Assembly (NCBI GenBank): GCA_964519305.1
Contig: CAZFHY010000018.1
Coordinates: 11,628 to 75,627 of the forward strand
Length of the DNA stretch: 64,000 nt
From: Candidatus Undinarchaeota archaeon
Lineage (GTDB): Archaea; SpSt-1190; JASMDC01
Direction: 5' to 3'
Shown: positions 1 to 64,000 of the stretch, piece after piece
How the letters are laid out: each line of letters opens with the position of its first letter
Position numbering within the stretch: position 1 is the first letter of the stretch
Made by a program: the position numbers and the translations under genes
The notes under the pieces: model-generated
The model's database searches: none
Seen by the model: only the letters and a program-made list of their open reading frames with translations
Told to the model about the DNA's origin: nothing

Positions 1-10222: not shown

Positions 10223-10664
10223 GTAGTTAATGATCGTTCCCGGACCAATGGATGATATCGTGGTACTGTTGCTACCCGGTATTGATTAGGTGCGACTTGG
10301 ATCAGCCATAGAGCATGAGTGTAAAGAGCTCTTGGCACCCTCCCCTTTCCCGGGGAATGTTGGTGACGCACTGATTGGTCTGTTCGAACACTTCATTCAT
10401 GCATGCGGTTTCGCAACTCCCGCCTAGGTTAAGGTCGTTGCACAGATTCTTGCATCCGCTCACGGCATTAGCAGGGACACTCCGAGGTCCGGGACCTTCC
10501 TTGCCTATCTCTAGCATAACGAACACGTTCGCGACCAGCGATATCACGCTGATGGCGAGCACGGCGTAGATGAGGTTCCTGTCATCCATGGTCCTGCATT
10601 CATCGGTCCAAGTAATAAAACAATCGTCTTAGCCCACGGGCGCAATCACGGACCTGTAGGTAGT
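10197..10664 (+). repeat. 31-bp direct repeat (10197-10227 and 10634-10664) copying the 3' end of the ABC permease; marks a 437-bp tandem duplication
   Basis: ccac(t/g)ggcgc(c/a)atcacggacctgtaggtagt, 29/31 identical. Confidence 0.85.
10302..10589 (-). CDS. Small membrane-anchored or secreted 6-Cys protein, copy 1
   Basis: Hydrophobic N-terminus MDDRNLIYAVLAISVISLVAN; Cys spacing C-x3-C-x8-C-x3-C-x10-C-x10-C. Confidence 0.8.
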   Translation of the reverse strand: MDDRNLIYAVLAISVISLVANVFVMLEIGKEGPGPRSVPANAVSGCKNLCNDLNLGGSCETACMNEVFEQTNQCVTNIPRERGGCQELFTLMLYG

Positions 10665-10727
10665 GGTGGATCCTTCCCCGGACCGGAGACCTGGTCCGTT
10701 GGCTTCTATCGTGTCGGTTAATGGTTT

Positions 10728-11030
10728 CTAGTACCCAGTATCATCGTAGGACCATACCTTCCGGCACATGGAGCATCCGGCCCTTCCCCTGGGATCGACC
10801 CTACCATGGCAGGCATTTGTGGCGTCGAGCGCTATACTCCTGCATTTGATCACACAGCTACTACCCAAGTTGAATTCAGAGCAGAGCCTCTTGCACCCGC
10901 TCACGGCGTTGGCCGGGGGGCTTGCGGGTTCGGGACCTTCCTTGCCTATCTCCAGCATGACGAATCCGTTCGCGACCAACGATATCACGCTGATGGCGAG
11001 CACGGCGTAGATGAGGTTCCTGTCATCCAT
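10728..11030 (-). CDS. Small membrane-anchored or secreted Cys-rich protein, copy 2
   Basis: N-terminus nearly identical to copy 1; same Cys skeleton with divergent residues between the cysteines. Confidence 0.8.
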   Translation of the reverse strand: MDDRNLIYAVLAISVISLVANGFVMLEIGKEGPEPASPPANAVSGCKRLCSEFNLGSSCVIKCRSIALDATNACHGRVDPRGRAGCSMCRKVWSYDDTGY

Positions 11031-11132
11031 GGTCCCCCTACCACCGCCCAACTAATAAAGACATAGTTACCGGTGAGCTGCCGATAACTATCTAAAGCCC
11101 CATGCACCTACCTCTGCTAGGAGTGTACCTGT

Positions 11133-11627
11133 ATGGAGATTACCGAGGACACAAGCGAGCGGCTTGTAATATCATCCGATCCGTGGATGAACGCCATCGG
11201 TGTCGCCACGCTCCTCGCAGGTATCGTCCTTGCGATCATGGCTTTCCAGATCGTAACCGATCCTGACGCCACCATACGCGATTATCCGATCGTCTTCATC
11301 GGGATGGGCCTGCCCATCGCCGGTCTGTTCATGAGCGTCCACAAAGAGAGCATCGAGGTCGACATGACGGCCCGACAGCTCACCAAGCGCACGCGTGACC
11401 TGACGGGTACCGTGACGGTCGACGTCCCGCTCTCCATGGTCAGCTACGTCAACTGCTGGCCTGTCAGCGTCGAGAGCGGCAGCATAGCAGAGACCCTCTA
11501 TCGCGTCTTCATCGGCACGCCCGAGGGCCGTGTAGTGCTGCTCGAGGATGCTGAAAGACCACTGGTCGAGAAGCTCGCTGCCCGGTTCGAGGCCGCCACG
11601 GACCTCGAGGTGGACTGGTCGCCCTGA
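11133..11627 (+). CDS. Two-TM membrane protein, paralog 4 of 4
   Basis: MEITEDTSERLVISSD.., two TM segments, ..KLAARFEAATDLEVDW. Confidence 0.75.
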   Translation: MEITEDTSERLVISSDPWMNAIGVATLLAGIVLAIMAFQIVTDPDATIRDYPIVFIGMGLPIAGLFMSVHKESIEVDMTARQLTKRTRDLTGTVTVDVPLSMVSYVNCWPVSVESGSIAETLYRVFIGTPEGRVVLLEDAERPLVEKLAARFEAATDLEVDWSP

Positions 11628-11644
11628 TGATGGGCATCCCGGGG

Positions 11645-11709
11645 TTGTTATTACTGGATAATAGTGACAATTTCCGTAAAGTTTATATACTCGGAATGAC
11701 TACTATACA
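11645..11709 (+). promoter_or_regulatory. Promoter with upstream imperfect palindrome, shared with 16901-16965
   Basis: TGTTATTA-N8-TAGTGACA followed by TTTATATA and CTCGGAA; 46/65 ungapped identity to the reverse complement of 16901-16965. Confidence 0.75.
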
Positions 11710-11712
11710 CTG

Positions 11713-12651
11713 ATGGGGGCCGGTCGTAAGGCTGCAGTTTTCGCTCACGCCCAGGACATGGACGGCGTGGCCTCGGCCGCCATCATGAGCCGTTACCTCG
11801 AGTCCCAGGGCAAGGAGGTCGAGGTCGACTTCATCAACTACGGCACGGTAAAAAAGGACGTCGAGCGGATGAAGGAGCTCGAGAACACCGACATATACGT
11901 CCTCGACTTCCACTTCGACGACCTAGAGAACTTCAAGGACCTGGACGAAGTGCTCGACCGCGGCAACAAGGTCGCCTACTGGGGCGACCATCATCCTTTA
12001 TCACCAGAGCTGAAGACCGCACACGAGCAGTATGCGGCACTCACCGACCTTATCTCACCGAGCGAACGTTGCGCAGCAGAGATCGCGAAGGACCGGTACG
12101 CCCCCACTGATCCTATTTCGCAGAAGCTGGCGAAGTTCGCTCACGACCAGGACTTCTATGACAAGGAGATAGAAACAGCGAACAAGATGTCCGACCTGAT
12201 CTCCTCGAACTACGACAAGCAGAAGCTCGTCGGTATGATGAAGACAGGCGAGACCTGGAACGATGAACTGGAACAGACATGGCAGAAGTACGACGACAAG
12301 CGGCAAGAAGGATACATCAAGATGGACGAGAAGGCAAAGGTATTCACCTACGGTGATTTGACGTGCGCCGTATCGATAAAGGAGCCATACCTCTCCGGGT
12401 CCGACGCAGGGAACCACCTTCTCGATAAGTACAACACGGACATGATAGCGGTCATGTCCCCCAGCGGCGTCATGTCGTTACGAAGAGCGGACGACTGCAC
12501 CGTGGACCTTGGCGAGGTCGCCAAGATGTTCAACGGCGGCGGCCATGCATATGCGGCAGGCGCAAAGCTCGACTTCAAGGTAAAGACCGACGAGGCCTAT
12601 GCACGAGCCCTGGAGACCATCGACGGGAGGTTGACCGAGTACTTCGGGTGA
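11713..12651 (+). CDS. DHH/DHHA1 phosphoesterase (NrnB/nanoRNase-like)
   Basis: HAQDMDG, VLDF, WGDHH, SLRR, GGGHAYAAG. Confidence 0.88.
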   Translation: MGAGRKAAVFAHAQDMDGVASAAIMSRYLESQGKEVEVDFINYGTVKKDVERMKELENTDIYVLDFHFDDLENFKDLDEVLDRGNKVAYWGDHHPLSPELKTAHEQYAALTDLISPSERCAAEIAKDRYAPTDPISQKLAKFAHDQDFYDKEIETANKMSDLISSNYDKQKLVGMMKTGETWNDELEQTWQKYDDKRQEGYIKMDEKAKVFTYGDLTCAVSIKEPYLSGSDAGNHLLDKYNTDMIAVMSPSGVMSLRRADDCTVDLGEVAKMFNGGGHAYAAGAKLDFKVKTDEAYARALETIDGRLTEYFG

Positions 12652-12655
12652 TACC

Positions 12656-13615
12656 ATGGCGTCGATACCTGAGAACGAGCGAGAAGCGGCGGTGTTCACA
12701 CACTCCCGCGCCCTCGACGGTGTTGCCTCTGCTGCCATCCTTGCCCGGTACCTCGAGGGACAGGGCAGGGAAGTCAAGGTCGACTTCATCGACTATGTGA
12801 CACAGTACGAGGATCTGGACCGGATGAGGACGCTGGGCGATACGGACATCTACATAGCCGACTTCGCGTTCGACGACGCCGAGCAGTATGCTGTCTTCGA
12901 TGAGATCGAGGCCAATGGCAACCGCGTAGCCTACTGGAACGACCATCACCCCCACAAGGACGGCGTAAACGAGGCCATCACCCGCTATGCAGAGATCGCC
13001 GACCTGCGCGGTCCGCGGCCACACTGCGGCGCAGAGATAGCCCAGCAGCGCTACCTGCCCAACGACACAGTGGCACGAGAGCTTGCGGAGCTTGCCCATG
13101 ACAACGACTTCTGGGAGCGCAACATCGAGAACGCCAACAAGCTGGCAGATGTGATCGCCTCGGGCTATGACAAGAACAAGCTCGTAAGTTATCTCAAGCA
13201 CGGAGAGACCTGGAACCCAGAGCTGGAACAGGCGTGGAAGGCCTATGATACAAAGCGCAACGATGCTTACGACCGCCTTAGCGAGAAGGCCGAGGTCACG
13301 GAGTACGGCATGACATCGTGCGTGATATCCCTGGCCGACGAAATGCTGGCTACCTCCGACGCTGGAGACTACCTCCTCAACAAATACGATACAGAGATGT
13401 CCATCACCCTCTACCGCGACGGCCGGATGGCGTTCCGCCGGGCCGAGGGCGGGACCGTGGACCTCACCGAGGTCGCCCGGATGTTCGGTGGCGGCGGTCA
13501 CCCGTACGCAGCGGGCGCTCATTTCGACGAGGAGATCCAGGACGATACGGCCTACGCGTACGCCCGTGACAAGGTGGACACGAAGCTCTCGGAATACTTC
13601 GCATACGGCCTGTAG
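12656..13615 (+). CDS. DHH/DHHA1 phosphoesterase paralog with degenerate motif I
   Basis: Collinear paralog of the previous gene; HSRALDG, IADF, WNDHH, GGGHPYAAG. Confidence 0.85.
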   Translation: MASIPENEREAAVFTHSRALDGVASAAILARYLEGQGREVKVDFIDYVTQYEDLDRMRTLGDTDIYIADFAFDDAEQYAVFDEIEANGNRVAYWNDHHPHKDGVNEAITRYAEIADLRGPRPHCGAEIAQQRYLPNDTVARELAELAHDNDFWERNIENANKLADVIASGYDKNKLVSYLKHGETWNPELEQAWKAYDTKRNDAYDRLSEKAEVTEYGMTSCVISLADEMLATSDAGDYLLNKYDTEMSITLYRDGRMAFRRAEGGTVDLTEVARMFGGGGHPYAAGAHFDEEIQDDTAYAYARDKVDTKLSEYFAYGL

Positions 13616-13678
13616 ACGCGGTCGCCCCTTCGGGAAAAGCAAAGCTTATATACCGCCTGTCGAGCCTCTCTTGTCACG

Positions 13679-14581
13679 GTGACCGAGATGATCTACGATT
13701 CGCCACATGTCACGGTGGAAACGACCTATGTCCCTCCCGGTGAGCGGGACGGGCTGGAGGACGGAGCCCCCATGACGCTGGACGGTTTCTGCTCCCAGCT
13801 GGCGGACACATACCGGACCGAGGCACGCGTTGCCGACGCGGCGTACGCCCTGACGGCCTGCATGACCGGCGACCGGCTCACGGCCACCGATCCGACGTCA
13901 CACCGTGACCGCATGGTGCTCGGGCTGCGCAATAGCGCAAAGAAGCTCGACGACGCTGAGTTCCGCACCTTCCTCAACGGCTACATGGACAAGCTCGGGG
14001 TAAGAGACCGGAGAGAGTTCCTCAACTCCTACGAGTTCGGCAACATCCTCGAGGGCGCCGCCGGTGACGAGAGATCCGGTGTGTCCTATATGGCCGCCGC
14101 ACAGCTGTGTTTGGCAGCGGAGAAGGACGAGGCGCTCCGGGACTCCCTCTACGATATGCGACTGTCCACGGACACCGAGAAGAACATCCGGTTCAAGACC
14201 CTTCTGGGTCGGGGGCTCGCACAGGCGGGCACGCTCTACGGCAGCGAGGACGCGCCCATGGTCGACAATGAGGCCACATCTTACCTGGGTCTGATCGAGG
14301 ACATGGCGTCCTTCGATCCGGAGCGGATCGACGAGTACAAGGCCACCGTTGACGAGCTGCTGGGCGAGGGGCACGAGGCCCGGAACGTCTATCGCATCGA
14401 CAACCGCATGGCAGTGGCCCGCGAGGTCACCGGATTCGTACGCGAGCTGGCCGCAGAGATGGGCGACGAGGAACGGGCGGCCACCGAAGCGGCGCTTCTC
14501 ACTGCGGTGGACCACTTGTTCGTCGACCTGGCGGAGAAGGATCCCGTCAAGGCCTACGCCCTAAGGCGCGAGCTCATCTGA
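13679..14581 (+). CDS. Hypothetical acidic helical protein
   Basis: 300-aa ORF with coding-like codon bias and an upstream BRE/TATA (aaagcttatata). Confidence 0.7.
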   Translation: MTEMIYDSPHVTVETTYVPPGERDGLEDGAPMTLDGFCSQLADTYRTEARVADAAYALTACMTGDRLTATDPTSHRDRMVLGLRNSAKKLDDAEFRTFLNGYMDKLGVRDRREFLNSYEFGNILEGAAGDERSGVSYMAAAQLCLAAEKDEALRDSLYDMRLSTDTEKNIRFKTLLGRGLAQAGTLYGSEDAPMVDNEATSYLGLIEDMASFDPERIDEYKATVDELLGEGHEARNVYRIDNRMAVAREVTGFVRELAAEMGDEERAATEAALLTAVDHLFVDLAEKDPVKAYALRRELI

Positions 14582-14597
14582 ACGAGCGAGGACCGGC

Positions 14598-14789
14598 TCA
14601 CACCGATATCGGTGTGTCATCGAAGTTCATCAATGCATGCGTCATGGCGTACGCCATGAAACAGGTCTTGCAGACCTGGATGTCCCGGACCCCGGTCGGA
14701 AGCTCCACGGACATGACTGCGACATCGTCCGTCTGGATCCCGCACTCGTCGCAACACGCATCGGTCATATTCGAGAGGAGTGCAATCAT
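14598..14789 (-). CDS. Small zinc-finger protein
   Basis: CDEC..CKTC pairs in 63 aa. Confidence 0.6.
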   Translation of the reverse strand: MIALLSNMTDACCDECGIQTDDVAVMSVELPTGVRDIQVCKTCFMAYAMTHALMNFDDTPISV

Positions 14790-14846
14790 CGTTTTTAAAG
14801 GGTTGTTTACTCTAACGAGTATATCTTAAAGCCTATGTTCGAGGTG

Positions 14847-15923
14847 CTACAAGAGGAGTTCTTTGAGCACTTCCCGGCACTTGTCGAGATTAGCTAGGAT
14901 GCATGATTCGCCGGGGCCGTGACCGACACCCTGGGTCCCGGGACCGAACGTCACGGCGGGGATGCCGGCGGCCGCGAACAGTGACGAGTCGACCCAGCCT
15001 CTAAAGAAGAACGGGTCCGCGTACCCGAGCACCTTGTCCGATGCGGCCATGACCTTACTGAAGAACGGATCATCTGTAGGTAGCAGATAGGGTCCCCGGT
15101 ACTCGGCGGTACTGCACGGACCAAGCCCCTTGAGGCCAGCGACGACATCGTCCATGTCCTCGGTCGGCGACACGCGACGGTTGACCGTCACGTCAGCGCG
15201 GTCGGGGATCACGTTGTGGCGCACACCGCCTGAGAGCATGGTCACCGCCATCACGGGCAACGCCTCCATCCCCGAGTGGAGCGGGACCGGCTTGAGCTCA
15301 GCGGCCAGGCGCTCCACCTCGGCCACCAGATGTGCTGCCTTGTACAGGGCGTTGTCACCGCGCTCGGGGCGTGATGAGTGCGCTGCACGCCCCTCCAGGG
15401 CGAATTTGACGGCTACGTTGCCCTGACAGCCCGGAGAGACGTAGATGTGCTCGCCCACGGCCGTGGGCTCGAGTATAAGTGCAGTATCAGGCCGATGACG
15501 CTCAAGGAAATCGACAACACCGTCGACCTGTCCCTCCACCCCGCCCTCCTCGTTGGTGGAGAACGCGAGGATCACCGGTCGTGAAAGGTCCCAGTCTATG
15601 ATGTCGAGCATCAGCGCAAGACCGCTCTTCATGTCCGAGACGCCAAGGCCGGTCATGACGCCGTCGGCCACCGTGGGCTTCCAGGGGTCCTGCTCCCAGC
15701 CCGACGCGGCCGGTACCGTGTCCAAATGGCCTGAAAGGCACAGACTCTCGCCCTTTTCGGGTCCGAGGAAAGCAGTGACGTTGTGCAGCTCATCCCGCTC
15801 GTAATTAACACCTGCACGCTCGAGCTTCTGGCAGACATAGTCTGCGATAGCTACCTCATTGCCGCTGATGGACTCGATAGCGACCAGCTCGGCGAGCGTA
15901 CGATGCAGCGGCGGGAGGGACAT
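14847..15923 (-). CDS. M20 family metallopeptidase/deacylase (ArgE/DapE/LysK-like)
   Basis: SGHLDTV, GVSDMKSG, NEEGG, LEPT, GRAAHSS, FGPG..H..E. Confidence 0.9.
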   Translation of the reverse strand: MSLPPLHRTLAELVAIESISGNEVAIADYVCQKLERAGVNYERDELHNVTAFLGPEKGESLCLSGHLDTVPAASGWEQDPWKPTVADGVMTGLGVSDMKSGLALMLDIIDWDLSRPVILAFSTNEEGGVEGQVDGVVDFLERHRPDTALILEPTAVGEHIYVSPGCQGNVAVKFALEGRAAHSSRPERGDNALYKAAHLVAEVERLAAELKPVPLHSGMEALPVMAVTMLSGGVRHNVIPDRADVTVNRRVSPTEDMDDVVAGLKGLGPCSTAEYRGPYLLPTDDPFFSKVMAASDKVLGYADPFFFRGWVDSSLFAAAGIPAVTFGPGTQGVGHGPGESCILANLDKCREVLKELLL

Positions 15924-15955
15924 GCTCCCGGGGAAGGAGCGAGATGATAAAAAAC

Positions 15956-16897
15956 CTACTGCCTCAGCGCCTCGATGAGTGCCACGATGACCTCGTTGGC
16001 GCCCTCACCGAAGGTCTGCTTGGTCTGCATGTAGGAGGTGCCAGACTTGTCCAGGGCGGCCTTGAGGTTCTGTGTCTTCTCGCGCACGGACGCGTCCTCG
16101 TGGTTGTCGTTGGAGATGACCACACCGGTGCCCGAGTACTGGAGCGCTCCCAGGTCGTTCATGTTGTCGCCCATGTATACCATCTTTTCGGCCGGCATGC
16201 TGTACATCTCGGTCATGGTCTCCATGGCGTTGACCTTGGTGCAACCGGGGATAAGGAGCTCGAAAGCGTCGAAGTGCTGTGACTGGTACTCCTTGGGGAT
16301 GCCCAAGCGGTCGGCGATCTCAGCAGCCTTGTTGAAGGCCTTCTGGCCTACCGTCTCCATGTGCTTCCCGTAGTAGGTCTCGTCGTCCATCCCGTCGGGA
16401 CGAGCGGCCTTGACCGTGGGGCGTACCTCGTTGTCCTGCCAGTAAATGTCGTCGCCGCACTCCTTGCCTACCTCGACCTTGAACTGGTCGTACAGTGCCT
16501 TGATACCGGCGGGCGGCTGGGTGATCTTTTCCTTACCGGGAGTGGAGTATATGCCCTGATCGGCGACCTTGCCCTCCAGGTAGGAGGCGAAGTTACCGGA
16601 AGCGATAGAAAAGAAGCACTTCTCACCGGTCCGCTCCTCGTAGTCGGACATCTCCTGCACCAGCGTCTTTAGCAGGTACCCTGTGTCGTTGGAGAGCTTC
16701 TCCTCCTTGCCGCACAAGGTGAGGTTGTAGTCGGAGATGAGCGAACGGGGCTTCAGTTCCTTGAAGGTGTCCACCAGTTCCTGGTTCCAGTACTTACCGG
16801 CGACCTCCTGGTAGTTCCCTTTTTCGACGGGATCGAACTTCAGTTCATAGGACCGTACTACCGCACCGTCCTCTGCGCTAATGACCCCGTCATACAT
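15956..16897 (-). CDS. Divergent HAD-superfamily (Cof/IIB-like) hydrolase
   Basis: Motif I ISDYNLT (DxN), motif II ASG, TKVNA, YMGDNMNDL. Confidence 0.7.
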   Translation of the reverse strand: MYDGVISAEDGAVVRSYELKFDPVEKGNYQEVAGKYWNQELVDTFKELKPRSLISDYNLTLCGKEEKLSNDTGYLLKTLVQEMSDYEERTGEKCFFSIASGNFASYLEGKVADQGIYSTPGKEKITQPPAGIKALYDQFKVEVGKECGDDIYWQDNEVRPTVKAARPDGMDDETYYGKHMETVGQKAFNKAAEIADRLGIPKEYQSQHFDAFELLIPGCTKVNAMETMTEMYSMPAEKMVYMGDNMNDLGALQYSGTGVVISNDNHEDASVREKTQNLKAALDKSGTSYMQTKQTFGEGANEVIVALIEALRQ

Positions 16898-16900
16898 AAT

Positions 16901-16965
16901 CGTATATAGTGCGTTCCGAGTATTTAAATGTTTCCTTTATCGTCACTATTCACCAGTAACAACAA
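16901..16965 (-). promoter_or_regulatory. Second copy of the shared promoter/operator
   Basis: Minus strand TTGTTGTTACTGGTGAATAGTGACG..TTTAAATACTCGGAA; begins 68 nt before the ATG, as does the copy at 11645. Confidence 0.75.
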
Positions 16966-16975
16966 GTAAGAACGA

Positions 16976-18361
16976 TCACATCTGTTTCGCAATGAGCCGG
17001 TCCAGTTCGAGGATGAAGGCCTCAAGGACCTCCTCGTCGATGTAGGCCCCTGCTGCGATATCGTGGCCCCCGGACTGGCCTCCCCAGCGCTCGACAGCAC
17101 CGCTTAGCGCTGCTGCGAGGTCGACGCCCGCACGGACCATACGCTGTGTGGTGCGCGCCGAGAGCTTGATCCGTCCGCCCGAGTCGCGGGCCGCGGCAAG
17201 GATTACGCGCTCGTGGTCTACCATACGCGAGCCCAGGCCCATACCGGCGATGATGCCGACAACGGTAGGTGAGATGGTCTCGGACTCGAACAGCTGGACA
17301 TAGCGGCCGATGGGTGTCGCGCCCTTCTCACGCAGCTCGTCGAGGCCGGTACGAAGCTGCAGGCGGTGATAACGGAGCATAGCGCTCGCTTTTGCGTAAT
17401 AACCCTCTTCCTGCAGGCAGACGCGAACACCGACGGCGGCAAGGCCCCAACGGCCGCAGGCGTTGAGGAGGGTTGAGTGTTCTGTGGCGTCGCGCATTTC
17501 TGTGCCCTTACGCCGCGTTGGGAGGACGTAGTACTCCTTGACCAGGGCCTCGATGCCCCACTGCGGAACGCGACGTTCGATGCAGAACCTGACCAGGGCG
17601 TCGCCAAGCTTGATCCGGTCCTCTTGCGAGAGGTCGTGATAGGTGAGCGCCCGGTCGTCCTCATCACGCGTGGGGATGCCCTCGGCATCAAGGAACGTGC
17701 GACAGGCGTCAACATCGTTGGAAAGTCCCGGGATGTACGGAGAGGACGCGTAGGAGAGCAGGACGGCTAATGGTCGCGTTTCGCGGCCGAAGAACGATAT
17801 CCCACGTGTTGGTTCGACCGTGCCGTCCTTCTCACCGTCATCGACAGGGATACGGTTCATAGCCTCGAGTCGGCCTGTACGACGGTCCTGCATGTCGCCT
17901 ACGGCACCTACGATGGCTATTGGGGCGGTCTCTCTCAGACCGGCCTCCCTGGCCACTAAGTAGGCCACAGTTGACCCCGAGCACTGAGAACCGCCGTCCA
18001 CGCCGAAAAGCTGGGGATTGAGGTGCACTCCGTCGAGATCTACACCCGTCATGGGATGGTGATGGTCGAGCACTACTGCAGGGATGCCGAGTTTGGCGAT
18101 AAGATCGAGCTGACCCGAGCCAAGATCGACGAACACGGCGAGGTCACGGTCCTTGGCGGCCCGTTCCACCTCGGGAAGCGTCTCTGCCGCGAGCTGGCGA
18201 AGGTGGACGCACTTCGGGTCCGTGCCGAATGAACGGAGAGAGTTGACAGCGATGGCCGCGGAGGTTATACCGTCGGCGTCGATGTGGCTTACCACGAGCG
18301 GGTTCTTGGCATTCTCCATTGCAGAGAGCGCCTCGCGGACCCGTGCGTCACGTGACTCCAT
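16976..18361 (-). CDS. Archaeal RecJ-like (GAN/Cdc45-related) DHH exonuclease
   Basis: SHIDADG, VDLGSGQ, LDHH, GAVGDMQ, LNACGR, SARTT, GGHDIAAG. Confidence 0.9.
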   Translation of the reverse strand: MESRDARVREALSAMENAKNPLVVSHIDADGITSAAIAVNSLRSFGTDPKCVHLRQLAAETLPEVERAAKDRDLAVFVDLGSGQLDLIAKLGIPAVVLDHHHPMTGVDLDGVHLNPQLFGVDGGSQCSGSTVAYLVAREAGLRETAPIAIVGAVGDMQDRRTGRLEAMNRIPVDDGEKDGTVEPTRGISFFGRETRPLAVLLSYASSPYIPGLSNDVDACRTFLDAEGIPTRDEDDRALTYHDLSQEDRIKLGDALVRFCIERRVPQWGIEALVKEYYVLPTRRKGTEMRDATEHSTLLNACGRWGLAAVGVRVCLQEEGYYAKASAMLRYHRLQLRTGLDELREKGATPIGRYVQLFESETISPTVVGIIAGMGLGSRMVDHERVILAAARDSGGRIKLSARTTQRMVRAGVDLAAALSGAVERWGGQSGGHDIAAGAYIDEEVLEAFILELDRLIAKQM

Positions 18362-18453
18362 GATGGTACCTTGTGAACGATCGGTTATACCCGTTCGCCC
18401 CTACTGGGCGCGGTATGCAAACCTATTTAAGGAATATGCGAACACGGGAGGAA

Positions 18454-18580
18454 GCGGGGGTACCCGAGCTGGCCAAAGGGGCCGGACTTAAGATCCGGTG
18501 GCTTAGGGCCTTCACGGGTTCGAAACCCGCGCCCCCGCACGTACGTGGGAGCAAGAGCGAAAGTCCCGTCCCCCGCACCA
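18454..18580 (+). tRNA. tRNA-Leu(UAA) with a 39-nt non-canonical intron at 59/60 (18525-18563); CCA encoded
   Basis: Acceptor GCGGGGG/CCCCCGC, anticodon arm CCGGA-CTTAAGA-TCCGG, long variable arm; BHB-like motif with central helix UUCG/CGAA and bulges AAA and AGU; splicing restores ACGGG-TTCGAAT-CCCGT. Confidence 0.92.
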
Positions 18581-18582
18581 AT

Positions 18583-18656
18583 GCCCCGATAGCTCAGCTG
18601 GCCAGAGCGCTTCCTTGGTAAGGAAGAAGTCCCGGATTCGAATTCCGGTCGGGGCT
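18583..18656 (+). tRNA. tRNA-Thr(GGU)
   Basis: GCCCCGA/TCGGGGC acceptor, CTTCC-TTGGTAA-GGAAG anticodon arm, TTCGAAT T-loop; 2 nt after tRNA-Leu. Confidence 0.95.
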
Positions 18657-18662
18657 CTTACC

Positions 18663-18671
18663 TTTTTTTTT
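18663..18671 (+). terminator. Oligo-T terminator of the tRNA operon
   Basis: Run of nine T just after tRNA-Thr. Confidence 0.7.
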
Positions 18672-18806
18672 ACCGGTCTAGGCTTTACGGCATGCGATAA
18701 TGGTTGTATATACAACTTATGTTAAACAGTGATAATCCTAGCTTGACTAGTAATTCTTAGGACCGGTAGATGCCGGGCCACGGAGCCCTCCCCCAGGGTG
18801 TCTTGA

Positions 18807-19049
18807 ATGACATATGATGAGCCCCATATCGCGAAACGGTTGGGCGTGGTGGTGGTGCTCACTATGGCCTTTTTATTCCTCCCCGCCAGTGCCACAGCCA
18901 GCCCCGTTCTGTTCGCGAGCCAGCTGTCCACCAGAGGTGCGCCACTGGTCAAATCGGTAGTGGGATGGTTGACGATCGAGTTCATGCTCGGGTTCATCAC
19001 GGCTGTCGCCCTTGCAGCACTACGCAGGCAACGCACTAGAAAGAGCTGA
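18807..19049 (+). CDS. Small two-TM membrane protein
   Basis: Two hydrophobic segments and a basic C-terminal tail. Confidence 0.5.
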   Translation: MTYDEPHIAKRLGVVVVLTMAFLFLPASATASPVLFASQLSTRGAPLVKSVVGWLTIEFMLGFITAVALAALRRQRTRKS

Positions 19050-19051
19050 GC

Positions 19052-19606
19052 TCACGGCTTCTTGAATTCTTCAGGCAGGCCGTCGTGGACGGTGAACCCG
19101 CGGGAACGGATGTCAGCGAGCACGTCGGCGGTCCTCTTCGCATCGACGAGGCCGCTGAGCATGTACACTGAACCCTGCTCCTGGACAACGGCGGTGACCA
19201 TGTCGGTGTCGTAGTCGTTCTCGACCTCGAGATAGAGGTCATTGCTTGCGGCATTGTGGCGCTGGATGTCGTCGAAATACTCATCGACCATATCGCTCCC
19301 GAGCTCGAGGAGAAGGCTCCCGTGGAGGCGGAGCTCCTGTCCGTGGTAGTGGGAGGCCATGCCGGTGTACACGGCATCGAAGTGACCGGACTCCTCTGCC
19401 CTGGCACGCACTTCGGCCGCGAGCTCGAGGGCCTCGCCGGGCCCGAGGTTGGTCACCTCCGCGACGTACACGTCTGTGGCCGAGAGATAGGTGGCACGGG
19501 CCGTGAAATTGATCATGAGACCGTCGCCGCTGACATAGAGAACGGTGTCGTTATCGTCGGCGGCAGCATCGGCTATGAGGGTGTCGAAATCGTCCCCATA
19601 GTCCAT
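19052..19606 (-). CDS. Hypothetical acidic protein with possible internal duplication
   Basis: Coding-like codon bias; FDTLIADAAADDNDTVLYV resembles FDDIQRHNAASNDLYLEV. Confidence 0.7.
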   Translation of the reverse strand: MDYGDDFDTLIADAAADDNDTVLYVSGDGLMINFTARATYLSATDVYVAEVTNLGPGEALELAAEVRARAEESGHFDAVYTGMASHYHGQELRLHGSLLLELGSDMVDEYFDDIQRHNAASNDLYLEVENDYDTDMVTAVVQEQGSVYMLSGLVDAKRTADVLADIRSRGFTVHDGLPEEFKKP

Positions 19607-19639
19607 GCAATATGGCGCGGGCGGGCCGCCTTTTAAGCT

Positions 19640-20212
19640 TTACTCACCCCTGTCGCGGTGGCACAGGTCCGTGAACGCCTCAACGATCCGCTCGTTGCGC
19701 ACCTCGGGGTGGAAGAGCACGCCCCATATGGGCCTTTCGGTATGCCTGAACGCCTCCGCTCGTTCCTCGGTCCCTGCAAGGAGCCTGAAACCGGGCGGGA
19801 GGGAATGGCCGAGGTTGTGGAGGTGGTATGCTTCGAACGACCGTTCCTTGCCGAGCACCTTGTCCTCCTCCAGAACGGTGGTCGCCTGCATCCCGATGAC
19901 CGGCCAGGGGGATACCACACCGCCATGTAGTGCTGCGATGAGCTGTGAGCCCGCACAGATGCCCAGCACTGGTGTCCGGACGTCACGGAGCCATTCGAGC
20001 TCACCGAGCAGCCCCTGCCATGCATGGTCCTTGATGGCCGTGCCGCAGAGAACGATGCCGTCAGCCGCCTTGGCGGCCGCAGAAGACAGATCGCTCACGT
20101 GGACGGTCCCTGCCATCTCCCCGTACTTCTCCACGATGGCCGATATCGGATGCACGAACTCGAACCGGGACAGAGAGCCCCGCTCGCCGCAAAGGTCGAC
20201 GATGAGGATCAT
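19640..20212 (-). CDS. Class I glutamine amidotransferase (GuaA-A-like)
   Basis: PVLGICAG nucleophile elbow and FHPE; overlaps the dph6 stop (ATGA). Confidence 0.9.
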   Translation of the reverse strand: MILIVDLCGERGSLSRFEFVHPISAIVEKYGEMAGTVHVSDLSSAAAKAADGIVLCGTAIKDHAWQGLLGELEWLRDVRTPVLGICAGSQLIAALHGGVVSPWPVIGMQATTVLEEDKVLGKERSFEAYHLHNLGHSLPPGFRLLAGTEERAEAFRHTERPIWGVLFHPEVRNERIVEAFTDLCHRDRGE

Positions 20213-20889
20213 CTGTCCACCAGCTCCGCTTTCTCGATATGGAGCGTGCCGCTGTGGTCCGAATACTCCGTAGAGGTCCTGTCGATCCGGATGCGACGGT
20301 TGAACAGTGGGCAGTCGGTGACCAGGGTCTCCAGCTCCCCGCCCTCGCCCGAGGGATTGATCTGGTACTTATCCGCAAGCGATGCCAGCTGGTCCACCTC
20401 GGTCCCACCGATGGTCCGGCCGATCCACTCCTCGGTGAAGGGGTAGGCGAACACTCCCGTGACCACTACCTCGAAACCCTCGGACAGGAGGAGCCGCATA
20501 TAGGTGAGCTGGTCGATCTGCCAGAGCGGATTGAAGCACCACAGGTCCAGCTCCCGGCAGATCCGCTGCACGCGGGTCGCCTGGTACACGGATGCGATTG
20601 CTCCCGTCACCACGCCCTCGATCCCGTGCTCCTCCCGGGCCCGTTCGATGGCCCGCTTCATGTCAGCGAGCTCAGCCTCCTTCTCGCCGGCGGTCTCCTG
20701 GACGATGAGCGGGATGCCCATGGCCTGGGCCTGGAGGGACGTGAGGTCGATGGCCGGTGTATGGAACATGTAGCTCTCGGGGTTTGCGGAGCGCAGGGTG
20801 ATGAGGCATGCGACATCACCGTGCACGACAGCGCGATAGCAGGCGAACACCGAGTCCTTCCCGCCGGAGAACAGCACGCCTAGCTTCAC
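20209..20889 (-). CDS. dph6: Diphthine--ammonia ligase (diphthamide synthase)
   Basis: FSGGKDS PP-loop, SYMFH, GAIASVYQ, PLW, GEGGELETLV. Confidence 0.92.
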   Translation of the reverse strand: MKLGVLFSGGKDSVFACYRAVVHGDVACLITLRSANPESYMFHTPAIDLTSLQAQAMGIPLIVQETAGEKEAELADMKRAIERAREEHGIEGVVTGAIASVYQATRVQRICRELDLWCFNPLWQIDQLTYMRLLLSEGFEVVVTGVFAYPFTEEWIGRTIGGTEVDQLASLADKYQINPSGEGGELETLVTDCPLFNRRIRIDRTSTEYSDHSGTLHIEKAELVDR

Positions 20890-20920
20890 GAGTGGGATTG
20901 GTACCGAATCCTTGAAAAGG

Positions 20921-21775
20921 TTACTGGCCGGACGCGTCCAGCTCGGCGAACACCCGGGCGAACAGCTCGTCCATGCCGATCAGGTCCATCTCCACCCGCT
21001 CGCGCATGGTGTTGTGGAAGCTGGGTGTTTCGAAGGTGTAGGCGAACGCGCCCTTGGCCGCCGAGTAGCCGTCGAAGCACATGGGCGTATCGCTCTTCTC
21101 GGGGAGCAGTCCGTCGTTCCCCATATCCTTGTCGGAGTGGATTAGGCGATAGCCCTCGCGCTCGATACGCTCGGCAGCGGCCCTACCGTAGTCCTTCACG
21201 GGGTCGATGATGACCTCGCCGTCCTCTCCCGGTTCGAACTGGACCACACCGAAACCATGGAAGATCTCCTCGTCCGTTTCATGGAGGTCGAATCCAAGCA
21301 GGTAGGGCACGTCGGCGGTCCGCTCCTCGACGCAGCTCTTCACCGCCCGCTCCTCCATCCAGGTCGCTTTTTCTCCGGAGTACCCACCGTTCATCGTATC
21401 GTATGGCCGGTTCTCCATAGGAAGGGCGTACATGTCGACGTTGACCACGGGGATGACGGTGACGCGGACGTTCTCCTTGAGCTGCTGTGCAAGTTCTGTA
21501 TCTGACTCCAAGTAGCGGCGGGCGAAGGCCATTGCGGCCTCGGGACCGGCGGGCTCGGTGGCGTGGTGGCCTGCGACGACGAACACCTGGCCCTTGACCT
21601 CGCCCGTAGGATTGATGTCCAGCGCGTAGATGTCCGCCTTGTACTCGCTTGCGCCGATACGGACCATGTCAGCAGAACCGTAGGTGTCGGCGAGCTCTTT
21701 CATGCCCTCAACGTACCTGTCGGTGAGGCCGTAGTCCAGCTCCTCTTCGACATGGCAGTCTATGAGCGCGCCCAT
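20921..21775 (-). CDS. M14 zinc carboxypeptidase-like protein
   Basis: GHHATE (HxxE), IPVVNVD, FDLHE, TFETP. Confidence 0.75.
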   Translation of the reverse strand: MGALIDCHVEEELDYGLTDRYVEGMKELADTYGSADMVRIGASEYKADIYALDINPTGEVKGQVFVVAGHHATEPAGPEAAMAFARRYLESDTELAQQLKENVRVTVIPVVNVDMYALPMENRPYDTMNGGYSGEKATWMEERAVKSCVEERTADVPYLLGFDLHETDEEIFHGFGVVQFEPGEDGEVIIDPVKDYGRAAAERIEREGYRLIHSDKDMGNDGLLPEKSDTPMCFDGYSAAKGAFAYTFETPSFHNTMRERVEMDLIGMDELFARVFAELDASGQ

Positions 21776-21826
21776 CCGTGGCAGTCCGCGTAGTGCCGCC
21801 GTATTTTAACCTTCGCTTGGGGAACG

Positions 21827-22495
21827 CTACACACTGCTCCCTGTGAACGGACAGTTACCGGTACCGCCCTTTTCGACGGTACCGTCCTGGTGGACGGACA
21901 GGTCGCAGTAGCAGTCCTCGCACCGGCCCCAGTGCACGTTGACGAGCCACGAGCCGTCAGGCTCCTCTATACCTGTGACACCGGACGTATCGAGGTCGCC
22001 CACCGCAGATTCCAGGTCGGGATAAGTGCCCCGTATTGCGTCGAGAACGTTGTCAGGGACGTCCGCATCCAGCGATCTTAGCGGGGATTCCGTGGGTGCC
22101 GGCGTGGCCGTGATGGTCCTGGTGGCGGGACAGTTACCATCCTTGGACTTCTCCACCGTACCGTTCTCATGGACCGTGAATATGCAGTAGCAGTCCTCGC
22201 AGAAGCCCCAGTGGACGTTCACGAACCAGACACCGGCGTCCTCCAGGGCGTTGACCGTGTCATCATTGAGCTCACCTGCGACATCGCGGAGGTCGGGGTA
22301 CGAATCGAGGACCGCCCTAAGTACACCGGGCGGGATGTCACCAACGACGGGGATGGGCTGCAGTGGGGCCGGGGGCTCGGGCGATGCTGTCACGGTCGCG
22401 ACAGGGGATGCCTCAGGCCCCCCATCGCCGCCCAAGCATCCGCAGACAAGAGCGAGCACGAGCAGAGCGCTTGCCAGGACCCGCGGACCGGTCAT
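21827..22495 (-). CDS. Lipoprotein with two tandem Cys-rich repeats
   Basis: LVCGC lipobox-like signal; two copies of YPDL..W.VNVHWG.CEDCYC..VH..GTVEK...GNCP separated by a Pro/Thr linker. Confidence 0.8.
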   Translation of the reverse strand: MTGPRVLASALLVLALVCGCLGGDGGPEASPVATVTASPEPPAPLQPIPVVGDIPPGVLRAVLDSYPDLRDVAGELNDDTVNALEDAGVWFVNVHWGFCEDCYCIFTVHENGTVEKSKDGNCPATRTITATPAPTESPLRSLDADVPDNVLDAIRGTYPDLESAVGDLDTSGVTGIEEPDGSWLVNVHWGRCEDCYCDLSVHQDGTVEKGGTGNCPFTGSSV

Positions 22496-22518
22496 GCATG
22501 CTACATGACGAGGATGGT

Positions 22519-23577
22519 TTAAATCTCTTGGGCAGGGTCGGCGGACGCGGTGCGGTCCTCCGGGTATACGAGCCGGAACACCTTGACATCACCGCCGGGC
22601 GATGAGTGGACGAGCTCGACCTCGTCGGATCCCTTCCCGTCCAGGAAGAACAACCGGGTGAAGAGCATGTCTTGGGCTTTGTCCTCCATGTACACCAGGA
22701 TGTCCTTGGTGATGACGACCGTCCCGGGGACGATCGTGGCGTTCTGTCGGTTCGGGACGTCCATGACCTTCGGGTTCCCTCCGAAGATATAGTTACCTAG
22801 GATGCCCTCGACGTCGGTATGGAACTCGCCGTCATCGGTGAGGTTGCCCAGGCGGATGACGGGGATGAAGCGGAACGACGTGTCCACCATTAGGTCTATC
22901 CGTGCCATCGGCTCTGTGACCGTCCCGTCCGGTCGCCTGAACGGTACATAGTTCATGAAGATGCCCGTCTGGCCACCATGGTCCTCTCCCGTCTCGAGCT
23001 TGTAGAGGTAGGTGAAACGGGTGCCGCACGATGGTCTGGTGCACTCGGGACCGGTCCGGTTGAAGTGGGCGACTGCGCATTCCTGGGGGATGCAGTCCTC
23101 TCCCACGCGCGAGACCCAGTAGAACTTGACCATGAGCCCCTTGTCGACAATGATATAGGCCGGACGGGAGCGGCCTTCGGTGTGGCGGTCGATGAACACA
23201 TCACCCTCGCACTCGGGCGGAGTGCCCTTGTCGCAAGTGCGGAGAGAGAATAGCTCGTCGGCGTTGGTGCTCATCAGCATCCGACCCATGTCGACGTTCA
23301 CAGGGGCGACGCTCTGCCCTTCCTGGGTCACGACGTCCCTGCCGGCCACGTTCTTGACCCAGCGGCCGTAGTCCCACCACGTGAACACGATGGCGTTCTC
23401 TTCCGTGTTGTTGCGCATGTAGAGGAGGGCGTCGAGCCATTCCTCCTCCGGTCCAAGGGGGCTGGGTCCCTGGTCAGCAGGACCGGGGGCCGTGGGCGAC
23501 AGGTCGTCCTTCACAGTCCCGATGTAGAGCGTCAGGAGGATGATCGCGAGGATGCACGCGGCAAGGTCCCGGCGCAT
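22519..23577 (-). CDS. Stand-alone AglB/STT3 C-terminal (WWDYG) domain protein with a single N-terminal anchor
   Basis: YMRNNTEENAIVFTWWDYG, DKGLMVK (DK-like motif), C-terminal VKVFRL; no multi-TM domain. Confidence 0.8.
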   Translation of the reverse strand: MRRDLAACILAIILLTLYIGTVKDDLSPTAPGPADQGPSPLGPEEEWLDALLYMRNNTEENAIVFTWWDYGRWVKNVAGRDVVTQEGQSVAPVNVDMGRMLMSTNADELFSLRTCDKGTPPECEGDVFIDRHTEGRSRPAYIIVDKGLMVKFYWVSRVGEDCIPQECAVAHFNRTGPECTRPSCGTRFTYLYKLETGEDHGGQTGIFMNYVPFRRPDGTVTEPMARIDLMVDTSFRFIPVIRLGNLTDDGEFHTDVEGILGNYIFGGNPKVMDVPNRQNATIVPGTVVITKDILVYMEDKAQDMLFTRLFFLDGKGSDEVELVHSSPGGDVKVFRLVYPEDRTASADPAQEI

Positions 23578-23680
23578 GGACCCCTCGTGAGAGGGATCGT
23601 TTAAATGTGTTCGGTGGACGCCCGGATACCGGCACGCCCCTCCCTATAGGGCTTAATTCTACGGACGACATCTCTTTGAT

Positions 23681-24961
23681 ATGGGGCCAGACCCACGTCC
23701 CGATCCCTTCGCGGGAAAGCGTCGCTCACGCTCGACATCCCGCTGTGTGCTATGCCGCGGTACGAAGAACCTCTGTGGGAAGCACCGGTGTCCTGTCATC
23801 GCCCGGGCAATGGCCCTGTCGCGTACCGAACTAAAGGTCGTGGGGACCGAGGTGGCCGGCTCGTCCCCGCCAGGGGTGTTCGTGGGACGGTACGGATATC
23901 CGAAGGTGAGCGTGGGGCCCATGCTCCCGCCCTACCACGGCGACACCGCGGTCCTGGACACGCCGGAGGAGTGGATGGGCCGCTCCATACAAGACATCAT
24001 CAGGTTCCGGTACTCGCTCCTGCGGGGGACGACACCAGTCCCTGTGACCGATCCGGGTGGGAGCCGGCTCGTGACCGATCTTCAGGAAGTGGCCTTATCC
24101 TCAACACCCGTGGACGCCGAGGCCCGGTTCACCAAACGTCCTGGTGGGACCATCAAGCTGAGCGCCAACGTTCAGCCTTTCGGCCCATCGGCACCCCTCC
24201 GGTCATTCTCGGTATCACCAGGGACCGCCGACCAGCGGCTGGAAAGGTCGTTCGGGGACACTGACCTCAAGGCATCAGAGGCGGTCGCCGGACTCTACGA
24301 CGGGGGTGTTCGGGTGAGCGCGATACAGCGTGCCCTGTCCATCGGTATGCTCGGTACCGGACGTCGGCGGAAGCTGGTCCCGACCCGGTGGAGCATCACA
24401 GCCACGGACTCGATCATCTCTGACACCCTGGTCGACAGGGTGAAGGATAATCCCACTATCGATGAGTTCAGGGTCCACACTTTCCACAACCTGGACAACA
24501 TCTACACAGCGATACTCATGCCCGCCAATTGGGCGTTCGAGTGGACCGAGGCATGGCACCCGTCCTCTGCCTGGAACATGGCCGGGAAGCGCCCGGGGAT
24601 GATCTCTGACAGTGAACCCTACGAGGGACGGACGACCTATCCTCACATAGGCGGATGTTATTTCAGCACCCGGCTGGCGGTGGCCGAGCATCTGGCGTCC
24701 GAGGGTAAGCAGGCCGCAGCGCTCGTGCTCCGTGAGATACATCCCGGCTACATCCTCCCCGTGGGGGTGTGGAACGTCAGGGAGAGCATCCGGGCGACCC
24801 TTCATCAACCCTATGAGGCCTTTGACGGGTTCGAGGGCGCTTTTGGCCATGCCCTGGACCAGCTCACCATCGCCCGGGAGCACTGGGTAGCGACCTGTGA
24901 CCTGGTAAAGGATTCGCTCTACCAGAAGCGGCTCACCGACTACATGGGGGCGAGCGCCTGA
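23681..24961 (+). CDS. nreA: Archaeal DNA repair protein Nre
   Basis: N-terminal CVLCRG..LCG..CP, SPPGVFVGRYGYPKV, LVPTRWSITA, GVWNVRE, C-terminal PIP-like QKRLTDY. Confidence 0.92.
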   Translation: MGPDPRPDPFAGKRRSRSTSRCVLCRGTKNLCGKHRCPVIARAMALSRTELKVVGTEVAGSSPPGVFVGRYGYPKVSVGPMLPPYHGDTAVLDTPEEWMGRSIQDIIRFRYSLLRGTTPVPVTDPGGSRLVTDLQEVALSSTPVDAEARFTKRPGGTIKLSANVQPFGPSAPLRSFSVSPGTADQRLERSFGDTDLKASEAVAGLYDGGVRVSAIQRALSIGMLGTGRRRKLVPTRWSITATDSIISDTLVDRVKDNPTIDEFRVHTFHNLDNIYTAILMPANWAFEWTEAWHPSSAWNMAGKRPGMISDSEPYEGRTTYPHIGGCYFSTRLAVAEHLASEGKQAAALVLREIHPGYILPVGVWNVRESIRATLHQPYEAFDGFEGAFGHALDQLTIAREHWVATCDLVKDSLYQKRLTDYMGASA

Positions 24962-24975
24962 GAAAGGACGTCCGG

Positions 24976-25755
24976 GTGAGGCCTCAGCGGTGCACGACTG
25001 CCCTCTCTGCGAGCGGGCTCCCTGGACTGCGGTACGCGCTCAATCCCTACCTGGGATGTGCCCATGCTTGTGCGTACTGCTATGCACCCGCCACCCTCCG
25101 ACGGCCAAAGCTGACAATGACCTGGGGGCATGAGGTGTGCCCACGTAACAACATCATCGACGTGCTCGCACGTGATCTCAAGAAGCGGGAGCCCGGGCTC
25201 GTGGGCGTGGGGACTGTCACCGATCCCTACCAGCCTGCCGAGCACACCTATCGTCTCACCCGTGGATGCGTCTCGCTACTGGCTTCATCGGGATTCCCGT
25301 TCCAGGTCCATACCAAGTCCGATCTGGTGCTCCGCGACCTCGACCTGCTCGTCCGTGCTGGTGAGCGGGCGTCAGTGGGGATCACTGTCACAACGCTCGA
25401 CAAGGACATCGCTGCCCGGATCGAGCCAGGGGCATCATCCCCTGCGAAAAGGGCGACCATCCTGCGACGATGTGCAGAGGAGGGTCTGGCTACATGGGTG
25501 TTCCTGGGCCCGGTCATCCCCGGGTTGAACGACTCACCGGCCTCGTTGCGGGCAGTCGTCGGCCTGGCAGCAGAGACAGGGTCCCATATCATGCTGGACC
25601 GGCTCAACCTGCGTCGGGGCGTGCTCGACCGTCTTCGACCTGTGATGCCGTCGTTCAGATCGGACGACCTGTCCCCGGCATGGTGGCAACGAGTGTTGAT
25701 CACTGTATCCTCGGCCTGCAAGGAGGCAGGTCTGCCCTGGCGGTCAGCGTTCTGA
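24976..25755 (+). CDS. Radical SAM protein, spore photoproduct lyase-like
   Basis: LNPYLGCAHACAYCYA, TDPYQPAE, TKSDLVLRD; directly downstream of nre. Confidence 0.88.
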   Translation: MRPQRCTTALSASGLPGLRYALNPYLGCAHACAYCYAPATLRRPKLTMTWGHEVCPRNNIIDVLARDLKKREPGLVGVGTVTDPYQPAEHTYRLTRGCVSLLASSGFPFQVHTKSDLVLRDLDLLVRAGERASVGITVTTLDKDIAARIEPGASSPAKRATILRRCAEEGLATWVFLGPVIPGLNDSPASLRAVVGLAAETGSHIMLDRLNLRRGVLDRLRPVMPSFRSDDLSPAWWQRVLITVSSACKEAGLPWRSAF

Positions 25756-25762
25756 GGGATGA

Positions 25763-28024
25763 TCACCTGACGCTCGCGCGTCCCACTGCGGCCGCACCGT
25801 CCCGTTCCATGACCACGTCCCGTCCGTCGAACCTGAGGCCCCGTACGTCCACTGGCGCATGGACACGGAGGGTGATGAACCGCAGGTCGTCCGGGTACCC
25901 TTCGTGGACGACCTCACGACGGACATCAGCGATACCATCGTTAATCGAGCATGTGATCCGGGTGAGACTGTACTCCCCACGCTCGTAAGCAAGCGATCGG
26001 CCGTCGTCATCGTACAGATCGCACCTGGCCTCCCCCTCGGCGGGAGCGAACACATGGAGGGTGAGCTCGTCGCCCCGTTCCTTGGTGCTGGCGCCGTAAT
26101 TACGGGCGGATATGATCGCTCCCTCTCTAGCGTATAGCGGGAGCGTGCCCAGTGGCGCGTACGCCACGACGTGACGGCCACCTTCATGGCGTTCGCCCGT
26201 CCACCAGTCGATCCAGGCACCCGCGGGCAGGTATACCAGCCTGTGCCGTCGGCCGGGTAGGTACACCGGGGCGACCAGGAGGTCGCGACCCCAGAGGAAC
26301 TGGTCGTCGCACCTGAGCGTCTCGGGATCGTCCGGGTGTTCCACAAGGAGCGCCCGCATCACCGGTACTCCGGTGAGCGACGCCTCGCGGAAGCAGCCGT
26401 AGGTGTAGGGCAGGAGCTCGTACCGGAGGCGGATGTACCGTCGACAGATGTCCTCCGCTTCAGGGCCGAACGACCATGGGTCCTGGTCCTCCTTCTCTCT
26501 TGTGTGCGCACGGAAGAACGGACTGAAGGCGCCCAGCTGCGTCCAGCGAACGAAGAGCTCGGTGGAAGGATGGTAGTTGAACCCGCCAACGTCCGTGCCC
26601 ACGAACGGAACGCCGGACAGGCCGAGGTTCAGGCACATGGGCATGGCCATGAGGAGGTGCTCCCAGATCGCACCGTTGTCGCCGGTCCACACCGCAGCAT
26701 AGCGCTGTATACCGGTGAAACCCGCCCGTGTGAGCAGGAATGGCCGTTCATCGGGCCTGGCCTGCCTGAGCCCGTCCACGGTGGCCGCGGCCTCCCAGAT
26801 AGCGTACATGTTATGGACGTCAGCATGGCTGCCCGCGGCGTGCACGATATCATCGGGGACCGTGTTGTGGGGTTTGTTGAAGGTGGCTGGCTCGTTCATG
26901 TCGTTCCAGACACCTCCCAGCCCCTGAGCGATCCAACGCGCGTTGAGCCCTGCCCACCACTCGCGCACGTCCTCCCGGCTGAAGTCCGGGAACCCGGCAC
27001 GTTTCGGCCAGACCTTGCCCAGGTACACCTCACCATCGGGCGTCGTGCAGAAGTACCCGCGCTCGAGCCCCTCCACCCAGACCGGGTAGCGTACGCTCTT
27101 GGAGATACCGGGGTCCACGATCGTCACCAGGTCGAACCCCTCCTCTTTCAGGTCGGCGATGAGCCCCTCGGGATCAGGGAACTCCTTATGATCCCAGGTG
27201 AAGCACCGGTAGCGGTCCATGTAGTCTATGTCCAGCCATATGGCGTCACAGGGGACGTTCTTCTCTCGGAACGTCCGCGCGAGCTCACGCACACGCTCGG
27301 CCGGATGGTAGCTCCAGCGACACTGGTGATACCCGAGCGACCAGAGCGGCGGCAGGGGCATGTGGCCGGTGAGGTCGGCGAGGCGTCGGAGGACGTCCTT
27401 TACGGTGGGACCCTCGAGCACGAACAGGCATGCAGGTCCACCGGTCGCGCCGAAGGCGATATCGCCGTTCCCGCTCCTGTCCAGCACCATGGAGGTGCGC
27501 TGGACGTTGTCGAACAGGATGCCGAAGGCCCGCCCGCGACAGAGCACGATGATGAAAGGGTGCGACTGGTACAGCCTTCGCGTGGCCGATGTGTGGTCCC
27601 AGTTGGCATCCGTGTTCCAGTTCTCCAGCATCTCGCCGGTCTTGTCCAGGAAACCTGTGCGCTCCCCCCCGCCGTAGAACGACGAGCCACGCTCGACACG
27701 TCCGTCGATGGTGATGTGACCGTCGTCCTTGCGTGACGCACGCAGCTCCGTCAGGATGGGCCCGCCGCCGATGCGTGAAACGTCCACTCTGTCCTGGGCC
27801 CTATCTACGCTCACACGCAGGTCCTCGGTGGCGTACGCGGGCCCGGTGGAGAGCTTTTCCTCGGACGAAGGCACCTCGTCACCTGTGAGGACCACGGCGA
27901 AGGAGTCTGGCCCGTCCTCGCCGAACCGGATGCGGGTGATGCCCGTGGCCGGGAATGTGACCGACATGGGTGCCAGGGGCACGGGTGGTGATGTCTGACC
28001 TGGCTCGGACGTCCTGCCTGCCAT
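25763..28024 (-). CDS. GH31 alpha-glucosidase
   Basis: WLDIDYM, WNDMNEP nucleophile, WTGDN acid/base, FFRAH. Confidence 0.93.
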   Translation of the reverse strand: MAGRTSEPGQTSPPVPLAPMSVTFPATGITRIRFGEDGPDSFAVVLTGDEVPSSEEKLSTGPAYATEDLRVSVDRAQDRVDVSRIGGGPILTELRASRKDDGHITIDGRVERGSSFYGGGERTGFLDKTGEMLENWNTDANWDHTSATRRLYQSHPFIIVLCRGRAFGILFDNVQRTSMVLDRSGNGDIAFGATGGPACLFVLEGPTVKDVLRRLADLTGHMPLPPLWSLGYHQCRWSYHPAERVRELARTFREKNVPCDAIWLDIDYMDRYRCFTWDHKEFPDPEGLIADLKEEGFDLVTIVDPGISKSVRYPVWVEGLERGYFCTTPDGEVYLGKVWPKRAGFPDFSREDVREWWAGLNARWIAQGLGGVWNDMNEPATFNKPHNTVPDDIVHAAGSHADVHNMYAIWEAAATVDGLRQARPDERPFLLTRAGFTGIQRYAAVWTGDNGAIWEHLLMAMPMCLNLGLSGVPFVGTDVGGFNYHPSTELFVRWTQLGAFSPFFRAHTREKEDQDPWSFGPEAEDICRRYIRLRYELLPYTYGCFREASLTGVPVMRALLVEHPDDPETLRCDDQFLWGRDLLVAPVYLPGRRHRLVYLPAGAWIDWWTGERHEGGRHVVAYAPLGTLPLYAREGAIISARNYGASTKERGDELTLHVFAPAEGEARCDLYDDDGRSLAYERGEYSLTRITCSINDGIADVRREVVHEGYPDDLRFITLRVHAPVDVRGLRFDGRDVVMERDGAAAVGRASVR

Positions 28025-28109
28025 ACCCCCCGTCCATGGCCCATTCCTTTATATCTGGTATCGGAGCGGATGGAAAAGCGTCATAAACGATGAACGACTA
28101 GTATCATGT

Positions 28110-28274
28110 ATGCAGGGATCCTCCCACGGCTCGCCCCGCGTCTGTATCCGCGACGGCCAGCAGTACTACAAGCACGACTGCGAGATGAAGAGATGCCTCG
28201 ACATCGAGCGGTGCTGGCCTCCCGAGGACGGCTCTGAGAACCAGGGCGTCCAGCAGGGGATATTCCAGTTCTGA
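28110..28274 (+). CDS. 54-aa Cys4 protein with C-terminal PIP-box-like motif (absent from the ORF track)
   Basis: MQGSSHGSPRVCIRDGQQYYKHDCEMKRCLDIERCWPPEDGSENQGVQQGIFQF; strong GC3 bias; fills an intergenic gap. Confidence 0.65.
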   Translation: MQGSSHGSPRVCIRDGQQYYKHDCEMKRCLDIERCWPPEDGSENQGVQQGIFQF

Positions 28275-28281
28275 GCGGGAC

Positions 28282-29454
28282 CTAGCAGCTCTTCATCCGG
28301 CGGGCGCTCTCCTCCAGCGCGGCTATGCCAGGGAGCACCCTTCCTTCAAGGAAGGACATGGAAGCCCCTCCTCCCGTGGAGACATGGGTGACCTTGTCGG
28401 CGAAGCCCATGCCCTCGATGGCCGACGCAGAGTCCCCACCACCGATGATGCTCACTGCCTCGGAACCGGCGACCGCTCTGGCCACGGACCGGGTGCCGTT
28501 CGCGAACCGCTCCCACTCGAACCGGCCCATGGGCCCGTTCCACACCACGGTGCGGGCGTCAGCGATGATGGATTCGTACTGTTCCATGGTCCTGGGACCG
28601 ATGTCAAGCCCAATATCGGAATCGCCGATGTTGTCCACGTCGACGGCCTTTGCCGCTGCCTCGGGCTCCATATCGGCCGCCACGGTCGTGTCGACAGGTA
28701 TGGTTATCTTGGGATCCGTGAGCAGTTCTCGTGCCAGATCGAGCTTGTCCTCCTCAACGAGGGACCTGCCGGTGGCCTTTCCCTGGGCCCGGAGGAACGT
28801 GTACATCATGGCGCCGCCGATGAGCAGGCGGTCCACCTTACCGAGCAGGTTGCGGATCACTTCGATCTTGTCGGATACCTTGACACCGCCCATGATCGCG
28901 ACGAACGGACGCTCGGGTGCAGCGAGCGCGGCTCCCATGACGTCGAGCTCCTTCTGGACAAGGAGACCGGCTGCAGCGGGGAGCAGACGTGCTACGGCCT
29001 CCACCGACGCGTGCGCTCTGTGACAGGTGCCGAAAGCGTCGTTCACGTACACGTCACCGTACGAGGCCAGCTTGGCAGCGAAGGCTTCATCGTTGCCCTT
29101 CTCCTCGGCATGGAACCTGAGATTCTCCAGCACGACTATTCGGTCGTTGGGGATGTCCACATCGATACATTCGTCCAGCTTGGCCACGGACATGCCAAGG
29201 AGCTTGCCGAGCTGTGCGGCCACAGGGTCCATCCTGAGCGAGTCGACGACCTTTCCCTTGGGCTTACCAAGGTGACTGCACAGCACGACCTGCTTCGCAT
29301 CACGTTCCAGGATGGTGCGGATGGTGGGCAGGGCAGCGCGGATGCGCTTGTCGTTGGACACCTCACCGTCGTCGGTGAGGGGGACATTGAAGTCGACGCG
29401 TACGAGCACACGCTTGTTCGCAAGGTCGAGGTCATCGAGGGTTAGGAACTCCAT
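28282..29454 (-). CDS. pgk: Phosphoglycerate kinase
   Basis: RVDFNVP, LENLRF, NDAFGTCHR, WNGPMG, STGGGA. Confidence 0.97.
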   Translation of the reverse strand: MEFLTLDDLDLANKRVLVRVDFNVPLTDDGEVSNDKRIRAALPTIRTILERDAKQVVLCSHLGKPKGKVVDSLRMDPVAAQLGKLLGMSVAKLDECIDVDIPNDRIVVLENLRFHAEEKGNDEAFAAKLASYGDVYVNDAFGTCHRAHASVEAVARLLPAAAGLLVQKELDVMGAALAAPERPFVAIMGGVKVSDKIEVIRNLLGKVDRLLIGGAMMYTFLRAQGKATGRSLVEEDKLDLARELLTDPKITIPVDTTVAADMEPEAAAKAVDVDNIGDSDIGLDIGPRTMEQYESIIADARTVVWNGPMGRFEWERFANGTRSVARAVAGSEAVSIIGGGDSASAIEGMGFADKVTHVSTGGGASMSFLEGRVLPGIAALEESARRMKSC

Positions 29455-29584
29455 GGCCGATCGGTTGGCACGAGCAGGTTCGCGTTTAAAACCCTTTCCC
29501 TGGTGCGCGAGAGTGCCTGATGAAGGGTCGGGCCCGCGATTTCAGCAATGTTTATATACCGGCGACCCGGCCGAACGGTGCAGG

Positions 29585-30118
29585 ATGGACGGGGAAGCGT
29601 TGTATCGGGAAGACATTGAGCTGGCGCTAGATAGCTACATGGACATCTACCATGAACGGGACCCGGCACCTCTTGAGCACAGGGACCTCGAGGACCACAT
29701 CGTGTCCTACATCGAGCAATCGTATCATGAGCTAGCTGACAAGGAGGACGTGACCCTGAAGGTCTACCTGCCCGGTGTCGAGCGGGACGAGTCGATCGAG
29801 GGCACTATCACCGAGTCGATCCATAACTACTTCGAGTTCACTGAGCGGGAGGCGCGCAAGGAACTGCGCCACCATTACCTCAAATCCGCCGGATTGGCCG
29901 TAATGGGTGCAGGCCTCATTGCCGGGAGCGCTTTCGTACCAGTACTGGCCGGATTGGGCATCGGTGCATCGATCACTGCCGAGATCATCGGCGTAGGTGG
30001 CTGGGTGGGGGAGTGGAACGCTATCTCCAACATCCTGTTCGAGAGTGGGGATAAACGTGATACTGTGGCTATGTATGACCGTCTATCCGACGCTAAGGTC
30101 GAGTTCCTGTACGACTAG
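29585..30118 (+). CDS. Hypothetical membrane protein (DPAP..RDL motif, two C-terminal TM segments)
   Basis: ATG at 29585 after TTTATATA; acidic N-terminal domain, then GWVGEW. Confidence 0.7.
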   Translation: MDGEALYREDIELALDSYMDIYHERDPAPLEHRDLEDHIVSYIEQSYHELADKEDVTLKVYLPGVERDESIEGTITESIHNYFEFTEREARKELRHHYLKSAGLAVMGAGLIAGSAFVPVLAGLGIGASITAEIIGVGGWVGEWNAISNILFESGDKRDTVAMYDRLSDAKVEFLYD

Positions 30119-30423
30119 CCGTCCAGTTTCCTCGACCACTCATCGAGCTTCTCGCTGAGCACTTCTGAACTCTCGATGATCTTGTCCTGTGTGAGCTCGA
30201 AGTCGAATATCAGTGACTCGATACCCAGGATCGTCACTGCCAGGAGGGTCATGCAGAACACCATCGTGATGATGCCCCGGTTCACCTTCAGGACCGACAT
30301 GAACTCATCCTGCACTAATGAACCCATGGGTACGTAGACTGCACAGATGAGGAAGGCAAGAACCAGGATGCCACTGACCGTCACGGCATATACACCTGAG
30401 ATACGCTGTTTGCTCTTTACCAT
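30115..30423 (-). CDS. Two-TM hypothetical protein
   Basis: Two hydrophobic helices and a C-terminal charged helix; start uncertain (30423 or 30438). Confidence 0.6.
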   Translation of the reverse strand: MVKSKQRISGVYAVTVSGILVLAFLICAVYVPMGSLVQDEFMSVLKVNRGIITMVFCMTLLAVTILGIESLIFDFELTQDKIIESSEVLSEKLDEWSRKLDG

Positions 30424-30579
30424 TGCCACCACTTGCATATCTCTTAGACCCTCAACCTTTATATGACTCATAGTTACGAACGACCGCCCCACGGTCTAGG
30501 AAAGGTTTTTATCCCTGCATGACCCTTCCCATAGTAACGGCCATGGCCACCTCGCACGGCCGGGTCAGGGGGCATAGTT

Positions 30580-33500
30580 CTGGATTCGAACGGATCCGAT
30601 GGGAGAGGTCGGCTCATCCGTGAGCTCGGCGACCTTCGCAGACTCATCACCGAACTCGAGGAGGAGGAACTGCGTCGGACGACCACCGAGCGGGAGCTGG
30701 CCGCTAGCGAGAAACGGTACCGTTCCATCTTCGAGCTATCCCCCGAGACGATAGTAATGCTCGACCGGACTGGGAAAGTGCTCGACATCAACGAGCGTGT
30801 ACAGCACCTGCTAGGGTATGCACCAGAAGAGGTAATCGGCAAGCGTCTCATCGCTCTCCCCTTCCTCACGAGGGAGAGCAAGCTCAAGGCCACCGCCCGG
30901 TTCGCTAAACGCATGAGCGGAAGGGAGGTCGGGCCTTACGAGCTCGAGTTCTTGACCAAGGACGGAAATCATGTCACAGGTCGCGTACAGGCGACACCCA
31001 TCAAGGACGAGGAGGGAAGGATAACCGGTGACCTTGTGATGGTGTCCGATATCACGGCACGCAAGGACGCGGAGGAGCGCCGGTTGTATGACCGACGGTT
31101 GTACAAAGGTATCGCCGACAACACGCGGGACGGACTGGTGGTCATCATCGGTGGGAAGATCAGCTACGTCAACGACCGCGTCAAGCAGATACTCGGATAC
31201 TCGAAGAGCGAACTGGAGGGCATGAACGGCCTGGACATCGCGCCTCCGGAGGAGCACGACCGCATGAAGGAATTCATGGGACGAGTGCTGCGAAAGGGAG
31301 CGCCCCCGGAGATGCTCGCGTTCTGGGCCGTGTGCAAGAACGGTGCACGACGTTATGTCCAGTACCGGTATTCCTCACTTCACCTTGGTGAGGGTGAGGA
31401 CGGTTACCTCGTCGTTATCACGGACATCACCGAGCGCAAGCGTGCCGAGGATGAATTGGCGAAGAGCGAGGACCGGTTCAGCACCATATTCCATACAGCC
31501 CCTGTGTCTCTTTGGGAGGAGGACCTGAGCGAGGTCAAGGAAGCTGTCGATCGTGTCAAGGCATCGGGTGTGACGGATTTCCGCAGATATCTGGAGGGAC
31601 ATCCCGAGTTCATCCAGAAGGCCGCTGGGATGGTCAAGGTCGTCGACGTCAACGAGGCGACCCTCCGGATGTACGGTGCCAGAACGAAAGAGGAGCTTCT
31701 TGGTTCCCTGAACAAGGTGTTCACGCCCGAGTCGTTCGATGTATTCCGTGAGGAGCTCATAGCCATCGAGGGGGGGAAGACGTACTTCGAGGCCGAGGCG
31801 GTCAACAAGACCCTCCAGGGTAAGCGGATGGATATCATGATAACACTATCAATCCCATCGGGGACGACCGGATTCAATAGCCTGATCGTGGGCATCATCG
31901 ACATCACAGCCCGCAAACACATGGAGCAGGAGCTCAAGGGGAGCCGTGCCCTATACAAGACCGTAACGGAGAGCACCAAGGACGGCCTGGTCCTCATCCG
32001 CGAGGGACATATGGTGTACGCCAACGACCAGGTCTGCGATATCCTAGGGTATTCACACGAGGAGCTCATGGGGCTCTCGGGCCTGGACATAGCGGTACCT
32101 GAGGAGCGGCCACGATTGATGGGATTCATGAAACGGATCCTCAGGGAGGGCGAACCGCCCGGGGAACTGGAGTTCTGGATCGTTAGGAAGGACGGTGAAC
32201 GGCGTTGCATCCAGTACCGGTATTCACCTGTCGCTCCCGACGAGCAGGGAGCGGGATACCTCGTGCTCGTCACCGATGTCACAACGAGAAAGCATGCCGA
32301 GGATGAGCTCAACAGCTGGCTGTTGCTCGAGAAGGTCATCGCTGACATCTCATCCCGCTTCGTCGGCGTGTACGATATCGATGAGGCCATCAACGATACC
32401 CTCGAGGACATGGGGACCATGAGCGGCGCGGGTCGTGCCTACATGTTCCTTATCAGCGAGGACGGTACGACCATGGACAACACCCATGAATGGTGTGCTG
32501 AGGGCATCGCCTCGAGGAAGGTCGATCTCAAGGGCGTGCCTTCCTCTACCTTCCCATGGATCATGGGAACCCTCCGCCATGGCGAGGCCGTGCACATCCC
32601 CGACGTGGCGAGATTGCCTCCGAAAGCGAAGGGGGAGATGCGTGCCCTCGAGGAACAGGGTGTGAGGTCCCTCCTAGCGCTGCCCCTGATGGTCCACGGA
32701 AAGCTCGCGGGCTCCCTTGGACTGGATAATCTCGATGAGGGGGGTGAGTGGCACGAGGATATCCTTACTCTACTGAAAAGGACCTCGCGTGTCATCAGCA
32801 ACGCCCTAGAGCGCCGTAATGCCGAGGAAGCGATCGTCATGAGCGAGCGGAAGTACCGCACTCTGGTCGAGACGCTACCTCAGCGAGTATTCCATAAAGA
32901 CCTGGACTCGGTCTACATCTCGTGCAACGAGAGCTATGCCCGTGACATCGGTTTGTCTCCCGACGAGATCGCAGGGAAGACCGATTATGAGTTCTACCCG
33001 AAGACCTTGGCGGAGAAGTACAGGGCTGACGATAGACGCATCATGAAGAACGGGCGGATCGAGGAGCTCGAGGAGCGTTACATCAAGCACGGAAAGGAGA
33101 TATGGGTGCGCACTGTCAAGGTCCCTGTCAAGGACGAGGACGGGAACGTCATCGGTGTGATGGGGGTGTTCTCGGACATTACCGACGAGAAGCGGGCCCG
33201 GGACGAACTACGAAGGGAGCACGAGCTTCTTTCCATTGTCGCTGAGACGACACCGGCCGCGATCGTGGTCGTCGACCGTAAGGGCCGCATAACGTTCGCC
33301 AATCCACGGGCCGAGGATGTCCTGGGCCTGAAGAAGGACGAGATCACCCAGCTGACCTACAATGCACCTGATTGGAAGATAACAGCGATCGACGGCACAC
33401 CGCTCCCCGAGGAACAGCTCCCGTTCAGAGTGGTCCGCGACTCTAAAAGACCTCAATCGGGGATACTCCTTGCCATCGAGTGGCCCGGGGGCGAGCGCGT

Positions 33501-33666
33501 TGGTATCTCGGCGGACGGCGCACCGGTCATGGACGCATCGGGCGAGGTCGATGCAGTGGTGTTCGCCTTGAAGAACGTACCCCTCAAGCGACCGAGGTCG
33601 CGTAGAAAAAAGCATGTGGGCAAGAGCGATCCCGGGAAACAGAAAGGCCCTACGAGGTCCCGCTGA
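30580..33666 (+). CDS. Cytoplasmic multi-PAS/GAF sensor protein with no output domain; probable non-AUG start
   Basis: Repeated D-I/V-T-x-R-K PAS-PAC ends, GAF (NTHEWC..), two further PAS domains; the first PAS begins upstream of the first ATG (30757) and there is an in-frame stop at 30535. Confidence 0.85.
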   Translation: MDSNGSDGRGRLIRELGDLRRLITELEEEELRRTTTERELAASEKRYRSIFELSPETIVMLDRTGKVLDINERVQHLLGYAPEEVIGKRLIALPFLTRESKLKATARFAKRMSGREVGPYELEFLTKDGNHVTGRVQATPIKDEEGRITGDLVMVSDITARKDAEERRLYDRRLYKGIADNTRDGLVVIIGGKISYVNDRVKQILGYSKSELEGMNGLDIAPPEEHDRMKEFMGRVLRKGAPPEMLAFWAVCKNGARRYVQYRYSSLHLGEGEDGYLVVITDITERKRAEDELAKSEDRFSTIFHTAPVSLWEEDLSEVKEAVDRVKASGVTDFRRYLEGHPEFIQKAAGMVKVVDVNEATLRMYGARTKEELLGSLNKVFTPESFDVFREELIAIEGGKTYFEAEAVNKTLQGKRMDIMITLSIPSGTTGFNSLIVGIIDITARKHMEQELKGSRALYKTVTESTKDGLVLIREGHMVYANDQVCDILGYSHEELMGLSGLDIAVPEERPRLMGFMKRILREGEPPGELEFWIVRKDGERRCIQYRYSPVAPDEQGAGYLVLVTDVTTRKHAEDELNSWLLLEKVIADISSRFVGVYDIDEAINDTLEDMGTMSGAGRAYMFLISEDGTTMDNTHEWCAEGIASRKVDLKGVPSSTFPWIMGTLRHGEAVHIPDVARLPPKAKGEMRALEEQGVRSLLALPLMVHGKLAGSLGLDNLDEGGEWHEDILTLLKRTSRVISNALERRNAEEAIVMSERKYRTLVETLPQRVFHKDLDSVYISCNESYARDIGLSPDEIAGKTDYEFYPKTLAEKYRADDRRIMKNGRIEELEERYIKHGKEIWVRTVKVPVKDEDGNVIGVMGVFSDITDEKRARDELRREHELLSIVAETTPAAIVVVDRKGRITFANPRAEDVLGLKKDEITQLTYNAPDWKITAIDGTPLPEEQLPFRVVRDSKRPQSGILLAIEWPGGERVGISADGAPVMDASGEVDAVVFALKNVPLKRPRSRRKKHVGKSDPGKQKGPTRSR

Positions 33667-33700
33667 CAGCTTTATTAAGCATGAAAGAGCATTTTGTGGT

Positions 33701-34018
33701 ATGGTCCTCAAGAAGCTCTCCCGCCTTCTCGCACCCGAGGTTTTCAACGAACTCGAATCGCTCCGCTCACACAATGAACAGCTAGTGGTCATTCAGCGGT
33801 ACAGTGACGTCGAGAAGACGAAGCTCCACGAAGAGAACCAGCTCCTTGCCCGGCGCCATGTAGAGACTAAACGGTTGCTAGCCGATATGATCGCAGGTTT
33901 CGAGGATATCTTCGAGCAACAGTTCATCTCGCAACGTGATGCCCTCCCGCCCGTCGAGCAGAACGAGTTCCCTGAGACGGCCGAGATCGAGAACGATGAC
34001 GAGGATTGGCGTATCTAG
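33701..34018 (+). CDS. Hypothetical coiled-coil protein with acidic tail
   Basis: ATG at 33701 after TTTATTAA; heptad-like region. Confidence 0.6.
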   Translation: MVLKKLSRLLAPEVFNELESLRSHNEQLVVIQRYSDVEKTKLHEENQLLARRHVETKRLLADMIAGFEDIFEQQFISQRDALPPVEQNEFPETAEIENDDEDWRI

Positions 34019-34063
34019 ACGGTTCGTGAACTCCTACCACAATCCTGGCGGAAAAAAATTCCT

Positions 34064-34852
34064 TTAGCCCGATTCTTCCTGAGGGGTCCAGAACTGGGCG
34101 TTCTCGGGCGTAGCTTGCTGTTCGCCACCTTGATAGGCCGTCTGGTCCGTGGCCGCCGGGACGAAGAAAGGACCGCCCGCAAATCCTTCCTGGGCGCCCG
34201 CTGCCGCGCCCTCGGTACCCCACGCGGCGGGTTGCTGCTGAGCTGCCGCCTCGTTCCCGGCCCATCCGGGTTCGGTAGGTGCGAACTGGAAACGCATGTC
34301 AGTGAGCTCATCCGATGAGCCGGATTTGTAGTACTGGGACATCAGCTCATCATCCTCTACCATCTCAGCGGCCTTACCCTTCTCGGGTTCGCCCTCCTGG
34401 ATGCTCTTCACCAGCATCCCGACACCTGCGAGGAACAGGAGCAAGGGGGCGATCATCACTACCTTGACCATCAATGACGGATTAGTGTAATAGTAGTAGG
34501 TGATCTTGCCGAAGAGGTTGAATCCCGGTGCAACCGAGTCATAGCATGTCTGCATGTTCGACTCGTTCTCTATCATGGACTTGCAGGTCTGCATCCCGAG
34601 ACGGGGAGTACTCTGGCCGATCACACCGGCGATGTTGGTTATGCAGGCGTCACGGAGCTCTGGATTGCGTACCTCGTCGCATGCGTCAAGCGCGCTCGGA
34701 GGGTACGACTTGACTGCGTCCTTGGAGACAGCTACGAAGCACGCGTCCCGCTCAGCAGCGTCCTTGATCGAAGCGCAACGGGACAGGTCATCGGCAGCGG
34801 CAGCCAAGAGAAGGACGAGAACTACTGTCAAAACTACCGTTTTGGATTTCAT
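34064..34852 (-). CDS. Surface protein with C-x2-I-x5-RD-x-C repeats, one TM segment and a low-complexity tail
   Basis: Signal peptide, three Cys-pair repeats, TM segment, Q/A/G/aromatic-rich tail. Confidence 0.78.
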   Translation of the reverse strand: MKSKTVVLTVVLVLLLAAAADDLSRCASIKDAAERDACFVAVSKDAVKSYPPSALDACDEVRNPELRDACITNIAGVIGQSTPRLGMQTCKSMIENESNMQTCYDSVAPGFNLFGKITYYYYTNPSLMVKVVMIAPLLLFLAGVGMLVKSIQEGEPEKGKAAEMVEDDELMSQYYKSGSSDELTDMRFQFAPTEPGWAGNEAAAQQQPAAWGTEGAAAGAQEGFAGGPFFVPAATDQTAYQGGEQQATPENAQFWTPQEESG

Positions 34853-34940
34853 GGTCCTTCCACAATCCCGGGGGGAATTTATTCTCTATTAATGTATAAT
34901 AGTCGTTCCTAGTATAAAAAGGTGCCCCGGGGGAATCCGC

Positions 34941-35591
34941 TCACTGCTGGTATTGGAAGCCTTCCATCTGTTGGGACGGATCAGTGATCTCGTCCGCCGC
35001 TCCGAAGGATATTTCGTTCCCGCCCAAGGACGAGCCGCCCTCGTACCAGAACTGCTGGAACTGGTCGCCTGTACCTCCGGGCGGAATGTACTCATCGTAC
35101 ATCATCTGGCGTTGCTCTTCGATCTCGGCCTCCTCGGAGGACTTCTTCATGGTGAACGCGATGTAGGCTACACCGAGGAGGAAGATCAGGAGCGGGATGG
35201 ACATCACGCCCATGATGATGATGCTTGGGTCGGACCAGTAGAGGAAGCGGATGCGGCCAGTCCCGGAAAAATAGGGCGAGATACCATCGAAGCACTCGGC
35301 CTTGTCCTGCTCGAGATTGTCGCAGATCTCCAACGCTCCAGTCTGGTTCACCGATACGATGTACTTGACGATGGCGATGTTGCACCTGTCACGGGTAAGC
35401 GTGCTCTCGATCATTGCACATGCCGGAGGAGCTTCCTTGGGGAGCGTCGAGGCTATGATGGGGGCGACTTGGTAGTAGCATTGGTCCCGTTCCTCGGGGG
35501 AGGACTGTTTCGGGCACTCTTCGATGAAACGGTAGGAGAGGGCAGGTATCATTAGAATGAGCAAGATGGCCACGATAATCCTTCTGCTCAT
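34941..35591 (-). CDS. Paralogous Cys-repeat surface protein
   Basis: Same architecture as the 34064 gene (ERDQC, TRDRC, DKAEC; G.I...Y..PS; PLL.FL.GV). Confidence 0.78.
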   Translation of the reverse strand: MSRRIIVAILLILMIPALSYRFIEECPKQSSPEERDQCYYQVAPIIASTLPKEAPPACAMIESTLTRDRCNIAIVKYIVSVNQTGALEICDNLEQDKAECFDGISPYFSGTGRIRFLYWSDPSIIIMGVMSIPLLIFLLGVAYIAFTMKKSSEEAEIEEQRQMMYDEYIPPGGTGDQFQQFWYEGGSSLGGNEISFGAADEITDPSQQMEGFQYQQ

Positions 35592-35639
35592 CCGTCTGAT
35601 ATGATGGCTAATCTTTATTAAGGCTAGGTCGAAGGCCGC

Positions 35640-38099
35640 TCACTCCGCGTCGTTAATGACACGTGCGATGGATACGACTGTGTTGTCCTCGCGTAGGTCG
35701 ATGACCCTTACACCGCGGGCCTGTCGTCCTTGCTTTGAGACCTTCCCTGCTTCGAGCTTGATCGTGACGCCCTCGGACGTGATGACCAGGAACTGCTCGT
35801 CCTCGGCGAGGAAGCGCATCCCGACGAGCGTGTCCGAGCGCCCGAGCTTGATCGCGATGATGCCCTTGCCGCCGCGATGCTGGTGACGCAGCTGACCGGG
35901 CGCTACACGCTTACCCTTGCCCTCCGTGGTGACGAAGAGCACATGGCGCTCCTTGTCGACAAGGCCCATTGCCACGACCTTGTCGCCACGGGTGAGCTTC
36001 ATGCCCCGGACCCCCTGCGATGCGCGGCCCTGGGCTCGGACCTCTGTCTCGGGGAAGCAGATCATCATGCCGTACTGGCTGGCGAGCACGACCTCCTGGT
36101 CGCCGTCGGTGAGGCGCACGTCCACGACGTCGTCGCCCTCTACCACATTGATGGCGCGCAGGCCCTGACGCTTGGAGCCGTACTCCTTGAGCTCCGTCTT
36201 CTTGATGCGGCCCTGGCGGGTTGCGAACACTAAGTGCATCCCCTCTTCATCGAAGTCCTTGACCCGTATCATGGCCGAGATGATCTCATTCTGGAGCTTG
36301 GGGATGACGTTAACGACGGACGTACCTTTGGCCTGACGGCCCAGTTCGGGGACCCGGTAGGCCTTCTCCAGGAACATCTGTCCGTTCTCAGTAAAGAACA
36401 CCAGGAAATCGTGGGTTGAGCATACCAGGCATTCGGTGACGTAGTCCTCATCTCTCGTGGTCAGCGAGCCTTTGCCCACGCCGCCGCGACCCTGGACCCG
36501 GAAGGCGTCCACCTTCTGACGCTTTATGTAGCCCTGGGAGGTGATGGTGACGACCACGTCCTCCTCGGGGATGAGCGACTCAATATCGACATCGTCGATC
36601 TCGCCGGGGACGATCTCGGTCCGACGCTCGTCGCCGTACTTCTCCTTGAGCTCTACGAGTTCATCCTTGATAATGGCCAGCCGCTTCTTCTCGTCGGCGA
36701 GGATGGCCTCCAGCTCCTTTATGCGCTTGCGCAGTGCCTTGGCCTCGTCCTCCACCTTCTGCCGCTCCATACCGGTCAGGCGTGAGAGCTGCATGGAGAG
36801 GATGGCATTGGCCTGGATCTCGGAGAGCTTGAAGCCCTTCATGAGGCCGCTGCGTGCGGTGTCGACGTCCTTGGCCTTCCGGATGAGCTCGATGACCTTG
36901 TCGAGGTTCTTGAGGGCGATGAGCAGTCCTTCGAGTATGTGGAGGCGCGCTTTGGCCTTCTTGAGCTCGAACTGGCACCGTCGCGTGACAACGTCGAGGC
37001 GGTGGTTGATGAAGTGGCGGATCATCGCCTTGAGAGGGAGCCGTTTGGGCTCGTTGTCCACGAGCGCCACCGTGTTGACACCGAAGGTGGTCTGCATGGC
37101 CGTGTGCTTGAACAGCTGGTTCTGGACCACGTCGAGCTGTGCGTCGCGGGAGAGCTCGATGACGACACGCATTCCGCTCCTGTCCGATTCGTCACGGATA
37201 TTCGAGATGCCGTTGATCTTCTTATGGTTGGCAAGCTCGGCCATCTTCTCTATGAGGTTGGCCTTGTTGACGTAGTAGGGGAGCTCGGTGATGATGATGG
37301 CATGGCGGCCCTTGCGGACCTCCTCTACCTGGGTGCGTGCCTTGACGATGATGCGCCCGCTGCCGTGCTCGTAGGCGTTGCGGATACCGGCCAGTCCCAT
37401 GATGATGCCGCCAGTGGGGAAGTCGGGACCCTTGACTATCTGCATGATCTCGTCCAGTTCGACTTCCGGCTTGTCGATCACCAGCACGCATGCGTCCAGG
37501 ATCTCGCGCAGGTTGTGCGGCGGGATGTTCGTGGCCATGCCCACGGCGATACCTGAGGAACCGTTGAGGAGGAGATTGGGAAGTATGGAGGGGAGCACGG
37601 TGGGCTCTTGGAGGCTGTCGTCGAAGTTGGGACGGAAGTCCACTGTCTCCTTGTCGATGTCCTTGAGCAGCTCGATGGCGAGCTTTGTGAGCCGAGCCTC
37701 AGTGTAACGCATGGCGGCGGCCCGGTCACCGTCGATGGAACCGAAGTTGCCGTGGCCGTCCACAAGGAGGTAGCGTAGGGAGAAGGGCTGGGCCATCCGG
37801 ACCATGGTGTCGTAGACCGCTGTGTCGCCGTGGGGGTGGTACTTACCCAGCACCTCGCCCACTACGCGGGCTGACTTCTTGTGGGCCTTGTTCGGAGTGA
37901 GCCCGAGCTCCATCATGGCGAAGAGAATGCGCCGGTGCACGGGCTTGAGCCCGTCCCGGACATCGGGCAGCGCCCTGCCGACGATCACGCTCATGGCATA
38001 GTCGATATAGGACTTCTGCATCTCGTCCTCGATCTCGATATTGAGGGTCTTTGCCGAGACCGGGGCCGGCTTCGTATCCTTGCTCTTCTTCTTTGCCAT
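35640..38099 (-). CDS. gyrA: DNA gyrase subunit A
   Basis: [29 protein letters not shown], GyrA-box QGRGGVG, beta-pinwheel repeats. Confidence 0.98.
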
Positions 38100-38109
38100 G
38101 CTCGCTCCC

Positions 38110-40035
<1,926 letters not shown>

Positions 40036-40180
40036 CTAGCCGAAATTCGAGGGTTTACCCTGAGTGGCCAACTATTTTCGCAGAATATCGAGTCATTCTT
40101 CGCCGGTTACCGTAGAAGTGTGGTATGCAGTATCCAGGTGATCGCTGAGAGGGTGCTTTTAGGGCCCTGAGATGGGCATT

Positions 40181-40780
40181 TTATGCTCGAGTTCCGTCGT
40201 GAAGTCGGTCCAGATCATCGACCCCAAGAAGCTCCATCGCCGCTGCTGTGGCGGCTAGACGAGCAGTGGCCCGGGTGTGGCCTGCACCCACGACGACGAC
40301 GTCATCGTGGCCGGGCTTCCTTCCCTTCAGGATCGAACGGAGCGTCCGTCGGTTAAAGTGGATGCCCTCGGGCATGACCTGTCCGCGACCGGGCTCCGTG
40401 ACGAACACCGATGCACCACTACCGCCAGCTTCGATAGCGGCATCGTGCAGAGCGATAGTATCAAGAAGACGGTCCCGGGCACCGCGCACAACGATTAGGG
40501 CGTGACGCCCAGGTGCAGTGATACCGCTGGCATTGACGAGCACCGGCCCGTCGATGGCCGCACGCGTGACCGCATGACCCTTATCTGAGACCTCGTGGCC
40601 TGTTGATGAAGGGTGCGCGAGGCCTTTATCGACCAGTCGGGTTAGGAGCTTTCTCATATGCCCGCTCCCCAGCTCCATCTCATCGCCCAGACGTTTCCTC
40701 CCCGCGGCCTTGCGGGCCAGGAGGTGGAGCGCGAGATAGGCGTGGGCGGGGCAATCGTGGGGAGAGGGGCTCTTTACCAT
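40181..40780 (-). CDS. Winged-helix protein, DUF4443/DUF2111-like
   Basis: GRKRL..EMELGSG..RKLL wHTH; C-terminal DAAIEAGGSGA. Confidence 0.6.
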   Translation of the reverse strand: MVKSPSPHDCPAHAYLALHLLARKAAGRKRLGDEMELGSGHMRKLLTRLVDKGLAHPSSTGHEVSDKGHAVTRAAIDGPVLVNASGITAPGRHALIVVRGARDRLLDTIALHDAAIEAGGSGASVFVTEPGRGQVMPEGIHFNRRTLRSILKGRKPGHDDVVVVGAGHTRATARLAATAAAMELLGVDDLDRLHDGTRA

Positions 40781-40793
40781 CTTGCAGAGCTCC

Positions 40794-41318
40794 CTAGAGG
40801 AGTACGGCGTAGCTGAGCGCCCCCGCGGCCGCTATGGCATAGCCAAGGAAGCCGCCGATGTCGTACCCGTCCTTGTCATCATGGTCGTGATCGTGGTCCT
40901 TCTTGTAGCCACGGTCGTCATCATCGTCATCGTGCTTGTGATCGTCGTCGTAGTCGTCCTTCGTCTTCTTCTTCTGTTCGGCTGCCGGGTGGGCGTGCTT
41001 GGATTGGGGATCGACCTCTTTCTTTTCGGACCCCTTCTTCTTCGACTTGCCCTTCGTTGACTTGCTGGGGCCGAAGAAATGCTTGTCGAGGGAATCGCCG
41101 ACCTCCTCGTTGTACTTCTTCTTACCCTGCTCCTTTAGGACGTAGGATGAGTAACCCATGTGGTATCCGAGTCCGCTCGTGATGACATAGGCGCCTTTTA
41201 TTCCGGGGAAGGCGGCCTCGAGAAGAGGCGTAGCGTGGATACCGGCGAGCATACCGAGTGTGCAGTATACGGTCCGCTCCCAGTACACTCCTAGATCCTC
41301 AGTAAAGAACTCTGACAT
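40794..41318 (-). CDS. Hypothetical membrane protein with Lys-rich and His/Asp-rich tracts
   Basis: DDYDDDHKHDDDDDDRGYKKDHDHDHDDKDG followed by a C-terminal hydrophobic anchor. Confidence 0.65.
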   Translation of the reverse strand: MSEFFTEDLGVYWERTVYCTLGMLAGIHATPLLEAAFPGIKGAYVITSGLGYHMGYSSYVLKEQGKKKYNEEVGDSLDKHFFGPSKSTKGKSKKKGSEKKEVDPQSKHAHPAAEQKKKTKDDYDDDHKHDDDDDDRGYKKDHDHDHDDKDGYDIGGFLGYAIAAAGALSYAVLL

Positions 41319-41606
41319 CCTTCTCACCCGTTCTTCTGGGCCGGTTCATCCCACAATGTTTAAAAGTATTTCGTATTTCGTGGCCGCGGCCCCCATTCGC
41401 GAGAGTTTTGGGGTCTAATGGGCGATAAAACGGATAATCTGGCGGTTATTTGGTCAACGGGAGTATATGGTCGGTTATGGCCTCCTTATCGAAAGGATTA
41501 TCCCGTACGTTATGCTGGTTCTGTCCACAATCCACTGTACAGAGCTAGAACTAATGGAATAGATGAGGGGGCATATCGCCCCCGTGTATCGACGTGCGCT
41601 CCGGTT

Positions 41607-42737
41607 TCAGATCTTGATCCTGTCGGTCATGCCCACGGACCCGAAGGCCTTCATGAACATAGCGGCACCGAAGTAGGCACGTGCCTCAAGGGCCTTGAGA
41701 GTATCGGGGTTCAGGGCGTGGAGCTCATCGAAGAACTGCTTGATGGCGAACTTCGAGTACTTGCCGAACACCTCGATATCCCGCGTCATACCCTTCTTGG
41801 CGGCCTCCTCGCTATAGGTGTCAAGGGTCCAGCTCCAGATCTTCTGGTACAGTTCGGGCTCGAACACTTCGAGGGTCTCCCAGACGATGTTCATCCAGAA
41901 CGTACCCACGTTCCCCTTGAGGATGTGACCCTTGGGGAAGTCGCTGTTGATGAGCGGGAGGGGCGTTCCGGTGATGCCGTGCTGGGCGACCTTCACGTTC
42001 ATGGGGGCGATGGCCTTAGCGATGTCCACCGTGCGGGGGATGTTGATGGTCACCTGCTCGATAGGATTGCCGTTCTCATCGTAGATGTTGCCGTGAGTAG
42101 AGCCGTTGGCGATGGCCAGGAGGTCAGGCTCGACACCGTTCTCCTTGAGCGCCTTGATGTAGGTGGCGGCCTCGTCCACTGTGGTGAGCACAAGTCCACT
42201 GGTGTCCTTCTTCCCCACCTCGCCGACCTCGCACTCCAGGCCGAAGTCCTTGGAGCCGTAGTGCTCGGCGATGAAGTGCGCGAGCTCCGTGGTCACGGCG
42301 ATGTTCTTGGCAAGCTCCTCCAGGGTGGTCTTACCGTCGTGGTCGAATAGGTAGGATGCATCGATGGCGAACGAGGTGAAGCCGGCATCGATGTGGCCCT
42401 TGATGAGCTCCTTGGTGGCGGCAACGTCACCCGCGTCACCCTTCTTGAGGGTTATATGGTCAGCGTGGAGCGCCCAGAAGGGCCAACCGACCTCGTCGGC
42501 CACTTCCTTCACGGCGGTGGCGTAGGAAGCGGGAGAGTGGCCTGTGTAGCCGCGCTCTAGGTTGCACTCGCTACGGGCCAGCTCGAAGATAATAGGCGCT
42601 TTAAGGTCCTTTGCAGCGCGCAGGATGCCGCGTACTACGCCGGGCACGACGCGTGTGTTGGCGGCCATGATGATGGCCTTCTCGTTGATCAGGGACTGGA
42701 TGATGCGGTTTCCGGGTTTGGGCGGGTTTGTCGCCAT
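41607..42737 (-). CDS. fba: Class II fructose-bisphosphate aldolase
   Basis: LHADH, FAIDAS, ECEVGEVG, IANGSTHG, AQHGITG, KGNVGT. Confidence 0.9.
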   Translation of the reverse strand: MATNPPKPGNRIIQSLINEKAIIMAANTRVVPGVVRGILRAAKDLKAPIIFELARSECNLERGYTGHSPASYATAVKEVADEVGWPFWALHADHITLKKGDAGDVAATKELIKGHIDAGFTSFAIDASYLFDHDGKTTLEELAKNIAVTTELAHFIAEHYGSKDFGLECEVGEVGKKDTSGLVLTTVDEAATYIKALKENGVEPDLLAIANGSTHGNIYDENGNPIEQVTINIPRTVDIAKAIAPMNVKVAQHGITGTPLPLINSDFPKGHILKGNVGTFWMNIVWETLEVFEPELYQKIWSWTLDTYSEEAAKKGMTRDIEVFGKYSKFAIKQFFDELHALNPDTLKALEARAYFGAAMFMKAFGSVGMTDRIKI

Positions 42738-42853
42738 GGTAATCGTCTCCAATAGGTCTATCCTGTGTAACGCTCAACGAGCAAGGATTTTTAATTGCAT
42801 CGGTCGGTGCGCGCCTCGACCGCAGGCGGTAGAGGCCCGCTCTACTCGACTGG

Positions 42854-42890
42854 AAAAAAAGAGGGGCGGGACCTTATAGGCCCCGCCCGC
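42854..42890 (-). terminator. Hairpin plus T-tract after trpB2
   Basis: Minus strand gggcggggcc-tataa-ggtcccgccc followed by ctcttttttt. Confidence 0.65.
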
Positions 42891-42917
42891 GTCCGTACGT
42901 CCGTCGTTCCGTTCCCC

Positions 42918-44222
42918 TTACTTCAGCTTGCCTTCCAAGTAGGCCTCGTACCCGCCCAGGTCCAGAAGTCCGTGACCCGAGAGGTTGAACACGATGACGC
43001 GTTCCTCGTTCGCCTCCTTGGCGGCCTTTGCCTCGCGGATGGCAGCGGCCACCGCGTGAGCGGTCTCCGGGGCGATAAGGATGCCCTCGCTCTTGGCGAA
43101 AATGTCACCAGCAAGGAACGCCTCCTTCTGCTCTACGGCGATCGCGTCGATGATCTTCTGATCGTTGAGGGCGCTGACGATGGGCGCGTCCCCGTGGTAT
43201 CGCAGTCCGCCCGCGTAGATCGGCGGGGGCACGAAGTCGTGGCCCAGGCTGTTCATCTTGAGCAGCGGTGTCAGGCAGGCCGTATCCCCGTGATCGTACT
43301 TGTACGGGCCCTTGGTGAGGGTCGGTACGGTGGTCGGTTCCACACCGAGGAACCTCGTTCCCTTCATCTCCCCTCTCAGCGTCTTGCCCACGGATGGTAG
43401 CACGAACCCTCCGAAGTTGGATCCACCGCCGACGCACCCGATGAGCACGTCCGGTTTCTCGTCCGCCATCTTCAGCTGCGCGATCAGCTCCTGACCGATG
43501 ACCGTCTGGTGCATTAGCACGTGGTTGAGCACCGAGCCGAGCGAGTAGCAGATATCCTCGTTCTTAGCGGCCGTCTCGACGGCCTCGCTGATGGCGATCC
43601 CCAGGCTCCCCGGGTGTTCCGGGTCCTTGGCGAGGAGGGCCTTGCCAGACTCCGTCTTCTGGCTCGGCGAGGCGTAGACGGTCGAGCCGTACATCTGCAT
43701 GAGCGTCCGCCTGTAGGGCTTCTGCTGGTAGGAACAGCGCACCATGAACACCGTGCAGTCCAGGTTGAACATCGAGCATCCGAGCGAGAGCGCCGAGCCC
43801 CACTGGCCAGCGCCGGTCTCGGTGGCGATGCCCGATAGTCCGGCCTCGGCCGCGTAATAGGCCTGGGCGATGGCCGTGTTGGACTTGTGGCTCCCGGTGA
43901 GCGACACGTCCTCGCGCTTGAAGTAGATACGTGCGGGTGTGTTGAGCACCTTTTCGAGCCGTCTTGCCCGGTATAGCGGTGTGGGCCTGCCGTTCCGCAG
44001 GTACGCTGCTCGTACCTCGTCCGGGATGTCGATGTACCGTTCCTGGCTCACCTCCTGCTTGATGATCTCCATGGGGAAGATCGGTGCCAGCGCCTCGGGG
44101 CCGATGGGCTCGTTGGTAGCCGGATTCAGTGGCGGAGGCAACGGCTCCGGGAGGTCCGCCTGGATGTTGTAGTAACGCTTTGGTACGTCGTTCTCGTCAA
44201 GTATGAACCGTTCCTTTGCCAT
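42918..44222 (-). CDS. trpB2: Tryptophan synthase beta, TrpB2 type
   Basis: [17 protein letters not shown] (PLP Lys), [33 protein letters not shown]; start MAKERF at 44222. Confidence 0.95.
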
Positions 44223-44265
44223 ATCAATCCCCTCGAGATGATTTCTGTTAGTTCTCGCAGTAAAA

Positions 44266-44281
44266 TGTACATTTGTGAACA
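44266..44281. promoter_or_regulatory. Tandem TRP boxes (TrpY operator)
   Basis: TGTACA-TTTG-TGAACA between divergent trpB2 and trpY; matches the TGTACA boxes described for Methanothermobacter TrpY. Confidence 0.75.
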
Positions 44282-44311
44282 AATATAAACTTATTCGTGC
44301 ATTTATTATCT

Positions 44312-44815
44312 ATGTGGTCAGCGGTTAGTGATCGGTTCAACGGACGCAGGGCACAGCTCAGGGTGGCGCGTGCGCTCTACGCCCGGGGGCTGGCCGTGAA
44401 CGATGAGGGCCGTGTCCACACGAGCGGTGTCCCCGTCTCCCATGCCGGACTGGCCCGAACCATCGGTGTCGACCGCCGTGTCGTGGACCAGACCTGTCGC
44501 ACCATCCTCGACGATACCATCCTCAGCGCCGTATTCCGGAACCTGCGTCCCCAGCCTGCACTGCGGGACGTGGCGTCACATCTAGGGCTGGTGGCCCTGC
44601 GCATCTCCCCGGACGATGCTGCGAAGCGGGGTCTGCTCTCGCGTATATCGACTGCCATCGCAGAGTTCGACGTTGGTATCCACCAGGCCATCGCCGAGGA
44701 CCCTTCCTTCAACGAGGAGCCCTACCTACTTCTCGTGCTCGACAAGGAGCTTCCGGACGGGCTGGTCAAGCGACTGCGCCGTGTCGAGGGTGTGAGGAGC
44801 ATCACGATCGTGTGA
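44312..44815 (+). CDS. trpY: TrpY-family HTH/ACT regulator (COG2150)
   Basis: MW..V..RF, LARTIGVDRRVV HTH, C-terminal ACT (GIHQAIAEDP); divergent from trpB2. Confidence 0.82.
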   Translation: MWSAVSDRFNGRRAQLRVARALYARGLAVNDEGRVHTSGVPVSHAGLARTIGVDRRVVDQTCRTILDDTILSAVFRNLRPQPALRDVASHLGLVALRISPDDAAKRGLLSRISTAIAEFDVGIHQAIAEDPSFNEEPYLLLVLDKELPDGLVKRLRRVEGVRSITIV

Positions 44816-44867
44816 GCGCTCCCGGCCACCATCACTCTTTTAAACGTGTCCGTGCCAGCGGCAGCCC

Positions 44868-45293
44868 ATGGACGCAGTCATGCTCTCGCTCCTTGCATCG
44901 TTCTTCTGGGGGACGACCGTTGTGGCCGAGAAGGTCATCGTCGACCTCGATGTCGACATCCGAACGCTCGCCTGCCTCAAGCACCTCATCGGGAGCGTTT
45001 GCTTCATGGCCTGGCTGATGGCGTCCTCGGGAGGACGGCAGCTCATCGTGCCCCGCGCAGCCTGGACCCCGCTCATGTACACGGCCGTGATCGGCTCGTT
45101 CCTAGGCTTCTGGTTCTACTTCAGCGCCCTGGAGCTCGAGGACTCTTCAAAAGTGGCCTTCATCTCATCGACTTACCCGCTCTTCGCCGTGCTCACAGCG
45201 CTTGTGGTCCTCAACGAGGACGTGAACTACACATTCCTGGCGGGTGGTGGCGGGCTCATCCTGACCGGTGTCTATATCATATCGCAGGCATGA
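44868..45293 (+). CDS. EamA/DMT family single-domain transporter
   Basis: About five TM segments, FFWG, YFSAL, SKVAFISSTYPLF..LNE. Confidence 0.85.
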   Translation: MDAVMLSLLASFFWGTTVVAEKVIVDLDVDIRTLACLKHLIGSVCFMAWLMASSGGRQLIVPRAAWTPLMYTAVIGSFLGFWFYFSALELEDSSKVAFISSTYPLFAVLTALVVLNEDVNYTFLAGGGGLILTGVYIISQA

Positions 45294-45367
45294 GACTACT
45301 TGAGAAACTCCTCGAGCAGGATCATCGTCAGCATCAACACGGGACCATGCACTTATGGCTGGTATCG

Positions 45368-46715
45368 ATAAAAAACCATCGTACACGGGACGCTGTCTAT
45401 CCGACAGTGAAGTCCGAGGATTCGCTTATACGAGTCTTGGTGACCTTGTCATCGACAACGACCACCTTCATCTGGTAGTCGCCGGCCTCTACCGGTGACT
45501 TGAGCGACAGCTTGTACACGCCCCAGTTATCGGTACGAACGCACTTGCACATACCACACCGGGAATCGACCTCGCACACGATGTCACCTTTACGACAGCC
45601 CGCCTCCCCCATCTCCGATTGGATGCACAGGATGACGGCGCCAACGGACGCGTGCTTCACCGGTGAGCCGTCCGGTTTGGACACCGATCCCTCCATTACG
45701 ATGGGCTCGTCAGGGTAGAAGTACGACGAGACGACCAGTGGCGTCATGGACATGGGCTGGGACTTGATGACCACGGCGAACATCAGGATGGACATCGTGA
45801 GCATGATCATCGAGTGTTTGAACCCTGCGATCACCGAGCCGTCGCCGATCTCACCGGCGATGAGGCCATTGTAGATACCCTCGATGTAGCACATGTTCAT
45901 GAACAGGGTGCGGTAGCTGCCTGTGGTGAGCGCCTTCCCGCCTGTGGAACCGAACATGCTCGACAGACCCGAGGACTTCTGCATCACGAGCAGGGGTTTG
46001 AGGATGGTCGTGAGAGCGTAGATAATGATGAGGAAGATGATGTGGATAACGTACATGATCATGACCTGTGCCGACATCTTGGCCTTCTGCTCGGCCTCCA
46101 GGTCCTTGACCAGACGTGCGTCCTGTGCCACCGACTCCATGGTCTCGGCGACGTCACCACCCGAGCGGTATGCCTCGATGATGATACCCATCGACTGCTG
46201 GATGAACGATGACTGGTTGTTACGTTCAATGAACATCTCGATGACACGGGGGAACGGGATACCCCAGGAGAGCTGGGATGCCATGATCCGGACCTCGGGC
46301 GAGAGCGGTCCGTAATCGGTCTTGGCGGCGTTGGTCAGACCCTGTGGGATGGTCATACCGGACCGACGCGCTTCTGCGATATAACGCAGGAAGTTGGGCA
46401 GGGACTCCTCCATCTTGTGGATACGGGAGAACTCCTGGTACTGGACGAAAGCGTAGGGCCCGCCCATGGAGAGCACTCCTACGATGATGATCGATGCGAA
46501 CGATTCGGCCCCCATGTCGGGGTCCGTGAACCGCATGAACACACCGTACATGATGATGCTCAGCCCGATGAACGCGGCGAAGATGACCACGAGCATCTGC
46601 TTGTCCTCGCGTATCTCAAGAAGCTTCTGACGCAGGCTCACGGGCACACCTCCTTGTACGGTAGCATCAGGTCCCTATATAGACTATACGTGTCGCGAGA
46701 ATAAAAAACCATCGT
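45368..46715 (-). repeat. Identical 15-bp ACGATGGTTTTTTAT after both pilus platform genes (45368-45382 and 46701-46715)
   Basis: Exact match 11-14 nt past each stop codon; terminator-like T6. Confidence 0.6.
45397..46647 (-). CDS. Type II/IV secretion platform protein (TadC/FlaJ-like) with fused C-terminal Cys-rich domain
   Basis: LPNFLRYIAE..SG, YGPLS, SWG.PF, AYRSGG, GLIAGEIG.GS...G.KH; then a 116-aa soluble extension. Confidence 0.9.
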   Translation of the reverse strand: MPVSLRQKLLEIREDKQMLVVIFAAFIGLSIIMYGVFMRFTDPDMGAESFASIIIVGVLSMGGPYAFVQYQEFSRIHKMEESLPNFLRYIAEARRSGMTIPQGLTNAAKTDYGPLSPEVRIMASQLSWGIPFPRVIEMFIERNNQSSFIQQSMGIIIEAYRSGGDVAETMESVAQDARLVKDLEAEQKAKMSAQVMIMYVIHIIFLIIIYALTTILKPLLVMQKSSGLSSMFGSTGGKALTTGSYRTLFMNMCYIEGIYNGLIAGEIGDGSVIAGFKHSMIMLTMSILMFAVVIKSQPMSMTPLVVSSYFYPDEPIVMEGSVSKPDGSPVKHASVGAVILCIQSEMGEAGCRKGDIVCEVDSRCGMCKCVRTDNWGVYKLSLKSPVEAGDYQMKVVVVDDKVTKTRISESSDFTVG

Positions 46716-46726
46716 TCCGGTGCCGC

Positions 46727-47686
46727 TCATGTCGACACCACCACATAGACGATGACGACGAAAGTGAGCGCCCCCAGGATGAGTATCTCGTATGTGCTGT
46801 CCGCCTTGGCCACAGGTGACATGGTCATGACCATGACGATGAATCCGTCCGCCGCTAGTGGCAACATTATCAACATGCCCTTCTGGAGGAGAGGCATGAT
46901 GCTCCCCCCGCCCATGACCGTCATGACCGCAGACATGACCACGAAGAACACTGATCCTACGATGACGACGGTGATGTACATCTCCACCAACATCGAAAGC
47001 TGCTCTACGTAGGAGTCCAGTGATCGGCGGTACACGTTCATGTACTCGCGCGACTTCTCGTGGAGGAGGATCTTGAGGTCACCGCCCGTGGTGATCGTAT
47101 CCTTGATATCCCACAGCAGGTCCTTGAACTGCTCGGACGCCTGGCGTCCGGAGGCGCGCTCCAGGGCGGTGGGTACGTCCATACCGAAGATCTCGATATC
47201 ACGGGTGATGAGCTTTGCCTCCTGGCTCACGTCCCCGTACTGGTCGAACTTCGACATGATCTTGAAGATGTTCTGCGGCGGCATCCCTGATCCTGCCATT
47301 GTGGCCAGGTACGTCGTTGCGAACGGTAGGATGTTGTCGATGGACTTCTTCTTCCCAGCGACGATGATCGCTGGATAGACATAGAACATCGTAAGTACCG
47401 CCACGAACATGAACGTCCAACCGAACACCGCTCCGAACACGACGATGATGATCGTGTTAGGTGCGAATGGGTCCAGGAGGATCATCAGCACGCACGTGGG
47501 AACAAGAAGGAGGATGGGCAGGATCAGAGAGCTCATGATGGCCGCGGACACGTACTCCTCTGCCGTCAGACGGATGCTGGCCTTACGCAGGTCGTTGCGG
47601 ATGTCGGTGAGCGACGAGCCGTACGACTCGACAAGGCTGCCGAACAGTGAGTATGAGAAACGAAGATACTCTTCCGCAAAGGTCAT
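46727..47686 (-). CDS. Type II/IV secretion platform protein (TadB/TadC-like)
   Basis: LPFATTYLATMAGSG, YGDVS.E, G.D..TAL, TTGGDL, E.Y. Confidence 0.9.
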   Translation of the reverse strand: MTFAEEYLRFSYSLFGSLVESYGSSLTDIRNDLRKASIRLTAEEYVSAAIMSSLILPILLLVPTCVLMILLDPFAPNTIIIVVFGAVFGWTFMFVAVLTMFYVYPAIIVAGKKKSIDNILPFATTYLATMAGSGMPPQNIFKIMSKFDQYGDVSQEAKLITRDIEIFGMDVPTALERASGRQASEQFKDLLWDIKDTITTGGDLKILLHEKSREYMNVYRRSLDSYVEQLSMLVEMYITVVIVGSVFFVVMSAVMTVMGGGSIMPLLQKGMLIMLPLAADGFIVMVMTMSPVAKADSTYEILILGALTFVVIVYVVVST

Positions 47687-49683
47687 TAGACCTCACCGCG
47701 CGTCCATTGCCGGATCCTCTCGGGATCCACGTAGTAGGTCTCGATGAACTTCGATACACGCTCGAAGTCCGTGATGTTGTTGTCATTGAGCCATTCAATG
47801 AGCTTCGACCGTCTGTAGAGCTCGGCGAGGACCTCGTCCTTGGAGATACCGCGGTTGACCCTGACCTTCTCCATGACCACGCTCTCCTCGAGCGCGGCGA
47901 TGTTGTCCTCGGTGGGGTCCCACTCGAACACGAACCGGGTGACTACCTCCTTGGTGTCCCCGTCCACGCCCGCTATCTCCACGAGCTGGTTGACGCGGCG
48001 CACATAGTGCTTGCCCAAACGTGCACGGATGAGGAACACGACGATGTCAAGGCTCTCGAGGAGCACCGCGGGAAGGTTGATCGGCTTTGTTGTGAGACGA
48101 TTGATGAGCTTCTCCATGTTCTCTGCGTGGATGGTGCCCATCCCGGCGTGACCCGTGGACATGGCCTGGAACATGATGGCGGCCTCGTCGCCACGCACCT
48201 CCCCCACGAGGAGGTAATCAGGGCGCTGACGCAGTGCGGCCTTGAGCAGGTCGAACATCGATACTCCGCCCACACCATGCGAGCCCGCAGCGGCCCGTGC
48301 CACCTGGGGCAGCCAGTTGGGGTGGGGCAGACGCAGCTCTGCTGTGTCCTCGATAGAGACGATCTTCTGTTCGGGCTTGATGAAGAGAGAGATGGCGTTG
48401 AGCATGGTCGTCTTTCCCGTGGCTGTAGCTCCGGAAACGAGGACCGATTTGCTCCCCTCTACCGCGAGCCACAGGTAAGCGAGCACCTCGGGCGTCACCG
48501 TACCGGACCGCACCATCTTGATGGGCGTGACCGGCTCCTTCGAGAACTTACGGATGGTGAAGTTGGAACCGCGCTTGGATATATCGGTACCGAAGGTAGC
48601 CTGGACACGGCTCCCGTCGGGCAACGCTCCGTCGAGTAGAGGGTCGGCCACTGAGATGGCCCTGCCACACCGCTGGGAGAGCTTCATGACGAAGTTGTCC
48701 AACAGGTCCTTGCTCTCGAACTCTACCGACGTGGCGATCTCACCGAAGAGAGGATTGTTATGGGCGATAAAGACCGGGATGCTGTAGCCATCGCACGAGA
48801 TGTCCTCAATAGCGGGATCATGGAGCAGGGGCTCGAGGTTGTTGAGCCCTATGAAGTCGCGGACGACGAAGTAGATGACCTTCTCCAGCTGGTCGGGAGA
48901 AAGAACGTAGCCGAAGTAGTTCAGGAACTCGTACACCTTGTTGACGAGGAACTCTTGCTGGAACGCGCCCCCACCCTCGAAGTTGACGTCCATGCGTTCC
49001 TGGAGCTTCACTTGGATCTCCTTGAACACCTGTTCCTCCTCGGGCGACATCTGGGGCTCGATGACCGTGTAGACCAGCGATTTGGTCTGCTGGTTGTAGC
49101 GGATATTGGCCCACGTCAGGGTGCGCTCCGGGTTCAGAGGGCTCTGCATGAGCGGGTACGTCTGGTTGACGTTCCTTAGCTCCTGGGATTCCTCCTCTTT
49201 CGCCCGCTGGATCTCCTCGAACTTGTCCTCCAGCCCGAGCTCGGCCATCTCCTCCAGGGTGAGGAGCTTGATGCCCGCCTGTTTGTCAGAGGCTCCTGGC
49301 CGCCTCTTGGACGCGACCTTCACTTCGCCCCCGCCACCACCGCCGCTCGCTTGCTGGCGCATGGCGCGCATCTCTTCGAGGAGCGCTTCCTGCTGGAAGC
49401 CGAACTCCTCGATGAGCCCTTCATCACTTCCGCCGCTCCTGGGAGCGGGTGCCGGCATGGAGTCCATGCGCTGGAGGATCTTGAGGATAGCGGCCTCGAC
49501 AGCGGGGCTCGATACCCCGCCACCTCCGCCGCCGGTCACGATGACCGGTGCCGGTGCGACATCGACGTTCACGGGATTGATCGAGGCACGTATGACGCGT
49601 TTCCTGTCGCGATGGCTCTTCCTTCTAATGAGCGAGAGTTTACCCTTCACGATCCCATCAACGATGCGCTTCTTCTTTTTCAC
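47686..49683 (-). CDS. Type IV pilus assembly ATPase (VirB11/FlaI family) with low-complexity N-terminal extension
   Basis: IEDISCDG, LPDGSR, FTIRKF, GATATGKTT, IEDTAEL, LRQRPDY..VGEVRG, TGH..TIHA. Confidence 0.95.
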   Translation of the reverse strand: MKKKKRIVDGIVKGKLSLIRRKSHRDRKRVIRASINPVNVDVAPAPVIVTGGGGGGVSSPAVEAAILKILQRMDSMPAPAPRSGGSDEGLIEEFGFQQEALLEEMRAMRQQASGGGGGGEVKVASKRRPGASDKQAGIKLLTLEEMAELGLEDKFEEIQRAKEEESQELRNVNQTYPLMQSPLNPERTLTWANIRYNQQTKSLVYTVIEPQMSPEEEQVFKEIQVKLQERMDVNFEGGGAFQQEFLVNKVYEFLNYFGYVLSPDQLEKVIYFVVRDFIGLNNLEPLLHDPAIEDISCDGYSIPVFIAHNNPLFGEIATSVEFESKDLLDNFVMKLSQRCGRAISVADPLLDGALPDGSRVQATFGTDISKRGSNFTIRKFSKEPVTPIKMVRSGTVTPEVLAYLWLAVEGSKSVLVSGATATGKTTMLNAISLFIKPEQKIVSIEDTAELRLPHPNWLPQVARAAAGSHGVGGVSMFDLLKAALRQRPDYLLVGEVRGDEAAIMFQAMSTGHAGMGTIHAENMEKLINRLTTKPINLPAVLLESLDIVVFLIRARLGKHYVRRVNQLVEIAGVDGDTKEVVTRFVFEWDPTEDNIAALEESVVMEKVRVNRGISKDEVLAELYRRSKLIEWLNDNNITDFERVSKFIETYYVDPERIRQWTRGEV

Positions 49684-49721
49684 GGCCGCATCCGCCCTCG
49701 TAGCCAGCGAGAACCGCGTGG

Positions 49722-50348
49722 CTACTGCATCTCTTCAATACATAATGCGTTATATACTTTATCGGACCCGATCATGCGGTACGGCTTGAAGAGACGTACT
49801 ACCATCTTTCTTCCGCTGGGGAAAGCTATGGGGAATATCTCACCATAGAAATCGCTAGTCGGCGACTCTTCCTTCCAGCTCTTACAATTACAGCAGGAGA
49901 CGTTAACGTCCTCAAGACCGGTGACTAGTACGTCCTTGCGCGCCTTGCCCGGGATCTTGACGGACACGACGATGGCCTTCTTCCGCCGGTCGTGGGACAC
50001 GTGCATCAGATAGGGCTCGTTCGCGAGCATCTCGGGGATGTCGAGGCGCAGCTCTGAGACTGCGATGGGGTCCGGTGTCGGCGATTTCAGGTGTTTGCCC
50101 GATTCGTATACGATGAGGATCGCCGAGGCGGTGTAGTCCGCGATCTCTTCGATGTACCGCTCTATCAGGATCGTGACGACCTTCTCGTTCGTGAATGAGA
50201 ACACAGTCGCTACCATCCCGAGCACCATGACACCGGCGCCGAAGGTCAGGACAGCCTCAATGATGAGCTGCTGTCCACGCTCATGTGTGAGTATACGGGA
50301 ACGTGGCCCACGCGGCCGGCGGACGGAGCGTCGGCGGTTCACCATCAC
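49722..50348 (-). CDS. Pilin-like protein, class III signal peptide
   Basis: Basic N-terminus, ERG|QQLIIEAVL then a hydrophobic helix. Confidence 0.75.
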   Translation of the reverse strand: MMVNRRRSVRRPRGPRSRILTHERGQQLIIEAVLTFGAGVMVLGMVATVFSFTNEKVVTILIERYIEEIADYTASAILIVYESGKHLKSPTPDPIAVSELRLDIPEMLANEPYLMHVSHDRRKKAIVVSVKIPGKARKDVLVTGLEDVNVSCCNCKSWKEESPTSDFYGEIFPIAFPSGRKMVVRLFKPYRMIGSDKVYNALCIEEMQ

Positions 50349-50354
50349 AGTGAC

Positions 50355-51446
50355 CTAGTCCAGGGATACCTCTACGGTAATCTCCTTGGTCGTCCATTGC
50401 TCACCTGGCTTTGGCGGCAAGGTCTTGTCGAACCGATAACGGATCGTGATGGTATGCGAGCCCGCCGGAGCGAGAGTGATCTGTCCGGGCTTGAGCTTGA
50501 TGTCGTAGGCGATGTTGTCCTGCGAGTCGTAGATGGGCCGGCACTTGATACGGATGATCGCGCGTCGGTTCTGTGAGGGGCTCAGCGAGCGGGCGATGAT
50601 CACGCACGGCTTGCTCTTACCCTTCATGCCCATCTTATCGACATAACCTGAGAGGAGCCGAAGACCGATGGCGACCAGGTCGCCGGTGTTCAGCTCGGCC
50701 ACCTGCCACTTGGTGTCCCCGACCGTGACACGGTCGTTCTTGGTCTTCCAAGCGCCCTGGCATCCGTTCTCGCTCTCCTCGAGCGCGTCGTTCTTCCACG
50801 GGACCATACAGGAATAGGACTGTCGGCCAGTGTCGCACACGAGAGCACGGTACTCGTTCGACTCGATGGTGATGATGTTGTCAGATACACCGAAGTAGCT
50901 GGGGCCTCCAAGCTCCTTGCAGCTGGTGAAATAGGGGACGTACTCGCCGTTCCCTGTAGGATCGAACGCCTTCCAGAACTCCCATGAGTCCATGCCCTTG
51001 CACTGTGCATCACGCGATGACTTCTTCTGATCATCGCCCTGATGCCCCATGTTGTAACACCAGGCTGTCACGAACTTCGCGTTCTCCTGCAACGGTAGTT
51101 CTGTCCCGGTCAGCGGGACCCAGGCCGTTGACGCGAGCATGGGGATGTTGGTCTCGATCTCGTACTGGAGCACGTACTCGCCGGTACCCTCCTCGGTTAT
51201 GAGCTTGAGGACTCCGCGGTCGTACTCTACCGGCACGACCTTCTGCTGCTTCTGCATGGCGGCGTTCTCCACACCGTCATTGATCGACGATAGCATCTCC
51301 TTGGCGTACTCGATGCGACGCTGGTCTGTCGCTTTTTGCATGATGGGCTGTGCCCAGATATAGGTACCTGCCACGGCGGCCAGCAGGATGCCCGTGATGA
51401 GCACTGCCGACATAATGTTGACTTGACCCCGCGTCCACCGTGCCAT
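50355..51446 (-). CDS. Large pilin-like protein, class III signal peptide, Cys-rich insertion
   Basis: TRG|QVNIMSAVLITGILL..Y.WAQP; eight Cys in the globular part. Confidence 0.8.
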   Translation of the reverse strand: MARWTRGQVNIMSAVLITGILLAAVAGTYIWAQPIMQKATDQRRIEYAKEMLSSINDGVENAAMQKQQKVVPVEYDRGVLKLITEEGTGEYVLQYEIETNIPMLASTAWVPLTGTELPLQENAKFVTAWCYNMGHQGDDQKKSSRDAQCKGMDSWEFWKAFDPTGNGEYVPYFTSCKELGGPSYFGVSDNIITIESNEYRALVCDTGRQSYSCMVPWKNDALEESENGCQGAWKTKNDRVTVGDTKWQVAELNTGDLVAIGLRLLSGYVDKMGMKGKSKPCVIIARSLSPSQNRRAIIRIKCRPIYDSQDNIAYDIKLKPGQITLAPAGSHTITIRYRFDKTLPPKPGEQWTTKEITVEVSLD

Positions 51447-51451
51447 AGGAC

Positions 51452-51958
51452 CTACCTCCCTCGACGACCGGCCCTTTGTGATTCCTTTTCCAAGCTCTCG
51501 AGCTTCTGGAGACCCTTCTCGACCTCACCGAGCTTACCCAGTTCGCCCGAGATGACCTTGAGACTGTTGATGAGTGCAGCGTTCTGCTCGATGACCTTGT
51601 CCATCTTCTCATCGGCAACACCGCTGCCGCCGCCGCCTCCGCCGCCGCCACGGTAGCTACCGCCCTCGCCGGCGAGTTCGGCCTCGGTGGCCTCGCCCAG
51701 GATCTCTACGAGCTTGTCCATAGAGGTCACGAGCCTGTCGATGCGGTCGGTGGTGCGAGAGAGCTTGCTCACAAGATCACCGTGAAGGCGTACCATGTCA
51801 TCGACGATCTTCTGGTTCATCTTCAGGATGTCCACGATTTCGTTGACGAGGAACGCAGTGGAGCCGCCTTCTTTGTTCTTCTTGAGATCTGCGATCTCCT
51901 TCTCCATCCTTCGGATGGGTGTTAGTGGGATGAGCTCGTATTCAGCTTGATCAGCCAT
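51452..51958 (-). CDS. Coiled-coil protein heading the pilus operon
   Basis: EYELIPLTPIRRMEKEI.., NQKIVDDMV, poly-Gly linker; 5 nt before the pilin gene. Confidence 0.75.
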   Translation of the reverse strand: MADQAEYELIPLTPIRRMEKEIADLKKNKEGGSTAFLVNEIVDILKMNQKIVDDMVRLHGDLVSKLSRTTDRIDRLVTSMDKLVEILGEATEAELAGEGGSYRGGGGGGGGSGVADEKMDKVIEQNAALINSLKVISGELGKLGEVEKGLQKLESLEKESQRAGRRGR

Positions 51959-52172
51959 GATAATCACGTCTCCGGTCCGCTCTCTTAGTTGAGAACTAGG
52001 GGTTCGTAGTATTTATAATTTTGTTGACGCAAAAACATTTAATATGCGCCCCGGTGGGCGTGACAGTCATGCTCACAGGCACCGCCCCGGGCGGTGCTCC
52101 ATCAAATCACACTCCGCTGCGTTATCGCGGCGTCATCCATCACTTCCTGAATGCTCCTGAGGTGAACCCAAG

Positions 52173-53498
52173 ATGAGTCTAATCGATGTTCTGAGTTCAA
52201 TCCATCCCGCAGACCGCGTTCTCGTCGTTTTTACCGGCGATGCTGACGGCTGTACCTCGGCCTCGCTCTTCAGCCTGTTCCTAGAGAGCGTCGGCACGGC
52301 CTACACCATATACACTCCGGAAAACGGCGATCCCCGGATCACGCTGTCGCTGGTAGAAAAGGCCCGTGACTACGACTACACCGTGGTGCTCGATATCGCC
52401 CACCGTCCACGAGATGTCTATGAGGAGCTCGCGAAGGTGACCAAGGTGATCGTCATCGACCACCATCTGGACAGCGAACCGTTCGATGTCCCGGACGTCG
52501 TGTACTACAATCCCACCGTCACCGAGGGACGGAAGGCCCCCGTGGCCTATCTGGTCTACGAGCTCATCAACGAGTTGGGCGAGTTCGAGCGCTTCTGCTG
52601 GATCTGCCTGCTGGGCGTAGCCGGCGACAAGGAACAGGACCGGTTCCCCGAGCTCGTAGAGGAGACATTCACGCGGTTCCCTAACCTACGGGGAGGTCCC
52701 TCGTACGGCGACTTCGCCATGACACGCTTCCTCATCGGAATCATCGCCTGCGGGCGTGCATACGCTGGCGGCAAGGGTGCGGTGCTGGCGGTGGAGGTGC
52801 TCAACCATGCCGGGAAGAACGAGTCACCAGAGATGGTCGTATCCGGCCCCCCTGGCGCAGCCGAGCTCTTCCACTACCGGCTGAGCACGAACCGAGTGGT
52901 ACGCAACCTCGTGGACGTCCACGATAAGCATGCCACTTTCGTTCCTGACAAGGCCCTCATCTACTATCCCATCGAGTCCACACTATACATCCAGAACTAC
53001 CTGGCCGGTATCATCAGGGCCAGGCGCCCCGAGTGGGTCTGCACGGTCGTGAACACCGCCCTCGAAGAGGACGCTGCGTTGGTGGAGCTGCGCACGGGAA
53101 GGGAAGGGATGAACCTCCGGGACCTGGCCACCGCTGCCATCAAGGGTATCGACGGGGCCGACGCATCGGGACACCCCGAAGCGGCCCATGCTAGGATACC
53201 TGCCACCGCGATAGATGTGTTCCGCGAGAACCTCACAGAGGCCCTGGCCTCGGTCGAGCCACCATCGGACGTGGGGTCCGACAGCTGGCGGCGAAGGCCA
53301 CGACGGCCGAGACGTCCCGGGGAGCCCGAGAGGTACGGAGCCCCCGAAAAGGAGGCATCGACCGATAAGGCCGAGAGCTCCGATGAGAAGAAGACCGATA
53401 CCCCGGAACCCAGTGAGGAAGTGACGCCTCCCCCTGCCGTTGAAGATGCCCCGGAAGAGGCCCCTGCCGCCGCGCCCGATGCGCCGGGACCGGAGTAG
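52173..53498 (+). CDS. Divergent DHH/DHHA1 family protein with Pro/Glu/Ala-rich tail
   Basis: GDADG, VLDI, IDHH, GVAGD, SGHPEAA. Confidence 0.8.
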   Translation: MSLIDVLSSIHPADRVLVVFTGDADGCTSASLFSLFLESVGTAYTIYTPENGDPRITLSLVEKARDYDYTVVLDIAHRPRDVYEELAKVTKVIVIDHHLDSEPFDVPDVVYYNPTVTEGRKAPVAYLVYELINELGEFERFCWICLLGVAGDKEQDRFPELVEETFTRFPNLRGGPSYGDFAMTRFLIGIIACGRAYAGGKGAVLAVEVLNHAGKNESPEMVVSGPPGAAELFHYRLSTNRVVRNLVDVHDKHATFVPDKALIYYPIESTLYIQNYLAGIIRARRPEWVCTVVNTALEEDAALVELRTGREGMNLRDLATAAIKGIDGADASGHPEAAHARIPATAIDVFRENLTEALASVEPPSDVGSDSWRRRPRRPRRPGEPERYGAPEKEASTDKAESSDEKKTDTPEPSEEVTPPPAVEDAPEEAPAAAPDAPGPE

Positions 53499-53549
53499 GA
53501 TATTTGTCGGAGGTCGGCATCCCTGGACACGGACGAGCCTGAGGCGATC

Positions 53550-54062
53550 GTGACCGCACAGGACGAGGACGACGAGGTCTGGGATTCCTATCCCTTGGGA
53601 CATGTCCTTACCTCGAACCTCCTAACGTTCATCGTCGTGGGCGTTGCTTACATCGGGATGAAGCCGATGGCCGATGGCCTTGTAGCCGATGTCTACCTGG
53701 CCGTGTTCATCTTCGATTATCTTGTCCTCGCCCCATTACTCAGATGTCGTAAATGCCCCTACTTCGGCTCGCGATGCAGCAGCGGGCGAGGATGGCTCGC
53801 TTCGAAGTTCTTCTATCCAAAGACCGGGGAGCATGGTTCGGGCGACATGCTCGCAGCCCTGCACTGGACGGTATGGTTCCAGGTGTTCCCGGCGCTCGCC
53901 CTTCTCTACCTAGTTGTGGACGAGTTCTCGGACCGTAGAGCAGCGTTCATGGCGATGTTCCTGCTCCTCCAGTTCGTATGGTCACGGGCGCGGTTGCAGC
54001 TCAGTTGCCTGCACTGTCGCGAGCGGGAGACTTGCCCCGTCTCGCCCTACTCCGAGATGTGA
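53550..54062 (+). CDS. Four-TM membrane protein with two Cys clusters
   Basis: CRKCPYFGSRC and CLHCRERETCP. Confidence 0.75.
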   Translation: MTAQDEDDEVWDSYPLGHVLTSNLLTFIVVGVAYIGMKPMADGLVADVYLAVFIFDYLVLAPLLRCRKCPYFGSRCSSGRGWLASKFFYPKTGEHGSGDMLAALHWTVWFQVFPALALLYLVVDEFSDRRAAFMAMFLLLQFVWSRARLQLSCLHCRERETCPVSPYSEM

Positions 54063-54071
54063 TGTGACGGA

Positions 54072-54488
54072 TCACTCGCTGTCCGCGAGCTCGATCTTGA
54101 TTCCTTCGAAGTGCTCGAGCGTCTGATGGATCACACAGCTCTCAGCGGTCCTTAGCACAGCACGCTCACGCTTTCCGAGCTCCACTCCGGGTGGCATGGC
54201 GATGGTGGCCTTGATGTCCGTGAGCATGTACTTCCCCTTGGTGGGCGACTCTTTCTTACCGTAGCTCACGGTCACTGTCATCCCGGTGATGTCGATCCCG
54301 GCGCTGTTGCAGTAGCCCTTGATGAACGCAGTGATGCAGGTGCCCAGCGACGCGGCGAACGTGGGGAGGGGCAACATGGCCCGTCCGTCACCACCCCATG
54401 CACGAGGCAGGTCGACGAGCAAGGTATGCTCTCCCTGCCGGGCCTCCATCAACCCGTCCTCCTTCAGTTCCACCACGACATCGGACAT
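54072..54488 (-). CDS. OsmC/Ohr family protein
   Basis: D.P..WGG.G, ASLGTC, C.IHQTL. Confidence 0.85.
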   Translation of the reverse strand: MSDVVVELKEDGLMEARQGEHTLLVDLPRAWGGDGRAMLPLPTFAASLGTCITAFIKGYCNSAGIDITGMTVTVSYGKKESPTKGKYMLTDIKATIAMPPGVELGKRERAVLRTAESCVIHQTLEHFEGIKIELADSE

Positions 54489-54493
54489 CTCGA

Positions 54494-55348
54494 TCAATCC
54501 TGTTCAATCCGCCGGTCCTTTTCTACCTTGCCTTGTGCAGCAGGTTTGTCCGGATCACGACCGACGATCCCATGCTCTTCAGCGATCCTGTTCATCCTGT
54601 GGAGAACACCCTCGAGCGTCTGGAACTCGCGCCGGGTGATCCCTGTCCTCCCTGATAGGTTCATCAGGGTCCGAAGGATCCGTGGCTCGTTCTCAGGGCG
54701 AAGGAACCCGATGCGGTACAGGGTGCGCCGGCCAAGGTCCATCAGTCGATCCTGGTCGGCGGCGGGAACGTATCGCGGGACCTTATCCCGGTCGGTCGTG
54801 ACCGAGTTGCACCATACCTCGTAGAGCATCACGACGACGGCATGGGACAGGTTGAGGGAATGGAAGTCCGGGTCCGCAGGTATGGCGACCACGGCATGGC
54901 AGACATCGGTCTCCGCCTCGGTGAGGCCTGTCCGCTCGCATCCGAACAGCAGGGCAACGCGGTTGGAAACCATCTGGCCCGTCGCCTCTTCTGCGAAGCT
55001 GTTGGCGGTGATGGTCCGCCGGTTGCGGTGCGCACGACCGGCCGTCCCGTACACGAAGGCACAATCAGCGATCGCCTCCTCCAGCGTGTCGACGAACCGC
55101 ACCCGGTCCAGAAGCCATGAGGCGCCTACTGCACGCTTCTCGGCCTTTTCCCTGTCGAACCAGTCCATGCCCACAACGGTGAGGTGCCGTGCTCCGAAGT
55201 TGCCCATGGCACGGGCGCAGGACCCCACGTTCCCGCTCTCACGGGGCCGGACAAGCACCACCTCGAGATTGTCCAGATGTGCAGGGGCCGCGATGGAACT
55301 CTCAGGGAGGATGTCCTCGCGTACCTTGGGCGGTCGCTTGTGTGTCAT
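54494..55348 (-). CDS. trmJ: SPOUT RNA methyltransferase, TrmJ family
   Basis: VVLVRP..GNVG..ARAMGNFG, FGCERTGL, SLNLSHAV. Confidence 0.85.
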   Translation of the reverse strand: MTHKRPPKVREDILPESSIAAPAHLDNLEVVLVRPRESGNVGSCARAMGNFGARHLTVVGMDWFDREKAEKRAVGASWLLDRVRFVDTLEEAIADCAFVYGTAGRAHRNRRTITANSFAEEATGQMVSNRVALLFGCERTGLTEAETDVCHAVVAIPADPDFHSLNLSHAVVVMLYEVWCNSVTTDRDKVPRYVPAADQDRLMDLGRRTLYRIGFLRPENEPRILRTLMNLSGRTGITRREFQTLEGVLHRMNRIAEEHGIVGRDPDKPAAQGKVEKDRRIEQD

Positions 55349-55355
55349 GGTGGAG

Positions 55356-57638
55356 CTAGGCGCAACCGTGTGCGGCCTTGCACGCGTCCTCGCCATCCCC
55401 GTAGCATAGCAGCTCGCAGCCTCGTGCGTGGCCCCATGCGGAGCAGTCGGTCTCGGCAGCGAAGGGTGCGCGGACCTCGGAATCAGAGATGCCGCCCCTG
55501 TTCTTTAGGAACACCATGCAGTCGCACTTGGTGAGGTCCTTGTCGGCGAGGTACTCTTCCTCGGTGAGCACGCGTGTGTCACCAGGCATGACGATGCGCG
55601 TCGCGAGCACGCCCATCGGGTGCTCGGTCTCGGGCACAGTCTCCCAGTCGCTGTACATCCAGCTCTTGCACGCGTCGGCAAGTGCGCTGTCAGCTGCTGT
55701 GTTACCAACGTCGGCCGCAGCTGCCAGGTCCGCTGCCCGGCCCGTCGGGACCGGGGTGGGCTCGGGCACCTCGGGAGCGGGCGTGGCCTCACCCTCGGAC
55801 GGCTCGTCCGGAGCAGGGGTCGCAGCGGGCTCCGCGGTCGCTACCGGGGCCGCACCGGCCTTTTCCAGCTGGGCGTCGATGACCGAGGCGAAGCTGTCGA
55901 ACGGCTGGGCACCGGCCAGCATCAGGCCGTTGATGAAGAACGCGGGCGTTCCGGATACACCGTACTCCCTTCCGGCGGCCATGTCGGCGTCGATCTCGGC
56001 CTTCATGGCGTTGTTGTCGAGGCAGGTGTTGAACCGGTCCATATCAAGGCCCAGGTCCTCTGCGTAGCCCTTCAACGTGGCGACGGAGACATCGGCCTGG
56101 TTGGCGAAGATCTTGTCATGGATCTCCCAGAACTTGCCCTGCTCGTCGGCGCACTCCCCGGCCTCATGGGCCTGTTGCGCGTCGGGGTGGAGCGCTGCGA
56201 GCGGGAAGTCGCGGAAAACGACCCTGACCTGGTCACCGTAAGCATCGACGATCTGGTCGACGGTGTCGGCCCCGCGCTTGCAGAACGGGCACTGGAAGTC
56301 CGTGAACTCGATGATGGTGACGGGCGCGTCCTCGGGACCCTTGCTCGGGTCGTCGTCCACGGACGGCGGTTCGAGGTACCGGCCGGCACCGGTGGCACCG
56401 GGCACGATACTGAGCCACTCGCCCTTGTCCTCCAGCATGTCCTTGAGCTTGGCGTAGTTATGGCTGGTCGTGAGCTCTTCCTTGGGGAAGAGATAGGACG
56501 GGACCACCTTGAGCTTGAGGTCCTTCACCATGGCATCTCCTTCCTCAGACGAGATGTCGACGATCCGGCTGGTCGCCTTGGGGAACAGCTGTGTCTTGAG
56601 GATGTTCAGGATCTGGCTCGGGTCGCACGAGTCGCATTCCTTATCGTTCAGGATCACGATCTCCATGGCAGGGTCCTCGTCCGTTGGTCGCTGACCTCCG
56701 ATCATCATGTCTATGGTGTCCCTGAATACCTCGATGGGCTGCGCGCCCTGGATGGCCTCCTCCATGATGCTGCCATCCTCGGCCTTGCCTTGGATGAAGA
56801 ACGCGGGAGTACCGGAAACGCCACGGGACTGGCCTTCTGTGAAGTCCTCCATTATGATGCTCTCTTTGATCCCGCTGTCGTAGCACTCGTTGAACTCGTC
56901 CATGTCGAGGCCCATATTGGTGGCGTATCCCTTGATGTCACTGTCGCCGAGCGCCTTGGAGTTCTCGAAGAGCACGTTGTACATATCCTCGAACTTGCCC
57001 TGGTCGCGGGCGCACTCGGAGGCTTCTGCGGCCTTCTGTGCGTAGGGATGGAAGCTGAGGGGGAAGTGCTTGAAGATGTGCTTGACCTTGCTCCCGTACT
57101 CCTTCTTGATCTGCTCGATCGTGGGATGGGCCCTTCCGCAGAATGGGCACTCGAAGTCGGAGAACTCGATGATGGTCACCAAGGCCGTTCCTTCGTCAAC
57201 GTCGGGAGCGGGCGTGGGGGCGACCTTCGTCGGTTCAGGAATAGATGTCGGAGTGATAGTGGCTGCCGGAGCTGTCGCCTGGGGTGCTTTCACGACGGCC
57301 GCGATGATCGAGACGTCTACACCGAGGATACCGAGACCCTCGGCCACCTCGGTCTCTGAGAGACCTCGTGCGCGCATGTCGTTGGCGAGGTTCTGCACCT
57401 GCAGGAGGGAGATCCCTCCATCGGTGGCGACGGGCTGGAGGGCGAGACCTCCGCCCTTGAATCCCAACACGCCGATGACGAGGATGACAGCTAGCAGTAG
57501 GGACGTGATGATCCACGGGTCCGTGGCCGACTCCCGTCGTGCGAGCGCTTCGTCCATATCGTCGAGCCGTTCCTCGACGGCAAGGAGCTCCTCCTCGATC
57601 TCAGCGATCTCTTTCTTTGTGAACTTCTTTGTAGGCAT
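55356..57638 (-). CDS. Membrane-anchored multi-domain DsbA/thioredoxin-fold protein with Cys-rich C-terminal domain
   Basis: Two EF(S/T)DF(E/Q)CPFC..GVSGTPAFFI..GAQP domains, middle CDSCD domain, N-terminal TM segment. Confidence 0.9.
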   Translation of the reverse strand: MPTKKFTKKEIAEIEEELLAVEERLDDMDEALARRESATDPWIITSLLLAVILVIGVLGFKGGGLALQPVATDGGISLLQVQNLANDMRARGLSETEVAEGLGILGVDVSIIAAVVKAPQATAPAATITPTSIPEPTKVAPTPAPDVDEGTALVTIIEFSDFECPFCGRAHPTIEQIKKEYGSKVKHIFKHFPLSFHPYAQKAAEASECARDQGKFEDMYNVLFENSKALGDSDIKGYATNMGLDMDEFNECYDSGIKESIIMEDFTEGQSRGVSGTPAFFIQGKAEDGSIMEEAIQGAQPIEVFRDTIDMMIGGQRPTDEDPAMEIVILNDKECDSCDPSQILNILKTQLFPKATSRIVDISSEEGDAMVKDLKLKVVPSYLFPKEELTTSHNYAKLKDMLEDKGEWLSIVPGATGAGRYLEPPSVDDDPSKGPEDAPVTIIEFTDFQCPFCKRGADTVDQIVDAYGDQVRVVFRDFPLAALHPDAQQAHEAGECADEQGKFWEIHDKIFANQADVSVATLKGYAEDLGLDMDRFNTCLDNNAMKAEIDADMAAGREYGVSGTPAFFINGLMLAGAQPFDSFASVIDAQLEKAGAAPVATAEPAATPAPDEPSEGEATPAPEVPEPTPVPTGRAADLAAAADVGNTAADSALADACKSWMYSDWETVPETEHPMGVLATRIVMPGDTRVLTEEEYLADKDLTKCDCMVFLKNRGGISDSEVRAPFAAETDCSAWGHARGCELLCYGDGEDACKAAHGCA

Positions 57639-57827
57639 GAGCGTTCCCGTGGCCCGGTCGAGGACGAAGGTTTAAAGGTGTTTCGACAAGGTGCCAGCAC
57701 GGGTACCCGTTAACCGAACATAGGGGGGTTGGTCGATGGGATATGTCGATAATACCGCCTGATCCTCGCACGGCTCCCGTTCAATTGAACTAGATGACGT
57801 GTGGACGGCCCACTTGCCCCCAGACCC

Positions 57828-58778
57828 TTACTTTTCGGTCCAGTGGATGTAGGGGTCAAGGTAGTCCCGGGGCTTACTGCCGGAGAGGTTGAACCGCTCG
57901 ACCTTACCGAACCCGTCGCTGCGCACGTCCACCAGACCGTAATCGCCGGCTGACACCGGTCCAGGATTGAAATGGAACTCGCGGAGCCATCGTCCCGTGG
58001 AGAGGTCCTTGCCTGACCAGTCCACACACCCGGCCGCCTCGTGGATGTCACCCGCCACGACCTGCTTGATGCCGAGGTCGAAAAGCACGTGGGCGAGCTC
58101 GGGATTCCCCGTATGCTCGAGGAGCGGTTGCGCGAGCCATCGGCGGACCAGCGTCTCGGCCAACGGTCCCACGACCTTGGTCCCTGCGTGGAAGATGTGG
58201 CCTTCAACTTCGACGTCCTCGGAGCACACTGCTCGTAGTGCAACGTCGATGGCATGGACGCCAGGGAGCTGCGGTGGATTGTGGACCATGACCAAGGCCC
58301 TTCGTGGGTTCTGTACCAGGCTCTTGAGGTCAGCGGGATCGGAGACCCAGAAGCGCCGGTCACCACCCTGGTAGAGTCCCGTCGCGGTCCCCGCACGCAC
58401 ACGGAACCCGCTAGCGTAGTACTTGGAGCCGGGGAGGAACGCCAGTTCCATGCCCTTGGCAGTGAACGTACGATCGAACGTGCTGGCATCGCATAGGTTC
58501 GAGTGCTCCTTCTGTGCTTCTGCGAACGCGGCCTTGTAGGGCGCGTACTCCTCGTAGTTGCCAGGGATGACGAACACGGTGCCCGGGAACGCGCTGAGGT
58601 TCTCAAGTCCGTCCAGGATCTGCCGGTGCTGGACCGCCTCGGACCCGCCCATGTGTCCCGGGAGGTCGCCCAGGTACGCAAGAACGTCGCAGTCGCGATC
58701 GTCCAGGGCCAGGGCCGCTTCTCGCTCGTGCCCTGACGCATGTGAATCCGTGACGATGCCGATCCTTAGCGACACCAT
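57828..58778 (-). CDS. Calcineurin-like metallophosphoesterase with variant motifs
   Basis: TDSH, LGD, PGNYE, VHNPP, GDIHE, FNPG. Confidence 0.75.
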   Translation of the reverse strand: MVSLRIGIVTDSHASGHEREAALALDDRDCDVLAYLGDLPGHMGGSEAVQHRQILDGLENLSAFPGTVFVIPGNYEEYAPYKAAFAEAQKEHSNLCDASTFDRTFTAKGMELAFLPGSKYYASGFRVRAGTATGLYQGGDRRFWVSDPADLKSLVQNPRRALVMVHNPPQLPGVHAIDVALRAVCSEDVEVEGHIFHAGTKVVGPLAETLVRRWLAQPLLEHTGNPELAHVLFDLGIKQVVAGDIHEAAGCVDWSGKDLSTGRWLREFHFNPGPVSAGDYGLVDVRSDGFGKVERFNLSGSKPRDYLDPYIHWTEK

Positions 58779-58841
58779 GACAGTGCCCTCAACGGACGTA
58801 TATGATAAAAGCTTGGCGTTCTGGCCGGGTGCCGGGAGCTC

Positions 58842-60455
58842 TCAGTTCTCCTCGAGCCACAGGTCCACGGCAATGCTTACGAGCGCGGACTGACGGTAGA
58901 GCCTTGCCATTTCCACCAATGGATCACCCTGTTTGAGGTAAGAGGCGAGATGGTGACGCTCGGTGAAGGCTGAATATATCCGCGAAGAGTCGACGGCCTG
59001 GGACCCGTCGGGGTTCAACCGGGCACCGGACACGATGAACACACCGCGAAGCTCGTTGTAGAGGCCCATGACGCGCTCGAAGCTCTCAGCGGTCTGGGCC
59101 ACGCGCGGGGCATCGGGGAGCGGCACGCCATCGGAAGTGACCACCGTGTCGTACAGCGCTGCAAGGCCTCGGAGCGCCTTACGGTTGGCCCGGAAGAAGG
59201 CGGCCACGCGCTGCGCGATGCGGGGATCGTAGGGCATGCGGGCCAGCCTGCCCACCGAGCCGAGAGGGACGCCCATGCCCACGCGCGGTGTGCAGTCATG
59301 GACGCGCGGGACACCGTCCCAATCGTCCATTAGCTCGCCGTGGACCGCCTCCTGTAGCAGGATGCGTGAGAACGTGTCGGGAAGCACACGGTCGGGGAAC
59401 TCACGCAGCTGGTAGAGGTTGAAGAGGGCCCGGGCGTGCTCGCACGCCTCCGGGTCCGGTGGGGCGAAGTACACGCCCTTGCCCGAGCCGGCCATGCCGT
59501 TCTTGAACACGAGAAGGTCGATGCCCTCGTCACCGCCCCAACTATCCACCACCTTGTCAAGGCGGGAGTGGTCCACCGTCGCGGACCGGGGCATGGCGAT
59601 GGGGAGGCCTGTTTCACGGGAGAACCGGGCTACGATCTCCATGACCTCCCACTTACGGTCGGCCAGGGACTCGCACCTGCGTTCGGGGAAGAGCACACCG
59701 CTCTCGCCCTTTTTAGGCGCGGGGGGCAGCGGGCCACCGAACACAGCGCACACGTCGTACACCTTCCCGTCCAGCTCAAATCCGTGCTCGGCGGGATAGA
59801 AGTCGGGCGGGTCCATGGTCAGGGCGACGTCAGGGAACAGTCCCATCGCCAGAGCGAGCCGTGCGATGTTCACCGTCTCGAACCCGAGGTCGTCGCGGTG
59901 ACGTCCGTGGACGAGGAGGATGTTGCGCGGGGGGCGGTCGTTCTGTGTCTTGAAACGCTTCCAGAGCGTGAGGAGAAGGGCACGGGCCTGGTCCTCCATG
60001 GGGCCCTTATGCATACAGCTCCATCCCTGGGCCTTGTTGTTGAAATCGCCCTTGAACAGCCAGCGACCGTTGCTGTGGATATGGTCTAGCCTGACGTTCA
60101 TGGCATGGGCGAACGGCAGCTGGTCGCCCTCGAGCGCGCCTACGGTGGCTTCCAGGCTATCGTTCCTCAGGAACGCCCGATAGAACGATTCGTACCGCTC
60201 CACGCGGGAGCCGAGGGAGGGTAGCTCGTCCAGCACAGCTGTCACTGCCACTCGTGAAGTGTCCATCTCCGCCCGGGCCACATCGAACTCATCACCCTTG
60301 GCCGCGGAGCGCATGACACGCCAGGTCTCCGCCATGGACCAGAAATGGTCGGCGTCCTTGGATAGCTGTGAGCAGAACTGTGCTGGTACGTCAAGGCTCA
60401 GTCCTTCTAGACTCGAACAGACAGGTCGCTCCATGGGCGCCAGCACGGACGCCAT
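58842..60455 (-). CDS. Hypothetical protein with ATP-grasp-like motifs
   Basis: RLD, DFNN, LLVFK..AGSGKGVYF, LLQEAV. Confidence 0.55.
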   Translation of the reverse strand: MASVLAPMERPVCSSLEGLSLDVPAQFCSQLSKDADHFWSMAETWRVMRSAAKGDEFDVARAEMDTSRVAVTAVLDELPSLGSRVERYESFYRAFLRNDSLEATVGALEGDQLPFAHAMNVRLDHIHSNGRWLFKGDFNNKAQGWSCMHKGPMEDQARALLLTLWKRFKTQNDRPPRNILLVHGRHRDDLGFETVNIARLALAMGLFPDVALTMDPPDFYPAEHGFELDGKVYDVCAVFGGPLPPAPKKGESGVLFPERRCESLADRKWEVMEIVARFSRETGLPIAMPRSATVDHSRLDKVVDSWGGDEGIDLLVFKNGMAGSGKGVYFAPPDPEACEHARALFNLYQLREFPDRVLPDTFSRILLQEAVHGELMDDWDGVPRVHDCTPRVGMGVPLGSVGRLARMPYDPRIAQRVAAFFRANRKALRGLAALYDTVVTSDGVPLPDAPRVAQTAESFERVMGLYNELRGVFIVSGARLNPDGSQAVDSSRIYSAFTERHHLASYLKQGDPLVEMARLYRQSALVSIAVDLWLEEN

Positions 60456-60485
60456 ATTGCTTTATATGGGTAGCGTCAGCGTCCG

Positions 60486-60529
60486 AAAGAAGGAAAAAAG
60501 GTCGGGGGCCCAGCGATGCCAAGCCCCCG
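60486..60529 (-). terminator. 12-bp hairpin plus T-tract
   Basis: Minus strand CGGGGGCUUGGC-AUC-GCUGGGCCCCCG then UUUUUU; the G-U pairs form only on the minus strand. Confidence 0.65.
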
Positions 60530-60677
60530 GGGGAAGGAATCCAAAAGAGCATGATATGGTATGGAAGGTCACTGGTCTTTTTCTCAACGATGATGGACCG
60601 CTTCACGCGGTCCGGGTCTCACACTGTCTCTAGAATAGCATAGCTGATTATTAAGGTTTCCCTTTAGCGTCGGCGAC

Positions 60678-63600
60678 CTACTTGCGCAGCTCCTCTTCAA
60701 TGAGCCGTCGCTGTACAGCGACCGAGACCTGGTTCACGAAGGTCTCGACCAGGTCGGCGTCCTTGAGCGTGTTATCTCCCCTGAGCACGAACGTGACCGA
60801 GCCGAACAGCCGGTCCTCACGGACCAATCCCATCCCGTACATCTGGCCCATGTTGATGAGCTTCTCGATCTTGGTGCACACCTGCTTCGGGACAGACTCG
60901 CAGGAGAGCTCATGCAGACCACCTTCTATGATCTGTAGCGTTCCCTCCTTCAACCCATCCCTCGCGGAGGGGATAATGGGGATGATCATCCCTTCCGGTT
61001 CGCGCCCGAGGAGCTCGGTCAGCTTGCGAGCCTTCTTTCCTAGCCCGAGAGCCACTCGGCAGGTGAAGCTCTCGCTCTCGTCGTCGTACGAGTTGATGAA
61101 CACGACGCTGTCGCCTACAAGCTCGTTGAGCTGTTCACCGATGTACCTCCAGATGTCGTCCTCGGGACCGAGCTGCACGAAGCCCATGGCCGTCCGCGAG
61201 AGGAACTCGAGACCGTTCTTGGCGTCCTCGAGCTCAGCAGTCCGCTCCTTGACGACGTTCTCCAGGGTCCTGCGGAAGTCATGGAGCTCCTTCTCGATGA
61301 TCTTCCGCTCGGTGATGTCCCTCAGGCTCGAGATCTCCCCGACTACCTTACCATCCTTCCGGACAGAGGACGCGGAGATCTCCACAGTGAGCCTCGTGCC
61401 CTTCTTGGTCTTGATGTCCACCTCATAGGGCGGAATATTCTTACCCAGCATTCTCTTCTTGAAGTTGGCGACGATGCGGGCGAGGCTCGTCGGAGGGAAA
61501 ATGCCTAGGTCTTGGATCCGTTTTCCGATGAGGTCTTCTTCGGTGAATCCGGAGATGTCGGTCACGGCCTTATTCATTCTGATGAGCTTGCCCGTGGAGT
61601 CGAGCAGTACCAGCGCGTCTATTGTGCTTTCGAAGATGGAAGTGAGCTGGTGTTCGTTCTCTTTTAAAGCTTCCTCGGCCTTCTTGCGTTCTATAACGTT
61701 CCCCAGGAGCTTCGCGATAGCATTGATTAGCTTCCGCTCCTCTGTAAGGAATGAACCCTCATCGAGATAGGGCATCTTCTTGAGATAGTGTACTTCGACG
61801 AGACCGCCCTTCTTACCAGAGATAATTATGTCGGCAGACTGCATCCACCTGCTCTTCTTGTAGTTCTTGGTGGTGAATTCCTGCCCCCCTAGCACGATGC
61901 GTGCACAGGTGATGTCGGGATACTGCCAGGCAGGCGGGAGCACTTCAACGACCATCTGGAGTAATTCGTGCAACGTTAAGTCTGCCCTGCTGAATAACTG
62001 CGTGATCGTGTAGAGACCGGTCTGCTCCTTGACGCGCTCACCCAGATCGTGCAAGCGCTGCTCCAGTTCTTCCTCGGCCTTTTTTCGCTCGGTGATGTCC
62101 CGCACATAGATGTTGACGTACCCTGCCTTGGGCACCGGAGCGAATTCGAATGAATAGGTCTTATCACTATAAACGAAATCCTCAGAGATCGTCTTGTTCT
62201 TCTTGAGAGACGTCTCTACGAGCTCGTACCATCGCTCGCACAGTGTCCGTTTCCCGACCTTGCATCCGCATATATTGAAAAGGGCCTTGCTCGCATCGTT
62301 CGCATATAGGAGCACCCCCCCCTTTGCTATCCGCATCACCGGATTGGGGTTCTCTGATGGGAAGCGCGAGAGGTTCCGGATCTCCTCCTCGGCCTTCTTG
62401 CGCTCGGTGATGTCCTGCGCATAGACATTGACGTAACCTGCCTTGGGCACCGGAGCGAACACGAATGAGAATGTAGTGGTACCGTACACCATGTCAAGTG
62501 TCATGGTCTTATTCTTTTGGAGGCACTCCTTCGAGGACTGGATCCATTCCTTGCACTTCACCGGTCGACCGACCACACCCCCGCATAGCTCCAGCAGGGG
62601 GCTAGCACCATCGTTCGCATAGATAAGCGTGCATTCCTTGGAAATGCGCAGAACGGGATTGGGATTTTCTGATGGGAAGCGCGATAGGTTCCTGATCTTC
62701 TCCTCCGCCCTCCGACGCTCGGACACGTCGCGCATGATGTTCACGGTCCCCGTGATCCGGTCACCTTTCCTGACGAACCTCGTCCCTACCTCGAGCGTGA
62801 TGGTAGAGCCGTCCTTGCAGGTTATGTCAACGTCATTGAACTCGTCGAGCTCGCCCGTCTCGATGGCCTTCTTGAAGAGCGTGGCAAGTCGGGGCAGGTC
62901 GGTCGCTCTCAGGGCCCCCAGCTTAAGGAAGCTCCTCCCGATGACCTCCTCGGGATCGTATCCCGTCAGATCCTTGAGACGGTCGTTGACATCTACGACA
63001 AGACCGCTCGTATCAACGAATAGAACGATGTCGTTGGAGTTCTCGAAGATGGTGCGGAACTTCTCCTCTGAATCACGCACCCGTTGCTCGCTCTTCGTCC
63101 GCTCGGTGATGTCGTGGGCGATGGTGAACGTGTAGCTCTCGCTCCCGACCTCGAGTTTACGCACTGTCGTCTCCAGTGTGACATAGTTACCGCGGAGCGT
63201 CTTGATGCGGTACTCAAGGTCAGTGATCTCGCTCTCTCCCATGCGCCAGGAGCGCCACGCGTCACGTACCGTCGTCTGGTCGTTTGGATGGATCAGCTCG
63301 GCAGGGTTCTCGAGCATCTCGGGCTTGTAGCCCAGCACCTGCTCCCACATGGGGTTGGCCCACGTGACCTTTCCGTTCTCGTCAGCTATGCTGATGAGGT
63401 CGTGGGCGTTGTCGAACATCACCTTGAAACGCTCCTCGCTCATCTTCATATCGCGGAACAGGAGCTCGTATGGTCTGCGGAGCCCGGTCTCGACGATGGC
63501 CTTGTAGATTAAGTAGAAGGACACGAGCTTTAGGAGGTGGCCGACGAGGTTGGCAGGGCCGTAGGGATCGGAGTACAGGGTGAACGCCAGCTCCTCGGCA

Positions 63601-64000
63601 ACGGTCACTAGTAAGGCCGCAACGAGGAGTCGGTACACGTCCTGCTCAAACGTGAACCGTCGTTTCCGGAGCGTGAGCACAGCACCGATAAGGACCGTGC
63701 AGATGACGTACTCAGAATAGACCTTGAAGGGTGTGAGCCCCTGTCCTTCCACGAAACAGTCGGGGAACACGCCCCAGACGAAGATCGAAGTTAGCAGAAG
63801 GCCGGTGACAACAGCGTACCCGGCGAACAGAGCTCGTGGGTAGGACGACCTCCCGATGGACCGGGCGGCCACGAATATGGAGACGGCCTCGAGGTACCGG
63901 GCAGCGATCCACAGCTGGGTGGGAAGGTTGGCACCTGCGTCAGGGAACACGCCCATGCCCTTGTAGGCGAGGGTGTGGACCATGTCCAGACCACCGACGA
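60678..64000 (-). CDS. MASE3 membrane sensor with multiple PAS domains and a terminal GAF-like domain, no kinase (5' end outside the window)
   Basis: HTLAYKGMGVF..NL.TQLWI.ARY, CFVEGQGLTPFK, GH..K (MASE3); repeated DITERK; stops after VAVQRRLIEEELRK. Confidence 0.88.
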   Translation of the reverse strand, partial: VGGLDMVHTLAYKGMGVFPDAGANLPTQLWIAARYLEAVSIFVAARSIGRSSYPRALFAGYAVVTGLLLTSIFVWGVFPDCFVEGQGLTPFKVYSEYVICTVLIGAVLTLRKRRFTFEQDVYRLLVAALLVTVAEELAFTLYSDPYGPANLVGHLLKLVSFYLIYKAIVETGLRRPYELLFRDMKMSEERFKVMFDNAHDLISIADENGKVTWANPMWEQVLGYKPEMLENPAELIHPNDQTTVRDAWRSWRMGESEITDLEYRIKTLRGNYVTLETTVRKLEVGSESYTFTIAHDITERTKSEQRVRDSEEKFRTIFENSNDIVLFVDTSGLVVDVNDRLKDLTGYDPEEVIGRSFLKLGALRATDLPRLATLFKKAIETGELDEFNDVDITCKDGSTITLEVGTRFVRKGDRITGTVNIMRDVSERRRAEEKIRNLSRFPSENPNPVLRISKECTLIYANDGASPLLELCGGVVGRPVKCKEWIQSSKECLQKNKTMTLDMVYGTTTFSFVFAPVPKAGYVNVYAQDITERKKAEEEIRNLSRFPSENPNPVMRIAKGGVLLYANDASKALFNICGCKVGKRTLCERWYELVETSLKKNKTISEDFVYSDKTYSFEFAPVPKAGYVNIYVRDITERKKAEEELEQRLHDLGERVKEQTGLYTITQLFSRADLTLHELLQMVVEVLPPAWQYPDITCARIVLGGQEFTTKNYKKSRWMQSADIIISGKKGGLVEVHYLKKMPYLDEGSFLTEERKLINAIAKLLGNVIERKKAEEALKENEHQLTSIFESTIDALVLLDSTGKLIRMNKAVTDISGFTEEDLIGKRIQDLGIFPPTSLARIVANFKKRMLGKNIPPYEVDIKTKKGTRLTVEISASSVRKDGKVVGEISSLRDITERKIIEKELHDFRRTLENVVKERTAELEDAKNGLEFLSRTAMGFVQLGPEDDIWRYIGEQLNELVGDSVVFINSYDDESESFTCRVALGLGKKARKLTELLGREPEGMIIPIIPSARDGLKEGTLQIIEGGLHELSCESVPKQVCTKIEKLINMGQMYGMGLVREDRLFGSVTFVLRGDNTLKDADLVETFVNQVSVAVQRRLIEEELRK

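Follow-up and report, generated by a model that had tools for sequence, protein, structure and literature searches.

A 59/60 T-loop intron in an archaeal tRNA-Leu(UAA) gene contains an in-register copy of the 3' exon, a candidate relic of a tRNA 3'-end duplication

Position 59/60 is listed as a known site of non-canonical archaeal tRNA introns (review PMC4090602, citing Marck and Grosjean 2003 and Sugahara 2008). For the gain of tRNA introns a mobile-element model was put forward with Caldiarchaeum subterraneum (Sugahara et al. 2012, PMC3293823), in a paper according to which no direct evidence then tied disrupted tRNA genes to mobile-element integration. Direct repeats of 4-30 bp at or near both intron borders were read as insertion footprints, four archaeal introns being included (Rogers and Bendich 2025, PMC11782384), and the idea that introns shield tRNA genes from integration is cited in PMC3293823 and PMC3241643. 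With respect to the enzyme, alpha4-type EndAs are described in PMC5829648 as classically held to cut strict motifs only, and in DPANN archaea the presence of a C-terminal L3 loop in such enzymes is associated with a larger number of disrupted tRNA genes (Kaneta et al. 2018, PMC5829648).

The gene described here lies in a window of 64,000 nucleotides, the whole stretch of DNA that was analysed, on contig C18 of the genome of an uncultured marine archaeon (3.6 Mb, G000). It occupies 18454-18580 on the forward strand and is the sole gene for tRNA-Leu(UAA) in this genome. Its T-loop is split between tRNA positions 59 and 60 by an intron of 39 nt (18525-18563), and after removal of this segment by script ARAGORN called an 88-nt tRNA-Leu(UAA) with a canonical cloverleaf, as anticipated by the original prediction of a 39-nt non-canonical intron at 59/60 whose excision restores a regular tRNA. 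Taken as a whole, we consider it reasonably likely that the locus represents a protein-spliced 59/60 intron with a duplication relic of the 3' exon. The site is already known, and what is unusual is the footprint, an intron with an in-register exon copy; a search of a limited literature found no description of a bulge-helix-bulge intron of this kind. With the non-canonical bulge-helix-bulge introns covered by PMC4090602 the intron shares the 59/60 site, a 4-bp helix between the bulges, its shortness, the association with EndA and RtcB and the failure of tRNA finders. In contrast to the introns described there, it belongs to a genus in a small-genome archaeal class, all five non-canonical introns of the genome use the one site, and this intron contains the exon copy.

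The 5' exon (18454-18524, with the start at 18454 given by both ARAGORN and Rfam) comprises the acceptor 5' strand, the D arm, the anticodon arm (TAA), the long variable arm, the T-stem 5' strand and T-loop positions 54-59. In the local minimum-free-energy fold the T-stem 5' strand (18514-18518, with GGG at 18516-18518) pairs with 18565-18569 as the outer helix h of the splicing motif, TTCG at 18519-18522 (T-loop positions 54-57) pairs with CGAA at 18558-18561 to form the central 4-bp helix H, and AGT at 18562-18564 is a 3-nt 3' bulge between H and the T stem, with a predicted cut after 18563 and T18564 becoming tRNA position 60. According to the geometry rule of bulge-helix-bulge motifs, the 5' cut would fall after 18524 within AAA (18523-18525), which is part of a larger internal loop. 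The intron furthermore folds into an inner hairpin (18534-18549), in which 18534-18538 pairs with 18545-18549. The 3' exon (18564-18580) contributes position 60, the T-stem 3' strand (CCC at 18565-18567), the acceptor 3' strand, the discriminator A and an encoded CCA, and over its final 23 nt the spliced product matches the intronless genes Leu(UAG) and Leu(GAG) of this genome base for base. All motif elements named beforehand (GGG/CCC, TTCG, AAA, CGAA, AGT and the 3' exon with CCA) were present where they had been placed. As to the two bulges, AGT was borne out as a 3-nt 3' bulge, whereas AAA is not a clean 3-nt bulge: the 5' site lies within a 5-nt loop side and no h' helix directly follows, so that the fold has the relaxed form of the motif (hBH) and not the strict one. 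The gene sequence speaks for a genuine non-canonical intron at 59/60, set in a motif of the bulge-helix-bulge kind, and we infer that it is excised from the RNA; the runs holding the locus, 20 in number, were all of DNA.

A TATA-like AT-rich box, noted by eye at 18424-18431 on the same strand, about 23 nt upstream of the tRNA, is a putative archaeal promoter; one base of it differs in the sister species (G001). The gene for tRNA-Thr(GGU) (18583-18657, forward strand; ARAGORN and Rfam, 66.3 bits) begins 2 nt past the CCA of tRNA-Leu, and from this short spacer the two are probably co-transcribed. A run of nine T at 18663-18671 (forward strand) is a candidate archaeal transcription stop, and a scan for bacterial-type terminators found nothing.

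One gene each was found for the splicing endonuclease EndA (C6:63800-64378, 193 aa; TIGR00324, 102 bits versus a cut-off of 59.6) and for the RtcB ligase (C8:90706-92001). EndA is of the alpha type, and its best solved matches are the alpha4 enzyme of M. jannaschii (1a79) and the catalytic subunit of N. equitans (3iey_A); directly ahead of its catalytic His lies a basic insert, which aligns without gaps with 3iey_A and corresponds to a 6-residue gap in the alignment with 1a79. No beta subunit was found with PF01974, PF02778, a self-search and the beta model NF007085, all of which matched the single locus, and a very divergent subunit could escape them. By our alignment and the wording of PMC5829648 ('C-terminus region'), on which the naming of the L3 loop is based, the enzyme appears to be of the alpha4 type with a C-terminal L3 loop. 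It is like the DPANN alpha4-type EndAs with L3 in PMC5829648 in its single alpha gene, its C-terminal insert and the presence of several disrupted tRNA genes; unlike for those described there, a homotetramer that acts on relaxed motifs is a prediction here. It had been suggested beforehand that a 59/60 intron needs a broad-specificity endonuclease and that the EndA type should be identified, and a single alpha-type gene with a C-terminal insert as in the Nanoarchaeum catalytic subunit agrees with this expectation. In the proposed precursor the T stem would act as outer helix and TTCG with the intron's CGAA as central helix, the 3' site lying in the 3-nt bulge and the 5' site in the looser loop; the single EndA would cut both sites and RtcB would join the exons, which would yield a regular tRNA-Leu(UAA) with encoded CCA.

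Introns with the same geometry at 59/60 were also found in tRNA-Leu(CAG), Leu(CAA), Gln(UUG) and Ser(UGA) of the genome. All four genes were missed by ARAGORN, and Rfam gave at best weak partial matches below its cut-off. The minimum-free-energy folds of Leu(CAG) and Leu(CAA) contain the full motif, with a 2-nt 5' bulge in the former and two 3-nt bulges, the strict form, in the latter. Comparison of the five genes shows covariation between helix H and the T-loop: in Ser, TTCA pairs with TGAA. The splice-motif scan also led to many false ARAGORN calls, which were discarded by eye (among them Asp at C8:90249, Cys at C18:67873, His at C17:21432, and Arg at C16 and C20), and tRNA-Ile(GAU) was not found in the genome by any approach.

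Among 17 genomes of the class, surveyed with a T-loop/splice-motif pattern which detects only TTCRAA-type T loops with a 3' exon starting TCC, validated 59/60 introns occurred in G000 and G001 only; two further ARAGORN calls in this survey were artefacts on intronless genes. Strict 59/60 introns were found in two Leu genes of an unrelated genome (G031). In 21 of 24 Leu loci from other genera ARAGORN called an intronless tRNA-Leu(UAA), whose T arm was regular by eye. The comparison of the locus in relatives, which had been proposed as a check, thus showed that G001 keeps the intron, in contrast to these 21 loci. A scan of contigs using the neighbouring DHH protein found one relative. No intermediate form was seen, and the Leu(UAA) intron is carried by two closely related species only.

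The first 16 nt of the intron (18525-18540) resemble the first 15 nt of the 3' exon (18564-18578) in 13 identical bases, arranged in blocks of 4 and 9 which are offset by one extra base. This confirms that the 5' part of the intron is a near copy of the true 3' exon, in register with it: the segment contains an imperfect T-stem 3' strand, an acceptor 3' strand, the discriminator and the next base, and it is separated from the true 3' exon by a spacer of 23 nt. Such a repeat of a tRNA 3' end has the layout of an att-site repeat. Neither mononucleotide shuffling of the intron (0 of 40,000) nor random strings of 60% GC (0 of 40,000) reached the in-register match. A much weaker result (p ~0.03) came from aligning the intron freely and locally with both exons, and this value is in line with a reading in which the resemblance is not homology and the C-rich 5' part of the intron, pairing with G-rich exon strands or building the inner hairpin, arose by drift or convergence. 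That 18534-18538 of the copy forms a strand of the intron's own hairpin would fit such an origin, as would the unspliced ARAGORN call, which persisted in 299 of 5000 introns after mononucleotide shuffling and in 427 of 5000 after dinucleotide shuffling (6-8.5%). We nevertheless consider non-homology unlikely, since the shuffles never reached the in-register match, the copy begins exactly where the 3' exon would start, and it runs on past the paired bases to take in the unpaired discriminator and one further base, neither of which is needed for pairing. A tandem duplication of the whole T arm was considered as well and set aside as a weak possibility: the alignment of 18514-18540 with 18543-18578 rests almost wholly on the 13 bases already known. 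Search of the intron and spacer against the whole genome (blastn-short) gave only chance matches of 11-14 nt, with no other match for the 23-nt spacer, and neither the copy nor the Leu att core had an exact counterpart in any viral contig.

Because of the repeat at 18525-18540, both ARAGORN and Rfam call an intronless tRNA-Leu ending at 18539 or 18540. This unspliced call has the lowest score (40.2 bits) among the 42 tRNA matches above the Rfam cut-off in the genome, and its Rfam alignment shows one extra base ahead of the acceptor 3' strand as well as a non-standard T-stem pair (an A-C mismatch); a 5-bp T stem directly stacked on a 7-bp acceptor stem, as in an intronless tRNA, is not formed by 18454-18539/40. 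If no splicing took place, this segment would be the functional tRNA and the perfect downstream copy an att-type remnant. Besides the agreement of the two programs, the order of tRNA, short spacer and second 3'-end copy has a precedent in the genome, at tRNA-Glu(UUC), where the first copy is the good one. At Leu(UAA), however, it is the first copy that has the mismatch and the extra base between T and acceptor stems, and the downstream copy that is invariant and followed by CCA. Furthermore, the spacing of CGAA, 3-nt bulge and T-stem strand fits splicing geometry exactly and recurs in four genes which have no alternative reading, and the first copy of the G001 type carries G3-U70 in its acceptor. 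G3-U70 is the identity pair of alanine. We regard the absence of splicing as scarcely credible, and the intronless gene called by the two programs is probably an artefact of the repeat. Hardly more plausible is a locus with two products, in which most precursors would be spliced and a fraction folded with the copy would mature unspliced, with a tRNA-like end near 18539, so that the G001 allele with its G3-U70 could take alanine while reading leucine codons; to the same very low probability belongs a milder version, in which the copy would be the first preserved birth scar of a protein-spliced tRNA intron that arose from a duplicated 3' end, and the palindromic T-loop would have given the central helix.

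The preferred reading, a spliced intron with a relic of the 3' exon, is consistent with the pattern of change between G000 and G001. In Leu(UAA) 5 of 39 intron sites differ versus none of 88 exon sites (p = 0.0023; 0/71 in the 5' exon and 0/17 in the 3' exon), and over the five genes with 59/60 introns 19 of 158 intron sites changed versus 2 of 423 exon sites (p = 1e-9). With 21 of 152 sites changed upstream and 24 of 98 downstream, the Leu(UAA) intron evolves at the rate of its flanks. Within the copy one of 16 sites changed, compared to 0/17 in the true 3' exon (p = 0.48); this site, 18536, lies in the acceptor strand of the copy, where G000 has C and the G001 type T. CGAA is unchanged in G001, and the two G001 changes in the inner hairpin, at 18536 (C-G to U-G) and 18546 (G-U to G-C), both keep the pairing. 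In Leu(CAA) a compensatory double change from G-C to A-U occurred in the inner helix. The 59/60 introns thus combine conserved exons and kept helices with a variable intron.

Metagenome contigs from four DNA runs kept the intron in every allele among the matches listed. Among these, the X14 and X17 contigs were of the G001 type and the X9 and X12 contigs of a third type, which differs within the gene at 18543 alone, plus 18554 in one X9 contig. A metagenome scan with a 27-nt exon pattern gave two contigs, each identical to the G001 allele. Contigs which diverge from the stretch at 18529 represent the Leu(UAG) paralogue and not intronless alleles of Leu(UAA).

In the nearest-neighbour ensemble of the precursor the acceptor 5' strand finds its partner in the true 3' exon at a probability of 0.92-0.98, compared with 0.02-0.06 for the copy, and the T-stem 5' strand pairs with the copy, as a decoy T hairpin, at 0.20-0.55. 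The minimal T-arm piece also folds as the decoy hairpin. Of the proposal that the unspliced RNA could fold a decoy cloverleaf, the competition by the T-stem part of the copy holds, whereas the full decoy cloverleaf is not favoured. The probabilities of splicing helix H (0.02-0.15) and of the true T stem (0.01-0.07), together with the missing adjacent h', speak against the duplication/splicing model which we prefer, as do the single EndA gene found and the classical view of alpha4-type enzymes as confined to strict motifs (PMC5829648). According to these folds the copy offers a competing T hairpin, which should hinder formation of the splicing motif.

Such competition could mean that the exon-like segment is functional, either as a switch by which the precursor passes between the splicing fold and a decoy structure (T hairpin or cloverleaf) and which would thereby set the timing or limit the rate of maturation of the only UUA-reading tRNA, or as a guard which breaks up or duplicates an integrase target. 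Constrained to the decoy and the splicing structure, the folds are only about 2 kcal/mol apart (-51.2 versus -53.1), the decoy hairpin is populated as given above, and both species and all metagenome contigs among the matches listed retain the segment; tRNA 3' ends do serve as integrase targets in this genome, and protection by introns is an idea in print (PMC3293823, PMC3241643). We hold a function to be quite improbable all the same. The intron changes at the rate of its flanks and one G001 change falls into the acceptor strand of the copy, retention in two species so closely related is no sign of selection, and the other four 59/60 introns of the genome contain no exon-like segment by free local alignment. 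As a guard, moreover, the intron is poorly placed: its site is the 5' edge of the 23-nt att core, of which 17 to 19 contiguous nt remain intact. For a decoy against integration, as proposed in the original prediction, no evidence was found. In the reading preferred here no role is assigned to the copy, whose side effects would be misled tRNA finders and a competing T hairpin.

That tRNA 3' halves are targets of integrases was confirmed within the genome itself. At tRNA-Glu(UUC) a second copy of the last 21 nt lies 48 nt downstream and is followed by a tyrosine integrase, and at tRNA-Leu(GAG) an integrated element has a 23-nt att repeat which starts at the same T-loop CGAA. An integrase lies beside tRNA-Cys as well. 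PF00589 detected four loci in the genome (C14, C29, C6 and C17) and none on C18, the contig of the window, and at Leu(UAA) neither an integrase nor mobile DNA was found beside or between the two copies. With SSV- and pNOB8-type att repeats as presented in PMC3293823, of which Leu(GAG) is a bona fide example, the Leu(UAA) repeat has in common that a tRNA 3' part starting in the T arm is repeated; it differs from these in the lack of integrase and foreign DNA and in the degenerate proximal copy. The Caldiarchaeum model (PMC3293823) likewise connects the appearance of introns with direct repeats of tRNA pieces and with recombination of the integrase type at tRNA ends, but there the repeat is a 5' fragment at a distance of 1.8 kb, with a recombinase gene between the two, whereas here a 3' repeat lies 23 nt away, within an intron and without an element. 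Compared to the border repeats of PMC11782384, the repeat of 15-16 nt is exactly in register with both splice sites and reproduces a functional RNA module of T-stem and acceptor strands.

Most likely, as judged from the sequence, the copy is the scar of a tRNA 3'-end duplication which created or remodelled the intron, its first 16 nt being a degenerate in-register relic of the 3' exon. It may go back to an integrase event at the T-loop CGAA that was abortive or has since decayed, to an insertion which duplicated its target, or to a tandem duplication, and the repeated T-loop piece would itself have provided the central helix, because TTCGAA is palindromic. Of the earlier suggestion that the intron was born from a duplication of the tRNA 3' end as an att-type scar, the duplication is plausible in view of the in-register repeat and the Glu and Leu(GAG) cases, whereas a strict att origin is unproven because the locus holds no integrase or mobile DNA and the copies are only 23 nt apart. 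Duplication is also not the general origin of 59/60 introns, because other 59/60 introns lack an exon repeat: the four of this genome by free local alignment, and the two of G031 as judged by eye from one of them.

For annotation, the findings mean that standard finders call a defective intronless tRNA at Leu(UAA), and that with the ARAGORN misses and the sub-threshold Rfam partial matches the genome seems to lack tRNAs for Leu(CAG), Leu(CAA), Gln(UUG) and Ser(UGA). The combination of a relaxed motif, a built-in competing hairpin and a single alpha-type EndA would make the locus well suited as a substrate on which to test how far the range of DPANN-type endonucleases extends. For the question of how protein-spliced tRNA introns originate, an intron with an in-register copy of the exon it displaces offers a concrete candidate footprint, and this candidate sits in a genome whose integrases demonstrably use the same segment from the T-loop to the 3' end.

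All elements of the splicing motif named in the original prediction were found at their positions on the + strand: the T-stem 5' strand (18514-18518), TTCG (18519-18522), AAA (18523-18525), CGAA (18558-18561) and AGT (18562-18564), with the T-stem 3' strand, the acceptor 3' strand, the discriminator and CCA lying within 18565-18580. The window corresponds to C18:11628-75627 of the source assembly. Both ARAGORN and Rfam predicted an intronless tRNA-Leu(UAA) at 18454-18539/40. The Rfam alignment of this unspliced form contains a non-standard T-stem pair and an extra base before the acceptor 3' strand, and it scores lowest, at 40.2 bits, among the 42 above-cut-off tRNA hits in the source genome (archaeal, 3.63 Mb, 42 contigs, 59.7% GC; 99.8% complete, 4.3% contamination). 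After excision of 18525-18563 by script, ARAGORN returned an 88-nt tRNA-Leu(UAA) whose final 23 nt equal those of the intronless Leu(UAG) (contig C6) and Leu(GAG) (C29), corroborating the claim that removal of the intron restores a regular tRNA with CCA.

A tRNA-Thr(GGU) gene without encoded CCA (18583-18657, +; ARAGORN and Rfam) starts 2 nt past the CCA that tRNA-Leu encodes. Ahead of both genes lies a TATA-like box (18424-18431, +) and after them a run of nine T (18663-18671, +); the two tRNAs are probably made as a single transcript. Directly upstream, on the opposite strand (16976-18361, -), lies a gene for a 461-aa DHH/DHH-CID/DHHA1 protein with 93% identity to that of the sister species; we take this domain layout to be RecJ/Cdc45-like (GAN-type).

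Both strands of the genome were searched with our own splice-motif scan (a 4-bp helix with 3-nt bulges that are cut behind their second base, introns of 11-130 nt and at least one flanking helix of 3 bp), which gave 1.95 million candidates, and each script-spliced product was passed to ARAGORN. This unveiled 59/60 introns in Leu(CAG) (33 nt; C8:41128-41248), Leu(CAA) (23 nt; C8:45552-45659), Gln(UUG) (31 nt; C1:58994-59100, minus strand) and Ser(UGA) (32 nt; C8:36179-36296), all conserved in the sister species G001. None of these four genes was called by ARAGORN in plain mode, and Rfam gave partial, sub-threshold matches at only two of the four loci, Leu(CAA) (21.6 bits) and Gln(UUG) (18.7 bits). 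With scan and ARAGORN, neither another non-canonical intron position nor a gene carrying a canonical and a 59/60 intron together was found in this genome. As to the remaining tRNA set, tRNA-Ile(GAU) was not found by ARAGORN, Rfam or the scan; two 81-82-nt ARAGORN "tRNA-Tyr" calls (C6:104608, C15:8251) were without Rfam support, and C7:110489-110608 holds a Tyr gene interrupted by a canonical intron.

All five 59/60 genes share one geometry, in which the central 4-bp helix takes one of its strands from T-loop positions 54-57, the T stem serves as outer helix, and the first base of the intron completes a 5' bulge begun by positions 58 and 59; this is the geometry of the canonical 37/38 site moved to the T arm. 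The central helix co-varies among the genes, TTCG being matched by CGAA, CGGA or CGGG and the TTCA of Ser by TGAA. Local folds gave the full motif for Leu(CAG) (2-nt 5' bulge) and Leu(CAA) (two 3-nt bulges); the motif of Leu(UAA) is relaxed, without the adjacent inner helix. Position 59/60 is already listed among the known non-canonical archaeal tRNA intron positions in passages of PMC4090602.

The locus was compared with relatives, a check proposed with the original prediction. In G001, the only other genome of the genus, the locus is 96% identical, and all five differences within the 127-nt gene are intronic (intron 5/39, exons 0/88; p = 0.0023), the flanks differing at 21/152 sites upstream and 24/98 downstream. 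For the five genes pooled, 19 of 158 intron sites but only 2 of 423 exon sites differ (p = 1e-9). The inner helix of Leu(CAA) shows a double change from G-C to A-U, and the changes at 18536 and 18546 in the inner hairpin of Leu(UAA) both retain pairing. Among the matches listed, the G001 allele also occurs in two metagenome contigs and in sequencing runs X14 and X17, and a third allele in runs X9 and X12; no intronless allele was seen among these matches (metagenome contigs and four runs). Beyond the genus, ARAGORN called an intronless tRNA-Leu(UAA) at 21 of 24 Leu loci, with a T arm that appeared regular by eye; 12 of the 15 same-class genomes are among these loci and the other three gave no match. 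A pattern survey of 17 class genomes, which sees only TTCRAA-type T loops with a 3' exon starting TCC, yielded validated 59/60 introns in the source genome and G001 only. Strict 59/60 introns are present in an unrelated archaeon, G031, in Leu(UAG) (52 nt; L030) and Leu(CAG) (47 nt; L016). In G030, the tRNA-Leu(UAA) match (L020) ends directly after the anticodon, suggesting a long intron or split gene. The genus genomes measure 3.6-3.8 Mb at about 60% GC (GC from the source genome only) and the 15 same-class genomes compared all measure 0.6-1.2 Mb; genomes as large as those of the genus are unusual in a lineage assigned to archaea with small genomes.

The form called by both finders would imply that the unspliced RNA, ending in the exon-like segment, is itself a functional tRNA. 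Its T-stem mismatch and 13-position stack count against this, as do position 70, which is T in the G001 type and gives G3-U70, the alanine identity pair, and the invariance of the downstream copy. We regard the Leu(UAA) intron as real with high probability, its excision from the RNA being what we infer.

The splicing machinery, whose type had been named as a further check, comprises one EndA gene, coding for 193 aa with both Pfam domains and a TIGR00324 score over the cut-off, and a search with Pfam, self-search and the NCBIfam beta-subunit model found no second EndA-like gene. Among solved structures, this alpha-type EndA comes closest to the alpha4 enzyme of M. jannaschii and the catalytic subunit of N. 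equitans; with the N. equitans subunit, but not with the M. jannaschii enzyme, it has in common a basic insert immediately ahead of the catalytic His. RtcB is also encoded. Passages of Kaneta et al. 2018 (PMC5829648) describe that DPANN alpha4-type EndAs with a C-terminal "L3" loop accompany more disrupted tRNA genes, a trend with which this genome is consistent.

The exon-like segment had further been proposed to fold a decoy cloverleaf. Constrained folds gave -51.2 kcal/mol for this cloverleaf and -53.1 kcal/mol for the splicing fold. Across the ensemble, the true 3' exon is the partner of the acceptor 5' strand at 0.92-0.98 and the copy at 0.02-0.06; the T-stem 5' strand, by contrast, favours the four C/G bases of the copy (0.20-0.55), and the central helix is rare (0.02-0.15). 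According to these pairing probabilities the full decoy cloverleaf is not the preferred fold, yet the decoy T hairpin rivals the splicing motif; a minimal T-arm piece folded into the decoy hairpin and a slightly longer one into the splicing motif. A decoy function of the copy is unsupported.

The copy itself (18525-18540) matches the 15 nt at the start of the 3' exon (18564-18578) in identical blocks of 4 and 9 nt with one extra base between them, and extends through the discriminator and the next base. None of 40,000 shuffles reached this in-register match under two null models; since the intron is C- and G-rich, free local alignment of intron and exons gave only p about 0.03. Shuffled introns still yielded an unspliced ARAGORN tRNA in 6.0% and 8.5%. 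Free local alignment revealed no exon repeat in the other four 59/60 introns of this genome, the L030 intron start is unlike its 3' exon by eye, and a limited literature search found no published in-register exon copy within such an intron.

Integrases in this genome use exactly the T-loop-to-3'-end part of tRNAs. At tRNA-Leu(GAG) (C29:16499-18133; L038) an element is integrated, with a 333-aa tyrosine integrase about 600 nt downstream and a 23-nt att repeat that begins at the T-loop CGAA and recurs at C30:17330-17352 (L039); a contig break lies inside the element, and at each end an AT-rich motif of ~15 nt adjoins the core towards the element. At C6:7059-7202, the last 21 nt of tRNA-Glu(UUC) are repeated 48 nt downstream with one mismatch, past which a 433-aa tyrosine integrase with zinc ribbon is encoded on the same strand (C6:5699-7000; L040); no third copy of this 3' end was found in the assembly. 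A third integrase adjoins tRNA-Cys. Stray tRNA 3'-end fragments were also noted at C28:27581-27599 and C3:7174-7191. The Leu(UAA) locus has a like layout of two copies and a short spacer; in contrast to those repeats, its proximal copy is degenerate and its distal copy retains the native downstream context, with tRNA-Thr 2 nt on.

Because TTCGAA is palindromic, a second copy of a T-loop piece is able to base-pair with the first and would thereby seed the central helix, the 3' bulge requiring a 2-nt addition. Integrase use of tRNA ends, the two-copy layout and this palindrome favour a duplication scar as a plausible source of the copy, be it an att-type event, a target-duplicating insertion or a tandem duplication, among which we do not rank. 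The duplication origin initially proposed gains from the in-register match and the att precedents; the lack of an integrase near Leu(UAA) leaves a strict att origin unsupported. Related ideas appear in passages on a Caldiarchaeum mobile-element model of introns (PMC3293823) and on direct repeats at intron borders (PMC11782384). The Leu(UAA) intron belongs to a known kind, its footprint is unusual and informative, and its duplication origin is testable.
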